A DNA stretch of 64,000 bases from Candidatus Undinarchaeales archaeon (lineage in GTDB: Archaea > SpSt-1190 > JASMDC01), in the NCBI GenBank assembly GCA_030753015.1, contig JASMDC010000001.1, forward strand, positions 96,001 to 160,000, read 5' to 3'. The notes below the pieces were generated by a model, which saw nothing but the letters and a program-made list of their open reading frames with translations, ran no database searches and was not told the origin of the DNA. The stretch's first letter is position 1, and each line of letters begins with the position of its first letter. Both the position numbers and the translations under genes were made by a program. Positions 1 to 64,000 of the stretch are shown in pieces.

Positions 1-609
1 GTGCGGTCAGAGGTGGACGTGCTCATGCCCGAGGAAGTGAGCGATGGTGCCTACATCACGATCCGCAACAAAGGTGAAGCTCGTGAGGATATCGAGATAC
101 TTGTACCGGACGAGGCCTATTCGTGCGTCTACCTAAGCAAGGATGGCGAGTTCACCATGGAGCCCAACCGTGACGAGCGCGTGAAGCTCGCACCGGGCGA
201 GTCCTGTCTGTCCGATACCATCAAGCTTACCGTGATGGTGAGCGGTCAGGCCCGTAACTTCACGGTGAAGGTACCGGGCGTAGCAATCCGTCCGCCGGAG
301 GACGATGATGATGGTAACGATACGAATGATAGCGATGAGGAAGGGGGCACATGGGTTCCACAGCCACCACCTTCTACAGAGGATGAAGGTAGCAGCAGCC
401 TGAGCTATCTCATCATCTTCTTGCTACTGGTGGCAGGGGGTGCCGGTTACCTCAAGCTCCATCAGGCCAAGGCCACCGCTACGACCAGCCTCACACCGGC
501 TCCCGGTGGCAAGGCCGAGACGGCAACGGCCGCGCGGGCGGCAGGGCCAAAGTCCTACTACACCAAGGCCTATAGGACGTACTACACGTACCGGCCCCCT
601 CCGCTCTAG
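1..609 (+). CDS. C-terminal part of a membrane-anchored surface protein (probably 5' truncated by the window edge)
   Basis: Beta-rich region, acidic/Pro linker (EDDDDGNDTNDSDEE..PQPPPS), one TM helix (LSYLIIFLLLVAGGAGYL), Ala/Thr-rich tail ending SYYTKAYRTYYTYRPPPL. Confidence 0.7.
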   Translation: MRSEVDVLMPEEVSDGAYITIRNKGEAREDIEILVPDEAYSCVYLSKDGEFTMEPNRDERVKLAPGESCLSDTIKLTVMVSGQARNFTVKVPGVAIRPPEDDDDGNDTNDSDEEGGTWVPQPPPSTEDEGSSSLSYLIIFLLLVAGGAGYLKLHQAKATATTSLTPAPGGKAETATAARAAGPKSYYTKAYRTYYTYRPPPL

Positions 610-613
610 CGTA

Positions 614-1480
614 TCAGAGGCACTTCACGACCAGGCACCCTCTCGGCACTCCTAGTGCTCTCGCGACCGGAGCGCATTTAGCCTTGAGGAGGTAGACTAG
701 CCGCCCCTCCACCCTTTCATGGAACTCGCTCATGGTCTCGAAGTTACCCATGCCCTTGGCCACGATGACGTCGGCCTCGTCCAGCGCCTCGATGAAGGCA
801 GGGTCGGCCTCGTCCAGGTTGACGCCCACCGAGTCGCCGTCGGACACCACTTCGGGGAATCCCATGGCGCGGGCTTCAGCTACGGTCACGTCGTTGAGGA
901 TGGGGACGCCCTTGGCGACGGTCGTCACGCGTATTCCCGCTTCCACTAGGCGCTTGGCCAGGAGCAGATCGAACACACACTCACCGTGGTTGTCCAGGAT
1001 CAGCAGCACCCACTGGGCCTCATCGAGCCTCTCGAACAGCTCGTCCGTGTCGTCCACACCGAAGGGGGTCGTGAGGAGCTCTCGAAAACCCCCGGCAAAG
1101 TCGTTGACATCGAAGGCGTAATCGGCGACACCGAAGTCCATGGCATTGCCGGCGCACAACACGCGCACCAGAGCTCGCCGCTCGTCCTCGGACCTGCCAA
1201 TGAATGAACGTGCCTCGGGGAGGAGCGTTTCTGCCACCTCGTCCGAGCGTGCCTTCAGTTCTCGGAACGGGTCGGGACAACCAGAGAGCCGGACCACGGT
1301 GCGGAACCGGTGAGTGCCCACTTCGGCGGCCACCTTACTGCCGACCTGGGCATTGTCCCGGGCCCAATGACCGAACTCCTCCTGGCACCTGCGATGGACA
1401 TCCTCATCGTCCGAGGCCAAGCGCGCCTCAAACACAGCCCGGTCCATGAGACAGGGGATGCACTCATCGGCCAGCTTCAT
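614..1480 (-). CDS. ARMT1-like / DUF89 damage-control phosphatase
   Basis: N-terminal ECIPC, DPFRELK, AGNAMDFG, LDNHGE, PILNDVT, KGMGNFET and KAKC motifs of DUF89. Confidence 0.92.
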   Translation of the reverse strand: MKLADECIPCLMDRAVFEARLASDDEDVHRRCQEEFGHWARDNAQVGSKVAAEVGTHRFRTVVRLSGCPDPFRELKARSDEVAETLLPEARSFIGRSEDERRALVRVLCAGNAMDFGVADYAFDVNDFAGGFRELLTTPFGVDDTDELFERLDEAQWVLLILDNHGECVFDLLLAKRLVEAGIRVTTVAKGVPILNDVTVAEARAMGFPEVVSDGDSVGVNLDEADPAFIEALDEADVIVAKGMGNFETMSEFHERVEGRLVYLLKAKCAPVARALGVPRGCLVVKCL

Positions 1481-1525
1481 GCGGCCGGGTGAACGAACCG
1501 CAGGTTAAATGGATTACGGTAGCGA

Positions 1526-4500
1526 TCAACCGGCCGACGGTTGGCCAGTTACCGGAGTCTGTGCCGTCCCATTCTGCTGTGCCTGACCTGTACCGGCCTG
1601 AGGTGTTCGGGCAACGTTCGATTGGGAACCATATGAACCGTAGTACCGATTGGCATAGTAGGAAGAGCGCATGGCCTTAGTGATCTCCACGACAAGGTCG
1701 GACAGCAGCCCTGTCCCCATGGCGGGTTCCTCAGCCCTGGCCACGAGATTCATGTTCCACCCGGTGGTGGCCTGGTACACGGACACTTCCAGTGAGACCC
1801 GCTTCTTGGAGAACTTGCCCCGACCGGCCCATATGGCCTTCCCGCTGAACATGCTCGATGCTTCACGGACGACATAGAGTGGAGTGGTCCTCGCCTCGAT
1901 TGCAGCCCAGGCCACCCGCCAGTCCGAACCCAGGTTCACCGCGTGTGAGAACGACTTGTACTTCCCGAACACGCTATCGTACTTATCGGGTTCCACCTCA
2001 TAGCCCTCCAGAACGGGGCAGACCGAGGACACCTTCACCGGCTTGACGTTCTGGGATTTCATCCTGCCCCGGTCGTCCTTGTAGGTCACGACCCCGGAGA
2101 TCTCACCCGACACGCACCGGAGCGGGTACATCTTGAAGATGGCCGACTGGAGGTCCCCGCTCTCAAGGTCGCCGAGCATGTAGACGTTGGACTCGGGCTC
2201 GAGGTATGCCAGGGCCGCAGGTGAGGTCAGTTCGACCTTAACGTCCCGGAGCGGGAACGTGGAGCCGTTCTCCACCTTGACGAATATCTTGAGGAGGGCC
2301 CCTTCCCGGTCCATGCCCCGTTTCACTACGACCCTCTCTTCGCCCAATGTCTTTCGCTTCACCACGAGGAAGAGACCAATGAACAGCGAAGCTCCGATAA
2401 TGACGAGCTCGACATGGTCCTTGATCTCCTCGACGAACTTGATCCAGTCGATGTGGTCGATGCAGGACCTTGAGATGCTGGTGATGCAGGTCTGGAGGCA
2501 GGGGATGGTCCCCAAGCTACAGATATGGGTCGTTGATAGTTCCAGGGCCAGGGTATTACCTCGTTCCATGGCAACCGCGTCCTCGCCTCCAAGGGAACGG
2601 GAGATGTGAGTGAGGTTCTCCACAAGGACCGTGCGCTCGTCGAAGTCCATCTTGTCCAGCTTGCGATGGTTCACGAGGGTGCTGTAGAGCTCCTTGAGCA
2701 TGGTGCGTGTCTCATCTTCCGACGTAGCAATCGAACTGAGGAGGAGCTTGTCGATGTTCTCTGCGCTCACACGCCGACATACCTCGAACTTCTGGGCGAA
2801 TTCGCACCGGTCGCAGAACACCGCCTCTCCCTGGAAGCAGCCACGTGTCTTCTCGTCGTACCCATAGCATCGTATCTCCTGGGTACGGCAGCAGTCCTCG
2901 ATGCACCGTCGCTGTGGAGCATCCTCGTACCGCTCGCAGAAACCGTCGCCGCACTCGGGGCATCGGGTTATCCCCATGAGGAACCGATCCTCGCAGCACA
3001 CGCCCTTCTGCATGATGCAGGAGCCCGCGCAGAGCACACCACCCCGTTCCACCTCACATGTAACTTGTGAGCAACTTGCCATGCCCTGGGACCAGGTGTT
3101 GTTGCAGCATGCGCCCAGCTGGGGGGGGAAGCACTGACCGCCGCAGCAGATCTCACCCTCACCGCACTCGCCATCGTCGCCGCAAGAACGGCAGACGTTA
3201 TCATCGCACATGGGCAGGGTCCGTGTGCAGTTGGCCGAATTGCAGCACTGGCCTTGCTCGATCCACGAGTTGTCGCAGCATACCCCCTGGCCGAGCCAGC
3301 ACTGGTCGCCGCAGAAGGAGAACCTGCCCTTGCATACCTTGGAGCATTGATGGTTGTCGCACAGGAACGTACCACAGTCGTTGTCATTGCAGCAGTCGGA
3401 ACCCTCGATCCACGTATCGTCACAGCAGTTGCCCTCTGCGGTGTACCACTTCTCGTCGCAGCACGTGCCCTCTCCCTCCTCGCACCGTCTCCCGCAGGGG
3501 GTGAATCCTTCCTGGCACTCGATGGCCGAGCATCTGTGGCCGCTCACGAAGCAGGTCGTACCCTCGGTACAGTCCACGTCACCGCAGCATACGTCGTCAC
3601 CGGTGTACCAGGAGTCATCGCAGCACAGCCCCTGCCCACCGTAGCATTTACCTCCGCAGCACTCGCTATCGGGTCCGCACTCGATGGACGCCGTGCAGGA
3701 ACGGCAGATGGAGATGTCACCATCACAGACAGGACGGTCGTGCGGGCAGTCCTGGTCGCCGCAGCATGCGCCGCTCTTGATCCAGGTCGAGTTGCAGCAC
3801 ACCCCGTCGCCCATGAAGCAATTCCCGCCGCATCCCTTGAACCCGAAGCGGCATGTTCGCGAGCAGGTGAAGTCCTCTTGGCAGGTATAGTTACCGATGC
3901 ACTCAGCGTCCGAGCAGCAGTTCCCCCCGGCAGTGAACGCGCCAGCGCAGCAAACACCGGAGGTCGAGTTCCAGCGCTCCAGGATGTCGTCACCGCAGCA
4001 TTGCTCATCGACCCATCGAGCGTTGATGCCTCCCTTGCACTGGCAGGAGAACGGATCCCCATCACCCTCCGGATTGGCGCACGCAGAGCACCATACCTTG
4101 CTGCCCTGGGTGCACGTGGTACCGTCGCAGAAGGTGGTGCAGTTCCCGAACAGACAGGCCTCGCACTCCTCGCACAGGTCCCGCTGTACGAGCCCCTTGA
4201 GGCAGCGAGCAGTGGCACCGCACCAATTGTCCTTCTCCTTATCGTCCCCACAGCATCGCCCGTCGATCCACTCGCCCCCGTCGCATTCACAGCTGCGGGC
4301 ATCGTTGTCCCCGTCCTTGCTGCATAGGCTGCACCAGGCATCGCCCCGACAGTTGGTTGCTTCACATTCGAGGGAGTACAGGCACATCTTCGATGGGCAC
4401 TCGTCGGAGGTGCACACGCACTGGCTGTTCGTGCAGACGTCATAGGGTGATTTGGTGCAGCTATCGCTAGTGAGACAGGGCTCGTCGCTGACGCCCCACC

Positions 4501-7500
4501 GGCCGTCGAGACAGAGTCCACCGACACCGGTCCAATCCTCGCCCTTATCGTCACCACAGCACATCTCCTTCTGGTCGGCGGTCGAGATGTGCCAGCTCCC
4601 TATCTTGCATGAGCACGAGTCCTCGTTGGCGTCCCCGTCGGAGCTGGAGCATGCAGTGCACCAGTCGTCCGTATCTATGGCACAGGCATTGCCGGTGCAC
4701 ACCCGGTCGTAGGAGCAGCGGTTTGCCGTGCAGCTCTCCGATGTGCACGACGCGTACGGGCGCTCGAGACAGTCGCTCACGAGGCAGCAGTTCCCACCGT
4801 CGGCCCAGGTGTTGTTGCAGCAGACACCCGTACCAACCTGGAACTCGCCACCGCAGCAAACGCCCTCTGTGCTGTTCCAGTACTCGGTGGCGCCGTCATC
4901 ACCGCAGCATTGTCCGTCCGCCCACGTGGCCTTTGTCAGGCAGTTCGAGCAGAAGTGCTGGTCATCGTCCGGGTCGGTGACCGCGGCCCATGCACCTGCG
5001 CTGCAGTATCCTCCAGCACCGCACCACTCCTCGTCGGGATCATCCCCGCAGCACGCAGCGGTCCGATCCGCAGTCGAGAACTGCCAGGTCCCGCTCTTGC
5101 ACGTCCGGCAGTACTCTGCGTCCAAGTCGGCGTTCCCATCCTTGACGGCGATCCAGCTATCGGTCTGACAGTACCCGGTCACCCCGCACCAGGCCTCATC
5201 GGGGTCATCCCCGCAACAGCGGTTCTCCCGCCACGCGAAGGATGAGCATACCTCGCAAAAGCGTGCGTTGTTGTCGGGATCGCTCCCTGCGACCATAGTC
5301 CAGGCACCTGCATGGCAATAACCGGTGAGACCGCACCATTCCTCGTCAGGATCGTCACCGCAGCACTGGTTCTCCCTCCATTCCTCTTTCGCGCACATCA
5401 CGCACGAGTAATAGTTGGTGTCCCCGTTCGAGGAAGCGCACACGGAGCATTCCATATCGGAGCAGCTTTCGCCGGTGGAACCGAGCACGTCGATCTCGCA
5501 CTGCGAGTAATCGCATGTGGACCATCCTCCTTCCTCGCAATCCGTGAATCCGCTGAAGTGGCACTTGAGCGCCTGGGCATCGATGTAGTTATCACAAAGG
5601 GGGTGGCTTGAGCTGGATTCCTTGTACTCGCAGGGGCGGGTCCAACCACCTACGGCGCACCCGGTGAGACCGCTGAAGTAGCAATTGTTATCGACGGCCT
5701 TTGGCAGACAGGGGGGTTTTGTCGGATCCGAGCTCGCGAAGGCACAGGAGGCCCAGCCGTCCTTGGTGCAGGAGGTTGAGCCGTCGAACTGGCAGGTACC
5801 CCCGACGGCGAGGGGCGGGCATGAGGATTTGTCACCGGTCTCCTGGGCGTACTTACATGCGGACCATCCGTCGTTCGTGCACAAGGTACCGCCACCGAAG
5901 TAGCATAAGCCGGCCTCCTCATAGTGACCGCAGGCCGGTCTTTCGGTGTCTTCGTTATAGTCACATGTGGACCATCCGGAGCTTGAGCATGACGTGGTGC
6001 CCCGGTAGTTACAGGTCCGGCCCGAGGAGTAGTGGGGGCAAGCTGGCTTCGATGTGTCGATGGTGTACTTGCAGTCCGACCAACCGTCCGTTATGCATGT
6101 AGCAGTGCCACTGTGACGGCAGTTCGTGCCAGATGCCTCGGATTCGCAGGCAGGTCTGCTCGCATCCTGCTTGTTGAAGGTGCAAGCAGCCCAACCGGAT
6201 GCGGTGCATTGGGTCGAGCCATCGAACTGACATACGTCCACCTGGGCCACGGGGCCACAGTCAGGCTTGTTAGGTTCTTGGGATGTAAATGTGCAGCTAC
6301 CCCAGCCCGATTCAGTGCATGCGGGCGAGCCCCCGAACTTACAGGTGTTCCCGTCCTCATCGGGCGGGCATGCTGGTCGCTGGTGGTCGGAGCTCGTATA
6401 TGTGCACTCGGACCACCCATCGGCCCCGCACTGTGGCGTCCCGCCATAATAGCAGATGTTACCGTCCGTGTACGGAGCGCACGCGGACCGCTGGGTATCG
6501 CTCGATGTGTATGCGCAGGCGCCCCAGCCCGATCCCGTGCACGAGGGTGCACCACCAAACTTGCATGTGTTGCCCTCGGGCTTGGGCGGGCATGCTGGTC
6601 GCTGGGAGTCGGACCCGCTGAAACTGCATTCTGTCCATCCACCGCTCCCGCACGAGGAGCTGCCCTGGTAGTAACAGTAGGTGCCCTCCGTTCGAGGAGA
6701 GCAGTCAGGGGGGTTCGTGTCGGAGTAGTCGAAGGCACACGCCTCCCATCCGCCGATCCCGCATGTAGCGTGCCCGCTGTATCGGCACGTGTTGTCCAAG
6801 GGAGAGGGATTGCATGTAGGCTTGTTCGTGTCGGTCAGCGAGTAGGTACAGCTCGACCACCCGGATGTCGTGCACTGTGCGTTTCCGCCATAGCTACAGG
6901 TGTTCCCCTCGTCCTTTGGCCCGCAGTCGGGTTTGCCGGCATCCTGGTGCGCGAACTCGCAGCCAGACCATCCCGTGGTGGAGCATGAGGTGGATCCCGC
7001 ATAGCTACATGTGTTCCCGACCGCCTTGGGGTCACAGTTCGGTGGATTACGGTCCGTGTTGTCCGAGCAGGACGTCCATCCTGAGGTGCCGCACTCACTT
7101 ATACCGCCGTAATGGCAAGCGTCCCCGTCAGCGGTGGGGGTGCAGGTGGGGCGTGAAGCGTCCGATGCCGAGAATGTGCAGCTTCCCCATCCGCTCGTGG
7201 TACAATCCGTGGTGCCCTGGTACTGGCAGGTGTCACCCACGGGCTTTGGACCGCACGCTGGCTTGACGCTGTCCTGAAGGCTGAAGAGACAACCGGTCCA
7301 GCCCGATTCGCTGCAGGAGGTGCTGCCCGAGTATCGGCAGGTGTCCCCCACGGGATCGGGACCGCACAAAGGTTTGTTGGTGTCTTGGTACGTATGGGTG
7401 CACTCGCTCCACCCGCTGGAACCGCACCGCGTGTATCTCCCGTAATAACATGTGTCGCCCGAGGCGATGGGATTGCAGACCGGTTTTATTAAATCGGAGG

Positions 7501-8932
7501 AGTGGGAGCATTGGGACCAGCCAGATGATGTGCAGGAGGTGGTGCCGCCATAGTCACAGGTATCACCTATCTCTCTGGGGCTGCAGTCGGGCTTCGTCGT
7601 GTCGCTCTGGTAATTACATGACGCCCACCCGCTCTCCGTGCAGTCCGTCTCCCCCGAATAGCGGCAGGTATCACCGTCCGGTTGAGGTCCGCAATCGGGC
7701 TTGTTGGTATCCTGGTACGCGAAGGAACACGCCTCCCAACCTGTTGACATGCAGGACGTGCTCCCGCCATACTTGCAGAGACGGTCACTGGCCGCAGCCG
7801 AGCAATCGGGCTTCGATCCCATCTGATAGTTGCAGTCCGACCATCCTCCAGCCTGGCACTGGGGATTGGCCGTGTGGTAGCAGGAGTTCCCATCGGGGTA
7901 ATTGTCGCATGTGGGCCGGGTCTCGCTCTCGAAAGAGCAGCTGGACCATCCCGACGCCGTGCAGTCGCTGGATCCCGAGTGCTTGCAGATGCTACCATCT
8001 ATATAGGATCCACAGGAAGGCTTGGTCCCGGTCTGGTAGCTGCACTCCCATCCTGAGGCAGTGCACTGTGCCGTGCCTGAATGGTAGCATGTGTTCCCGT
8101 TCGCGTAATTTCCGCAAGCGGGCTTTGTCTCGGTCTGGTAGCTGCACTCCCATCCTGAGGCGGTGCACTGCGCCGTGCCCGAATGGTAACATGTGTTCCC
8201 GTTCGCGTAGTTACCACATGCGGGCTTTGTCTCGGTCTGGTAGCTGCATTCCCAACCTGTCGCCTTGCACAGTGATGTTCCGGAGTGATAGCATGTGTTC
8301 CCGTTCGCGTAATTTCCGCAGGCGGGCTTTGTCTCGGTCTGGAACGCACAGGTCGACCATCCCGTCGCCGAGCACTGGGTCGATCCCGAGTGGTAGCATG
8401 TGTTCCCGTTGGCATAGTTCGTGCATGCGGGCTTGCTGTCGCTCTGGAACTCACATGTCGACCATCCCGATGCGGTGCATCCGGTCGTACCGGAATGATA
8501 GCATGTGTTCCCGTCCGGGTACTGGGTACATGCCGGTTTCGAGGTGCTCTGATAGGAACATTCCCAACCGCCGGCGGTACACTGCGCGCTGCCCGAGTAA
8601 TAGCAGATGTTCCCGTCCGCGTACAAGCCGCACGCGGGCTGGTTCGCATCCTGATACGAGTAGGAGCAGGTCGACCAGCCGGTGGACGTGCACGATGTGC
8701 TCCCACCGTACTTACAGGTAGTGCCACTGATGGTCTGAGAGCATGAGGGCTTGGAATTCCGGTAGCTGAAGCAGCATTTCGGATATTGATAGTACCCGCT
8801 GTAATAGCAGTAACTGCCACTTGTCTTGGGCAGGCAGCTCGTGGTAGATGTGCTGAAGCACCAGGCACTCCAGCCGAGGCTCATGACAAGGACCATTACC
8901 AGCAACAGGGTGCGTCGGTGGGCACCTATCAT
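1526..8932 (-). CDS. Giant (2468 aa) cysteine-rich single-pass surface protein with a cytoplasmic Ig+platform-like domain
   Basis: Signal peptide MIGAHRRTLLLVMVLVMSLGWSA; 30 counted 4-Cys GW repeats; 7 CCGDD motifs; CC-x-x-x-W repeats; CGDGFC motif; TM LVIIGASLFIGLFLVV followed by KRK; about 275-aa cytoplasmic domain. Confidence 0.9.
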   Translation of the reverse strand: MIGAHRRTLLLVMVLVMSLGWSAWCFSTSTTSCLPKTSGSYCYYSGYYQYPKCCFSYRNSKPSCSQTISGTTCKYGGSTSCTSTGWSTCSYSYQDANQPACGLYADGNICYYSGSAQCTAGGWECSYQSTSKPACTQYPDGNTCYHSGTTGCTASGWSTCEFQSDSKPACTNYANGNTCYHSGSTQCSATGWSTCAFQTETKPACGNYANGNTCYHSGTSLCKATGWECSYQTETKPACGNYANGNTCYHSGTAQCTASGWECSYQTETKPACGNYANGNTCYHSGTAQCTASGWECSYQTGTKPSCGSYIDGSICKHSGSSDCTASGWSSCSFESETRPTCDNYPDGNSCYHTANPQCQAGGWSDCNYQMGSKPDCSAAASDRLCKYGGSTSCMSTGWEACSFAYQDTNKPDCGPQPDGDTCRYSGETDCTESGWASCNYQSDTTKPDCSPREIGDTCDYGGTTSCTSSGWSQCSHSSDLIKPVCNPIASGDTCYYGRYTRCGSSGWSECTHTYQDTNKPLCGPDPVGDTCRYSGSTSCSESGWTGCLFSLQDSVKPACGPKPVGDTCQYQGTTDCTTSGWGSCTFSASDASRPTCTPTADGDACHYGGISECGTSGWTSCSDNTDRNPPNCDPKAVGNTCSYAGSTSCSTTGWSGCEFAHQDAGKPDCGPKDEGNTCSYGGNAQCTTSGWSSCTYSLTDTNKPTCNPSPLDNTCRYSGHATCGIGGWEACAFDYSDTNPPDCSPRTEGTYCYYQGSSSCGSGGWTECSFSGSDSQRPACPPKPEGNTCKFGGAPSCTGSGWGACAYTSSDTQRSACAPYTDGNICYYGGTPQCGADGWSECTYTSSDHQRPACPPDEDGNTCKFGGSPACTESGWGSCTFTSQEPNKPDCGPVAQVDVCQFDGSTQCTASGWAACTFNKQDASRPACESEASGTNCRHSGTATCITDGWSDCKYTIDTSKPACPHYSSGRTCNYRGTTSCSSSGWSTCDYNEDTERPACGHYEEAGLCYFGGGTLCTNDGWSACKYAQETGDKSSCPPLAVGGTCQFDGSTSCTKDGWASCAFASSDPTKPPCLPKAVDNNCYFSGLTGCAVGGWTRPCEYKESSSSHPLCDNYIDAQALKCHFSGFTDCEEGGWSTCDYSQCEIDVLGSTGESCSDMECSVCASSNGDTNYYSCVMCAKEEWRENQCCGDDPDEEWCGLTGYCHAGAWTMVAGSDPDNNARFCEVCSSFAWRENRCCGDDPDEAWCGVTGYCQTDSWIAVKDGNADLDAEYCRTCKSGTWQFSTADRTAACCGDDPDEEWCGAGGYCSAGAWAAVTDPDDDQHFCSNCLTKATWADGQCCGDDGATEYWNSTEGVCCGGEFQVGTGVCCNNTWADGGNCCLVSDCLERPYASCTSESCTANRCSYDRVCTGNACAIDTDDWCTACSSSDGDANEDSCSCKIGSWHISTADQKEMCCGDDKGEDWTGVGGLCLDGRWGVSDEPCLTSDSCTKSPYDVCTNSQCVCTSDECPSKMCLYSLECEATNCRGDAWCSLCSKDGDNDARSCECDGGEWIDGRCCGDDKEKDNWCGATARCLKGLVQRDLCEECEACLFGNCTTFCDGTTCTQGSKVWCSACANPEGDGDPFSCQCKGGINARWVDEQCCGDDILERWNSTSGVCCAGAFTAGGNCCSDAECIGNYTCQEDFTCSRTCRFGFKGCGGNCFMGDGVCCNSTWIKSGACCGDQDCPHDRPVCDGDISICRSCTASIECGPDSECCGGKCYGGQGLCCDDSWYTGDDVCCGDVDCTEGTTCFVSGHRCSAIECQEGFTPCGRRCEEGEGTCCDEKWYTAEGNCCDDTWIEGSDCCNDNDCGTFLCDNHQCSKVCKGRFSFCGDQCWLGQGVCCDNSWIEQGQCCNSANCTRTLPMCDDNVCRSCGDDGECGEGEICCGGQCFPPQLGACCNNTWSQGMASCSQVTCEVERGGVLCAGSCIMQKGVCCEDRFLMGITRCPECGDGFCERYEDAPQRRCIEDCCRTQEIRCYGYDEKTRGCFQGEAVFCDRCEFAQKFEVCRRVSAENIDKLLLSSIATSEDETRTMLKELYSTLVNHRKLDKMDFDERTVLVENLTHISRSLGGEDAVAMERGNTLALELSTTHICSLGTIPCLQTCITSISRSCIDHIDWIKFVEEIKDHVELVIIGASLFIGLFLVVKRKTLGEERVVVKRGMDREGALLKIFVKVENGSTFPLRDVKVELTSPAALAYLEPESNVYMLGDLESGDLQSAIFKMYPLRCVSGEISGVVTYKDDRGRMKSQNVKPVKVSSVCPVLEGYEVEPDKYDSVFGKYKSFSHAVNLGSDWRVAWAAIEARTTPLYVVREASSMFSGKAIWAGRGKFSKKRVSLEVSVYQATTGWNMNLVARAEEPAMGTGLLSDLVVEITKAMRSSYYANRYYGSYGSQSNVARTPQAGTGQAQQNGTAQTPVTGQPSAG
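8030..8440. repeat. Intragenic 102-bp tandem repeat (34-aa unit), 3 highly similar copies plus 1 more diverged copy
   Basis: Units starting ggtctgg at 8030, 8132, 8234 and 8336 (period 102) encode KPACGNYANGNTCYHSGTAQCTASGWECSYQTET and variants. Confidence 0.92.
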
Positions 8933-9058
8933 TCCACAAACCTACCTCTAACTACCAATCCAAGATTTTGAGTTCTTGTTTTATTAAGCTTGGGAAATGT
9001 CGCCGAGTCCGAGCTCTGGCTCAACCGGAAAGTGCCTTGCCCACCCGCATTACTGGAC

Positions 9059-9718
9059 CTATGGCATCAGTAGTCTGCGGAAGGAGAACTTCTGGCCGAA
9101 CATGTTGAAGTAGACACGGTCCGGAGCGTACCGGTGCTTGGTCCACTTCAGGAAGTGCATGAAGAATGTCGGGCCGAACCAGTTGCCAGCGAAGCCGACC
9201 ATGTAGTTCTTGATCTTGTCCAGCTTCACGATGGCGTAGATGTCGCGGTTGAGGTAGTCCAGACCGGGGTGCTTGACCTGCATGGTGCCCCCGAAGTAAT
9301 TGACGAGGGGCTCAGGGAAGCCCTTTGTGATGAGGACGTCGAACGTGTTGGGCCCATGCTCGTCAGCGTCATACTGGAACTGGACCTTGAGCACGCTGTG
9401 CTCATCCGGGCTGAAGTCCGATACCTCACGGGGAGCGCGTTCTTTGCACGTCATCTGGAGGGAGAGCTCCATCTTCGAGCATTGGCACAGTTCCGCCAGG
9501 GTGCCGTCGTCGAGATTGCGCCTGTAGAGGTTCATCTCTGCACCGTAGGGATTGAAGTAGGTGAGCGTCAGGTGATCGGGAGGATTGAAGTCGAGATTCT
9601 TGGAGACATCACCCATAAGCGCATTGGAGATATTGCGGATAAGGTCCATAACCTTGGTCTTGGTATGCTGGTCCACGTTCCCGCAACCCAGGGTGAGATG
9701 ATAGGTTATAGCTCCCAT
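9059..9718 (-). CDS. Hypothetical soluble protein (219 aa)
   Basis: Open frame with strong G/C-ending codon bias from ATG 9718 (MGAITYHLTL); the longer track ORF overlaps the divergent gene; no family recognised. Confidence 0.7.
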   Translation of the reverse strand: MGAITYHLTLGCGNVDQHTKTKVMDLIRNISNALMGDVSKNLDFNPPDHLTLTYFNPYGAEMNLYRRNLDDGTLAELCQCSKMELSLQMTCKERAPREVSDFSPDEHSVLKVQFQYDADEHGPNTFDVLITKGFPEPLVNYFGGTMQVKHPGLDYLNRDIYAIVKLDKIKNYMVGFAGNWFGPTFFMHFLKWTKHRYAPDRVYFNMFGQKFSFRRLLMP

Positions 9719-9806
9719 CAACGGAATATGACACGCTCCGAGTTTAACTATTTTTCGGTAGTGTCGCCTTTTCACTCGACGACCCTCCTCACAGCCTCCG
9801 ACAACC

Positions 9807-9813
9807 TTAAATA
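9807..9813 (+). promoter_or_regulatory. Putative TATA box for the XRE regulator
   Basis: TTAAATA about 26 nt upstream of ATG 9839, consistent with a leaderless archaeal transcript. Confidence 0.5.
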
Positions 9814-9838
9814 AGAGGGAATGCCGCCACAAAGTCGG

Positions 9839-10543
9839 ATGGGTTCCAAGCAAAAGCTCGCCAAGCTCATGGCGGGGGAGATCGTGCTCTCTGAGCAACC
9901 GGGCTCTACTATCAGGAAGTGGAGGGAGCAGTTCAAGATTTCGCAGAAGGAGCTAGCAGAGAACCTCAAGGTCTCATCTTCAGTGATTAGCGACTATGAG
10001 GGAGGACGGAGGAAGTCGCCCGGTATCAATGTTATTCATCGCATCATTGACACATTGATCGCCGTGGACGAGGAGCGTGGTAGTCCTATGATCACGAGGT
10101 TCGGTTCGCTCCTCACGGGGGAGAGCTGGGGCGAGATCGTGCACGATATCCGGGAGCTGATGACGCCGATCAATGCCATGGACTTCTGTGATAAGCTCAA
10201 AGCGGATGTCATCGCTTGCGAGGAGCTCATCGATCGTGAGCTCTACGGATACACCGTGGTGGACAGCCTCAAGGCGATCCTTGAGTTCTCGCCCTTGGAA
10301 CTCGCCCGTATCTACGGTTCCACCACCCAGCGAGCCGTCGTGTTCTCCCGCGTTTCTACGGGGCGTTCCCCCATGGTGGCCATCCGCGTGACGAACCTCA
10401 AGCCGAGCATCGTTGTGATCCACGGTACGGACATCGAGGATCCGGTGGCGGTAAAACTGGCCGAGGTCGAGCGAATACCGTTGGCGATCTCTCGGCTGGG
10501 GAGCCTGGACGAAATACTCCAAACCCTTCGGACAATAGAGTAG
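9839..10543 (+). CDS. Archaeal XRE-HTH transcriptional regulator with a DRTGG-like C-terminal domain (COG1709-type)
   Basis: AGEIVLS, IRKWRE, SQKELA, SVISDYEGGRRKSPG, GYTVVDS and VSTGRSPMVAIRV motifs. Confidence 0.88.
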   Translation: MGSKQKLAKLMAGEIVLSEQPGSTIRKWREQFKISQKELAENLKVSSSVISDYEGGRRKSPGINVIHRIIDTLIAVDEERGSPMITRFGSLLTGESWGEIVHDIRELMTPINAMDFCDKLKADVIACEELIDRELYGYTVVDSLKAILEFSPLELARIYGSTTQRAVVFSRVSTGRSPMVAIRVTNLKPSIVVIHGTDIEDPVAVKLAEVERIPLAISRLGSLDEILQTLRTIE

Positions 10544-10560
10544 ATCCGAGCCCCCTTCGT

Positions 10561-10737
10561 CTAGGGTTCGTTATAGGTGATGAAGACACGGAGCGTACCG
10601 GTCGTGCCGATATAATTGTAGCTGATCCCGATGATGTTCTCACGACCGATGCTGTTGAGGAACTTCTCGGCCTCAGCTAGTGTCTTATCGTTGGCGCCCG
10701 GGAGGATGCTCCCACCGAATCCTTTTATCTTGATCAT
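10561..10737 (-). CDS. Small 58-aa protein, tandem paralogue 2 (not in ORF track)
   Basis: Hand translation MIKIKGFGGSILPGANDKTLAEAEKFLNSIGRENIIGISYNYIGTTGTLRVFITYNEP*; colinear with the adjacent 58-aa ORF. Confidence 0.85.
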   Translation of the reverse strand: MIKIKGFGGSILPGANDKTLAEAEKFLNSIGRENIIGISYNYIGTTGTLRVFITYNEP

Positions 10738-10761
10738 GGTACAACCTTCCAGTTCGTGCCC

Positions 10762-10938
10762 TCAAGGCGAGTCGTAAGTCAGAAAGACCCTGAGGGTCCC
10801 TGAGGTCCCGATGTAGCAGTATTTAACATCGATGATATTGGCCCGTGTGACCGAATTAAGGAATGACTCCGATTCCCGAAGCGTCTTCTCATTGGAGCCA
10901 GGGAGCAAGCTTCCGCCGAACGTCTTGATTCGTATCAT
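10762..10938 (-). CDS. Small 58-aa protein, tandem paralogue 1
   Basis: MIRIKTFGGSLLPGSNEKTLRESESFLNSVTRANIIDVKYCYIGTSGTLRVFLTYDSP*; SD-like AAGGTG upstream; paralogy supports coding. Confidence 0.85.
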   Translation of the reverse strand: MIRIKTFGGSLLPGSNEKTLRESESFLNSVTRANIIDVKYCYIGTSGTLRVFLTYDSP

Positions 10939-11046
10939 CGCCGCCACCTTCGATTTCTCATAAGGGGGGAAAACAATAAATAGGTTAGTCGGGCGTCGAG
11001 AACCTAACTCCGGTACTCTTCCCTGTTGCCGGTTGCGAAGGCGGTT

Positions 11047-12270
11047 GTGTTGCTCAAGGTCGTGAAGTTCGGAGGCTCGAGTGTTGCTTCGGGCGAGAAG
11101 GTGGCGCGTGCAGCAAAAGCTATCGTCCAGGACGTGAAGCGTGGGAACCGTATCGTGGTCGTGGTATCGGCCATGGGCGATTCTACGAACCGCCTGCTTA
11201 CCATCGCAAATGGTGCTTGTGGGGGATCTCCGGCGCCGGAGGACCTTGATGAGATTCTTGCCATGGGCGAGCGGATATCTATACGTATGTTCGCGGCCGC
11301 GCTCCGTTCCCTGGGAGCGGAACCCGTTTTGGTGGATCCTCAGACATCGCTCTGGCCCGTCATCACTGACTCCACTCCCGGGAGCGCCAAGCCGGACCTA
11401 GCCAAGACAGCGGTCCGGGCGCGAGAGACCATGCTGCCGTTGCTTGAGGAAGGGAAGATCCCTGTCGTGGCCGGATTCATTGGAATCGACGGAGCGAACC
11501 GCATTACCACCATCGGCAGAGGAGGTGGGGATACGAGCGCATCCCTCATGGGAAACGTGCTCCATGCTGATGAGGTCGTCATCGTGACCGATGTGGACGG
11601 CATCCTCTCCGCCGATCCCCGGGAGATCCCTGATGCCCGGATTCTGAACTGCATCACTGTCCAGGAACTGTGGGATCTGGCAGTGAACGGTGCGGGTGTC
11701 ATGCATCACCTCTCTCTGAGGTACAAACGGAAGGGAACCGTCATCAGGGTAGTGAACAATGAGAAGGGAGATATAATGACAAAGGGAACAGAGATAACCG
11801 GTGAGCTCGAAAGTGTTGGATTCCTCGTGGGGCTGGGCAAGGAGCCGAAAGCAGCAGTGACCGTCGTGGGCGACCAGATGGACCAACGCCGTGGACTCCT
11901 CTACAGGTTCTCCCGGCAACTGTCCGAGGCGGACGTCACCATCTACTCAATCTCAGCATCTACCTACTCCATCACGTTCTATGTGGACGAGAAAATGGAG
12001 CGCACTGCGGTGGCCAGCCTCCACGAACTCGTTGTCGAGGACGACAAGCTCAAAGCGGTCACATCCCGGGGCGGCATCGGGCTCATTACCGTAGCGGCCC
12101 AGGGCCTTCAGGACAAGGCGTCGATGCTCTCTCGCATCGGTACCCTTCTAGAGGAGCAGGGGCACCAGCTAATCGGAGTAAACACTTCAACGGCCGAGCT
12201 CACCCTCCTTGTTGAATGGGAAGACGCAGAGGCATGTCGGGACGTCCTACACTCAGGTCTCGCATCATAG
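11047..12270 (+). CDS. lysC: Aspartate kinase with C-terminal ACT domains
   Basis: VVKFGGSS, VVVVSAMG, TTIGRGGGDTSA, TDVDGILSADPR; ACT repeats; exact start (GTG 11047 or TTG 11050) uncertain. Confidence 0.93.
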   Translation: MLLKVVKFGGSSVASGEKVARAAKAIVQDVKRGNRIVVVVSAMGDSTNRLLTIANGACGGSPAPEDLDEILAMGERISIRMFAAALRSLGAEPVLVDPQTSLWPVITDSTPGSAKPDLAKTAVRARETMLPLLEEGKIPVVAGFIGIDGANRITTIGRGGGDTSASLMGNVLHADEVVIVTDVDGILSADPREIPDARILNCITVQELWDLAVNGAGVMHHLSLRYKRKGTVIRVVNNEKGDIMTKGTEITGELESVGFLVGLGKEPKAAVTVVGDQMDQRRGLLYRFSRQLSEADVTIYSISASTYSITFYVDEKMERTAVASLHELVVEDDKLKAVTSRGGIGLITVAAQGLQDKASMLSRIGTLLEEQGHQLIGVNTSTAELTLLVEWEDAEACRDVLHSGLAS

Positions 12271-12315
12271 GCGGGCTCTAAGCTTATTATAGGTGTGGGG
12301 AGTACCGAGGCACGC

Positions 12316-14100
12316 ATGTCGCGCTCTGTAGGGCCTTTGGTGGCCGCCCTCATCATCTTGGTACTCGCCTTCGATGTACTCTCTATCCTCTCCCTTGAAC
12401 CTCGTCTCCCACTGCCACACGACGGCGCGTTCACGATACTCGCCGTCCATGGGGACGTGAACGCAGATGGAAGAATGGACACATTCCATGTCAGATCATC
12501 ATACTCCGGAAGCGGAGAACAACCGGTCCTTTTCCAGACTCTGCAGCTCTACACCTATAATTTCACGATACGGTCGTTGGCCCTCGACAGGATCGACTGG
12601 AGGAAGCTAGAGGGCGCCAATGACACGATGTATCGGAATGGGGATGTGGTGGAACACTTCCTTCAGGTCCCGGCCAGTCATGCACTGGACGGTGCAATGA
12701 TGCTGACCGTATCCTTTGATCCCGATCCGCGTAGGGGATTCTCCAGCGTCAACGCCACCTTTCGCCTCCCCCCCTCGCTTGAGCACGGGGCCACGATCGA
12801 TATCACTCAGGCACGTCTGAAGGATATCGTGGTCCTGGAACAGGACAACTTCTCCACCAACACCGACGAGACGCGGAACACTACGTCGATGATGCAGGCG
12901 GAGGGTCTGGCGGTCCCGGTCATGCTCATGATCCTCATTGCTCTTCTCGTCCATGCAGTGCGACGGGACCGGCCTTGGCTACGCTCCCTTGGACGGAGCT
13001 GGTGGGTATCTATGGTACTCATCCTCATCGCAGCCCTCTTTCTGCGTGTGTGGTACGGGGATCTATTCCAGCGTACACAGATCGTCAATAATATGCGCAA
13101 CGTACGGTTCGCCCAGCACTTGTTAGGGGGATCGACGATCTTCTGGTCTTTCGGTTCAGGACATCCCTATATCCTGTCCATAGTGTATGCCGCTTCAGGG
13201 ACGGGTGTATCTGCCTGGGGTGCCGAAGGGACAGCCATGGCCGTGTCACTCGCCGTATCACTGGTCCACGTGCTCGCTCTCGGTCTCCTCGGTGCCGCGT
13301 TCCTCAGTCCGCGCGCAGGCCTGGCCGCAGCAGCCCTTCTTACTACTCTCCCTCTCGATCTCCTTTACGCCACGACAGTCCGGCGGGACGGGCTGGCGAG
13401 CCTCTTCATGACCGTCTCCTTATTCCTCATGGTGCGTGGCTCCCGGTCGAGCTCCCGCTCCCACCTGTATGCGGGTGCTGCTGCCATGGGGATGGCCCTG
13501 TTCACTGTTCGACCCCTCTTGGTCATCCTGGTCCCCTGGTTGGCTTTCCTCATCCTGGCGTGCGACCTTCCTCCCCGCCGGCTCAAAGGCCCGCTCGTCT
13601 TCCTGCTCCTGGCCGCGGCCCTACCCGCACTGGCCCTTATGTTCGAGGCCATGACCTATATTGACGGAACACCCATCTTGGGCGGGATGATCCTCACTCC
13701 GGAATACCTGACGGCCAATGCCGGATGGATGGTATTCTACCTGTTCGGGGGCGACCACCATGCATCGCTCATCACACTTCTGGCCATAGTGGGCGTGCTC
13801 TCCCTGAGACGTCGAGGTCCCGGGAAAGCAGCGTCGTTGGCGGCATTCCCTATCATGATGTCTCTCTTCTTCATCGTCCACCGCGTCCCCATCGCCTATT
13901 GCACCTCGCACCGCCACCTGATCTTCCTCTATCCGACCCTCCTTCTGATGTCGAGCGAGGGTGTTGCCGAGGTGTGGAAACGCTGGCGGGAGCGGTACGG
14001 GAGCGAACCATTGTTAATCTTAGCGTTGGCAGCGCTCTACATCATAGGTGTGCACGCTGGTTATCTGGATGGAGTGCTCGCTCTCAGGCGGTGCATCTGA
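12316..14100 (+). CDS. GT-C fold (ArnT/PMT-like, GT39/GT83) membrane glycosyltransferase with an N-terminal extracellular domain
   Basis: N-terminal anchor, about 170-aa soluble domain, then many TMs with ALFLRV, GHPYIL, PRAGLAAAALL..PL, RRDG and HRHLIFLYP motifs. Confidence 0.75.
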   Translation: MSRSVGPLVAALIILVLAFDVLSILSLEPRLPLPHDGAFTILAVHGDVNADGRMDTFHVRSSYSGSGEQPVLFQTLQLYTYNFTIRSLALDRIDWRKLEGANDTMYRNGDVVEHFLQVPASHALDGAMMLTVSFDPDPRRGFSSVNATFRLPPSLEHGATIDITQARLKDIVVLEQDNFSTNTDETRNTTSMMQAEGLAVPVMLMILIALLVHAVRRDRPWLRSLGRSWWVSMVLILIAALFLRVWYGDLFQRTQIVNNMRNVRFAQHLLGGSTIFWSFGSGHPYILSIVYAASGTGVSAWGAEGTAMAVSLAVSLVHVLALGLLGAAFLSPRAGLAAAALLTTLPLDLLYATTVRRDGLASLFMTVSLFLMVRGSRSSSRSHLYAGAAAMGMALFTVRPLLVILVPWLAFLILACDLPPRRLKGPLVFLLLAAALPALALMFEAMTYIDGTPILGGMILTPEYLTANAGWMVFYLFGGDHHASLITLLAIVGVLSLRRRGPGKAASLAAFPIMMSLFFIVHRVPIAYCTSHRHLIFLYPTLLLMSSEGVAEVWKRWRERYGSEPLLILALAALYIIGVHAGYLDGVLALRRCI

Positions 14101-14316
14101 GCCCTGACAGCAGGAATCCCTCTCTATGGTCGACCCTCCTTCTGCATGCGCTGGTACGGGAAATCCGAGCCCTCCAGGCGATAAAGCCGTGTGTTAGGGG
14201 AAGTATATTATGTGTAATTCTTACCTAATTTATTACTCCCTTTCGTCTTCGTGACCTTTCTCCACTTTCTTGCTGCGGGTGAGTGTGTGGTCGCAGTCAA
14301 TAGCAGCGCGTGAGGC

Positions 14317-14736
14317 CTACTCACCGATGACCTGGCATATGAGACTTCGACGCCTTGAGCGGGTATCGAGTTCAACGAACACGGCCTGCTGCCATGTGCC
14401 GAGAACGAGCTCACCCTTGCGGAAGGGGATGGTAAGGCTTGGTCCAAGGAACGCAGCTCTGACGTGGGAAGAGCCGTTATCGTCGTTCCATGTCATATGG
14501 TGTGCGTAGTCCGCGTTCCGTGGAGCTATTATCTCGAGAGCCCTTGGGATATCCTTGAGGAGCCCGGGTTCGTACTCGATGGTTGTGAGAGCACCTGTAG
14601 ATCCGGGGACGAACACGCATACAACGCCATTATCCAGCCCGGACGAGCGTACAATGTCGGCGACCTTGCTGCTGATATCGACGATGTGGACGGCTCCCTT
14701 GGTCTTGATAGTGAAGTCCTCCGCATGGACGGCCAT
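14317..14736 (-). CDS. yjbQ: YjbQ/UPF0047 secondary thiamine-phosphate synthase family protein
   Basis: VFVPGSTGALTTIEYE, DNGSSHVRA, LVLGTWQ..FVELD. Confidence 0.93.
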   Translation of the reverse strand: MAVHAEDFTIKTKGAVHIVDISSKVADIVRSSGLDNGVVCVFVPGSTGALTTIEYEPGLLKDIPRALEIIAPRNADYAHHMTWNDDNGSSHVRAAFLGPSLTIPFRKGELVLGTWQQAVFVELDTRSRRRSLICQVIGE

Positions 14737-14784
14737 GTCCGGCCCGATGCGCACGGGTGTTTAAATATCGATGGGCGCCCCTAC

Positions 14785-16053
14785 CTATCCAATGGGCATG
14801 TAGTACAGCTGCCCCTCCGAGTCGCGCATGAAGTAGGCGTCGAAGGTCCCGGCGTCCACCGCAGTTGCCTTCTGTACCTCCTCGCCCTCCATGTAGAACA
14901 CGTTGAACGTCACGTTGTGCTGGAATGTGTGGAGTGCTTGCTGAAGGGAGTGGGGCGTTATAGGCTGGTAGAGGGTATTGGGCAGTCGCTCGGGTGCGTT
15001 CTCCGTGATGTAGGTCAGCATGGCCTTCGGATCCCGCTCGGCCAGATCGTCATCAAGGACATAACGGTTCTGTCCCGTGAGCTCGTTCTCATCCCTCTCA
15101 TACGTCCGCTCAAGCTCCTTCCATGAGAGAGAGCCGTCCATGCGCTGTCTTGCAAGCCCGCCCAGCTCTTTTGCTAGCGTTCCTGCATCGCGGGCGATGT
15201 CATCTATGTGGTCGGGTATATTGTCGATCCCATACGCTTTGTCGAGGCGGTTGAGCACGTGGAATCCGGCCTTCGCATATGGGCATTTGAAGCCCTCGTT
15301 CACAGTAGTAGTCCACCGCAGCAGGTCCCTTATGAGGAGCGAGCGCACGTTGGGACCAGCGCCGTCACGCTCCGCGAGCTCGAGGCCCTTGACCGTCGCG
15401 TAAGCTTCGCTCAGACCTATATCCTCATAACTACGCAGGAAGTCATTGGCCGTCGAGGCATCAAGATCCGCCACGAGGTCAGCATGACCGAGCTCGTGGT
15501 ATTTGGTTGCAGCCTTGTACTCGTCCCGGCTCATATCATCTTGATGGATCCCTGTAATCACTTCATTGACCTTCTGTACGAATTCTTGGGGCAGGTGGGT
15601 CGATTCAATGGTGTCCTGCTCCCGGTATGTGCTCATACCATGATCGATGAGAGAATCATCCTTGAGGAGGACGGTCGTCCCGTCAGGGTGGCGTTCTGTG
15701 AGCCCAGTAGTGCCCTGCCGCCCATCGCTCTCTGCTAGAGTCGCGACCTCATAGATATCGATCCCTCGGGCATCGTCGCGCTCATGACCTTTGACGTGGT
15801 ACACGCCGAGCGAACTTCCACCGACATCGAGTAGGGTGTCCCCTGAGCGGACGGAGAATGAACCAAGGTCATTATACACTTCGTCCATATGCTTCGCGAG
15901 AGTGTTCACTGCCTCCTTTGCTGACGAAGCGGACGCCACCTCATTGAGATAGTCCGGGGCGTCATCTGGTAGTGTCGCTGCTGGCGTGTCCTCGAAGTAT
16001 GACGCGATGGCGGTGCCAAGGAGCTCACGGAGCTCGCCAACATCACTACTCAA
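14785..16053 (-). CDS. Acidic hypothetical protein with HExxH..E zinc-metallopeptidase signature
   Basis: KYHELGHA followed about 20 aa later by SEAYA; TTG 16053 start inferred from the AT-rich promoter-like sequence upstream. Confidence 0.6.
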   Translation of the reverse strand: MSSDVGELRELLGTAIASYFEDTPAATLPDDAPDYLNEVASASSAKEAVNTLAKHMDEVYNDLGSFSVRSGDTLLDVGGSSLGVYHVKGHERDDARGIDIYEVATLAESDGRQGTTGLTERHPDGTTVLLKDDSLIDHGMSTYREQDTIESTHLPQEFVQKVNEVITGIHQDDMSRDEYKAATKYHELGHADLVADLDASTANDFLRSYEDIGLSEAYATVKGLELAERDGAGPNVRSLLIRDLLRWTTTVNEGFKCPYAKAGFHVLNRLDKAYGIDNIPDHIDDIARDAGTLAKELGGLARQRMDGSLSWKELERTYERDENELTGQNRYVLDDDLAERDPKAMLTYITENAPERLPNTLYQPITPHSLQQALHTFQHNVTFNVFYMEGEEVQKATAVDAGTFDAYFMRDSEGQLYYMPIG

Positions 16054-16143
16054 TAGTAGTAATAATACATTCCTGCAATTTAAGTATTTCGGTTTAACTC
16101 CGTGGGTGAATACATTTAAGCATGAGGCACCGCTCGCATCCCG

Positions 16144-16935
16144 ATGGTCTCCTTTCTCCCGGGAGGGCCTATAGCACTGCACGGGGGCGTCGCACTCCTC
16201 CTGATGACTGTACCAACCCTTCTTATCCTCTCGGCCATCGTACGCGAGGTCTCAAGGACCTTGTTGTGCACGGACTGCCGCCAATGTACTGCGGTATGTC
16301 CTGTCGTGACCATCGCACGGGAGCTAGATAACAAGGAGGGGGACGGTAGGGCCACATTCATCGGACCCGCTGAGGTCATGCGGTCGCTCCGTGCTGGAGA
16401 TGACAAGCGGATCATAGAGGGGGGACTTCATATCTGCTCGACATGCCGTAATTGCGTGGAACGATGCCCTCGTGGACTGGATGCAGAGGCAATGGTGCTC
16501 GCGGGAAGGAGCATCCGATTCCGAAGGGAAGGCGCTACTGATGGTCAGGTCAAGCTCCTTGAGCGGCTCGACAAGGCAAGAAATGTCCTTGGTGAGACCA
16601 AGAGCCGACCCGATCCTGCCTCGCAGGCCCGGTCCATTCTAAAGAGTGCCAAGCAGCTTGAGCGGCACCTCGAAGATAAGGAAAACGAGATATCGTCAGA
16701 AGACGGTCCGGATCAGATCCTAGATAAGAATGTGGATGGGACTGACGATACGAAAGTCATGAAGGCGGATACTGAACCTGAACGTATACCTAAGGTAAAA
16801 AAGACCGTGAAGCCGAACAAGGATTCAAAGAGCAATCGGTCAAAGAAGCTGGTGAAAACGAAGGCCTCGAAAAGATCTGCGAAGAAGGACGCCGGAGGGC
16901 GGAAGCGATCGACAGGGCCATCGGAGGGATCGTAA
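16144..16935 (+). CDS. Membrane-anchored 2x[4Fe-4S] HdrC-like protein with Lys-rich disordered tail (operon gene 1)
   Basis: N-terminal hydrophobic helix; CTDCRQCTAVCP and CSTCRNCVERCP; TTTAAG box about 25 nt upstream. Confidence 0.85.
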   Translation: MVSFLPGGPIALHGGVALLLMTVPTLLILSAIVREVSRTLLCTDCRQCTAVCPVVTIARELDNKEGDGRATFIGPAEVMRSLRAGDDKRIIEGGLHICSTCRNCVERCPRGLDAEAMVLAGRSIRFRREGATDGQVKLLERLDKARNVLGETKSRPDPASQARSILKSAKQLERHLEDKENEISSEDGPDQILDKNVDGTDDTKVMKADTEPERIPKVKKTVKPNKDSKSNRSKKLVKTKASKRSAKKDAGGRKRSTGPSEGS

Positions 16936-17768
16936 TGCACCGCATGGTCTTCGACGGTTGCTTATACGGACTACAGCTACTTGACACAAGATATGCGGTG
17001 CGATACCTTCTGAAGAAGCTCGGGATCGAGGTGACTGAACCCACAAGGGACATCTGCTGTGGGAGACCGTCATCGTTCATCGGCGACATGGCAGGAAAGG
17101 ACAAGCTCATCAACATCTCCGTCAGCGGCTGGGGTCGCACGCAAGGTTCTGTGGACGAGGTTCTGGTGTCATGTCCGGGTTGCGGGACTGCGCTCATGGA
17201 TTCTGCCGATGTGGCACGAAGGGGCATCGAGGTGACCCACTTCATCGAACTCCTTCCCGAGAAGATGGAGTTCCTCCGCAAGAGCGGGCTCGGAGAGGTG
17301 AACGCTCGAGTGACCGTTCATTTCCCTTGCCATCTCAGCCGGGGGATGGGTGTGGACAATGCGGTCATGGTGGATGTCCTTAACGCGATTCGTGGCCTTG
17401 AGATAATCGAAATGGAGGAGGCTGGCTCGTGCTGCGGTGGCTCGGGCGGCCTCAGAGCGAGTGATCCCGCGGTGGCTAAAGTCTTACGCTACCGCAAGAT
17501 ATGTAATGCCCTGGCAACCAAGGCCGACCTAATCGTGACAGCGTGCCCCCGATGCGAAATCTCCCTGAGCGAGGCCCTCGCGGAGGTGGCCGCCGACGAG
17601 GACGCGGATCCCGCCCTGCGCAAGACTGCTGCAAACATGAAGGTCGTATCCTTAGCCTTCCTGGTGGCATTTGGTATGGACGACTTCACAAAGAACCTAG
17701 AGCGTGTGCTTACCGAAGCCAAGGAGCGACTTGCCGCTCGGAAAGCGGCCGAGGAGGGGATGATCTGA
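16935..17768 (+). CDS. HdrB/GlpC-like protein with two CCG domains (operon gene 2)
   Basis: FDGC..ICCG..SCPGC and HFPCH..SCCGGSGG..TACPRC; TAATG overlap with the upstream gene; GGAGG SD. Confidence 0.9.
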   Translation: MHRMVFDGCLYGLQLLDTRYAVRYLLKKLGIEVTEPTRDICCGRPSSFIGDMAGKDKLINISVSGWGRTQGSVDEVLVSCPGCGTALMDSADVARRGIEVTHFIELLPEKMEFLRKSGLGEVNARVTVHFPCHLSRGMGVDNAVMVDVLNAIRGLEIIEMEEAGSCCGGSGGLRASDPAVAKVLRYRKICNALATKADLIVTACPRCEISLSEALAEVAADEDADPALRKTAANMKVVSLAFLVAFGMDDFTKNLERVLTEAKERLAARKAAEEGMI

Positions 17769-18451
17769 TCATCGGATACCTTGCGCTCGCACTGTTCCTC
17801 GCGACCATCGTTCTCTCACTGAAGGGTGTCATCCCCCAGGACCGTATCCCAATTCAGACGGCGCTGCTCGGTGTGACACTCCTCATAGTGCTCATATCCG
17901 TGATCGGTGCTCGTCAGGGACTGGCGCGCACTATCACTCCCACGGACCTCTTGGCTTCCATTCAGATCCATCCCATCACGGCTCTGATCGCTGGATTCTT
18001 GGCCGTCGGTGGGCTGGAAGCGGCTGGTGCCTTCGAGGCACTGGTGGATGCCCTCGACAGGCTCGCCTTGTTCAAGATCGGTGGGATTGAAGTATTTGGT
18101 CTTCCGGGGGTCGTGGTCCTGCTCGTCAATACACCCGCCATCCTCGCCCTCCCCTGTGGCCGTATACTTGGTGCCGCGCTGCTCCCGGCAGCCCTCTTCC
18201 TTGGACGGGCCGTGGCCGAACGACAGGACGACAATCGCTTGGTGGCGGTAGTTGTGTTCGCTTTCACGGTCAATGCCGCAGCATCATGCGCGCCCTCGCT
18301 CCTTGGAGGTCTCGGAATGATAGGTGAAGGTATGACGGGTCAGCCGTTCGGCACTTTCTCGAACCCTCTACGGGCGGGCATCATGGCTGGGACCGCCTTT
18401 ACGGCAGTGGTCCTCGGACGGCTGGCGCCCCTGAAGGTAGGAGGGCGATAA
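17765..18451 (+). CDS. Polytopic membrane protein A with conserved LPCGR / NAAASCAPS motifs (operon gene 3)
   Basis: Multiple TMs; paralogue of the next gene; probable CTG start 7 nt after GGAGG, overlapping the upstream TGA. Confidence 0.8.
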   Translation: MIIGYLALALFLATIVLSLKGVIPQDRIPIQTALLGVTLLIVLISVIGARQGLARTITPTDLLASIQIHPITALIAGFLAVGGLEAAGAFEALVDALDRLALFKIGGIEVFGLPGVVVLLVNTPAILALPCGRILGAALLPAALFLGRAVAERQDDNRLVAVVVFAFTVNAAASCAPSLLGGLGMIGEGMTGQPFGTFSNPLRAGIMAGTAFTAVVLGRLAPLKVGGR

Positions 18452-18455
18452 GATC

Positions 18456-26817: not shown

Positions 26818-27844
26818 TAAGTCGTGGGACACTGGCGTAAAGATAGCCGGTGCCCTGCTCGTTATCCTCACGCTGTACCTCTTCTCGCCCTTCATCGGGG
26901 ATATCGTGTTCGCCCTTCTGCTCGCATACATAGCGCTCCCGCTGCGACGTTCTGTTAAGGGGCACGTGGCCAACCGTGACTTGATGGCCTTCATCACGAC
27001 GACACTCATCATACTCGGTATAGTGCTCCCTGCACTGCTCGGGTTGCGCTTCATGCAGGGCAAGATAGTCGTAGGAATGCAATATCTTGTGGACCAGGGC
27101 ATCTTCTCACATGAACATCCGCTTGTACAGCTCATATTCCAGGAATGGGAGCAGTTCCAGGAGATGACCACACTCCTCAATGCCGTGTTCGACGAACCCT
27201 ACATTGGTCCCGTGCTCGACCAATTCGCTCTGCTCATAGCCACGCTCCCGGAACGCGTCATCCATCTATTCATGTTCCTCGTGTTCCTATTCTACTTCAT
27301 CCGGGACGGCCCGGAGTTCCACGATAAAGTCCTCGATTATCTTCCGAAGAAGCAACGGACGCGGGTGGAGGAATACCTCCACGTGGCCGATATAGCGATC
27401 TATGCCACCATCTTCGGACGGTTCATCACGGGAATCGTCTGTGCGTTCGCCTCCGCCTCTGGGCTCTATATACTAGGTGTCCCCAACGCTACCCTGTTGG
27501 GAGTGGCCGCAGGCATAATCTTCATCATTCCCCAAATAGGTGTGTGGATCCTCTACATCCCCCTTTCGGCCTACTGGGCTTCCATGGGCCAGCTGGGACT
27601 GGGGGGGCTCATCCTCTTCCTGGGCATCACGATCGGTCTGTTGGACAATGTGGCCTACTCGCTAATCGTGGGTGACCGGATGCGCCAGCATGGTGTGCAT
27701 CCTATATTCACACTTGTGGGTCTGATGGGAGGCCTTCTGGTGTGGGGATTCAAGGGGCTTGTGCTCGGACCTATCGTCGTAGCCCTTTCAATCAGCTTTA
27801 TCCGGACGATGATCGTCCCCGCTCCCACGCCCCGCAAGAAGTGA
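26807..27844 (+). CDS. AI-2E (PerM/UPF0118) family transporter
   Basis: AYIALPL, FYFIRDG, IPQIG, LDN..HPIFTLVGLMGG..GFKGLVLGP; GTG start overlaps the upstream gene. Confidence 0.9.
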   Translation: MEFDKSWDTGVKIAGALLVILTLYLFSPFIGDIVFALLLAYIALPLRRSVKGHVANRDLMAFITTTLIILGIVLPALLGLRFMQGKIVVGMQYLVDQGIFSHEHPLVQLIFQEWEQFQEMTTLLNAVFDEPYIGPVLDQFALLIATLPERVIHLFMFLVFLFYFIRDGPEFHDKVLDYLPKKQRTRVEEYLHVADIAIYATIFGRFITGIVCAFASASGLYILGVPNATLLGVAAGIIFIIPQIGVWILYIPLSAYWASMGQLGLGGLILFLGITIGLLDNVAYSLIVGDRMRQHGVHPIFTLVGLMGGLLVWGFKGLVLGPIVVALSISFIRTMIVPAPTPRKK

Positions 27845-28324
27845 GCTCACGGCTCGTTTGTGCCCTTCATTGATCGCGTAAGCGACCATCCCTCGTCCGG
27901 GCATCCCGTAGACGACAACGGAACCGAGGGGCGCCAGCATCGTGACTGGGATAGCGGCGAGGTCCTCCTCTCCGGATACCACTACTCGTGCCGGTGGTTC
28001 ACGGAGGCCTTCGGACACGGCGTCCCACAGTGCCTGTGTGACCACGCCTGCTGGATTCTCGCATTTCAGTTCACGGGACTCGTAATCCAGGGCCCGTCGA
28101 TGTTCCTCGATAATAGGATGGCGACGCTCCATCATGTCGATGATGGCAAGATCTGGTACGATACCAAGTGAGATGAGTGTGAACGTAACGCGGTCACCAA
28201 TGCTCACGACGGGATCCTTCCGCTCATCGAGCCAGACGACGAATGAGCTGCCATCCTCGAACAACTTCCCATGGACCATGCGGAGCACATCGAGATCATC
28301 CTCTCGTAGCTCGTAAATGACCAT
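27788..28324 (-). CDS. GTP-dependent dephospho-CoA kinase (DUF359)
   Basis: VSIGDRVT, PDLAIID..RR, NPAGVVT, GEEDLAAIP, VVYGMPGRG. Confidence 0.9.
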   Translation of the reverse strand: MVIYELREDDLDVLRMVHGKLFEDGSSFVVWLDERKDPVVSIGDRVTFTLISLGIVPDLAIIDMMERRHPIIEEHRRALDYESRELKCENPAGVVTQALWDAVSEGLREPPARVVVSGEEDLAAIPVTMLAPLGSVVVYGMPGRGMVAYAINEGHKRAVSSLLAGRGSGDDHRPDKAD

Positions 28325-28492
28325 GGCGGGATGGGCTCGACGGGAAAGGTATAAGAACCTTGCCGGAAGGGGGCGCGGTGACCTTCCGGGAAGTGGTGGA
28401 AATGCGGCACGAAAACATGTGCGGTGTTTATTTTGTTTAATAATAAAACATAAATATACACACGTATTGCGCAAAATTCTGAATAAACAAGT

Positions 28493-28672
28493 TCATTCTG
28501 TGAGGCCCTCACTTTCCTCGTGAGCGTCCTCAAGGGCCTCCACGATCGCCTTGGCGGGATTGCGCTCTTTCTCAATTTCCTCCTGCTCCAAGCTCTCAAT
28601 TTCTTCTTGTTCCTGGTCCAGAAGCTTCTCTGCGCTCTTAATATCTTGCTCCACATCCTCAAGAAGTCCCAT
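28493..28672 (-). CDS. Small acidic coiled-coil protein (59 aa)
   Basis: MGLLEDVEQDIKSAEKLLDQEQEEIESLEQEE.. heptad pattern, directly downstream of lhr. Confidence 0.55.
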   Translation of the reverse strand: MGLLEDVEQDIKSAEKLLDQEQEEIESLEQEEIEKERNPAKAIVEALEDAHEESEGLTE

Positions 28673-28705
28673 TGAACACAAAGAGCCGTCCATTCCTTAA
28701 GAACC

Positions 28706-31519
28706 TTATCCCCAGAACCGCTTCGTGCGGAAGAACGTCCTCTCTCCTTCCATGATGTCACGAAGAAGTTCGTTCTCGTTGTCGTGAGGGCGCCCAAGGA
28801 CGCGGGCCGCAGTGCGGGGGCCGATGCCCTTTCCGGCAAGGACCAGTAGAGCTCGTGGTCCATACGAGATGAATAGGTCAGCTGATAGCCTAAGGGACCG
28901 CACTCGGCGTCCATCCTTGGCACCCAGTTTCTCACCGCGGGCATCCCGCTTGAGGAGTGCATCGTCGTCGGATCCCACGGTGGCAAGCAGACGGGCACCG
29001 CAGTTCCCGCATTCCAGGTCATCTGGCACCGTCTTTACCATGAGCGAGGTATCCCATGCGTTGCAGTGCATACAGAAAAGATGGATACGGGTAGAGAGGA
29101 GGCGTTCGCGGAAAATGCGCATGATTTCGGCATCGGGGCGTTCGGGGGACACCACCGTCCGCTTCGGGTGCTCGATGATAGACCGCGCAAGGGGTGAGCA
29201 TCCGCTGGCGTGACCGACTGATAGAGTTCCGTCGGCAATCATTCCGATGACCTCGTTCGTGTGGGGGATGTCGAGCTTCTCGGTGAACACCTCGTTGCGG
29301 GTCTCGCGGGCGAGAAGTGTGCCTGCATAGGCCTCCACGATGCGTTTGAAACTGATGCGTGCATGGTCGGCGTCCTTCTTGATGGCACCAAAGCGTCGGG
29401 CCACGTGCAAGAAGCGCCAGCGATAGAGGGCACTGTCCTCCACGATACGTGTGAGGTCACGCATGAGATGCTCGGTGCCGAGGTTGAGTATCAATCGCTC
29501 CACAAGTTCAGTGTCGGGGGCCCCGGAGAACTCGAGTAGGATTCGGTACGGGTCGGAGCGCATGGTCACGGCGCTGCCATGGTGCAGGGTAATGTAGGAT
29601 GAGAGCAGGAGACCCAGAGTGGCGTTCACTCGCGAACCGAAGCAGGCGTGGACCACCACCGCCGAACCTACGAGCTCGATGACGATGCACCGCTGGTCCG
29701 CCACGAACGGTGTGTCCCGGACCGCTTTGAGCACGGCCTGTGCTCCTGCCTTGTCGAGGGGGTACTCGCTGGTGAGAATGCTCAGCGCGTCCTTGTCATG
29801 AGTTGCCGCTAGCCTGCAGCGCAGCGTCCCGACCTCCTGGGCGACCTCCCACTCCACAGGGATGAGCTCGCCCTCCCATCGGGGGATCGTTCCAACGGAG
29901 CGCCCCACGCGTTCAACGAAGAGGGCATCCTCGTCCATCCCGACGGTCCGCCATGGTCGGCCCCTGCAGATGAATACCGAACCAGGTTCCACGTTCTGGA
30001 CCACGAAGCGCTCGTCGAGGACCCCGATGCGCTCCTGGCCATCTACGGTCACCACCGAGTAGCTGCGCTGGTCGGGGATCATGGAGAGGTTGTTATAGAA
30101 GTAGGTGGAGCCCTTGCGTCGTGCCCCGATGGTCTCCCCATCCCGCCACAGTATGCCCAGGTCACAGAGCAGGTCAACGAGCTCGATGAAGTCGTCGCGG
30201 GAGAGGTCATGGAAGGGTGCGGCAGATGTGATGGTGCGCAGTGCATCCCGGGCGTCCACGGTCCTCTCCTCCTTGGCCAATCCGACCACCTGGTTAGCGA
30301 CGACGTCCATTGGAGCCCGGAACACCTGGACCGGCTCGAGCTCACCGGCCATGGTCCTGCGTGCGACCACCGCCGCCTCAATGCAGTCGTCCGCGTCCAT
30401 AGCGAGCACAAGTCCCCGGGAGACGACATCTGCTCTGTGGCCGGCACGGCCCACCCGCTGCACGAGCCGAGTGGCCTGGCGCGGGGATGTGTACTGGATG
30501 GCGAGGTCCACTGAGCCGACATCGATGCCAAGTTCCATTGAGCTAGTGCAAACGAGGTTCGTGATCTCACCTGCCTTGAACGCACGTTCTGCCTCGATAC
30601 GAGCGGTCTTGGAGAGGGAGGAGTGATGGACATCGGTACCTGAGGACTCATCCCAGATGGCGAACCGAGAGGAGAGCACCTCCGCTTGCTGGCGCGTGTT
30701 CACGAAGGTGAGCACCGAGCGCTCCCTTCGGACGTTCTCTTCGATCGTGCGCACTGCTGATGCCAGCTGGGGGGCGACCAGCAGGCGTTCGGCAAGCTCC
30801 TCATCACCTTCGATGATCGTGGGCATGACGACCGCGATTTCGAGCCGTTTCTCTGTCTCGGCATGCACTATCTCCACGGGACTCCCCGAACCACGGAGGA
30901 ACGCGGCCACCTCTTCCGGCGTTCCTACCGTGGCCGACAATCCAATCCGTTGGATGGGGCCGCCTGCGAGCCTGCACAATCGCTCGAGGGCCACAGCGAG
31001 CTGGCTGCCGCGCTTGTCCACCGCCAGCTCATGGACCTCGTCAACGATGACCATGCGTAGGTTCGCAAGGTGGGTGCGCAGACGCTTTCCTAGGAGCATG
31101 GCCTGGACAGTCTCCGGTGTTGTGATGAGCATATCGGGGGGCTTGAGTGCTTGGCGCCGGCGTGCAGCAGGCGTTGTGTCACCATGCCGGACCTCCACGG
31201 TGAGCCCCAGCTCTTCCCCCCACCACCTCATCCGCTCCATGATGTCTCTGTTGAGAGCGCGGAGAGGGGTGATGTACAGCAAGAGGTTGCCGGAGTGACC
31301 TTCATTCCGCCATTGGAGCATCCTGTGGAAAGCAGGGAGGACGGCAGCTTCCGTCTTTCCTGATCCGGTTGGCGAGATTAGGAGCACGTTGGCGCCAGAG
31401 AAGATACGCGGGATAGCCTCTGCTTGTGCAGGAGTGGGTGCGGTAATTCCCTTACGGTCCAGTAGATGGCGGACCGGGTCTGCGAGCAGTGGGAAGGGAT
31501 TGGAAGTGGCCTTAGCCAA
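28706..31519 (-). CDS. lhr: Lhr-family SF2 ATP-dependent helicase (archaeal type with C-terminal Zn finger)
   Basis: PTGSGKTEAA, ITPLRALNRD, ITTPET, DEVH, GLSAT, TSSMELGIDVG, QRVGRAGH, IPRWEGE, CMHC..CGNC. Confidence 0.95.
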   Translation of the reverse strand: MAKATSNPFPLLADPVRHLLDRKGITAPTPAQAEAIPRIFSGANVLLISPTGSGKTEAAVLPAFHRMLQWRNEGHSGNLLLYITPLRALNRDIMERMRWWGEELGLTVEVRHGDTTPAARRRQALKPPDMLITTPETVQAMLLGKRLRTHLANLRMVIVDEVHELAVDKRGSQLAVALERLCRLAGGPIQRIGLSATVGTPEEVAAFLRGSGSPVEIVHAETEKRLEIAVVMPTIIEGDEELAERLLVAPQLASAVRTIEENVRRERSVLTFVNTRQQAEVLSSRFAIWDESSGTDVHHSSLSKTARIEAERAFKAGEITNLVCTSSMELGIDVGSVDLAIQYTSPRQATRLVQRVGRAGHRADVVSRGLVLAMDADDCIEAAVVARRTMAGELEPVQVFRAPMDVVANQVVGLAKEERTVDARDALRTITSAAPFHDLSRDDFIELVDLLCDLGILWRDGETIGARRKGSTYFYNNLSMIPDQRSYSVVTVDGQERIGVLDERFVVQNVEPGSVFICRGRPWRTVGMDEDALFVERVGRSVGTIPRWEGELIPVEWEVAQEVGTLRCRLAATHDKDALSILTSEYPLDKAGAQAVLKAVRDTPFVADQRCIVIELVGSAVVVHACFGSRVNATLGLLLSSYITLHHGSAVTMRSDPYRILLEFSGAPDTELVERLILNLGTEHLMRDLTRIVEDSALYRWRFLHVARRFGAIKKDADHARISFKRIVEAYAGTLLARETRNEVFTEKLDIPHTNEVIGMIADGTLSVGHASGCSPLARSIIEHPKRTVVSPERPDAEIMRIFRERLLSTRIHLFCMHCNAWDTSLMVKTVPDDLECGNCGARLLATVGSDDDALLKRDARGEKLGAKDGRRVRSLRLSADLFISYGPRALLVLAGKGIGPRTAARVLGRPHDNENELLRDIMEGERTFFRTKRFWG

Positions 31520-31922
31520 TGTAGGTCACGTCTGCCTCGGGCTTCTTCCCGGGCCGCTTGATGTTGACCGACGGGAGGCTGATCGGGGGAGGGAGCTTGA
31601 GCATGCTCGAGAGCATCACTGTCTGGACGGTACAGTTCTGGAGAATTGAGTTCGCCACGTTCTGAACACTCGCATCTGGTAGACGTTTGGTGCTCTCGAA
31701 GTGCTTGGTGTCCGCCTCATTGCCCTCGAACATCATGGTGCCCTTCATACGGATGTACCCGATGCTCGGGGAGTACTGCACATCGAATCCGAAATGAATT
31801 GCGTAGGTGTTGGACGAGCCCTCCTGCGTTATTTCCTGGAAGTTGACGTTGATACTCACTTCTTTTGGTGCCCGGCTCTCGAACCGCTTGGCTTCAACGA
31901 AGTCGAGGGTGCCCGTCATCAT
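31512..31922 (-). CDS. Conserved archaeal hypothetical protein, SecB-like fold suspected
   Basis: Four-strand pattern (..IHFGFDVQYSPSIGYIRMKG..), helix, LKLPPPISLP tail; overlaps the lhr start. Confidence 0.65.
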   Translation of the reverse strand: MMTGTLDFVEAKRFESRAPKEVSINVNFQEITQEGSSNTYAIHFGFDVQYSPSIGYIRMKGTMMFEGNEADTKHFESTKRLPDASVQNVANSILQNCTVQTVMLSSMLKLPPPISLPSVNIKRPGKKPEADVTYIG

Positions 31923-32040
31923 GGCTCGGGAGAACGGCCCGGGTGTTTTTATCTCTTTCTGCTGCGTGGTGGGGATGCTCGCTCGCACCGACCTAGAAAA
32001 CACGCCTGCTCAAGAGTCTCACGTACTCCTTTACCAAGGC
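31869..32040. repeat. Direct repeat copy 1 (about 170 bp)
   Basis: Aligns by eye with 34368-34541; contains the 5' end of the SecB-like gene, an intergenic spacer and a GT2 3' remnant (..KEYVRLLSRRVF*). Confidence 0.9.
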
Positions 32041-32071
32041 ACGGTGGCGTAACACCATACTTCGATGCCTG

Positions 32072-33145
32072 TTAATTGAATCTTTTGAAGAAGATCTTTC
32101 CAAGCAGCCGAGGGTACCTCTTAAAGTCGAATATCACACTTGCGTTGATCGCGCATTCAAAGGTGCAGTAGCATTTCTTGTCCCTTATCGATCTTCTGAC
32201 CTGCTCTGCACCTTTGCTGGCGAGCAGTCTGTTGATGTCATAGTCAAAGTCACGGATATTACCCATCTTTTTATCCAGCAGCTCGCATGGAAAGACATCA
32301 CCAGTCTCGCTGATTTCGATCAGGCGCTCTCCTGCAACACATGGGACGACCATGCTCTTCTTCCTTGCCGTGTTGATAATCTCCCTAAGACTTTCCTCGT
32401 AGACCACGTGGAGGAACCTGTCAAAGGGCTTCTTTTCCCGCTTTTTTTCCTTTACCTCGATATAGCGCTGCATTTCCTCGTAGGCGTCAAGCGTGTCCGC
32501 GATCGCACTCTTGCATCGGGGTGTGCCTCGTAATAAGGTGAGCAGATGGTTGTCTGCATCGAATCTCTCTTCTACGGAATTGAATATCCCTCGGATATTG
32601 TCGACGTTGTAGCTTGAGAGCACTGTACAGAAATCTATGTTGAGGTTGTCATGCCTTTTCCTAAGTTTGTCCAGACTATCGTAAGTCCTAGTTACTGCCT
32701 CGAAGATCCCCTTTACATCGCGAATGAGATCATGTTCCTCTTCCCAGCCATCCAGTGAGATCGAGATTCTGAAATGCGTTCCGGGATTTTGTTCAAGGAT
32801 CATCTCCATGTCCTTCTCGATCTTTTCTGTCAGCAGACCGTTCGTGGTTATCGTTATTATTAGAGGATTAGTGTACCGGCACACTACATTGCAGATTTCC
32901 ACAAGGTCGTTGCGTAAGAACGTCTCGCCCCCGGTCAGAGAGACCTGCATGAGCTGCCCGAGACCTTTACAGATCCTTTCGATCTCCTCCAGTTTAAGCT
33001 CGTCTCTCGCCTCTGCCTGATCAATGTTCTTCCAATAGAAGCAATGTTTGCATCTCGCATTGCATCTGGCGGTCACAAAGAGTATGACGTAGACAGGCTT
33101 CGAGCCCTTCAAGAGGCTTTTAACTATCCGAGAAGAGCCTTTCAT
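32072..33145 (-). CDS. Radical SAM protein with a C-terminal SPASM/twitch domain
   Basis: CNARCKHC, SLTGGE, TTNG, ISLDG, CVAG..GDVFPCE, CYCTFEC; lower GC than flanks. Confidence 0.92.
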   Translation of the reverse strand: MKGSSRIVKSLLKGSKPVYVILFVTARCNARCKHCFYWKNIDQAEARDELKLEEIERICKGLGQLMQVSLTGGETFLRNDLVEICNVVCRYTNPLIITITTNGLLTEKIEKDMEMILEQNPGTHFRISISLDGWEEEHDLIRDVKGIFEAVTRTYDSLDKLRKRHDNLNIDFCTVLSSYNVDNIRGIFNSVEERFDADNHLLTLLRGTPRCKSAIADTLDAYEEMQRYIEVKEKKREKKPFDRFLHVVYEESLREIINTARKKSMVVPCVAGERLIEISETGDVFPCELLDKKMGNIRDFDYDINRLLASKGAEQVRRSIRDKKCYCTFECAINASVIFDFKRYPRLLGKIFFKRFN

Positions 33146-34121
33146 GGTAATCGTTTCCCGCGAGCTTCCTGACCGCCGAGTCAATCAGCGAACAGCATGC
33201 ACCCATTGTTGTTATGCATGAGAAGAAGATGTTAATGGGGATGAATATGGGCAAGAGGGACGGGTGTGTCCTGATGACGATCCTAAAGAAGCCCCTGAGG
33301 TAGAAAAGGTATAATATCAGTGCCACGGCTGCTCCCGAAATCGCAGGGGGGAAACTGATTGAGGCCCCCAAGAGAATAAGGGTTGCGGTCGCCGATAATG
33401 TCCCAATCGCCATCCCGAGGGTGGTTGAACAACTAGGTGTGAACGACTTTCTCTTGTGCAAGAAGAATTTCATCCACCAGAAGGTCCTCCAGAAGTAGAC
33501 ACTACAGAGTTTCCAGAAACCCGGGAACTGGTGCTTCACGATAATATTTGGATCGAGGATCATCTTGAACTTCGGTGAGATCCTGAAACCGAACTCCTCG
33601 TTCTCGGTCGGTACTTGAAAGGTAAACTTTTCGTTATAGCCGCCCGTTTCGAGGAATACTCTTTTCTTTGTAAGACAGCATTTCGCCTCAAAGACTGGGT
33701 AGTTGCCCAGGTCGCCTTGGGTGTATATATGCTGGTCCATCAGGCACTTGTACAGGGGGAATAGCCCCTTATTGGTCGGCTCTACAGAATAATGTCCGTT
33801 GACCACATCCGCACCCGTTCTATTCATGGCCTCAATGGCCATCTCGATTGTGTCCTTGAACACCACTACATCCGAATCGAAGAACATGACCCGATCGTAA
33901 TTCGCATTCTTCACTCCAAGGTTCCTTGCCTTTCCAGGGCCGGCATTCGTATGCGTTATGATCCTTACTTGGAATCCCTTCACGATCTCAAGCGTTAAGT
34001 CCGTGCTCTCGGCATCCACGATGATGACCTCGAACTTCTTGTAACTTGATCTGAAGATCGACTCGAGGAGCCTTTCGATAGTCTTCTCAGAATTATACAC
34101 CGGAATGATAATTGAGATCAC
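33120..34121 (-). CDS. Glycosyltransferase family 2 with C-terminal TM helices
   Basis: ISIIIPVYN, IIVDAESTD, ARNLG, FFDSD, GGYNE; lower GC than flanks. Confidence 0.92.
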   Translation of the reverse strand: MISIIIPVYNSEKTIERLLESIFRSSYKKFEVIIVDAESTDLTLEIVKGFQVRIITHTNAGPGKARNLGVKNANYDRVMFFDSDVVVFKDTIEMAIEAMNRTGADVVNGHYSVEPTNKGLFPLYKCLMDQHIYTQGDLGNYPVFEAKCCLTKKRVFLETGGYNEKFTFQVPTENEEFGFRISPKFKMILDPNIIVKHQFPGFWKLCSVYFWRTFWWMKFFLHKRKSFTPSCSTTLGMAIGTLSATATLILLGASISFPPAISGAAVALILYLFYLRGFFRIVIRTHPSLLPIFIPINIFFSCITTMGACCSLIDSAVRKLAGNDYHERLFSDS

Positions 34122-34367
34122 TTCAGATCACCGAGTTCTCATCCATCTTGATAGTCTCTTTCTTTGTCATATAACGATTCGAAGAGTTTAGGCTCTAATC
34201 TTGTGTGCGATTCAAAAAGATTCCCTTTCGAGGATCGCAGCAGAAAAACCAAAGGGAGGACCTTTTCTTTAGCAGGTCCCAAAGGATCAGGAAGGGGGTG
34301 ATACCAAGGATGATCTTGCCATCATCCACGTGCCTCCGTCCCATCGGAAGGGCTATACATCTTCTAA

Positions 34368-34541
34368 TGCCCGGTTCTCGAACCGCTTGGCTTCGACTAA
34401 TTCAAGGGTGCCCGTCATCATGGTTCGGGGGCACGGCCCGGACGTCATTCTCTCTTTCTGCTGCGTGGTAGGAGCGCTTGCTCTCACACCGACCTAGAAC
34501 ACACGCCTACTCAAGAGTCTCGCGTACCCCTTTGCCGAGGC
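34368..34541. repeat. Direct repeat copy 2, including a truncated 5' fragment of the SecB-like gene
   Basis: Minus strand reads MMTGTLELVEAKRFENRALEDV* versus MMTGTLDFVEAKRFESRAPKEV in the intact gene. Confidence 0.9.
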
Positions 34542-35201
34542 CCCCCAGTTCAGCTTGCTCCTACCATGTACTCTCATAGTGAAGGTGATGGGGACCTCGG
34601 TGATGGTGTACCCCTGCTCGATTGCGAACATGAGTATCTCCGGGTAGAACTCGAAGTCCCTGGATCGTGTACGGGGATAGAGCTCATCGAGCACCGAACG
34701 CCTATAGAGGCGATAGCCGGATGTCATGTCGGTCACAACGTTCCTGCCAAGGGTGATGTTCAGGAACTTCGTCGTCAGGTCGCTGACAACACGCTTGAAG
34801 TGGGGCATGTCCACGATCACACCCCCGGGCGCACGACGTGAACCCACGACGATGTCGGGATCCGATGTCTGCACCGCGCGTACGAACCTCTCCAGCTCAT
34901 CGGGCCGATGGTTGAGGTCCGCGTCCATGGTCAGGACGTGGTCAGCCCGTGGATCCACTTCCGCGAATCCCGTCCTGAACGCTCTTCCCACACCCAAGGG
35001 GGACGGGTGTGCAATGTATCCCAGCCCGGGGTGGTCGTTCTTCATCCTCTCGATGAGCTCTGCTGACCCATCATTCCCTTGGAGGACGTAGATTATCTCG
35101 TAATCGACGTCGAGCTCGTGGAGCGCTTTGATCAGCTGTGGTGTGAGCACCTCGAGGTTCTCACACTCGTCATATGCCGGGATGACTGCGGAGATGAACA
35201 T
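34494..35201 (-). CDS. DPM1-like polyprenol-phosphate glycosyltransferase (GT2)
   Basis: VIPAYDE, TMDADLNH, VVGSR, DMTSGYRLYRR, EVPITF..R..GRSK. Confidence 0.9.
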   Translation of the reverse strand: MFISAVIPAYDECENLEVLTPQLIKALHELDVDYEIIYVLQGNDGSAELIERMKNDHPGLGYIAHPSPLGVGRAFRTGFAEVDPRADHVLTMDADLNHRPDELERFVRAVQTSDPDIVVGSRRAPGGVIVDMPHFKRVVSDLTTKFLNITLGRNVVTDMTSGYRLYRRSVLDELYPRTRSRDFEFYPEILMFAIEQGYTITEVPITFTMRVHGRSKLNWGASAKGYARLLSRRVF

Positions 35202-35951
35202 CGTAATCCTGCTGTTCTGTGGTATCCTTGTCTGCGAGCGGGCCCTCGTCGGCCCCCTATCATTATCGTTCTATCGAAATTTAAAGATGTTCTCTCCATG
35301 ACACCTCCCCCATTTTCTGTCGAGTGGGCTCGCGTCTAGCGTTCTCCCTGGAGCACAGCATGACGTGGCCGTTGTGTCACCGGAAGGGGGTTTCGATACC
35401 CTCTTTTCTTGACGTCGCCGGAACAGCTAGAATCTTGCTTCTGTGCTGCTTTTTCGTCCCTTGTCACGAATCCGCTCCGATCTTATTCCCGCTCGTCCCT
35501 GGTCCCCTCAGTTCTGGGCTGAAATGTCTTCTTCTGGGCTGCTGCCCTCTCTGAAGCGGACCCCCTTCCTTGTTTTTCAGCTCCCGGAACTCGTTTTCAC
35601 ACCCCTATTACGTTTTTTATCTACTTTTTTCACATTTTTTCTTACATTTTAAGGAGTTTCGATATATTCCCGGGATTCGTACCTTGATAGTCGTGAACGT
35701 ACCCTCATTCTCACCCCTATTTGGGCCGTAAATAACCGCATAAATCAAGTAAATTGCTGACATTTACGCATAATTCACCTATAATGCACCTTTTAGGCGT
35801 CAGATCAGGGTTTTACTGGGTAGTGGTGGTGGAATTCTCGTTTTCTAGCCGACCCGTACAAATTCACTATTTAGCAGGGGTTAACTCATAAAAGATTATT
35901 GATGTAAATATGCAATAACGTATCAAATATTACGGAAAAAGTTCAGAATAA

Positions 35952-36030
35952 CCTGCTGCAGGCCTGCTGCTGGTGCTGCTGCTGCTGCTACCGTGCTGCT
36001 GCTGCTAGCGAACAGCAGCATCACCAGCAC
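35952..36030. repeat. Imperfect (CTG)n/(CAG)n trinucleotide tract with fold-back potential
   Basis: ctgctgcaggcctgctgctggtgctgctgctgctgctaccgtgctgctgctgctagcgaacagcagcatcaccagcac inside an AT-rich intergenic region. Confidence 0.8.
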
Positions 36031-36182
36031 ATGTGAGTTAAATATGCGTTAAAACAATGCATATGTCCCAAAGAGCAAAATTCTGGGAGAAGAGTGGGAA
36101 ATTATCGATAATGCACCGTTTCCGGGGGGATCGGGACGCAAATCGAGCGTTATTAGGTGGTGGAATGGGGGGATGTGCTGCC

Positions 36183-36719
36183 CTACTTGCGCTTGCGCTT
36201 CTTGGGCTTCTCCTTTTCCTTGATCTCGAGCTCCTCGGTCTCTTCTTCCTCTTCAACGATGGAGTAGAAGACCTCCCTACCTCGCTGGATTTTGGTGACC
36301 AGACTGCGCTGATAGAGCTCGGAGAGCTTTGCAGAGGTCGTACCGCGCTTGACGCCGAGAATACGGGCGAGATCATTGGCGGTTACGCTCTTGAGGTTCC
36401 TGATGGCTTCGAGGTACTTCATATCGGTCTCAGAAACGAGACCGAAGACGATATCCTTTGCATTTTCGAGTTCGTTCTTTAAACAGGAACCATCTTCTGA
36501 TTTACGTTCCATTTCAAGAAGGATCTCTCTGAGAGCGTCCAATTCGCCAGTATTTTGAAGTATTGTCTCGTGCTGCAGGTGCAGGGCCACGTGCTGCTGC
36601 TGTAGCTTATACTGTTGCTGCTGTAGCAGTTCGTTGTGACCGCGGAGATCCTCCAGCACGGCCTTGTACCCAACAAGAAGGTCGATAACGCGATCGATGC
36701 CCAGGAGACTCTTGAACAC
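36183..36719 (-). CDS. Coiled-coil + winged-helix DNA-binding protein with Gln-rich segment and acidic/basic tail
   Basis: GAGGTG SD before GTG 36719; VTANDLARILGVKRGTTSAKLSELYQRSLVTKIQRGREVFY wHTH; LQQQQYKLQQQH; EEEEE..KEKPKKRKRK. Confidence 0.82.
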   Translation of the reverse strand: MFKSLLGIDRVIDLLVGYKAVLEDLRGHNELLQQQQYKLQQQHVALHLQHETILQNTGELDALREILLEMERKSEDGSCLKNELENAKDIVFGLVSETDMKYLEAIRNLKSVTANDLARILGVKRGTTSAKLSELYQRSLVTKIQRGREVFYSIVEEEEETEELEIKEKEKPKKRKRK

Positions 36720-36830
36720 TTTTTTCACCTCGATACCCGGGCGGATACCTCGATTTGAGGCGATAATCCGCCTAAGGGATGGTAATGCAGACAAGGTCGC
36801 TGATCGTTTATAATACTGTGGTCGAAGTTA

Positions 36831-37030
36831 GAAAGCGATAACTTATGATTGAAAGCGATACTAAGAATAAGGGAATTAACTGCAGGTGCTGCAGGTGCTG
36901 GGGGCTGGACCAGCAGGTCAGATGGATTGGATTCGTTCGAACCAGCGATACCTTATGACCGTAGTTCCCACTTGCTATCGGGTGATCGGAAGCCCGATAA
37001 GAAGCGATAAGGTATAGTCTAAAGCGATTT
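36831..37030. promoter_or_regulatory. Array of AGCGATA-type boxes upstream of the wHTH gene
   Basis: GAAAGCGATA at 36831 and 36851; CAGCGATA at 36943; CCCGATAA at 36993; GAAGCGATAA at 37001; AAAGCGATT at 37021; TATA-like tttataata at about 36807. Confidence 0.6.
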
Positions 37031-37937
37031 CTTTTTGAGCGTACAGACACGATGGGCTTCAGCTAATGGAAGCGGGAGACGTGTGCCTGTGAACAGCGGG
37101 AGTGTCATTTCCAGTGAACGTTTCAGGTCCATCAGGTGCCCGAGCGCAACGAACACGGGGCGTGATCCCTTGCGCGAGGCAACGGCATTCCCTACGATGC
37201 GGTCTTTGTAGTGGATGGGCCAGGGGCCTTCTTTTCCATCGGTGGAAAAACGGCCACAGAGGAGCCTACGAGTGACTCCGATGGTGGGTATGTCCTCCTT
37301 TACGCCTACATGGGAAGCGAGGCCGACCCCTTGGAAATGGTTGATGCCGCACCCATTGACGAGCAGCACGTCAGGTCGCGTATCGAGCTCACGTAGACTG
37401 GCAGCAATCCCTGGCGCCTCTCTATATGAGAGCAGCCCCGGGACATAGGGGAACGAGATTGGTACTGTGGCCGTTACCGTTTCCACGGTTTCCAAGCTTC
37501 TGTCCACTACGACTATCGCCGAGACCATCGACTCATCGGTGAAGGACTGGTCAACGCCACCGATTCGCTGTACGGGCCGCCCGTCCCAACGATAGTGATA
37601 CCTGTTGTGATATCCGTTCCTGCTCATTGAGCAGTTCTGTCACTGAGAACGCGGGCTCCGATAGACCGTTCCGCTCCGTTCCAGCATTATTGAGTGCTAC
37701 ATGACCCATGTACGCGCAGAAGAAAGCGCGGCGGATAGCATCGTTCTGTGGTGCTAGACGAACGCCTAGATCAGAGGGGCGATCGACACCAAGCAGTTCC
37801 TGTACCTGATTTGGATCACATATTATTGTACGTGACCTGCTGGTTGACTCCAGCAGCACGTCGGTCAGGTCTTGCTCGCAGCATATGATGGTGGGGCCCT
37901 CATGCAACAGTGCGGCCACTTCATCTCTTGGGGACAT
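37019..37937 (-). pseudogene. nfi: Endonuclease V with an approximately 95-aa N-terminal extension, interrupted by a 1-nt frameshift near 37588
   Basis: Upstream frame ends ..ELLNEQERISQQVSLS (EndoV N-terminal helix); downstream frame reads WDGRPVQRIGGVDQS, FPYVPGLLSYRE, GLASHVG, PTIGV, LPLPLAEAH. Confidence 0.75.
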
Positions 37938-37989
37938 GCCTGTCCGATATGATTTGCATCCTGTGAACAGGCACCAAGAGATCCTGTCA

Positions 37990-38850
37990 TCAGTACTTAG
38001 GGAGATGCCCAGGCTCGTTAGCACTACGCGCTGCCTCCCGTGCCTTGATGAATCCCAGGCCAAGGCCGTCGATGGCCTCGAGCACGGCACCTCTGACGGA
38101 GCTCGTAAGACCTTTCCAATCGATGATGGCCAGCTCAGTAGGGCCGTTACGCTCCCTCGCGGTCCGCACCATGCGGGTGATATCGACAGTATCCGTGACG
38201 TATTTCGGCATGATGTGGCCTACGGCGTAATGGGTGGAGAGCATGATGTCCGTGAACCGAGGGGGATAATGGCCACCTCCGAAACCGACACAGGGAACCC
38301 AACTATCGGGGGGTTTGAACGCCACGGTGTCGAGGATTGCCCGGGCGATCACGTCAACCGCTAACGGATCGGACCATTGCTCGGGGCCGCTGCCGATCTC
38401 TACGAACACAACTGGGCTGTCCATGGCGGTGGGCCCGTGGTGGGTGACCTCGAGGGTGACCTCGTACTTGATACCGGTCGCGTCCCGCCTAGCCTTCAAT
38501 GCCTGGAGCGCGGCCTTGATGAGGCGCGGTTCGGCGACCGAGAGCTCTTCGGGACTCCCGCCGTAGCGGACTTCGGACGTCCAGTTACCTGGTGAGTGGG
38601 TGGTGAGAGACGGGGTGCCGGATATCGCCTTGTGCTTGGATGCAAAGATCCAGCTGTCGACGGTGAAGTGCTCGTCCAGATGGTCAGCATGGAGGAGTTC
38701 GCGCTCGGTCCTGACGAGGGTGATGCCCTCCCCTCTGTGGACCGGATGCCCCTCGAACGTGTCCGTCCGCTCGAAGTCCACCAGTTCAAGGATGCGATCG
38801 TGGATGTTCGTCCCCGCAGTATCGTGGACGGAGGAGACGATGCCGATCAT
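37990..38850 (-). CDS. dtdA: Archaeal D-aminoacyl-tRNA deacylase (DTD2/GEK1)
   Basis: FASKH, LTTHSPGN, LEVTHHGPT, FVEIGS, GFGGGHY, GHIMPKY, IIDWKG. Confidence 0.95.
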   Translation of the reverse strand: MIGIVSSVHDTAGTNIHDRILELVDFERTDTFEGHPVHRGEGITLVRTERELLHADHLDEHFTVDSWIFASKHKAISGTPSLTTHSPGNWTSEVRYGGSPEELSVAEPRLIKAALQALKARRDATGIKYEVTLEVTHHGPTAMDSPVVFVEIGSGPEQWSDPLAVDVIARAILDTVAFKPPDSWVPCVGFGGGHYPPRFTDIMLSTHYAVGHIMPKYVTDTVDITRMVRTARERNGPTELAIIDWKGLTSSVRGAVLEAIDGLGLGFIKAREAARSANEPGHLPKY

Positions 38851-39338
38851 GGTCGCAGCACCTTCACCAACGTATAAGTAGGTTTCGAACGGTCCTCGGC
38901 TGGACGATGGGCGGGTGACGGGATTTGCCCGTCACACTATTGTGCTGGCGTGTATTTGCACCGAGAAATATGGATTGTATGGTGAGATGGTGGCCGCACG
39001 GCCACCGTTTATAAAGTGACGGGGATACCCCGACGGATGGGCCGTGGAACTTCCAGGGATATTCCCTCCAGGGATCTACTATTGGGGTGACGACGGAGAT
39101 CCTCCGTCATTTATAATGCCAGGGCCCCTTTTATAAAGCCGCGAAATCTCCGCGATGGGTGGATTTCCACCATGGAACCTAGGGTACACGGGAAAAATCC
39201 GCTCGACAGGCGCGACCGCCGTCAGGGGCCAGATTCTTAATGGTTTGGTGTCACCTGAACGTCGCTCGATGCTCCCTCCCACACGGAGTGGGTGGGGATC
39301 TGAGTGTACGGGAGCACGCTCCACAGACGGGATGACTG

Positions 39339-41162
39339 ATGGCGGGAAGCATGAATGCAGGGCATTTCTGGCGCTGGCTGGCTATCATCGTTCTGGCGGG
39401 AGCGCTCGTACGATTCCCTGCTCTAGGGACCGTACCTCCCGGTATGCATATCGACGAGAACTCAAGTGGGTACGATGCATACTCGATCCTACTCACGGGG
39501 CGCGACCAGTACGGAGTGAGCTACCCGGTATTCTTCGAGGCCCTGGGCAATTGGAGCAGTGGCATCCATATCTACCTGTCTGTCCCTGTGACAATGCTCT
39601 TCGGCTTCGGAAAGACGCAGACGCGCCTCCCATATCCATTCTTCGGTATCGCGTCCATCATTATGGCAGGCTGTCTCGGGCAGGTGCTTTACGGCTCTAG
39701 GGAAGGATTGCTCGCAGCAGCGCTGGTTGCTATCTCGCCATGGGACATCCTGGCCAGCCGAACGGCCGATGCCCAATCCATCCTTCTCACCGTGCTGATT
39801 CCGCTGGGACTGTGCCTGCTGATCTCGGGTGCGCGTGGCCGCCCCGGTCGGTTAAAGGCGGGCCTCGTGATCATGGCGCTATCCCTGTACGGCTACGGTA
39901 CGGCCCGGTTCTTTGTGCCCTTGCTCGTCATCGGTTTCCTCGCAATCTATCGCCACCAGCTCCAGCGGAACCGTCGGGCGCTTGCCTTGGGCCTGGTGTG
40001 CTCAACGATCGTGGCGCTTCCGGTCTACACGGTATTCCTGCCGTATACGGCCAATCGCTTCCTCCAAGTGAATCAAATCGGTGCTCCCGTGGAAGGGGGA
40101 CTTGGGGTCGGGCCGGAGATGGTTGATGTCGAAACCCTCTCCGCCTTGCGGAATGTGAGCACGGGTGACGGTCCCTATGCTACCGAGCGCGACTTCATGA
40201 TGTCCTTCACGATTTGTGATTCCATCGACGACGATCTCCGGGACATGTGCCTGGGGAAGCTGAAGGACCCGGGCGAGTCACAATGGACGCCGACAGCACT
40301 GGAACGTGCACTCGGCAAGTGGACATGGCCGCTGGGCTTTCCGCTCATGGTTGTGGGCAACTACCTTACATCCCTGTCCCCGGATTTCCTGTTCATTAAC
40401 GGCGACCCGAACCCACGCCACTCGCCTCGGGGTGTCGGCCAGCTGCACGTTTTCGAGGCGCCCCTGCTCGCGGTGGGACTGGCGGCGCTGGCGTCCGGGC
40501 GCAAGCGGCGCGACAAGCTCCTCCTGCTCTGGCTCGTCCTCGGCCCCCTGCCGGCCGCCTTCACGGGCGAAGGGGGTGATCATGCCTTCCGGCTCATCGT
40601 GTGGCTCCCTGCCCTCCACCTAACGTCGGCCCGCGGCGCTGCCGTGCTCCTCTCTCGGAGGTTCCCCGAGCGCCATCCAATCCTTTCCTCGCTGATGGCC
40701 GTGGTGGCCCTGCTGGGGATAGCGGTTTTCCTGGATGTGTACTTCGTGCGATATCCGGCGGACCCTTACGCTTTGTACCGCTGGGATCGTGATGTAGGGG
40801 CCCTTCGGATTGCGGCCGATGTGGTCGGCCCCGATGGTGTGGTCCACGTCCCGGATAACACGATGCACGCAGCCGAGCTATATCAGGCCTATATGTACAA
40901 CCTCGCGCCCCACATCGACACGCCGCCGTTCGATATCCTCAAGGGGCCGCTGAGTTGCACATTCAAGAACGCCGGGCCAGAACAGCTCAGGGACGACGTG
41001 TTCATCCTGGCGCCTATGCTCCCCTGGAGGGTTCCGCCCGACTGCGATCCTACCGCCCACGGGCTCGTTGAGGTAGGCCGGGTCTCCTACTTCTCGGGTA
41101 GGGTGGCAGGCTATCTGGTGTACCGCCACCGCGACGCCGCTCCGGCCCCTGGTCGCCGGTAG
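39339..41162 (+). CDS. GT-C (ArnT/PMT-like) membrane glycosyltransferase, tandem copy 1
   Basis: PPGMHIDENSSGYDAYSILLTGRDQYG, ISPW..SR, FLFINGD.NPRH, HAFR; carries an approximately 60-aa insert with a Cys pair. Confidence 0.88.
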   Translation: MAGSMNAGHFWRWLAIIVLAGALVRFPALGTVPPGMHIDENSSGYDAYSILLTGRDQYGVSYPVFFEALGNWSSGIHIYLSVPVTMLFGFGKTQTRLPYPFFGIASIIMAGCLGQVLYGSREGLLAAALVAISPWDILASRTADAQSILLTVLIPLGLCLLISGARGRPGRLKAGLVIMALSLYGYGTARFFVPLLVIGFLAIYRHQLQRNRRALALGLVCSTIVALPVYTVFLPYTANRFLQVNQIGAPVEGGLGVGPEMVDVETLSALRNVSTGDGPYATERDFMMSFTICDSIDDDLRDMCLGKLKDPGESQWTPTALERALGKWTWPLGFPLMVVGNYLTSLSPDFLFINGDPNPRHSPRGVGQLHVFEAPLLAVGLAALASGRKRRDKLLLLWLVLGPLPAAFTGEGGDHAFRLIVWLPALHLTSARGAAVLLSRRFPERHPILSSLMAVVALLGIAVFLDVYFVRYPADPYALYRWDRDVGALRIAADVVGPDGVVHVPDNTMHAAELYQAYMYNLAPHIDTPPFDILKGPLSCTFKNAGPEQLRDDVFILAPMLPWRVPPDCDPTAHGLVEVGRVSYFSGRVAGYLVYRHRDAAPAPGRR

Positions 41163-41247
41163 ATTCATTAAGGTTAGGTGCAATTGCCGCTCCGCGACAC
41201 GTACCTCTCGGGCCTTCCCCGGTTGATGGTGACGAGCGCACAATGGG

Positions 41248-42900
41248 ATGACCATGACCACGGACATGGGGCAAAGGACGTTCTGGCGCTGGCTGGGCGC
41301 TATCGTCATAGCGGGCGCCCTCCTTAGGCTCCCGCTGTTGGGCAGTGTCCCTCCCCCTATGTACATCGATGAATATTCAAATGGGTATGACGCCTACTCG
41401 ATCCTCCTGACCGGTAATGATCAGCACGGAGTCCGATACCCTCTGTTCTTTAGAGCGCTGGACGACTACCGGACACCGCTCCACATATACATGTCAGTAC
41501 CGGTCACCATGGTCTTCGGATTCGGTGAGATGCAGACTCGGCTCCCCTACGCTCTCTGCGGGATCCTTGCGATTCTGGCCGCGGGGTGTATAGGGCAGAC
41601 CCTCTTAGGACCTCGTGAGGGTCTGTTCACTGCTGCGCTCACCGCGCTATCGCCGTGGGACGTGCAGTTCGGTCGCATGGCTCTCACCCATCCAATACCG
41701 CTCACGGCGCTCATACCTCTGGGGCTGTGCTTATTGATATCGGGAGTACGCGGGCGTCCGCGAAGGCTCGTAGCGGGCTTCGTGGTCATGGCCCTTTCGC
41801 TCTACTCCTACCCTACAGCTGCCCTCTTCGTCCCTCTCCTTCTTCTGGGATTTGGGATTATTGCCCGCCACTCGCTCCTGCGGGACCGGCGTCATCTGGG
41901 GATCGGTATCGCTGTGTTCGTGGTACTTGCGCTCCCAATCTATTCTCCATGGATGCTTCCGCAGACGACCGCTCGTTTCTCACAGGTGAGCATCCATAAT
42001 GTCGACGCACCCGTGCTGATGGCCGAACGGCTCGGGAGTGCGCTCGGTGAGTGGGCCCGTCCGCTCGGGCTTCCTCTGGCGATCGCTTCTAACTATATTT
42101 CTTCCTTCTCACCAAGGTTCCTGTTCGTCAATGGGGACCCGAACTTGTGGCACTCGCCCCGCGGGATTGGTCAGCTCCATATCGTTGAGGCGCCCTTTAT
42201 CCTCGCCGGACTGATTTCGCTGATAAATGGACGGCGCCGACGCGACCGTCTTCTTCTGCTCTGGCTTTTTATCGGCCCCTTGCCTGCTGCGTTCACGCAG
42301 TGGGGGGGCTATCATGCGGGGCGGCTACTCGTGTGGCTCCCTGCCCTTCATCTAACCGCAGCACGTGGGATCACATCGCTCCTTCACAGGATCGATGGGA
42401 AGCGGTATCCGCTCTTCATACCTATCATCGCATTGGCCTCCCTTATCAGTATGGTCGTGTTCCTGGACACGTATTTCGTCCGATACCCCGAGGACGTGCT
42501 CGCACAGTATCGATATCGGGTGGGCCAGGGCACAGCTCTCCGCATTGCGGGAGATGTTGTAGGCCCTGATGGAAAAGTGCATGTGCCACCTTTCACGATG
42601 ATAGGATCGAATATCGTCCAGGCATATGAGTACGACATTGCTCCGCATCTCGAGGCCCCTCCATTCCTTATCGTAACATCGCCGAACGAGTGCACCTTCC
42701 TCGATGCATCATCGGATGAGCTTGCGAGTGATGTGTTCATAATCGCACCTATGCAACCGTTCCTTGATCCTGAGCTACCCTTTCGACTTCCACCGGACTG
42801 CGAACCCAAAGCGCATGGATTCGTCGAGGTCGGACGGGTCCGGTATTCGAACGACGTGCCCAGTCACTTCATCTTCAAAGCGTCTGGACCTGAGAAATGA
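41248..42900 (+). CDS. GT-C (ArnT/PMT-like) membrane glycosyltransferase, tandem copy 2
   Basis: PPPMYIDEYSNGYDAYSILLTGNDQHG; colinear paralogue of the previous gene. Confidence 0.88.
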   Translation: MTMTTDMGQRTFWRWLGAIVIAGALLRLPLLGSVPPPMYIDEYSNGYDAYSILLTGNDQHGVRYPLFFRALDDYRTPLHIYMSVPVTMVFGFGEMQTRLPYALCGILAILAAGCIGQTLLGPREGLFTAALTALSPWDVQFGRMALTHPIPLTALIPLGLCLLISGVRGRPRRLVAGFVVMALSLYSYPTAALFVPLLLLGFGIIARHSLLRDRRHLGIGIAVFVVLALPIYSPWMLPQTTARFSQVSIHNVDAPVLMAERLGSALGEWARPLGLPLAIASNYISSFSPRFLFVNGDPNLWHSPRGIGQLHIVEAPFILAGLISLINGRRRRDRLLLLWLFIGPLPAAFTQWGGYHAGRLLVWLPALHLTAARGITSLLHRIDGKRYPLFIPIIALASLISMVVFLDTYFVRYPEDVLAQYRYRVGQGTALRIAGDVVGPDGKVHVPPFTMIGSNIVQAYEYDIAPHLEAPPFLIVTSPNECTFLDASSDELASDVFIIAPMQPFLDPELPFRLPPDCEPKAHGFVEVGRVRYSNDVPSHFIFKASGPEK

Positions 42901-42957
42901 GTGCAGCACGGTTCGCTTGACGGTAGATTCATTAATGTTTGGAGCGTGCCGTGTCGT

Positions 42958-43551
42958 ATGCACGAGCTGGTGAGGGAAGGTGCACGCAAGGTCGTCCATC
43001 TCGCATCCCTCTCTATCCCAGTCGTGTACATCACGTATGGGCGTGAGACTACTCTGGCCTTCTTGGTCTACTGTCTTGTCGGATTCCTCGTAGCCGAGTT
43101 CGTGCGTATCGAGCTTGGTGTCCGAATACCCTTCTTCCACATAATCGCACGGGAGAAGGAGGCGGAATGCGTTGGCGCAGAGGTCTACTTCACACTCGGA
43201 GCGCTGGTGGCCGTGGCTGCCTATACAAAGGCCGTCGCCTGCGCTGTAATCCTCATGGCTAGCTTGGGTGACATGGCAGCATCCTTGGTGGGCCAAGCCA
43301 TTCGTGGCCCTCGCCTTTATGGGGATAAAACTGTTGCAGGGGCGAGTGGTGAACTGGTGATGGATCTTCTAGCTGTGACCGTCCTTGGAGCTGTTGTCCC
43401 CGAAGTTGCTCTCCCTGCTGCGGTCGTGTTTGCCATGGCAATCACTGCGACTATAGTCGAGACTCTCGTGGAGCGCATAAATGATAATCTTGCGGTCCCT
43501 GTTATTGCGGGGCTCATCGGGAACCTGGTGCTCGGTGTGCCATTGGGTTGA
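42958..43551 (+). CDS. Dolichol/phytol kinase-like protein (CTP_transf_1 / SEC59 family)
   Basis: RKVVHL, LGDMAASLVG, DKTVAG, VE..INDNLAVP. Confidence 0.85.
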   Translation: MHELVREGARKVVHLASLSIPVVYITYGRETTLAFLVYCLVGFLVAEFVRIELGVRIPFFHIIAREKEAECVGAEVYFTLGALVAVAAYTKAVACAVILMASLGDMAASLVGQAIRGPRLYGDKTVAGASGELVMDLLAVTVLGAVVPEVALPAAVVFAMAITATIVETLVERINDNLAVPVIAGLIGNLVLGVPLG

Positions 43552-43682
43552 GTTGGGCGGATTCATTGGGCTGGCAGAATCTCCTCCCGTAAATAGGTCT
43601 ATAACGCGTAATACGTTCTAAAAAAAGGAGTACACGCGTTATATAGTGGTAAAAAACAGAGATAAAAAGATTATGACCTAAT

Positions 43683-43782
43683 GAAACATAAAGGAACATA
43701 ATAAAACCAGCAGAGGCTCTAAATAGGAATAATCTAAAAACTGAGATTTATGTTCCATTATGTTCCAAGAAAGATATTTATA
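43683..43782 (+). promoter_or_regulatory. Operator-like 2+2 inverted repeat array abutting BRE/TATA
   Basis: GAAACATAA (43683), GGAACATAA (43693), TTATGTTCC (43748, 43758), then AAGAAAGA and TTTATA (43777) about 27 nt before ATG 43809. Confidence 0.7.
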
Positions 43783-43808
43783 GGTACTACGACAGAGTAG
43801 TTATTAGC

Positions 43809-44378
43809 ATGAAAGACATTGACCGCACACGAGAACGGCTGATGAAGTTCCTTGGGAAGCGGCAGATCGAAAAACATACTAACGAAATCCTGGACATCGC
43901 CCAAGATATATCCACGAACAGTAACTATGCATATTATCTGCCGGCTGTCACCTACGTGCTGATGAAGGACAAGTACGGCGTCGCGATATCTGCATCAGAG
44001 CTCAAGAGCGAGGGGCTCGGCCAGGTCAAGGCGAAGTTCATCGTACGTGTCCGTGATAGACTCGGTATAAAACGAAATGAACCGAAAGTGAAGGACGGAC
44101 AAGTAGTCTCGGCCATCGAGAGGATTTGTCGTAAGCTCGACATGGCGAATCAGGTACGACGTTTCGCGATGAAGCTACACGAGAACCTATCACGAAGGAA
44201 CGTCTATAACGTCCATGAATTCTACTGCTACTCCGCCTCTCTCGTCTACGTATCGGCAAAGTACAACGATGCACTGATGACCCAGGAGAGCATTATCAGA
44301 CAGTTGAATATCTCACCACACTTTCTGCGGAAGTACTCGCGCATCATCACGAGCGAGATGGGCAAGTTCAACCTCTAA
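43809..44378 (+). CDS. Divergent TFB/TFIIB core-like protein (two cyclin folds, no zinc ribbon)
   Basis: IERICRKLDM..FAMKL, ASLVYVSA..MTQESIIRQLNIS..LRKYSRII resembles TFB cyclin repeat 2 with its HTH; weaker first repeat PAVTYVL..ISASEL. Confidence 0.65.
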   Translation: MKDIDRTRERLMKFLGKRQIEKHTNEILDIAQDISTNSNYAYYLPAVTYVLMKDKYGVAISASELKSEGLGQVKAKFIVRVRDRLGIKRNEPKVKDGQVVSAIERICRKLDMANQVRRFAMKLHENLSRRNVYNVHEFYCYSASLVYVSAKYNDALMTQESIIRQLNISPHFLRKYSRIITSEMGKFNL

Positions 44379-45114
44379 GAAGCGACCATTTATCTGAAGC
44401 GTACTTCTGAGCCAGTTCCCTGCAATTATCACACTCTGCGACAGTCGGGTTACTGGGCGTGATCTCCAAGTCCATTGTATCACCAAAGGCACGAACGACA
44501 GAGCGCCACACCTCGGGAACAGAGGTGGAGATGCCTTCAGCGGTAAGCGTTGTTGCCCAGGATGGGGATTCAAGGCCCTTTCGCGTTAGAGATTCATCCG
44601 GTTTATGAAGGACCCGAAAGAGCGTTCCGAGGTCAGTGTCGACCATGAGGTAGCCATGGACCACTAATGCGTTCCGTCGACGGATCTGGGCGGCACCTGC
44701 GATCTTGCGGTGTCCTACGATAAGGTCACCGAACTCGTTCATTCTGGCATTAATATCGAAATCATCAAGAGCAGAGACAAGTGGAGCGCACAAGTGCTCG
44801 AAACCTTTGGCAACTGATATGGAGAGTTGATGCGAAAGAGGGACTATGACGCAATAAGTTAGGTCCCAAGCGCCATTGTGGAGCACAGAGCCACCTCCAG
44901 AGGGCCTGCGAAGTACAGGGATGCCCAGCTCATTGCACACGTCAAGGTCGATGTCAGACGAACCCTTGAACCTTCCGACCGAGACCGTGGGGCTCGGAAA
45001 GACCGCGAGCTTGAGGGTTGGTGGAGATGTACCTGATCCTATCGAGGTTGCAAGAGCCTCGTCCATAGCAAGGAGCTCACTTGGGGGATGATCATCCAAT
45101 ACCATCACGCGCAT
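44368..45114 (-). CDS. lplA: Lipoate-protein ligase A / LipM family (catalytic domain only)
   Basis: MDEAL, TVSVGRF, RRPSGGGSVLH, RKIAGAAQ, VHG. Confidence 0.85.
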   Translation of the reverse strand: MRVMVLDDHPPSELLAMDEALATSIGSGTSPPTLKLAVFPSPTVSVGRFKGSSDIDLDVCNELGIPVLRRPSGGGSVLHNGAWDLTYCVIVPLSHQLSISVAKGFEHLCAPLVSALDDFDINARMNEFGDLIVGHRKIAGAAQIRRRNALVVHGYLMVDTDLGTLFRVLHKPDESLTRKGLESPSWATTLTAEGISTSVPEVWRSVVRAFGDTMDLEITPSNPTVAECDNCRELAQKYASDKWSLLRG

Positions 45115-45139
45115 GGGGCTGCAAGCCAGATGATCCACC

Positions 45140-46099
45140 TCAGTATATGAGGTCGTCGCTGATGGAAAGGCGTTCTTCATCCTTGAAGAAGTTCCATGAA
45201 GAGATGCCTCGTTCCTTTGCGAGTTCGAGCACAGCACGCTGCACGGGGACACAGTTCACGAGCGGAAGGAGCTCATCTGGTGTAGTCGGAAGGCAGACCT
45301 CGCACTCAGGACCGCACCCTATCATGGTCGAATTGAATCCTCGTTGTCGCAAGGCCGTATGCACATTCGTGATCTTGTCGTCAGATGTGGAGGGGAAGAG
45401 GACGATAGGCCTTGTTTTATCCATAAGGAACAACTCCACATGGCAGAACTCCTCCGTGTGACAGGCAAGGGCGACATCCCCCATCACTTCCGCAAGTTTT
45501 GCGGCGCTATAGAGGGCCGTTGCGCGGTTCTGGAGCGCACCGACCAGACAACAGGGGCCGGGGACGAGGCTTGGCATCGATGTATCCAGGGACGTTGTGA
45601 CGAGGTCGGGGGCCGCTTCGAGATCACACTCCCGTAAGAAAGGCATCATGGCAGCGAGCATGCTCGTGAGATAGGATGACATCCCCGGGAGTGGTCGGTC
45701 CGATGCGCGCTTTGGGAGTCGTGCCACCATGTCGGAGGCTGATGCCAGGGGCGAGTCCGTTCGGGACGTGACCGCGACGACCCGGGCCCCTCTCTCACGG
45801 GCAAGAGCTGCTGCACGAAACGTCGTGCGGACCTTCCCCGAGTTTGAGATCGCTACAAGGAGCACGCGTCCACTCTCTAGGTGGGCAGGATTGCAGAGGA
45901 TATCGTGCGGCTCGATGGCCTGACCATTAGCGACATGAGCTGCTGCGATGGCAGCATGGTATGAGTCCCCGCATCCCGTGAAGATGATGCGGTCATAGCT
46001 TTCCCCGGGATCCCATCCCGATAGATCGAGAGTGGCGCTCAGGAGCTCGGGCTGTGCGAGGATGTCTGCTTCTAGGGCACTGAGCAGGTCGTCGGTCAT
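45140..46099 (-). CDS. Double-SIS-domain sugar-phosphate isomerase/deaminase (GlmD/FrlB-like)
   Basis: DILAQP, FTGCGDSYHAA, AISNSG, SPLA, AAKLAE..EEFCH; no glutaminase domain. Confidence 0.82.
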   Translation of the reverse strand: MTDDLLSALEADILAQPELLSATLDLSGWDPGESYDRIIFTGCGDSYHAAIAAAHVANGQAIEPHDILCNPAHLESGRVLLVAISNSGKVRTTFRAAALARERGARVVAVTSRTDSPLASASDMVARLPKRASDRPLPGMSSYLTSMLAAMMPFLRECDLEAAPDLVTTSLDTSMPSLVPGPCCLVGALQNRATALYSAAKLAEVMGDVALACHTEEFCHVELFLMDKTRPIVLFPSTSDDKITNVHTALRQRGFNSTMIGCGPECEVCLPTTPDELLPLVNCVPVQRAVLELAKERGISSWNFFKDEERLSISDDLIY

Positions 46100-46423
46100 C
46101 TACTCTTTCCCTTTGGGGCTTGTGCTCTCATAGAGATTGAGCTGTGAGGTATTACGGGCGATAGTGTGCAGCTCATCAAGCATACGCTCCTGGCTCTGCT
46201 CGAAGATGTATAGGTGCGAGGCGATCCCCAGAGTGATCGCAGCGAGCACCGTGATGTAGAACACCAATGAGAGAGCGAAGGAGTTAACCTGAAGGCTCGT
46301 CTCCAGATTTCCCGAATCGTCGGACATGGGTGCGATGAAACCGGATCCGATTACGAAGGATACAATAAGTATCGCAGAGATGGCGATACTGTATAACTTG
46401 GACATGAGGATTTTGTCGCCCAT
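46100..46423 (-). CDS. Two-TM small membrane protein, paralogue C
   Basis: SKLYSIAISAIL..FYITVLAAITLGIAS..YIFEQSQERML. Confidence 0.8.
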   Translation of the reverse strand: MGDKILMSKLYSIAISAILIVSFVIGSGFIAPMSDDSGNLETSLQVNSFALSLVFYITVLAAITLGIASHLYIFEQSQERMLDELHTIARNTSQLNLYESTSPKGKE

Positions 46424-46479
46424 GGCGATCACACCACGGACGACGACCTCTAAGCTTTATATCGCTTGCGCCGAAGAAG

Positions 46480-46779
46480 TTACTTCTTCTCGACCGGACC
46501 CTTGTGCATCTCGGCCATCTTGTCGAACTTGGCCAGAATCTTGCTCTGGGCCTCCTCGATCTCATAGATCATAGCTGCGATCCCGAGGGTCACGGCAGAA
46601 AGGATCGTGATGTAGAAGAGCAGGGCCGCGATGAACTCGTTGGTTTGAAGGACGGCAAGATACTGGCTCGGATCGAAGACATTCATGGGTAGGATCGTCG
46701 CTCCGATGATCATGACGACCAGGATGATACCTGCGACTCCCTGACAGTAGAGCGTTGACGTGCGCTTTTTTTCGTCCAT
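46480..46779 (-). CDS. Two-TM small membrane protein, paralogue B
   Basis: STLYCQGVAGII..FYITILSAVTLGIAAMIYEIEEAQSKIL. Confidence 0.8.
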   Translation of the reverse strand: MDEKKRTSTLYCQGVAGIILVVMIIGATILPMNVFDPSQYLAVLQTNEFIAALLFYITILSAVTLGIAAMIYEIEEAQSKILAKFDKMAEMHKGPVEKK

Positions 46780-46948
46780 GGGTACTCACTTGGATCCGGA
46801 TAAACCCCTACGTTTTAAAAACCTACCATCGACCACCGAGGGATTTAGCTGCCGGGAGGAGTCGATAGAATGAGTAGGCAGCGCCCACGACGTTTTGCGT
46901 CGTGGGCTACGGCCTAGATTTTTCGGTGCGTTCCCAGCAGGGACGCGA

Positions 46949-47293
46949 TTACTTCTTGTCCTTCTTCTCCGGCTTGGCCGGGGGGGTTGTCTTCTCCACG
47001 ATCTCGTCGAGCTTGGACAGGATGCGGTGCTGGGCATCGATGATCCTGTCCTGTGTCAGCTCGAACTCGTATATCATAGACGCGAGCCCGAGCGTCACGG
47101 CGGCGAGGATCGTGATATAGAAGATCAGCCCCGTGATGAAGGCATTGGTCTCCAGAACGGCCAAGAACTCAGCCGGCTCGAACACACCCATGGGTACGTA
47201 CACGGACCCGATGAGGAAAGCCAGCAGGAGGATTCCGGAAATGGCCAGACTGTAGACCTTGGACATACGCATTCGGTCTTCCATAGATGCCAC
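46949..47293 (-). CDS. Two-TM small membrane protein, paralogue A
   Basis: SKVYSLAISGIL..FYITILAAVTLGLASMIYEFELTQDRII. Confidence 0.8.
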   Translation of the reverse strand: MASMEDRMRMSKVYSLAISGILLLAFLIGSVYVPMGVFEPAEFLAVLETNAFITGLIFYITILAAVTLGLASMIYEFELTQDRIIDAQHRILSKLDEIVEKTTPPAKPEKKDKK

Positions 47294-47375
47294 CTTTGTA
47301 AAGGAACAACTGTAGTTAATGGTTTAAAAAGCTACTTCTCTCGCGTTTCAACAATGTGGGCCGGCTCCGTAGGTC

Positions 47376-49223
47376 CTATTCCACCGTGACGCTCTTCGCC
47401 AGGTTCCGGGGCTGGTCGACATCGCAGCCTCTCCGTACAGCGATATAATAGGAGAGCAGCTGGAGTGGAATCACCGCGAGGATGGGAAAGAGGAGGGGGG
47501 AGGTCGACGGCACGGGTATGACGGCATCCACGCCATTCGGGAGGTCCTCTAGGCCGTCGGGTACGACAGCGATAACCTTGCCTTCACGTGCCAGAACCTC
47601 CTGCATGTTGCTCAGGACCTTACTCCGAAGAGGATCTCGCTCGAGGGGGACAACAACAACGACGGGCATCTCATCTGTGATCAGTGCTATCGGGCCGTGC
47701 TTCATCTCGCCAGCGGGGTACCCCTCGGCGTGTATGTAAGATATCTCCTTTAACTTCAGCGCCCCTTCAAGAGCGATGGGATAATTGATGCCGCGGCCGA
47801 GGTAGAGGAAGTCCTCCACGCCCTCGTACCGGTGCGCGAGCGTCGTGTAGATGTCCGTCCTCTCGAGCACATCGCTGATGCGGCGGGGGAGCTCTTCCAG
47901 CTCCCTAATGAGCACGGCGAGCCTGTCCTGTGAGAGTTTCCCCTTGATACTGCCTAAATATAGAGTGAGCAGGTAGAGCGCGGCGATCTGGGACGTGAAC
48001 GCCTTGGTGGACGCGACCCCGATCTCGGGACCCGCGTGGGTGTAGACAATCCCATGTGTCGCTTTTCGCGTCGCCATGCTCCCGATAACGTTGCAGATGG
48101 TGACGATCTTCCCGCCCTCCTCAGCTGCTGCGTCCATGGCAGCGAGCGTGTCGGCTGTCTCGCCTGACTGGGTGATGGCGACGACCAGGGTCCGCTCGTT
48201 CACCACATGGTCACGATAACGGAACTCTGAGGCGTAATCGACCTCCACGGGGATGTGGACCAGGGACTCGATGAGGAACTTCCCGACGGTGCCCGCATGC
48301 CAGGAGGTCCCGCAAGCGAGGATGAGCACCCGCTCGATCGCCTTCGCTTCCTTCTCCGAGAGGGTGACATCCTCTAGATAAACGCCGGGAGGTTCGTGCT
48401 CCACGCGGCCACCGATAGTGTCTATGACGGCTCTTGGTTGTTCGAAGATCTCCTTGAGCATGAAATGCTTGTAATCTCCCTTGGCGGCCATGAGAGGATC
48501 CCAGGACACAGTCTTGATATCCGCTTCCACGGGCTCACCCTGTAGGTCGGTCACCTGCACCTCATCGGCCGAGAGCACGGCCATCTGTCGGTTCGCTAGG
48601 AAGATGAGGCGGCGGGTGTGCTCGAGGATGCCGATGGCGTCGGATGCCAGGAAGACCTCGTTCTTACCGAGGCCCACCACGATACCACCTGCAGAGCCAT
48701 AGCGAGCAGACACGATCCGCCCCGGCTCCTTTGAGGAGATGACAGCTATGGCATAGGCACCCTCCACGTGGGTGAGCGCAGCGCGTACCGCTTCGTCCAG
48801 GGGACAGTCGGCATGGTAGCGCTCGATGAGGTGTGCTATGATCTCGGTATCGGTCTCGGAATCGAAGGTGTGCCCCTCGGCCACAAGCTCGTGACGGAGG
48901 GCAAGGTAGTTCTCGATGATACCGTTATGTACGACGACCAGGCCGCCCGTACAATCGGTGTGGGGGTGGGCGTTGATCTCGGTAGGCTTGCCATGGGTGG
49001 CCCAGCGCGTATGGCCGATGGCCATGGTGCCGGGAAGGGGACACTCCTTGAGCTTCTCCTTAAGGTTATCTAGCTTGCCCACGCTCCGGCAGAGTGCCAG
49101 CCCGCGTTCACCGACGACGGCCACGCCCGCAGAGTCGTACCCGCGATAGGCGAGCTTGTCGAGCCCTCCCAAAACCAGGGGCACGGCCTGACGTGGTCCG
49201 ATGTAGCCGATGATGCCGCACAT
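47376..49223 (-). CDS. glmS: Glutamine-fructose-6-phosphate transaminase (isomerizing)
   Basis: MCGIIG, YRGYDSAG, GHTRWATHG, HNGIIEN, TQSGETADT, VASTKAF, EGALKLKEISY, PRNLAKSVTVE. Confidence 0.97.
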   Translation of the reverse strand: MCGIIGYIGPRQAVPLVLGGLDKLAYRGYDSAGVAVVGERGLALCRSVGKLDNLKEKLKECPLPGTMAIGHTRWATHGKPTEINAHPHTDCTGGLVVVHNGIIENYLALRHELVAEGHTFDSETDTEIIAHLIERYHADCPLDEAVRAALTHVEGAYAIAVISSKEPGRIVSARYGSAGGIVVGLGKNEVFLASDAIGILEHTRRLIFLANRQMAVLSADEVQVTDLQGEPVEADIKTVSWDPLMAAKGDYKHFMLKEIFEQPRAVIDTIGGRVEHEPPGVYLEDVTLSEKEAKAIERVLILACGTSWHAGTVGKFLIESLVHIPVEVDYASEFRYRDHVVNERTLVVAITQSGETADTLAAMDAAAEEGGKIVTICNVIGSMATRKATHGIVYTHAGPEIGVASTKAFTSQIAALYLLTLYLGSIKGKLSQDRLAVLIRELEELPRRISDVLERTDIYTTLAHRYEGVEDFLYLGRGINYPIALEGALKLKEISYIHAEGYPAGEMKHGPIALITDEMPVVVVVPLERDPLRSKVLSNMQEVLAREGKVIAVVPDGLEDLPNGVDAVIPVPSTSPLLFPILAVIPLQLLSYYIAVRRGCDVDQPRNLAKSVTVE

Positions 49224-49257
49224 GGGATATATCATCGATCGGGGATAGCTTAAAAAA

Positions 49258-50274
49258 CTACTCCGCCGGGGCGGCATCCCGTTCGCAGGGGATCCGGTCA
49301 CCAGCGATCCACTGAAGGGTTCCCACTGTAAGACCTGAGACGTGGATGAGCGGGAACGAGAACGCGTGCAGTAATGCCTCCACAGCGATGAGGGGTTTCG
49401 TGTATCGTAGGGCGAACGCGAGGAAGGGGAGGTTCCAGATGACGATGGCAGGGCCTACGAGAGCAAGAACCCCGGTAGGGATGGCACCGGTGGCGCTGAT
49501 AACTATCAAGAGAATGAAACATGTGAGCAGCACTACGTTCACGGGATGATAAAAGGCGTTGAAGGGTCGGAAGGAGCTACCCTGCTCATAATAATGTCGG
49601 AGGTACGCTTTAACCCAGCACCTGTCGATATGGTACCGGCTCCGCCAGAACCTCATAGGGGCCACTTCATCTATATTGCTCACGGGGAGGTCCTTTGCGA
49701 GCACGATTCGCAATCCACGGGAGAGCAGGGCCCACCCGAGCTCGATGTCCTCGACCGAGGCTCGTGAGAAGCACTCGTCGAAGCGATTGGCCTCGAACAC
49801 CTCCCGCCGCATGGCCATGGCCGATCCGACGAGCACGTTCGAGTCGACGGGGTGGTTCGAGAACCAGAAGCAATAGAGGAGGTTGACGAAGGTAGCGAAC
49901 TTGTGGTCGTACTTGGTCGTGGGATCATACGGGCAGAACACCGCCCCGATGGATGGATCGTTCACGCGCTCGGCAAGGGCGGAGATGGTCCCTTGTTTGA
50001 CCTGCATGTCGGCGTCCAGGAACACCACGACGTCGCCCGAGGATGCGGCAGCGCCGCGGTTCCGTGCGGTCGCGGGACCGCTGTTCCGCTCCAGGCGCAC
50101 GACGCGTACACCCAAGCCCTCGGCCAGATCGGCCGAGCTGTCGGTTGAGCCGTCGTCCACGACAATGACCTCCAGTACGTCATCGTCGGTGTCCGATCCG
50201 GTCAGTGCTTTGAGGCATGCTCCAAGGGTGACTGCCCCGTTGTAGACCGGGATGACGACAGAGATGGTGGCCAT
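49258..50274 (-). CDS. Glycosyltransferase family 2 with C-terminal TM helices
   Basis: SVVIPVYN, VVDDGSTD, GPATARNRG, FLDAD, EDIELG. Confidence 0.92.
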   Translation of the reverse strand: MATISVVIPVYNGAVTLGACLKALTGSDTDDDVLEVIVVDDGSTDSSADLAEGLGVRVVRLERNSGPATARNRGAAASSGDVVVFLDADMQVKQGTISALAERVNDPSIGAVFCPYDPTTKYDHKFATFVNLLYCFWFSNHPVDSNVLVGSAMAMRREVFEANRFDECFSRASVEDIELGWALLSRGLRIVLAKDLPVSNIDEVAPMRFWRSRYHIDRCWVKAYLRHYYEQGSSFRPFNAFYHPVNVVLLTCFILLIVISATGAIPTGVLALVGPAIVIWNLPFLAFALRYTKPLIAVEALLHAFSFPLIHVSGLTVGTLQWIAGDRIPCERDAAPAE

Positions 50275-50340
50275 GGAACCCTAGAGCACTTCCCGCCAAA
50301 CCATTTAAGCTTGCGCGTGCCCACTTAAGCTTCGTTGGGA

Positions 50341-52080
50341 ATGGATGTTCTGTGGTTCCAGACGGCAGCGCTCTCCCTTGGATGGGCGTTGGTGTGCCTC
50401 GCCCTAGTCGGTGCACGCCACCGGCTGCGTTGGCTCCACATTGAGGTATCCATCGCTACGTGGCGCACCGTGATCATGCTCACCATCCTCGCTCTGGCGG
50501 TCCGTGTGCTCGCGCCCGCCATAGCTCCCCCCTGGATGGTGGGTTGGACGAACATGGAGCAGGGGCGGGGCATCCTCCTTGACCACAGGACCGGCTACTG
50601 CCTGGACGGGATGCCTGGCTCATGTCGCGAGAGCTTCCCCTTCTACACCGCCGGCTATCCCTTCCTCATCGCGTTGTCTTTCTTCCTCTTTGGCATATCG
50701 GATCTTGCAGCGCTTGCGGTCACCGTGGCAACGTCCGTGCTCTCAGTCCCCCTCGCGTTCCTGTTCGTACATGCTCTCCTCCGCCGCGAGGGACCTGCGG
50801 TGCTCGCTGCACTGCTCGTGGCACTGATGCCCCTCAATGTTGCCTACTCCCTCATGGTGCGCAACGAGGTCCCCTCGGTAGCCGTGGAGCTCTTGGCCCT
50901 CTGGGCGTGTCTTGCCTGGATGCGCCGCGGGGGTCGGTGGACCGCTTTCCTGTGTGCCGCGTCCACTGCCCTGTACGTTCAGATGCGCCCCGAGAACCCG
51001 GCCATCCTCCTCGTCATGGCCGCCCTCGCTCTCGCTCGCAGCCGCCGACCGCCCCTTCCCGTGATGGCATTGGTCGTGGGGCTCGCCCTCGTGGTCCCCC
51101 ACATCGCGGCTCTTCCGTTACATCTCACGACCTATGAGCTGTGCGGGATGTGGTATGCCGATGGGCGCGGATTGTTACGCCACTTCTCACCTGACTTCAT
51201 AATCCGGAACGCAGGATACCTGGCCATCTGGATAAACGCCTGGTACCTGCCTCTCCTTGTCCCTGCACTGGCGCTCCTGGCGCTGGTCGCTCCCCGCCAT
51301 AAAGCGGCCATGACCATAGGTCTGTGGTTCATTGGTAGGCTGACGATCTACCTTCTCCATTCTTTCCCCTACGATCCGCGCTACACCATCAACGTGACCG
51401 TGCCCTTCACGGTCCTTGCAGCACTCGGGGCCCGTCATCTCGCCAGCGGGATCGATTCTGGCCGACGGTGGCTCGTTCCTGGCGTCCTTGCCCTCTCTCT
51501 CCTCGCCTACATCCCCTACGCCTACTCACCTGGATTCGGACAGGAGGGTATCGCCGATGGGCACAGGACAGTGTTCAGGACCGTCCACATTGTCATCATC
51601 CCCCTGGCACTGGCGGGCTTGGGATTCCTCTCGAGCGACCGGCGGGTTCGGGCCCTTGCCATCGTCGTCCTCGTGTATGCTGCTGTAGTGCTCCCCCAGC
51701 CAGATATCGCCGGGATCAGGACCGTGGGCGTCAACGCACAGGTGCGGGAGGCCATAGCTTTCGAGGAGGAGGTGGCCCGACTCATGGGCGATCGTGTCAG
51801 TGGATGCACGGTGGTGACCGAGCGACCCTTCGCAGTAACCCATATCTGGAACACACCTGTGATCTACCTGGAACGGGTGGAGGGGATCGTTTACCGAGTG
51901 GCGGCCGGAGAGTGTCTTTACTTGTACGAAACGCGTGAGTGCGCTGACGAATGGTGCCGCGCCTTACACGACAATCCCGACATCACGCTCGAGCCCTTGC
52001 AGAGCGATCTAGCGCCCCCTCCTGGTGTAGCTCACTGGCTCCAGAAGGTGACCGTCTACCGGATCCGTCCCTCTGTGTGA
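50341..52080 (+). CDS. GT-C (PMT-2/GT39-like) membrane glycosyltransferase
   Basis: ALAVRV, GYPFLI, ALLVALMPL..S..RNE, QMRPEN, DPRY; many TMs. Confidence 0.8.
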   Translation: MDVLWFQTAALSLGWALVCLALVGARHRLRWLHIEVSIATWRTVIMLTILALAVRVLAPAIAPPWMVGWTNMEQGRGILLDHRTGYCLDGMPGSCRESFPFYTAGYPFLIALSFFLFGISDLAALAVTVATSVLSVPLAFLFVHALLRREGPAVLAALLVALMPLNVAYSLMVRNEVPSVAVELLALWACLAWMRRGGRWTAFLCAASTALYVQMRPENPAILLVMAALALARSRRPPLPVMALVVGLALVVPHIAALPLHLTTYELCGMWYADGRGLLRHFSPDFIIRNAGYLAIWINAWYLPLLVPALALLALVAPRHKAAMTIGLWFIGRLTIYLLHSFPYDPRYTINVTVPFTVLAALGARHLASGIDSGRRWLVPGVLALSLLAYIPYAYSPGFGQEGIADGHRTVFRTVHIVIIPLALAGLGFLSSDRRVRALAIVVLVYAAVVLPQPDIAGIRTVGVNAQVREAIAFEEEVARLMGDRVSGCTVVTERPFAVTHIWNTPVIYLERVEGIVYRVAAGECLYLYETRECADEWCRALHDNPDITLEPLQSDLAPPPGVAHWLQKVTVYRIRPSV

Positions 52081-52084
52081 TGGG

Positions 52085-53893
52085 TTAGGAGCAGGGCTCC
52101 CGGCCGGACACCCTGACGAAGCGTTCGCCCACCTTCTCGACACCGAGCGGCTCTAGCACGACCTGGTGGGTGTTCTTGCCCGTTTTCACCTCGATGATGG
52201 TGGCGTTGGCCTCCACCTTGTACCCGGGGATGCGCTCTGCGTCGGCCGATGGGACAGCGAGAACGACGTATGGGCCAGGATTGATAGCAGATACTTCATA
52301 GTGGCCGTACTCGTTCGTTGTCGCGTGTCGCACCTCTCCTAGGTTACGGTCCAGGGGAGCGAAGAAGAGCTCCACGAACCGCGGCGGATTCCCGTCCACG
52401 AAACCGAGTGGCATGAGCTCCCTTTCCTCCACCCGGGCGGAGCCCTCGCACAGCACGCGACCCTGCTCGGATACAGTTCCCTCGATGGAGGAGAACATCT
52501 CCACCTCGACTTCCTTTGAGAACGAGCGCCCGATGTTCACACGCTCGGACCAGCGTGCCAGACCCGGCTCATCAGGGGTGATCACAAGGTCGTGGACCTT
52601 GCACTGTACCTGGTCCTTGGAGAATTCTCCTCCTTCGTACTGGTCGCAACAGGAGCCGATGCAGACCAATCCCGAGCTCGAGCCCTTTATCGAAAGGTCC
52701 ACGGAGCATGAGCCCTGACAGAGACCATCGACCTTTGCCGGTGCGCCCACCTCGGCCTCCGAGAGCTCGGCCGTGGGCTCGTCCCCTTTGAGGAAGACCC
52801 CGAGCTGGAACCAGAAGGATAAAGGCCGGGATTCCTGGCTCACCACATTGGAGGTTGGAGCGAGGTCCGTGACCGAGATCATTACGGGGAAGGTGACATT
52901 GTAGCGCACGAAGTAGAACGATGAGCAGGTCTTCTTCTCAACGGAGAAGGGGAGGAGGGGCCGCGGTATATAACGCACCTCCTTGGTGCTCTCGTACTCC
53001 TTCCGCCCCTCGTTGGCCAGGAGGGTGAAGTTCACGTCGCGGTCGTTGAGCACCGCGTTCCAGTGGATGTTCACGGCCTTCTTGGCCCGAACGCGGCGGA
53101 GCTCGCGGGCGACGGCGAGCTTCGCATTCTCGCGGAAGGGGTAGATGAGCTCGTTCCGATGCTTTGATGGCGGATTGTCACAATCGATGTTCTTGGCCGC
53201 TTCGCCACCGGGTGGTGTGGGGATGCGATAGTCCTGGATGAGCGATGTGAGCAATGCCTTCTCCACCATCCGCGTGCCCTTGTACTCCTCCACGTACACC
53301 TCGGCCTGGTCACGTAGCGTCTTGATGCGGAGGGGGAGCACGATTTGGAACTCCTCGTCGCTTGTTGCGTCGGATTCATCGGCTCCAAGGGCCTTCACCG
53401 CGAGCGCCATAGTGACCTTGACATCGTTATCGGTGAGATCGGCGGTCACCCGCGGCATCCCGATGTCCACTCCGGGCTTGGAACGGTGGTGCTCCAGGGC
53501 GTTGAGCATGCGGCGCTCGATGTCCCGGGCGAGCATCTCCTCCATGACCTCGACAGTGGGGACGTTGACCACGCGGCCCCGGTAGAACCAGTAGGGCACT
53601 GAGACATGGTTGAGCGCGGGCACGTTCCCTGGTGCGTAGCCGCCATGTGTGGCCATGTCCCAGACAGCGTCGTACACTGCCGTCCGAAGCCGTGCCTCCA
53701 CGGCGGTATGAAGGTTCTCCATGGTCTCTTTGAGCGAGATCGCATCGGTCTCCTTGATAGCGATCCGGTGCTCGACCTCTCGTCCCTTGAGCATGGAGAA
53801 CACGATGACGATGATGGCGATGGCCACGGCGATGAGCCCGATCATCGAGATCTGGCCCTTTCCAGTGGTCGGCACGCGACAGCGCATCAACAC
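52085..53893 (-). CDS. Large secreted protein with a class III (prepilin-like) signal peptide
   Basis: TGKG|QISMIGLIAVAIAIIVIVF; GGY..VPYW motif; C-terminal TTNEYGHYEV..PGPY carboxypeptidase-regulatory-like domain. Confidence 0.75.
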   Translation of the reverse strand: MLMRCRVPTTGKGQISMIGLIAVAIAIIVIVFSMLKGREVEHRIAIKETDAISLKETMENLHTAVEARLRTAVYDAVWDMATHGGYAPGNVPALNHVSVPYWFYRGRVVNVPTVEVMEEMLARDIERRMLNALEHHRSKPGVDIGMPRVTADLTDNDVKVTMALAVKALGADESDATSDEEFQIVLPLRIKTLRDQAEVYVEEYKGTRMVEKALLTSLIQDYRIPTPPGGEAAKNIDCDNPPSKHRNELIYPFRENAKLAVARELRRVRAKKAVNIHWNAVLNDRDVNFTLLANEGRKEYESTKEVRYIPRPLLPFSVEKKTCSSFYFVRYNVTFPVMISVTDLAPTSNVVSQESRPLSFWFQLGVFLKGDEPTAELSEAEVGAPAKVDGLCQGSCSVDLSIKGSSSGLVCIGSCCDQYEGGEFSKDQVQCKVHDLVITPDEPGLARWSERVNIGRSFSKEVEVEMFSSIEGTVSEQGRVLCEGSARVEERELMPLGFVDGNPPRFVELFFAPLDRNLGEVRHATTNEYGHYEVSAINPGPYVVLAVPSADAERIPGYKVEANATIIEVKTGKNTHQVVLEPLGVEKVGERFVRVSGREPCS

Positions 53894-56649
53894 GACGCCT
53901 CCTGGGTGTTCTTCCAGTTACCGGGATTGCCCTGGACCTGGATGAAAGTGGAGTCCTCGCTGTACTCATTCCCCGCCTCCACGCCGATGGTCACCCTGAG
54001 CCGGGAGCCGGGGGCCGGGGGGTTCGGGCAGAGGCGCACATCGGAGAGATGGATGCGGGTGCCGGCAGACGTCATGGTGACATAAGTTATGTCCGGGGAT
54101 ACGTCATAGGAGCCGATGCTGACCTTGAAGCTACCCTTATCGAGCTGTATGGGCGACTCGAGCTGGAGGTACACGTCCATGTCGAACCCGAGAGTGGCCA
54201 GGAGCACGAAGAGCGGATTCTCGAGCGTCCCCGGTTCGACCTTGGTGACCTTTACCGCGAGGGGGGTCTGATCGAGAACCATGAAACCCTCCCAAGCGCT
54301 CCCCTTCCTACCGAGGTAGTTCACAGAGAGGGTGATGAAGTTACCCTTCGGTCTGGTGGCCGAGCGGAACGTGCCTACGACGTCCCACCACCCTGTGAGT
54401 GGATCGTAGGCGGGCGTGACGGCCATCGCGTCGAGGTTGCCTATGGCCAGCTTGACGGCGTCCCGGGGCAGGAAGGTGATGTCCGTGCTCTTCTTGTCCG
54501 TGATGGTGGTCACCACTTTCACCGAGGTCCCGAACTCCAGCCGCTGCAGGCTGACCTTGTTCGGCGACGTGGTCTTGAACGAGATGTCCAGCTCGGCAAG
54601 TTCCTCGGGGAACCATACCTCGAACGGTCGGCGGATGATATGGGTCTCCCCGCCGAACTCGACCAGAAGGAACGCTTCGGTGAGCCCAGGCTCCAGTTCA
54701 CCCCTGAAGCGCATGGAGATACGCCAACCTTGGGCCGGGGAGATGTACTGGATCCGCTCGTCCGTTGATGCAATCCCGCCGAGCCTACCGCTCACTGCGA
54801 CCTGGTTGGTCTTGGAGCCGTCGAGCATCTTCCCCTTGAACCGGAGGTGGCCGGTCCACGCAAGCTCGCTCCCGCGCTCGATGGCGTCGCTGCGGGCATG
54901 ATCGGTGGACAGACCGTCGAGCTCGAACTCCAGAACGAGGGGCTGGCAACCACTGGGCGTGCACACGTCGCCAGTTATACAGGAGGACACTGCTTTCCTG
55001 TTCTCGTCGAGGCACACACAATTGCCGTTGCAGATCTCGCTCATCTCGATACAGGACAGGGTCTGGATGCCGTGCTTCGCCAGGCACTCGCCCTGCTCGT
55101 ACACGATGATGAACGGCGATCGGACCAGCTCCGATTCGTGGCATCCGTCCGATGTGCACTGCGCGTTGAAGGCGCAGACGTCGATGGCCTTATCTTCTGA
55201 GAAGCAGAGGCAGAGTGGGGCAGCATGAGATGTTGGGAGGCACGAGGCGCCCTCGGGGATGCATGGTAGCTTGTATCGTCCCACGGGGAACGAACCACCC
55301 ATGCACAGGTCCGACATGGCCGTGGCGATGGTCGGACGCCATTCCTTGATCTCGATACCTGTGGAGGCAACGGCCTTGAGCTTACCCCCCTTGTACACAG
55401 TGGTCTTGAGCACATAGTCGCCCGAGGGGACGCCCTCATCGATGGGGAGTTGACTGGTCGTGCAACCGGGGGCCTCTTGCTCGGACACGCGTACGTGCTC
55501 GCTGTCCACGAGCTCGAGCTTGCACAGGTCGCCGTCGGCCTCGGTGTGGGCTGAGATGGTCTCGCCTGCAGTGTAGCTGTTCTTATCGGTCTTGGTCGCC
55601 GCGGCGGTGTACCCCAGGCCGCGGAACTCCACAGAGAACGTTGACGAGCCCGTCTGGTCGTCCCCTTGGGCGCGTACCTCGACAGTGTACGTGCCAGGTG
55701 CCCAGGCCGTGGCGGTGCCGATTGCTATGTCCTTGCACGACTCCACGTGCACCGCTTCGACCACAGCTCCCTGGGGGTCCCTGATCCGGATGTCACAGGC
55801 CTCTAGCTCCTGGTCGGAGGACGTACTCACCGTGAAGTCCGAACCGAGGTACACGACCCGCCTGTCGGACGACGCCGTGAAGGGAAGGGCTGAGGCTTTG
55901 ACCTTCACGGACCGTCGTGCCAGCTTGACCGTGCGACCGGTGATCGAGAAGATGTACAGGTCGTGGGTGCCTGCGGCCGTGTCGCCGCTGGTCCCAAGTC
56001 CGAACCGCTCGCACCCGAACGAGAGGGTCCGGGCGAGCAGGGTACCGTCCGGGCTCAGCAGCGCTGCACCGCACAGACTACCGCCGGGGGCAGGGATCGC
56101 GATGCGGTCACCTGCGGTGATGTCCGGCGCAGGAAAGCTAAGGTCGAGCTCGTCGCCCTGCCAGGTGAGGGAGAATGTGATGTTGAAACGCATGTTATCA
56201 ACGTCGCGGAGCACGGTGCGGTGTGTCGGAAGGCGCAGGTTCACGAGGCGTTCCTTGACGTCATAGCCCCCCGTTATGGGGAACTGCCGGGGCACGTATG
56301 CGAGGTTCAGGGTGACGCGGGCGGACATACCGTCCCGCTCGAATCCGTCGAGGAGCAGGATGGGCCGCTCGATGATGGAGACTACAACCCCTGCATCGGA
56401 TCCTGTCGCGGTACGTTTCGCCGAGCAACTGGTGGCCTGCTGGAAGTGGGTCTCACAAAGAGCCTCAAGGTCCGCATCGGTCACCTTGGTGCTCACATAG
56501 TCGGATGGGAGCAGGACCGAGACGGTCGTCAGAGCTTCCGTGAGCGAGGAGACATCGGTCTCCTCCACAACCTGGGTGACCTCGACGACCTCGGCGGTAG
56601 CACTGACGAGAAGGAGCACCACCAGCACCAGAACTCTGCATACCGCCAC
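53887..56649 (-). CDS. Secreted multi-Ig (MG2-like) protein with two Cys-rich modules
   Basis: Sec signal; SDRRVVYLG and TDKNSYTAGE, PGTYTV, SGDYVL Ig motifs; two modules ending CT.(D/S)GC. Confidence 0.75.
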   Translation of the reverse strand: MAVCRVLVLVVLLLVSATAEVVEVTQVVEETDVSSLTEALTTVSVLLPSDYVSTKVTDADLEALCETHFQQATSCSAKRTATGSDAGVVVSIIERPILLLDGFERDGMSARVTLNLAYVPRQFPITGGYDVKERLVNLRLPTHRTVLRDVDNMRFNITFSLTWQGDELDLSFPAPDITAGDRIAIPAPGGSLCGAALLSPDGTLLARTLSFGCERFGLGTSGDTAAGTHDLYIFSITGRTVKLARRSVKVKASALPFTASSDRRVVYLGSDFTVSTSSDQELEACDIRIRDPQGAVVEAVHVESCKDIAIGTATAWAPGTYTVEVRAQGDDQTGSSTFSVEFRGLGYTAAATKTDKNSYTAGETISAHTEADGDLCKLELVDSEHVRVSEQEAPGCTTSQLPIDEGVPSGDYVLKTTVYKGGKLKAVASTGIEIKEWRPTIATAMSDLCMGGSFPVGRYKLPCIPEGASCLPTSHAAPLCLCFSEDKAIDVCAFNAQCTSDGCHESELVRSPFIIVYEQGECLAKHGIQTLSCIEMSEICNGNCVCLDENRKAVSSCITGDVCTPSGCQPLVLEFELDGLSTDHARSDAIERGSELAWTGHLRFKGKMLDGSKTNQVAVSGRLGGIASTDERIQYISPAQGWRISMRFRGELEPGLTEAFLLVEFGGETHIIRRPFEVWFPEELAELDISFKTTSPNKVSLQRLEFGTSVKVVTTITDKKSTDITFLPRDAVKLAIGNLDAMAVTPAYDPLTGWWDVVGTFRSATRPKGNFITLSVNYLGRKGSAWEGFMVLDQTPLAVKVTKVEPGTLENPLFVLLATLGFDMDVYLQLESPIQLDKGSFKVSIGSYDVSPDITYVTMTSAGTRIHLSDVRLCPNPPAPGSRLRVTIGVEAGNEYSEDSTFIQVQGNPGNWKNTQEASC

Positions 56650-56696
56650 ATCGCACCGACCGCTTCCAAAGGTTAAATGGATTTCGGATGCCGCCG

Positions 56697-58019
56697 CTAC
56701 TGTCCCATACGCTCCAATGCGTCGTCCACCGAGCCGAATCCGTAGTGGATGTCGGGGAACCGGGCACGGAGTGCGGACACATCGGGAGCGATCTCCTCAG
56801 GCTTCCGATGTGCGAGGAGGACGTCTATGATGAGATCGCACAGCTCCTCGATATCACCCTCCTTGAAGCCTCGCCTAGTGACCTCCTGGAAACCGATGCG
56901 CAGTCCCGAGGGATCGAACACCGCTTTCGGATCGTCGTAGGGGAGCATGTTCATGTTGAGGATGATGTTGGCTCGTTCCATGGCCTCGGCGACGGCCTTC
57001 CCGCCGCCGTGCGCCTGCACGTCGACGGCGATCTGGTGGGAACGCGTGAAGCCCTTGGCCTCGCCGAGCACCTTGATACCGTTCTCGTTGAGGTACTCGC
57101 CCGCCCGCTGTGCGTTGCGCACCGTCTGGGCGGCGAAGGCCTTGCCGAACTCGCGCATCTCCAGGGCCGCGAGGGTGAGTGCGGGGAGCCGCCTGATGTG
57201 GTGGTTCGAGACAGAGATGGGGAATACGCTGTGCTGGACCTTCCTGGCCGCTTTTCGCATGCGCTCGTCATCGGGGTCGACGTTGGCGATGATGATCGCA
57301 CCCTGGGGGCCGGGGAAGGTCTTGTGCGTGGAGGCGGTCATGAAGTCGGCGCCTTCTCTGAGCGGATCCTGGAACTGGCCGCCCGCGATGAGCCCGAGCA
57401 CGTGCGCCGCATCGTACATCACGAAGCCGCCCACCTCGCGGACCACGTCCGCGAGCTCACGGACCGGGTGGGGGAACTGGAACAGACTACCGCCGAAGGT
57501 GACGATGCCCGGCTCGACCTTCCGGATGATCTTCGCCGATTCGTCGGGATCGATGTTCATCTCCTCGACGTTGAAGCCATGGTCCACGGTCTCCAGGCCG
57601 AGGACATGGCCTGCCAGTCCATGGCGGTCATGGCTGATGTGCGCGCCGTAGTTGACAGGCGCCACCACCATCCGCAGGTTGCCCGTCACCCTGGACAGAC
57701 CCCGGAAGGTGCACATGTTCGCGATGCATCCTGAGACGGGGCGAACATCGATGAAGCTGGCGCCCAGGAGATCCTTCAGGGCCTGGGCGGCCAGACGCTC
57801 TATCGGGCCTATGAACCGCTGCCCCTGGTAGAACCGCATGGTGGGAAAACCATCAAGGTCGTTCATTCCCTCGGCGTAACGATGCCAGAGGTCGTGACAT
57901 CGATCGTACATCTCGTGAACGGCCGGCGAGGGGCAGCCCTCGCTGGCGATGAGATTGATCGTCTCCTCGCCACGCCATTGCTCATGGCCGTTCACGACAT
58001 CGACAAGCTCCCGTATCAT
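56697..58019 (-). CDS. glyA: Serine hydroxymethyltransferase (archaeal type)
   Basis: NLIASE, RYAEG, GAHISH, YDAAHVLGLIAG, STHKTFPGPQG, SNHH, SGLRIG. Confidence 0.95.
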   Translation of the reverse strand: MIRELVDVVNGHEQWRGEETINLIASEGCPSPAVHEMYDRCHDLWHRYAEGMNDLDGFPTMRFYQGQRFIGPIERLAAQALKDLLGASFIDVRPVSGCIANMCTFRGLSRVTGNLRMVVAPVNYGAHISHDRHGLAGHVLGLETVDHGFNVEEMNIDPDESAKIIRKVEPGIVTFGGSLFQFPHPVRELADVVREVGGFVMYDAAHVLGLIAGGQFQDPLREGADFMTASTHKTFPGPQGAIIIANVDPDDERMRKAARKVQHSVFPISVSNHHIRRLPALTLAALEMREFGKAFAAQTVRNAQRAGEYLNENGIKVLGEAKGFTRSHQIAVDVQAHGGGKAVAEAMERANIILNMNMLPYDDPKAVFDPSGLRIGFQEVTRRGFKEGDIEELCDLIIDVLLAHRKPEEIAPDVSALRARFPDIHYGFGSVDDALERMGQ

Positions 58020-58106
58020 ATGTTCTCACCAGGTGAAACCCGCAGGGGGTAACAGACCGTGCCAAGTTGACTATTATATAAAAACTTCGTGGATGGACGC
58101 GCACCA

Positions 58107-58484
58107 TCACCGGTGCAGGGGTGAGAGCGCACAGAGAAGGGCGTCCCCCGCCTCGAAACGGTCCACGGATGCCAGTGTATGGAAGTGGCCTTTCACGCTC
58201 ACGATGATGACGTCCCCCTCCTCGACCCGTCCGAGGTGGTCTACGGGAACGGGCTCGCGGAGGTCCGATGCGTCAGTCAGGTTCACGTGCCCCAGCTTGC
58301 GGAAGGCATCGTAGGGATTCTTGCACGGCGCCAGATGGATAAAGGACGTATAGGCGTTGACGAGATCGAGGATGGTCGACATCCGGGCCTGGCACTCGAT
58401 GAGCCGGTTGATGTCCATGTCCAGGGCCGAATCGCCGGTGCCACGGTCCCTCTCTATCTGCGGTCGGTCGTCCTTTTCCAGCAT
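58107..58484 (-). CDS. Hypothetical protein (125 aa)
   Basis: ATG 58484 after ccttttattt promoter-like element; plausible composition; no family recognised. Confidence 0.55.
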   Translation of the reverse strand: MLEKDDRPQIERDRGTGDSALDMDINRLIECQARMSTILDLVNAYTSFIHLAPCKNPYDAFRKLGHVNLTDASDLREPVPVDHLGRVEEGDVIIVSVKGHFHTLASVDRFEAGDALLCALSPLHR

Positions 58485-58626
58485 GACGCTTGCCGGTTGA
58501 ACCCTAGACCCATCGAAATAAAAAGGTTTCAGGGATGGGCGCCCGCGCCCCCCAGAGGTCATGCAGAGGTAAGGGGAGAACGGCGGTTGAGTCCGGGTGA
58601 GCGGCACTGACCGGGCACGATCTGAT

Positions 58627-59634
58627 CTACAGTAGGGACCGCACCCTTCCGATCTCTCCCTTGATGTCGTTGTCCAGACTGAGGAACAGGGTGTCGAAAT
58701 AGTACTCGTGGAGTGACTGGGCCACCCTCTCGCTCCTGATGACGAACAGCATGTTCGGTCCGGGTTCCGGCTCGTCCCGATGCCCGAAATCCCTCGACAG
58801 GATCTCGTTCGTTGAGGGATCGGTGTACAGGAACGAGCCGATCTTGTCAGTTAGATGGACCTCTGCGACGTGGCCGGCCACCCTCGAGCCGAACGCGACC
58901 TTGACCCTGGGTTTCAGCATATCTATAGCATGTTCGAGGTTATCGAGGTATCTTGCGATGTTCTCCGGACCACCGAAGAGCTCCGGCTCTCTTGCCATGC
59001 GATCGATGTCGATGATGTAGTGGATGAACAGCTTCCTGTCCCTGAGCGTGTCGATGATGGACCTGACATAGCTCGCGAAGCCCGTGGTGCCGATCTCTGC
59101 TCCATCGAGGTACTTCCTCGAGAGGTCCGAACAGAGAGTGGGTATGGTGCAGATCGAGATGATCCTCGACCTCCTGGACGGTTTCGCGTCACGGATGGCG
59201 GATGCGAGGAAGTCCCAGATCTTGTCCTCCTCCCTGATGGAGTACACGAACGATTTCGCAAAGGAGCTCTTGAGCTGGTAGATGTCCTGGACCTGCTTCT
59301 CCACACCTTTCGCTTCCTGCTGGAGCGACCTTATCCCCCGGTCGAGGATGTGTGCGAGCGAGGACGGGTTCGTGGCGAAGTACCGGGTCGGGTGATCGAC
59401 CGTCTTTGAAGCGACCCCCTTTTCGACGAGCGAGTTGAGGATCGTGTAGACCTTCTTCGTCGAGAACGAGATGTTCTCCCGGGAGGAGAAGTCAAGGATC
59501 TCCCTGACGGTCATAGGCACTCCCTCTCTCAGGAGGACGTAGTACATAAGGCACTCCTGTGACGAGAAACCGAACTTCTGGAGGTTGCCCAGGGGCGCAG
59601 GATCGACGACCCTCGGTCGGAGGCTTCCTTCCAC
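58627..59634 (-). CDS. TrmB-family transcriptional regulator
   Basis: LQKFGFS..MYYVLL, KVYTILNSLVEKG, PTRYFATNP, coiled coil, C-terminal effector domain. Confidence 0.85.
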   Translation of the reverse strand: MEGSLRPRVVDPAPLGNLQKFGFSSQECLMYYVLLREGVPMTVREILDFSSRENISFSTKKVYTILNSLVEKGVASKTVDHPTRYFATNPSSLAHILDRGIRSLQQEAKGVEKQVQDIYQLKSSFAKSFVYSIREEDKIWDFLASAIRDAKPSRRSRIISICTIPTLCSDLSRKYLDGAEIGTTGFASYVRSIIDTLRDRKLFIHYIIDIDRMAREPELFGGPENIARYLDNLEHAIDMLKPRVKVAFGSRVAGHVAEVHLTDKIGSFLYTDPSTNEILSRDFGHRDEPEPGPNMLFVIRSERVAQSLHEYYFDTLFLSLDNDIKGEIGRVRSLL

Positions 59635-59675
59635 GGGGATGGAGTGAGCAAGTAACGATAAAAGGTTTCTCCCGG

Positions 59676-60131
59676 TTACTCGATATAGAATCCGTCGCCC
59701 ACCTGCTCGGCGGTCCCGGTCAGGTCCATTATCGTCAGGAGATGGCTGATGTAATCGAGCATCCTCCCGCCGCCCGGATTTCGGGTGGTGACACCGCTTA
59801 CAGTAACATACCCGTCACCCAGGTCGTTAGGAAGGATACCAAGGGTGACCATGTCCCGGATGCCCAGCAGCATCGAGGAGAAGTAGGGAATACCGCCAGA
59901 CTTCCCGGAGTAGTATCGGTTCGCCGTATAGCCGCTCCCATCGCCCAGTTCGCCAGAGGATGTGCAGGTATCGAAGGAGTTGGACGCACCTCCGTAGGAG
60001 AACGCATAGTTGACGACATCATCAGAATCGCGGTCCCGCGATCCACTGTAATAGGGATCGGACTCGAGGGCGTCGTTGAAATGATCGAATGAGGAGGTAG
60101 ACGGATCGAACGGGGATATGAACGGCACCAT
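59676..60131 (-). CDS. Hypothetical Ser/Gly/Asp-rich ORF, possibly a gene remnant
   Basis: 151-aa ORF; weak resemblance of YSGKSGGIPYFSSML to the subtilase C-terminal GxSxxxP motif. Confidence 0.35.
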   Translation of the reverse strand: MVPFISPFDPSTSSFDHFNDALESDPYYSGSRDRDSDDVVNYAFSYGGASNSFDTCTSSGELGDGSGYTANRYYSGKSGGIPYFSSMLLGIRDMVTLGILPNDLGDGYVTVSGVTTRNPGGGRMLDYISHLLTIMDLTGTAEQVGDGFYIE

Positions 60132-60546
60132 TCCTTGTTCCTCACGTACCCTCAGCGTCCCCCTGGCGGCCGCCAGGTTCGTTAGCTGACACCAAGGCCG
60201 TCCGTCCCTGAACCGACCTTGTACACTGCCAGCCCTTTCGCTTGGACCGAAGGGTGACTTTTACTGACTATAAACATTTCGCGCCATTTCCCCCGGGGAA
60301 AAGGGGGAAAAATGATCCCCGACGTTCCGATACATTGACGTCCCGTCCAGGGGCTCCCAATAGCGGCCTGCCTACGGATTGATTGGAGAAGGAAACGCAC
60401 CGGTCGGAGGAATGCTCCGTACTGCAAAACGAATTCGGAGCCATCCATTGTTTCCAACTGATGTGTCGGCTATAGGGCCTGGGCGCTCCGTGGCACGCGA
60501 CCGAGCGAACACCTTATAAATCTGCCAGACCCGGGAACGCCTTCAG

Positions 60547-61893
60547 ATGAAGATTGCCTTGGTCGCCCCGCCGGTCGACTTCCGATTCCACATCCTCCCA
60601 CCCCTTGGCCTCCTGTCCATCTCATCGTATATCAGATGGGATCACGATGTCGAGGTGATCGACTGCATAAAACTCGGGATTGGCCCAGAAGACGCCGTAG
60701 GGCTGCTGGCGGACGCGGACATAATCGGCGTGAGCAGCAACTGGTCCTGCAATGTCCTCAACACGGCCACGCTCGTGAGTCTGGTCAAGGAGCGGTACCC
60801 CGACAAGACCGTGGTCTGTGGCGGGATGCACGCCACCTTCGCACCTCAAGCACTGTTGGACGCCGGTTGCGATGCCGTTGCATTGGGGGAGGCGGAAGAG
60901 ACCTTCAGGGAGCTAGTGGGCGCTGTCGGAGCAGGCCGTTCGCTGTCCAGCGTTCCGGGGCTCGCTCTACGCGGCAGGGACGGATGCGTAATAACGGGAA
61001 AAAGGCAGCGGATCCGCGACCTGGACGAGATGCCGATGCCCTCCTGGGACCTCGTCGGCACCACGTACCCGAGCCCCGTGGGTCGCATGAGCATATTGGA
61101 GACCAGCCGCGGATGCATCCACAGGTGCACGTTCTGCTCTTCGAGCTCGTTCTGGGACTTCACCTGGCGTGGGAAGTCCCCGGAGCGCGTGGTGGACGAG
61201 TTCGCATATCTGTCGGCCGCGGGCACCGACTTCATATTCACCGCCGACGACTGCGCCACGTCGGACCCGGAGCGCCTCGCGACCATCTGCCGCAGGCTCA
61301 TAGAGGAGGGGAACGAGGTAGGATGGTGGAGCAGTGCACGGGCGGACGTGCTCGCACGCCGCCCCGAGCTCGCATCCCTCATGGCCCGCGCAGGGTGCAG
61401 GATCGCAGGGGTCGGCCACGAGTCCGCGAGCCAGTCGATCCTCGACCAGTGCCGCAAGGGCATCACCGAGGAGATGAACGACAAGGCCATCAAGGTGCTG
61501 AGGGACAACGGGATCATGAGCGGCGGGACCGTGATCATAGGATTCCCCGGGGAGTCGGAGGAGAGCATGCGCAGCTCCGTTGAGCTGGCCATGGAGCTGG
61601 ACTTCCCTGGCATCTGCATCCTCCGTCCGTACCCCGGTACCGAGTACGAGAACCCGGCCATGAGCCCCGAGGACTACGCCAAGCTGAACCTTGGGTGCTC
61701 GCTCCTCCACGAGGAACCGGAGCTCGTGGAGCTGATCCAGAAGGCAGGAGCGCTCCAGATATACCTCCGACCCCGGACGCTGAAGCAGCTCGCCAGCCGG
61801 GATCCGTTCGTCCGTGGGTGGGCGGCCATGACCTACCGGGAGCTGACTTCCATGTTACTGGCGCGAGTGAGGCTCGGTCTCAGGTCGCTGTAG
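60547..61893 (+). CDS. B12-binding-domain radical SAM protein
   Basis: PPLGLLSI, GGMHAT, GEAEET, ETSRGCIHRCTFC, ADD, GHES, IIGFPGES, PYPGT; TTTATAAA box upstream. Confidence 0.93.
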   Translation: MKIALVAPPVDFRFHILPPLGLLSISSYIRWDHDVEVIDCIKLGIGPEDAVGLLADADIIGVSSNWSCNVLNTATLVSLVKERYPDKTVVCGGMHATFAPQALLDAGCDAVALGEAEETFRELVGAVGAGRSLSSVPGLALRGRDGCVITGKRQRIRDLDEMPMPSWDLVGTTYPSPVGRMSILETSRGCIHRCTFCSSSSFWDFTWRGKSPERVVDEFAYLSAAGTDFIFTADDCATSDPERLATICRRLIEEGNEVGWWSSARADVLARRPELASLMARAGCRIAGVGHESASQSILDQCRKGITEEMNDKAIKVLRDNGIMSGGTVIIGFPGESEESMRSSVELAMELDFPGICILRPYPGTEYENPAMSPEDYAKLNLGCSLLHEEPELVELIQKAGALQIYLRPRTLKQLASRDPFVRGWAAMTYRELTSMLLARVRLGLRSL

Positions 61894-62152
61894 CGGTGTC
61901 CGGGGCACGGACAGCGCGCGCTCAGTAGCAGTTGTGAAGGATCAGGGGAGTGATGAGCTATGCATGGTGGTCACCACCGGAGGAGCCGTGGTAGGATCCC
62001 TCTCCCAGCAGGCCGCAGGAGTCGGCCTCGATGAGTATCAAGGCGAGGAACGCGTCGCACATCTCCATGTCCCACGGCATCTCGACTATTGACGCAGGTG
62101 ATGCCCGTGCAGCTAATTAGGGATTGGGGGGTCGGTCGGAATCCCGCCGACC

Positions 62153-63454
62153 TCACATCAGCCGCAGCTCGCGCGCTTGCTCCTCCAGACCCTCCCTGAA
62201 CCTCGGATGGGCGATGCCGATCAGCGCCCTGGTCCGCTCACGGAGCGACTTCCCCCTCAGCTTCACCGTGCCGTACTCCGTGACGATGTGGTCGATGTCC
62301 TGCCGCGGGATGGTGTAGGCGCTCCCGACCTTGTGGGTGGGGACGATGGTCGAGATGGTGTCGTTCTTCACCGTGGAGCGGAGGGCGATGATGCCCTTCC
62401 CCTCCTTGGACATGACCGCGCCCCGGTGGGTGTCGAGCTGCCCGCCGGTACCGCTGTAGTGCTGGGTCCCCAGCGACTCGGAGCACACGTTGCCCGCCAG
62501 GTCGATGGCGAGCGCGGTGTTGAGGCTGACCATGTTGTCGTTCTTCGCGATGACGTACGGGCTGTTGACCCATGATCCCTTGCGGAACTCGATGCCGGGA
62601 TTGTCGTGGATGAAATCGTACATGCTCTTCGTGCCCAGGGCGAATGTACACACGGTATTGCCGCGGTGGAAGTTCTTCCTCCGGTTCGTGATGACGCCAT
62701 GGCTGAAGAGGTCCATCATGCCCTCGGTGAGCATCTCCGTGTGGATCCCAAGGTCCTTCTTCTCCATCAGGAACCCCGTCATGGCGTTGGGGATGCCGCC
62801 GATGCCGATCTGCAGCGTGGCGCCGTCCGGGATCAGCTCTGACACGTGCTCGGCGATCGTCTCGTCGATGGGTGTCCCCTTGGTGGGGAACAGCTGCGGG
62901 AGGTCGTAGGTGTACTCGTACACCTGGTCGACGTCCGAGATGTGGACGACCGTGTCGCCGAAGGTCCGCGGTGCGTTCTCGTTCACCTCCAGCACGACCA
63001 TGTCGGCATGGTCGAAGATGTCCCGCTCATAGGTCGCGGAGATGGAGAGGGACAGGAAACCGTTCTTGTCCATGGGGGACGCGACCCCCCAGAATATGTC
63101 CACGGGCCCCTCGCTGATAAGGTTCGTCCCCGCCATGTGGAGGTTGTTGGGCACGAAGCTTACCGTGTTCCTTCCCTCCGCAACGATTTCGCGCTGCGCG
63201 ACATTGAAGAACCACGAGTTGTTGACGAACGACTTTGCCATCTCCTTGTCGGTGTACCAGGCGTACCGCGCCATGTTCAGACAGGTGTACACGTCGACAT
63301 TCTTGACCTGGTCCTTGATCGTATGCAGGTTCTCCATCAGCCCACGCGACTCCATGGCGCCCAGGCCCGTGACCACCTTAATGTTAGAGCGTATGTTCCG
63401 GAGGGCGGTCTCCACGGAAGTGTTCTTCCTCTCGTACTCCTTTGTGAAACCCAT
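62153..63454 (-). CDS. Acetyl-CoA hydrolase/CoA-transferase (4-hydroxybutyrate CoA-transferase-like)
   Basis: DGATLQIGIGGIP, LGIHTEM, SGTGGQLD, VTEYG..LRGK..ER..LI.IAHP.FR. Confidence 0.92.
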   Translation of the reverse strand: MGFTKEYERKNTSVETALRNIRSNIKVVTGLGAMESRGLMENLHTIKDQVKNVDVYTCLNMARYAWYTDKEMAKSFVNNSWFFNVAQREIVAEGRNTVSFVPNNLHMAGTNLISEGPVDIFWGVASPMDKNGFLSLSISATYERDIFDHADMVVLEVNENAPRTFGDTVVHISDVDQVYEYTYDLPQLFPTKGTPIDETIAEHVSELIPDGATLQIGIGGIPNAMTGFLMEKKDLGIHTEMLTEGMMDLFSHGVITNRRKNFHRGNTVCTFALGTKSMYDFIHDNPGIEFRKGSWVNSPYVIAKNDNMVSLNTALAIDLAGNVCSESLGTQHYSGTGGQLDTHRGAVMSKEGKGIIALRSTVKNDTISTIVPTHKVGSAYTIPRQDIDHIVTEYGTVKLRGKSLRERTRALIGIAHPRFREGLEEQARELRLM

Positions 63455-63458
63455 CGCC

Positions 63459-64000: not shown

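Follow-up and report, generated by a model that had tools for sequence, protein, structure and literature searches.

Why should a giant surface protein of an archaeon end, on the inner side of the membrane, in a domain that resembles the ears of eukaryotic vesicle coats? This question is raised by an open reading frame of 2468 amino acids (1526-8932 in a program-made ORF list, on the minus strand like the parts of this protein described below) in the window, the 64,000-nucleotide stretch of DNA analyzed here. The original prediction placed an Ig plus platform module of the adaptin/coatomer/BBSome type at 1526..2410 and proposed that it couples a disulfide-rich ectodomain to a eukaryote-like trafficking module. 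The source genome (G000) comprises 3.85 Mb and is 98.9% complete with 5.0% contamination. Its host is an archaeon related to Undinarchaeota and thus to DPANN; PMC10936187 describes DPANN lineages with large genomes of about 4 Mb that may be free-living.

Layout of the protein and fold of its inner tail

The protein contains only two strong hydropathy segments, residues 8-26 and 2173-2191. The first one (KD 2.0) is part of a signal-peptide-like N-terminal segment (residues 1-26, 8855..8932). The second one (KD 2.35, 2360..2416) is a single transmembrane (TM) helix, which is followed by KRK and is 100% identical in the orthologue from G006, a genome of the same genus. Residues 64-1140 (5513..8743) are an extracellular stalk of small beta modules with 30 tandem repeats of 34-37 aa and four Cys each according to a pattern count; no other ORF of G000 has at least two copies of this pattern. 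A model of five repeats reached a pLDDT of 91.6 and a pTM of 0.56 and had no PDB match at E<=0.001. Next to the repeats are Cys-rich modules (residues 1141-2030, 2843..5512) with 7 CCGDD motifs. Modules of the CCG[DN]D type are common to four other giant ORFs of G000, and the ectodomain is weakly similar to that of the paralogue C38. A membrane-proximal stalk with less Cys (residues 2031-2172, 2417..2842), probably helical to judge from its sequence and 93.7% identical to the G006 orthologue, connects these modules to the TM helix. The Cys content is 8-20 per 100 residues in all blocks up to residue 2100 and 0-1 per 100 residues after residue 2200.

The appendage domain proper follows the TM helix and has 234 aa (residues 2192-2425, 1658-2359). 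Its first part is an Ig-like beta-sandwich (residues 2192-2305, 2018..2359), assigned by an AlphaFold2 model and structural matches, which includes the juxtamembrane motif KRKTLGEE and two conserved cysteines at domain positions 82 and 114. The second part is a TBP-like alpha/beta platform (residues 2306-2425, 1658..2017), assigned by a structural match to 2mj7. A low-complexity tail rich in Tyr, Gln and Gly (residues 2426-2468 and the stop codon, 1526..1657) completes the protein and is similar to Tyr-rich inner tails of 23 other single-pass proteins. All motifs quoted in the original prediction were found in 1529-2410; the span proposed there does contain the domain, but its end at 2410 is located inside the TM helix. 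A Pfam search with the domain and with the complete 2468-aa protein matched no family. RNA-library contigs from two studies matched short parts of the gene, the domain among them, at a depth of 2-6, but contigs cannot show transcription.

The AlphaFold2 model of residues 2192-2425, calculated with an 87-row alignment, showed a mean pLDDT of 95.4 and a pTM of 0.77. It consists of eight strands (domain residues 10-113) and an alpha/beta subdomain (117-233). The top Foldseek match was the COPI chain 9qpq_H (E 4e-11), with the appendages of gamma-COP, alpha-adaptin and beta2-adaptin next. Re-alignment to residues 723-953 of 9qpq_H gave a Z of 16.0 over 216 residues with 13% identity, and alpha appendages reached a Z of about 13. 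Both subdomains align in the full-length matches to alpha, beta2 and COP ears (201-216 residues), and the platform by itself fits the AP-4 beta appendage 2mj7 with a Z of 13.1 and an rmsd of 2.7 Å over 116 residues. An independent wide structural search also ranked four appendage structures first. In the Atlas, rank 1 was an archaeal cluster without a name (0.94), and the named matches at ranks 2-12 (0.84-0.91) were adaptin/COP appendage clusters without exception. PDB sequence searches with the domain and with the profiles A1 and A2 found no adaptin, only zinc-ribbon noise, and the tie to eukaryotic ears is therefore a structural one. A single homologue matched Alpha_adaptinC2 below the cut-off (E 4e-5).

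The COPI beta- and gamma-COP appendages (9qpq_H, 1r4x, 1pzd) have the same order of subdomains and are the best overall match to the archaeal tail, but the rmsd is 6.7-8.6 Å and the hinge angle is not the same. Appendages of AP-2 alpha and beta2 and of AP-4 beta (1w80, 3hs8, 1e42, 2mj7) are alike in sandwich and platform with Z scores of 12.3-13.2, at a sequence identity of 6-10%. Since the rmsd over the whole domain is 6.5-9.3 Å in the matches to eukaryotic ears, the angle between the subdomains differs. The proposed likeness to the BBSome (BBS1, 6vbu_1; BBS9, 6xt9_I; BBS7, 6vbu_7) is weaker: the sandwich fits BBS1 (Z 11.5), and for BBS9 the alignment extends over sandwich and platform (195 residues, Z 10.2), but with Z scores of 10.2-11.5 these matches are below those of COP and AP ears (13-16) and near the level of a generic Ig domain (9fyo, Z 11.8). 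The sandwich alone also fits TRAP-beta (Z 12.4, rmsd 2.5). By its modeled fold the inner tail is an archaeal appendage of the adaptin/COP type, in agreement with the original prediction; by sequence homology, described below, it belongs to the arCOG15284 family.

Eukaryotic ears hang via a linker and a trunk on soluble coat subunits. The archaeal ear, in contrast, is the tail of a membrane protein: the layout of AP and COPI large subunits, a soluble protein with linker and alpha-solenoid trunk, is absent, and what precedes the domain is a TM helix with a Cys-rich ectodomain. A similar receptor plan is found in the p24/GOLD cargo receptors, which span the membrane once, bind their cargo outside and are sorted through their cytoplasmic part. 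The tails of p24 proteins are short peptides that bind a coat, whereas in the archaeal protein a folded domain of the coat type is itself the tail.

A cytoplasmic position of the domain is indicated by the signal-like segment, the single TM helix and the positive charges of KRK behind it. In the clade of 40 domains described below, the TM helix ends within 10 residues of the domain in 38 members, and in 35 of these 38 the net charge is higher after the TM helix than before it. Two proteins of the genome G070 have the reverse order, with the domain N-terminal and then a TM helix and a ProX/OpuAC-type binding domain or GOLD; these fusions again place the domain inside. Homologues without a TM helix carry FHA, TPR, LRR or WD40 domains. 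Computational evidence of several kinds thus supports a type I membrane protein whose appendage domain is on the cytoplasmic side, as had been predicted. Neither a generic Ig fold without platform nor a location outside the cell, the two results named beforehand as contrary to the prediction, was obtained.

A generic Ig domain of the CARDB or S-layer type was considered separately and does not fit the presence of the platform and the predicted position on the inner side of the membrane. The S-layer-type Ig proteins of G000 match the sandwich only, and weakly (domain E of at least 7e-5).

Copies of the domain and selection on its two parts

The original prediction suggested a search for paralogues, and this search yielded 11 copies of the domain in G000 as well as homologues in Methanosarcinales-type loci. 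Ten of the 11 copies follow a TM helix; for C60 the TM helix is not clear. The copy C35 consists of the sandwich only, in G000 as in G006. The ectodomains are mostly unrelated to each other and comprise a PQQ propeller, BNR repeats, Cys-rich modules or almost nothing, and one shows a weak epimerase-type barrel match. C62 shares TM helix and domain with the C31 type, yet its ectodomain is just 27% identical. One cytoplasmic domain is therefore carried on about ten differing surface proteins. The 11 genes are scattered and have no conserved or shared neighbors.

G006 contains 10 copies. The other genomes of the phylum, 15 in number and 0.6-1.2 Mb in size, gave no match in 13 cases and weak sandwich-only matches in two (E 4e-5 and 4e-4), which were taken as probable generic Ig domains. 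Homologues formed 243 clusters (50%) at E<=0.001, far more than chance would give, and 19 of 401 genomes in an archaeal sample matched at E<=1e-8. In a midpoint-rooted tree of 178 domains, in which C62 was represented by its close relative P0029, the ten full-length copies of G000 are located in one clade of 40 (FastTree 0.987, SH-aLRT 99.2), which points to a single expansion.

Comparison of the window protein with its G006 orthologue revealed 99.1% identity and a dN/dS of 0.013 in the sandwich, 81.7% and 0.20 in the platform, and 86.4% and 0.11 in the repeats. The four core orthologue pairs of G000 and G006 (C29, C31, C40:156302 and C52) show a similar picture, with 97.3-99.1% identity (dN/dS 0.013-0.038) in the sandwich, 81.0-94.1% in the platform and 70.2-89.3% in the ectodomain. 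Among the eight orthologue pairs with both parts, the sandwich is more conserved than the platform in six, the exceptions being C60 and C38. C63 was left out of this comparison, as its best match is below 60% identity; C62 has no orthologue and was paired with a non-orthologue, and the pooled totals, which contain C62, were not used. As the sandwich has a reduced dS, too (0.28-0.43 in the core pairs), part of the difference may stem from recombination or codon constraint.

The conserved residues of the sandwich include R14, K24, K28, Q71, R81 and K101; E19, D69 and R97 are conserved as well. Of 154 sequences, 137 have Cys82 together with Cys114 and 7 lack the two jointly (Fisher p 1e-6, uncorrected for kinship). 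In the model one cysteine is found at either end of the last pair of strands, and the two would therefore be neighbors. Because the domain is predicted to be cytoplasmic, a structural disulfide seems less likely than a site for metal or redox chemistry, and the pair at the hinge is most likely a metal site or a redox switch. A prediction of a homodimer with two Zn scored 0.02 against a mark of 0.42, a value that says nothing either way.

The arCOG15284 family and ESCRT genes

A relation that the original prediction had not foreseen is the homology of the tail to a published family. Archaeal appendage regions consisting of Ig and TBP-like parts (arCOG15284) are reported from Meth_adaptin ESCRT loci by Makarova et al. 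2024 (PMC10936438), and the same source lists an appendage-TM-GOLD fusion among the proteins of these loci and arCOG15284 in multidomain proteins of Asgard archaea (Lokiarchaeia and Thorarchaeia). There, archaeal appendage domains are read as ESCRT accessories. AP domains in Asgard archaea are also mentioned by Eme et al. 2023 (PMC10307638).

A metagenome scan with five distant homologues (A6) yielded 35 loci, 20 of them of at least 9 kb; two loci of this set are from a single contig, some others are nearly identical to each other, and the same loci served to build the profiles. Genes resembling Vps4 and/or ESCRT-III were present in 14 of the 20 longer loci around the Methanosarcinales-type homologues. 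The gene order of locus L058 equals that of the published Meth_adaptin locus. The domain sequence of the window protein (P0003) matches the appendage proteins of L058 with 41.5 and 39.6 bits, phmmer scores for appendage proteins of loci with this gene order reach 45 bits, and profile A3 matches three genes in an ESCRT-type locus of G070 (E 2e-30 to 1e-14). On the strength of these sequence matches the tail domain is homologous to the published arCOG15284 appendage proteins, and the domain itself is not new.

Among 45 distinct full domains in Methanosarcinales-type loci, 26 follow a TM helix in type I orientation and 7 are located before a TM helix; another 6 are in proteins without one, and for 6 the arrangement is unclear. 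The ectodomains sampled there include PEGA, LamG, PQQ and PKD. A receptor-like layout therefore seems to be common in the family and is not peculiar to G000. Both the Meth_adaptin proteins and those of G000 combine Ig and TBP-like platform and include membrane-anchored forms with variable ectodomains. In contrast to the Meth_adaptin system, the G000 genes are scattered, the full-length copies come from one clade, and Vps4 and ESCRT-III were not found. The G000 form has the domain directly after the TM helix with the motif KRKT(L/I)GEE, lacks a C-terminal zinc ribbon and carries ectodomains of up to about 2170 aa.

The search with a Vps4 query gave three matches in G000, two in a 776-aa protein with tandem AAA domains and one in a 411-aa protein, and likewise three matches in G006, with a completeness of about 99% for each genome. 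We read the 776-aa and 411-aa matches as Cdc48 and PAN. The positive control G070 was detected at E 9e-162. Searches for MIT and PspA revealed nothing over the cut-off in G000. The Snf7 Pfam search found nothing in G000 either, but no control genome passed its cut-off, and the Meth-type ESCRT-III profile (A7), also without a match in G000, detects only 4 of 19 appendage-bearing genomes; the case for a lack of ESCRT-III is therefore weaker than that for a lack of Vps4. PF01217 (sigma/mu longin) matched neither G000 nor any control genome. Within 6 kb on each side of the 11 copies, inspection by eye of crude ORF calls revealed no SPFH, Vps4, ESCRT-III or wH genes, with the range shortened by contig ends at C52, C63 and C38. 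Vps4_C (PF09336) was tried as an ESCRT marker and dropped, as it also matches ORFs of Cdc48 and PAN size.

Neither the Vps4 gene nor the gene cluster that characterize the Meth_adaptin ESCRT system was thus found in G000. The claim that the appendage couples the surface protein to a trafficking module found no support in the gene content: Vps4, ESCRT-III and AP sigma/mu longin subunits were not detected, the last with a profile that failed in the controls as well. G033, which has a closer homologue, contains two Vps4-like ATPases, so the lack of ESCRT genes seems to be particular to this lineage. A literature search, with subscription journals mostly outside its scope, found no paper on this expansion, and at 23 of the 34 arCOG15284 places in Table S1 of Makarova et al. 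there was no true Undinarchaeota or SpSt-1190 match. What sets G000 apart is the expansion of the appendage on surface proteins in a genome without detected Vps4 or ESCRT-III.

Candidate partners and proposed function of the inner tail

Fold, topology, homology, the 11-copy expansion, the swapping of ectodomains, the constraint on the sandwich and the lack of detectable ESCRT genes were all computed; what the tail does has to be deduced from them. A constant tail on many ectodomains together with a nearly frozen sandwich is best explained by one shared partner. We propose that the appendage acts as a constant intracellular handle on interchangeable ectodomains (Cys-repeat stalks, PQQ/WD40 propellers, lectin-like and BNR modules). 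The sandwich would bind a single cytoplasmic or membrane partner, and this binding may gather the surface proteins and position them in membrane patches. Without Vps4 and ESCRT-III, this would lead to clustered and anchored proteins and not to budding driven by ESCRT. We give this reading, docking and clustering via one shared partner, about an even chance.

A first guess for the partner is a protein with SPFH and SHOCT domains (Band_7/SHOCT; C84:34099-35157), because loci of the Meth_adaptin type have SPFH genes beside their appendage genes. This protein is 97% identical between G000 and G006, has matches of just 21-27% in the 15 small-genome relatives and weakly matches the SPFH profile of the Meth type (E 6e-7). 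That it is confined to the two large genomes says little, as the relatives have genomes of a third of their size. Its gene is the SPFH gene nearest to any appendage copy, but at a distance of about 13.5 kb from one copy it does not adjoin it. SPFH counts from the locus-profile scan were not used, as the profile includes a zinc ribbon common to appendage proteins.

The ligands of eukaryotic ears are aromatic motifs located in accessory proteins without a fixed fold. Applied to G000, this would suggest a coat precursor independent of ESCRT, in which the anchored ears would bind Tyr-rich tails and each other to form a multivalent network beneath the membrane. Using a mechanical six-frame ORF set, on which the whole census rests, 23 of 103 candidate single-pass proteins had Tyr-rich inner tails (at least 4 Tyr in 20 residues). 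This number exceeds the controls, in which length-matched ectodomain pieces gave a mean of 3.5 and a maximum of 8 in 200 draws and 6 of 304 C-termini of long ORFs without TM helix scored. Tyr-containing tails also follow the domain in the window protein, C38 and C40:156302, and in the homologue of G033 a Tyr/Gln/Pro linker connects the TM helix to the domain. The tails are, however, alike in composition without an evident fixed motif, and they may self-associate or bind something else, so that we consider such a network rather unlikely. In its widest form, about ten ears would bind more than 20 Tyr-rich tails, perhaps around an SPFH scaffold, and sort the surface into patches, and the ear would have been a sorter of aromatic motifs on the cargo before soluble eukaryotic coats existed; this wider idea is rather unlikely as well. 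A role in signaling, in which an ectodomain ligand alters clustering or the metal or redox state of the hinge Cys pair and a KaiC-, MglA- or roadblock-like effector receives this signal through the appendage, is likewise a doubtful explanation. Many ectodomains on one constant tail are receptor-like, Cys82 and Cys114 covary, and a KaiC-like/small-GTPase fusion adjoins a roadblock gene in the genome. Yet the tail has no catalytic or known signaling domain, the GTPase module is linked to no appendage gene, and homologues elsewhere are located in ESCRT loci.

These ESCRT loci, with Vps4- and/or ESCRT-III-like genes in most of the longer ones, and the two Vps4-like ATPases of G033 would also fit an ordinary cargo receptor for ESCRT budding of the Meth_adaptin kind, whose ESCRT genes are too divergent or missing from the assemblies; the insensitivity of A7 to other clades and the failure of the Snf7 search in the controls leave room for it. 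We regard it as quite unlikely, given that the Vps4 query, highly sensitive in G070, found only Cdc48- and PAN-like matches in a nearly complete genome, and that neither MIT nor PspA passed the cut-off. The presence of these Cdc48- and PAN-like ATPases and the fit of the sandwich to TRAP-beta could instead suggest that the tail aids Sec passage of giant disulfide-rich proteins or marks them for extraction by Cdc48 and the proteasome. The Ig domain of TRAP-beta, however, is luminal and without a platform, the majority of the giant Cys-rich surface proteins of G000 lack the appendage, and some carriers are small (330-480 aa), and a tag for biogenesis or turnover therefore appears hardly more than a slim prospect.

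That the domain expanded to 11 copies and is held by strong purifying selection, although Vps4 and ESCRT-III were not detected in the genome, suggests that it has a job of its own. It offers a test case, since the domain is small and soluble, one of its subdomains is under sharp constraint, and there are candidate ligands, namely the Tyr-rich tails and the SPFH+SHOCT protein. The identity of the partner would show what coat ears did before there were eukaryotic coats. The 26 type I proteins among the 45 Methanosarcinales-type homologues suggest that the common archaeal form is an "ear on the cargo" and not an "ear on the coat".

Ectodomain repeat and surface proteins

The extracellular part of the 2468-aa protein contains a four-cysteine repeat of 34-37 aa, which is present in 30 copies (window 5513-8743, minus strand). 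The repeat was modeled with confidence as small beta modules, and a Foldseek search with this predicted model revealed no counterpart in the PDB. The genome G000, to which the window belongs, harbors at least 29 open frames of more than 2000 aa; one of these, with a transmembrane segment at its C-terminus, comprises 8360 aa (C40:16588-41667, minus strand). Genome-wide, a low-complexity cytoplasmic tail rich in Tyr, Gln and Gly terminates 23 of the 103 putative surface proteins with a single membrane pass. One of these 23 is encoded by the upstream neighbor gene in the window (gene end at 609, plus strand).

Further genes of the genome

An SPFH protein of G000 consists of a Band_7/Band_7_1 domain, a Gln-rich linker and a C-terminal SHOCT domain (C84:34099-35157, equivalent to L097:8097-9155, minus strand). 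Its counterpart in the same-genus genome G006 is 97% identical, and no close match was found in the 15 small-genome relatives of the phylum. A KaiC/RecA-like domain, putatively labeled KaiC from sequence reading, is fused to an MglA-like small GTPase (C33:12261-14536); this gene is flanked by a roadblock gene and a second KaiC-like gene. Two further roadblock genes are located on C27 and C28. Five open frames (on C23, C25, C49, C65 and C117) carry a signature of the tubulin/FtsZ type, in each case in plausible context.

Appendage paralogues and ESCRT-type loci

In the archaeal genome G070 an N-terminal appendage domain is joined via a transmembrane segment to a ProX/OpuAC substrate-binding domain (628 aa, L092:10765-12651); in PMC10936438 ProX is described as a separate gene in such loci. 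An appendage paralogue of G000 lacking a clear transmembrane segment (C60:7429-11138) lies directly 3' of genes read by eye as a putative PIN/KH ATPase and a putative DisA/DacZ-type protein.

In the metagenome loci L031/L060 and L032, a single contig carries a pair of distinct ESCRT-III-like genes together with a pair of Vps4-like genes, and these adjoin appendage genes. For a Meth-type ESCRT-III (L046:6970-7539, minus strand) the nearest named Atlas clusters are about 80% bacterial (scores 0.95-0.96), including Chloroflexota and Planctomycetota. According to the abstract of PMC10936438, no homologues of ESCRT can be identified in bacteria; these bacterial neighbors contrast with that statement and are a lead only.
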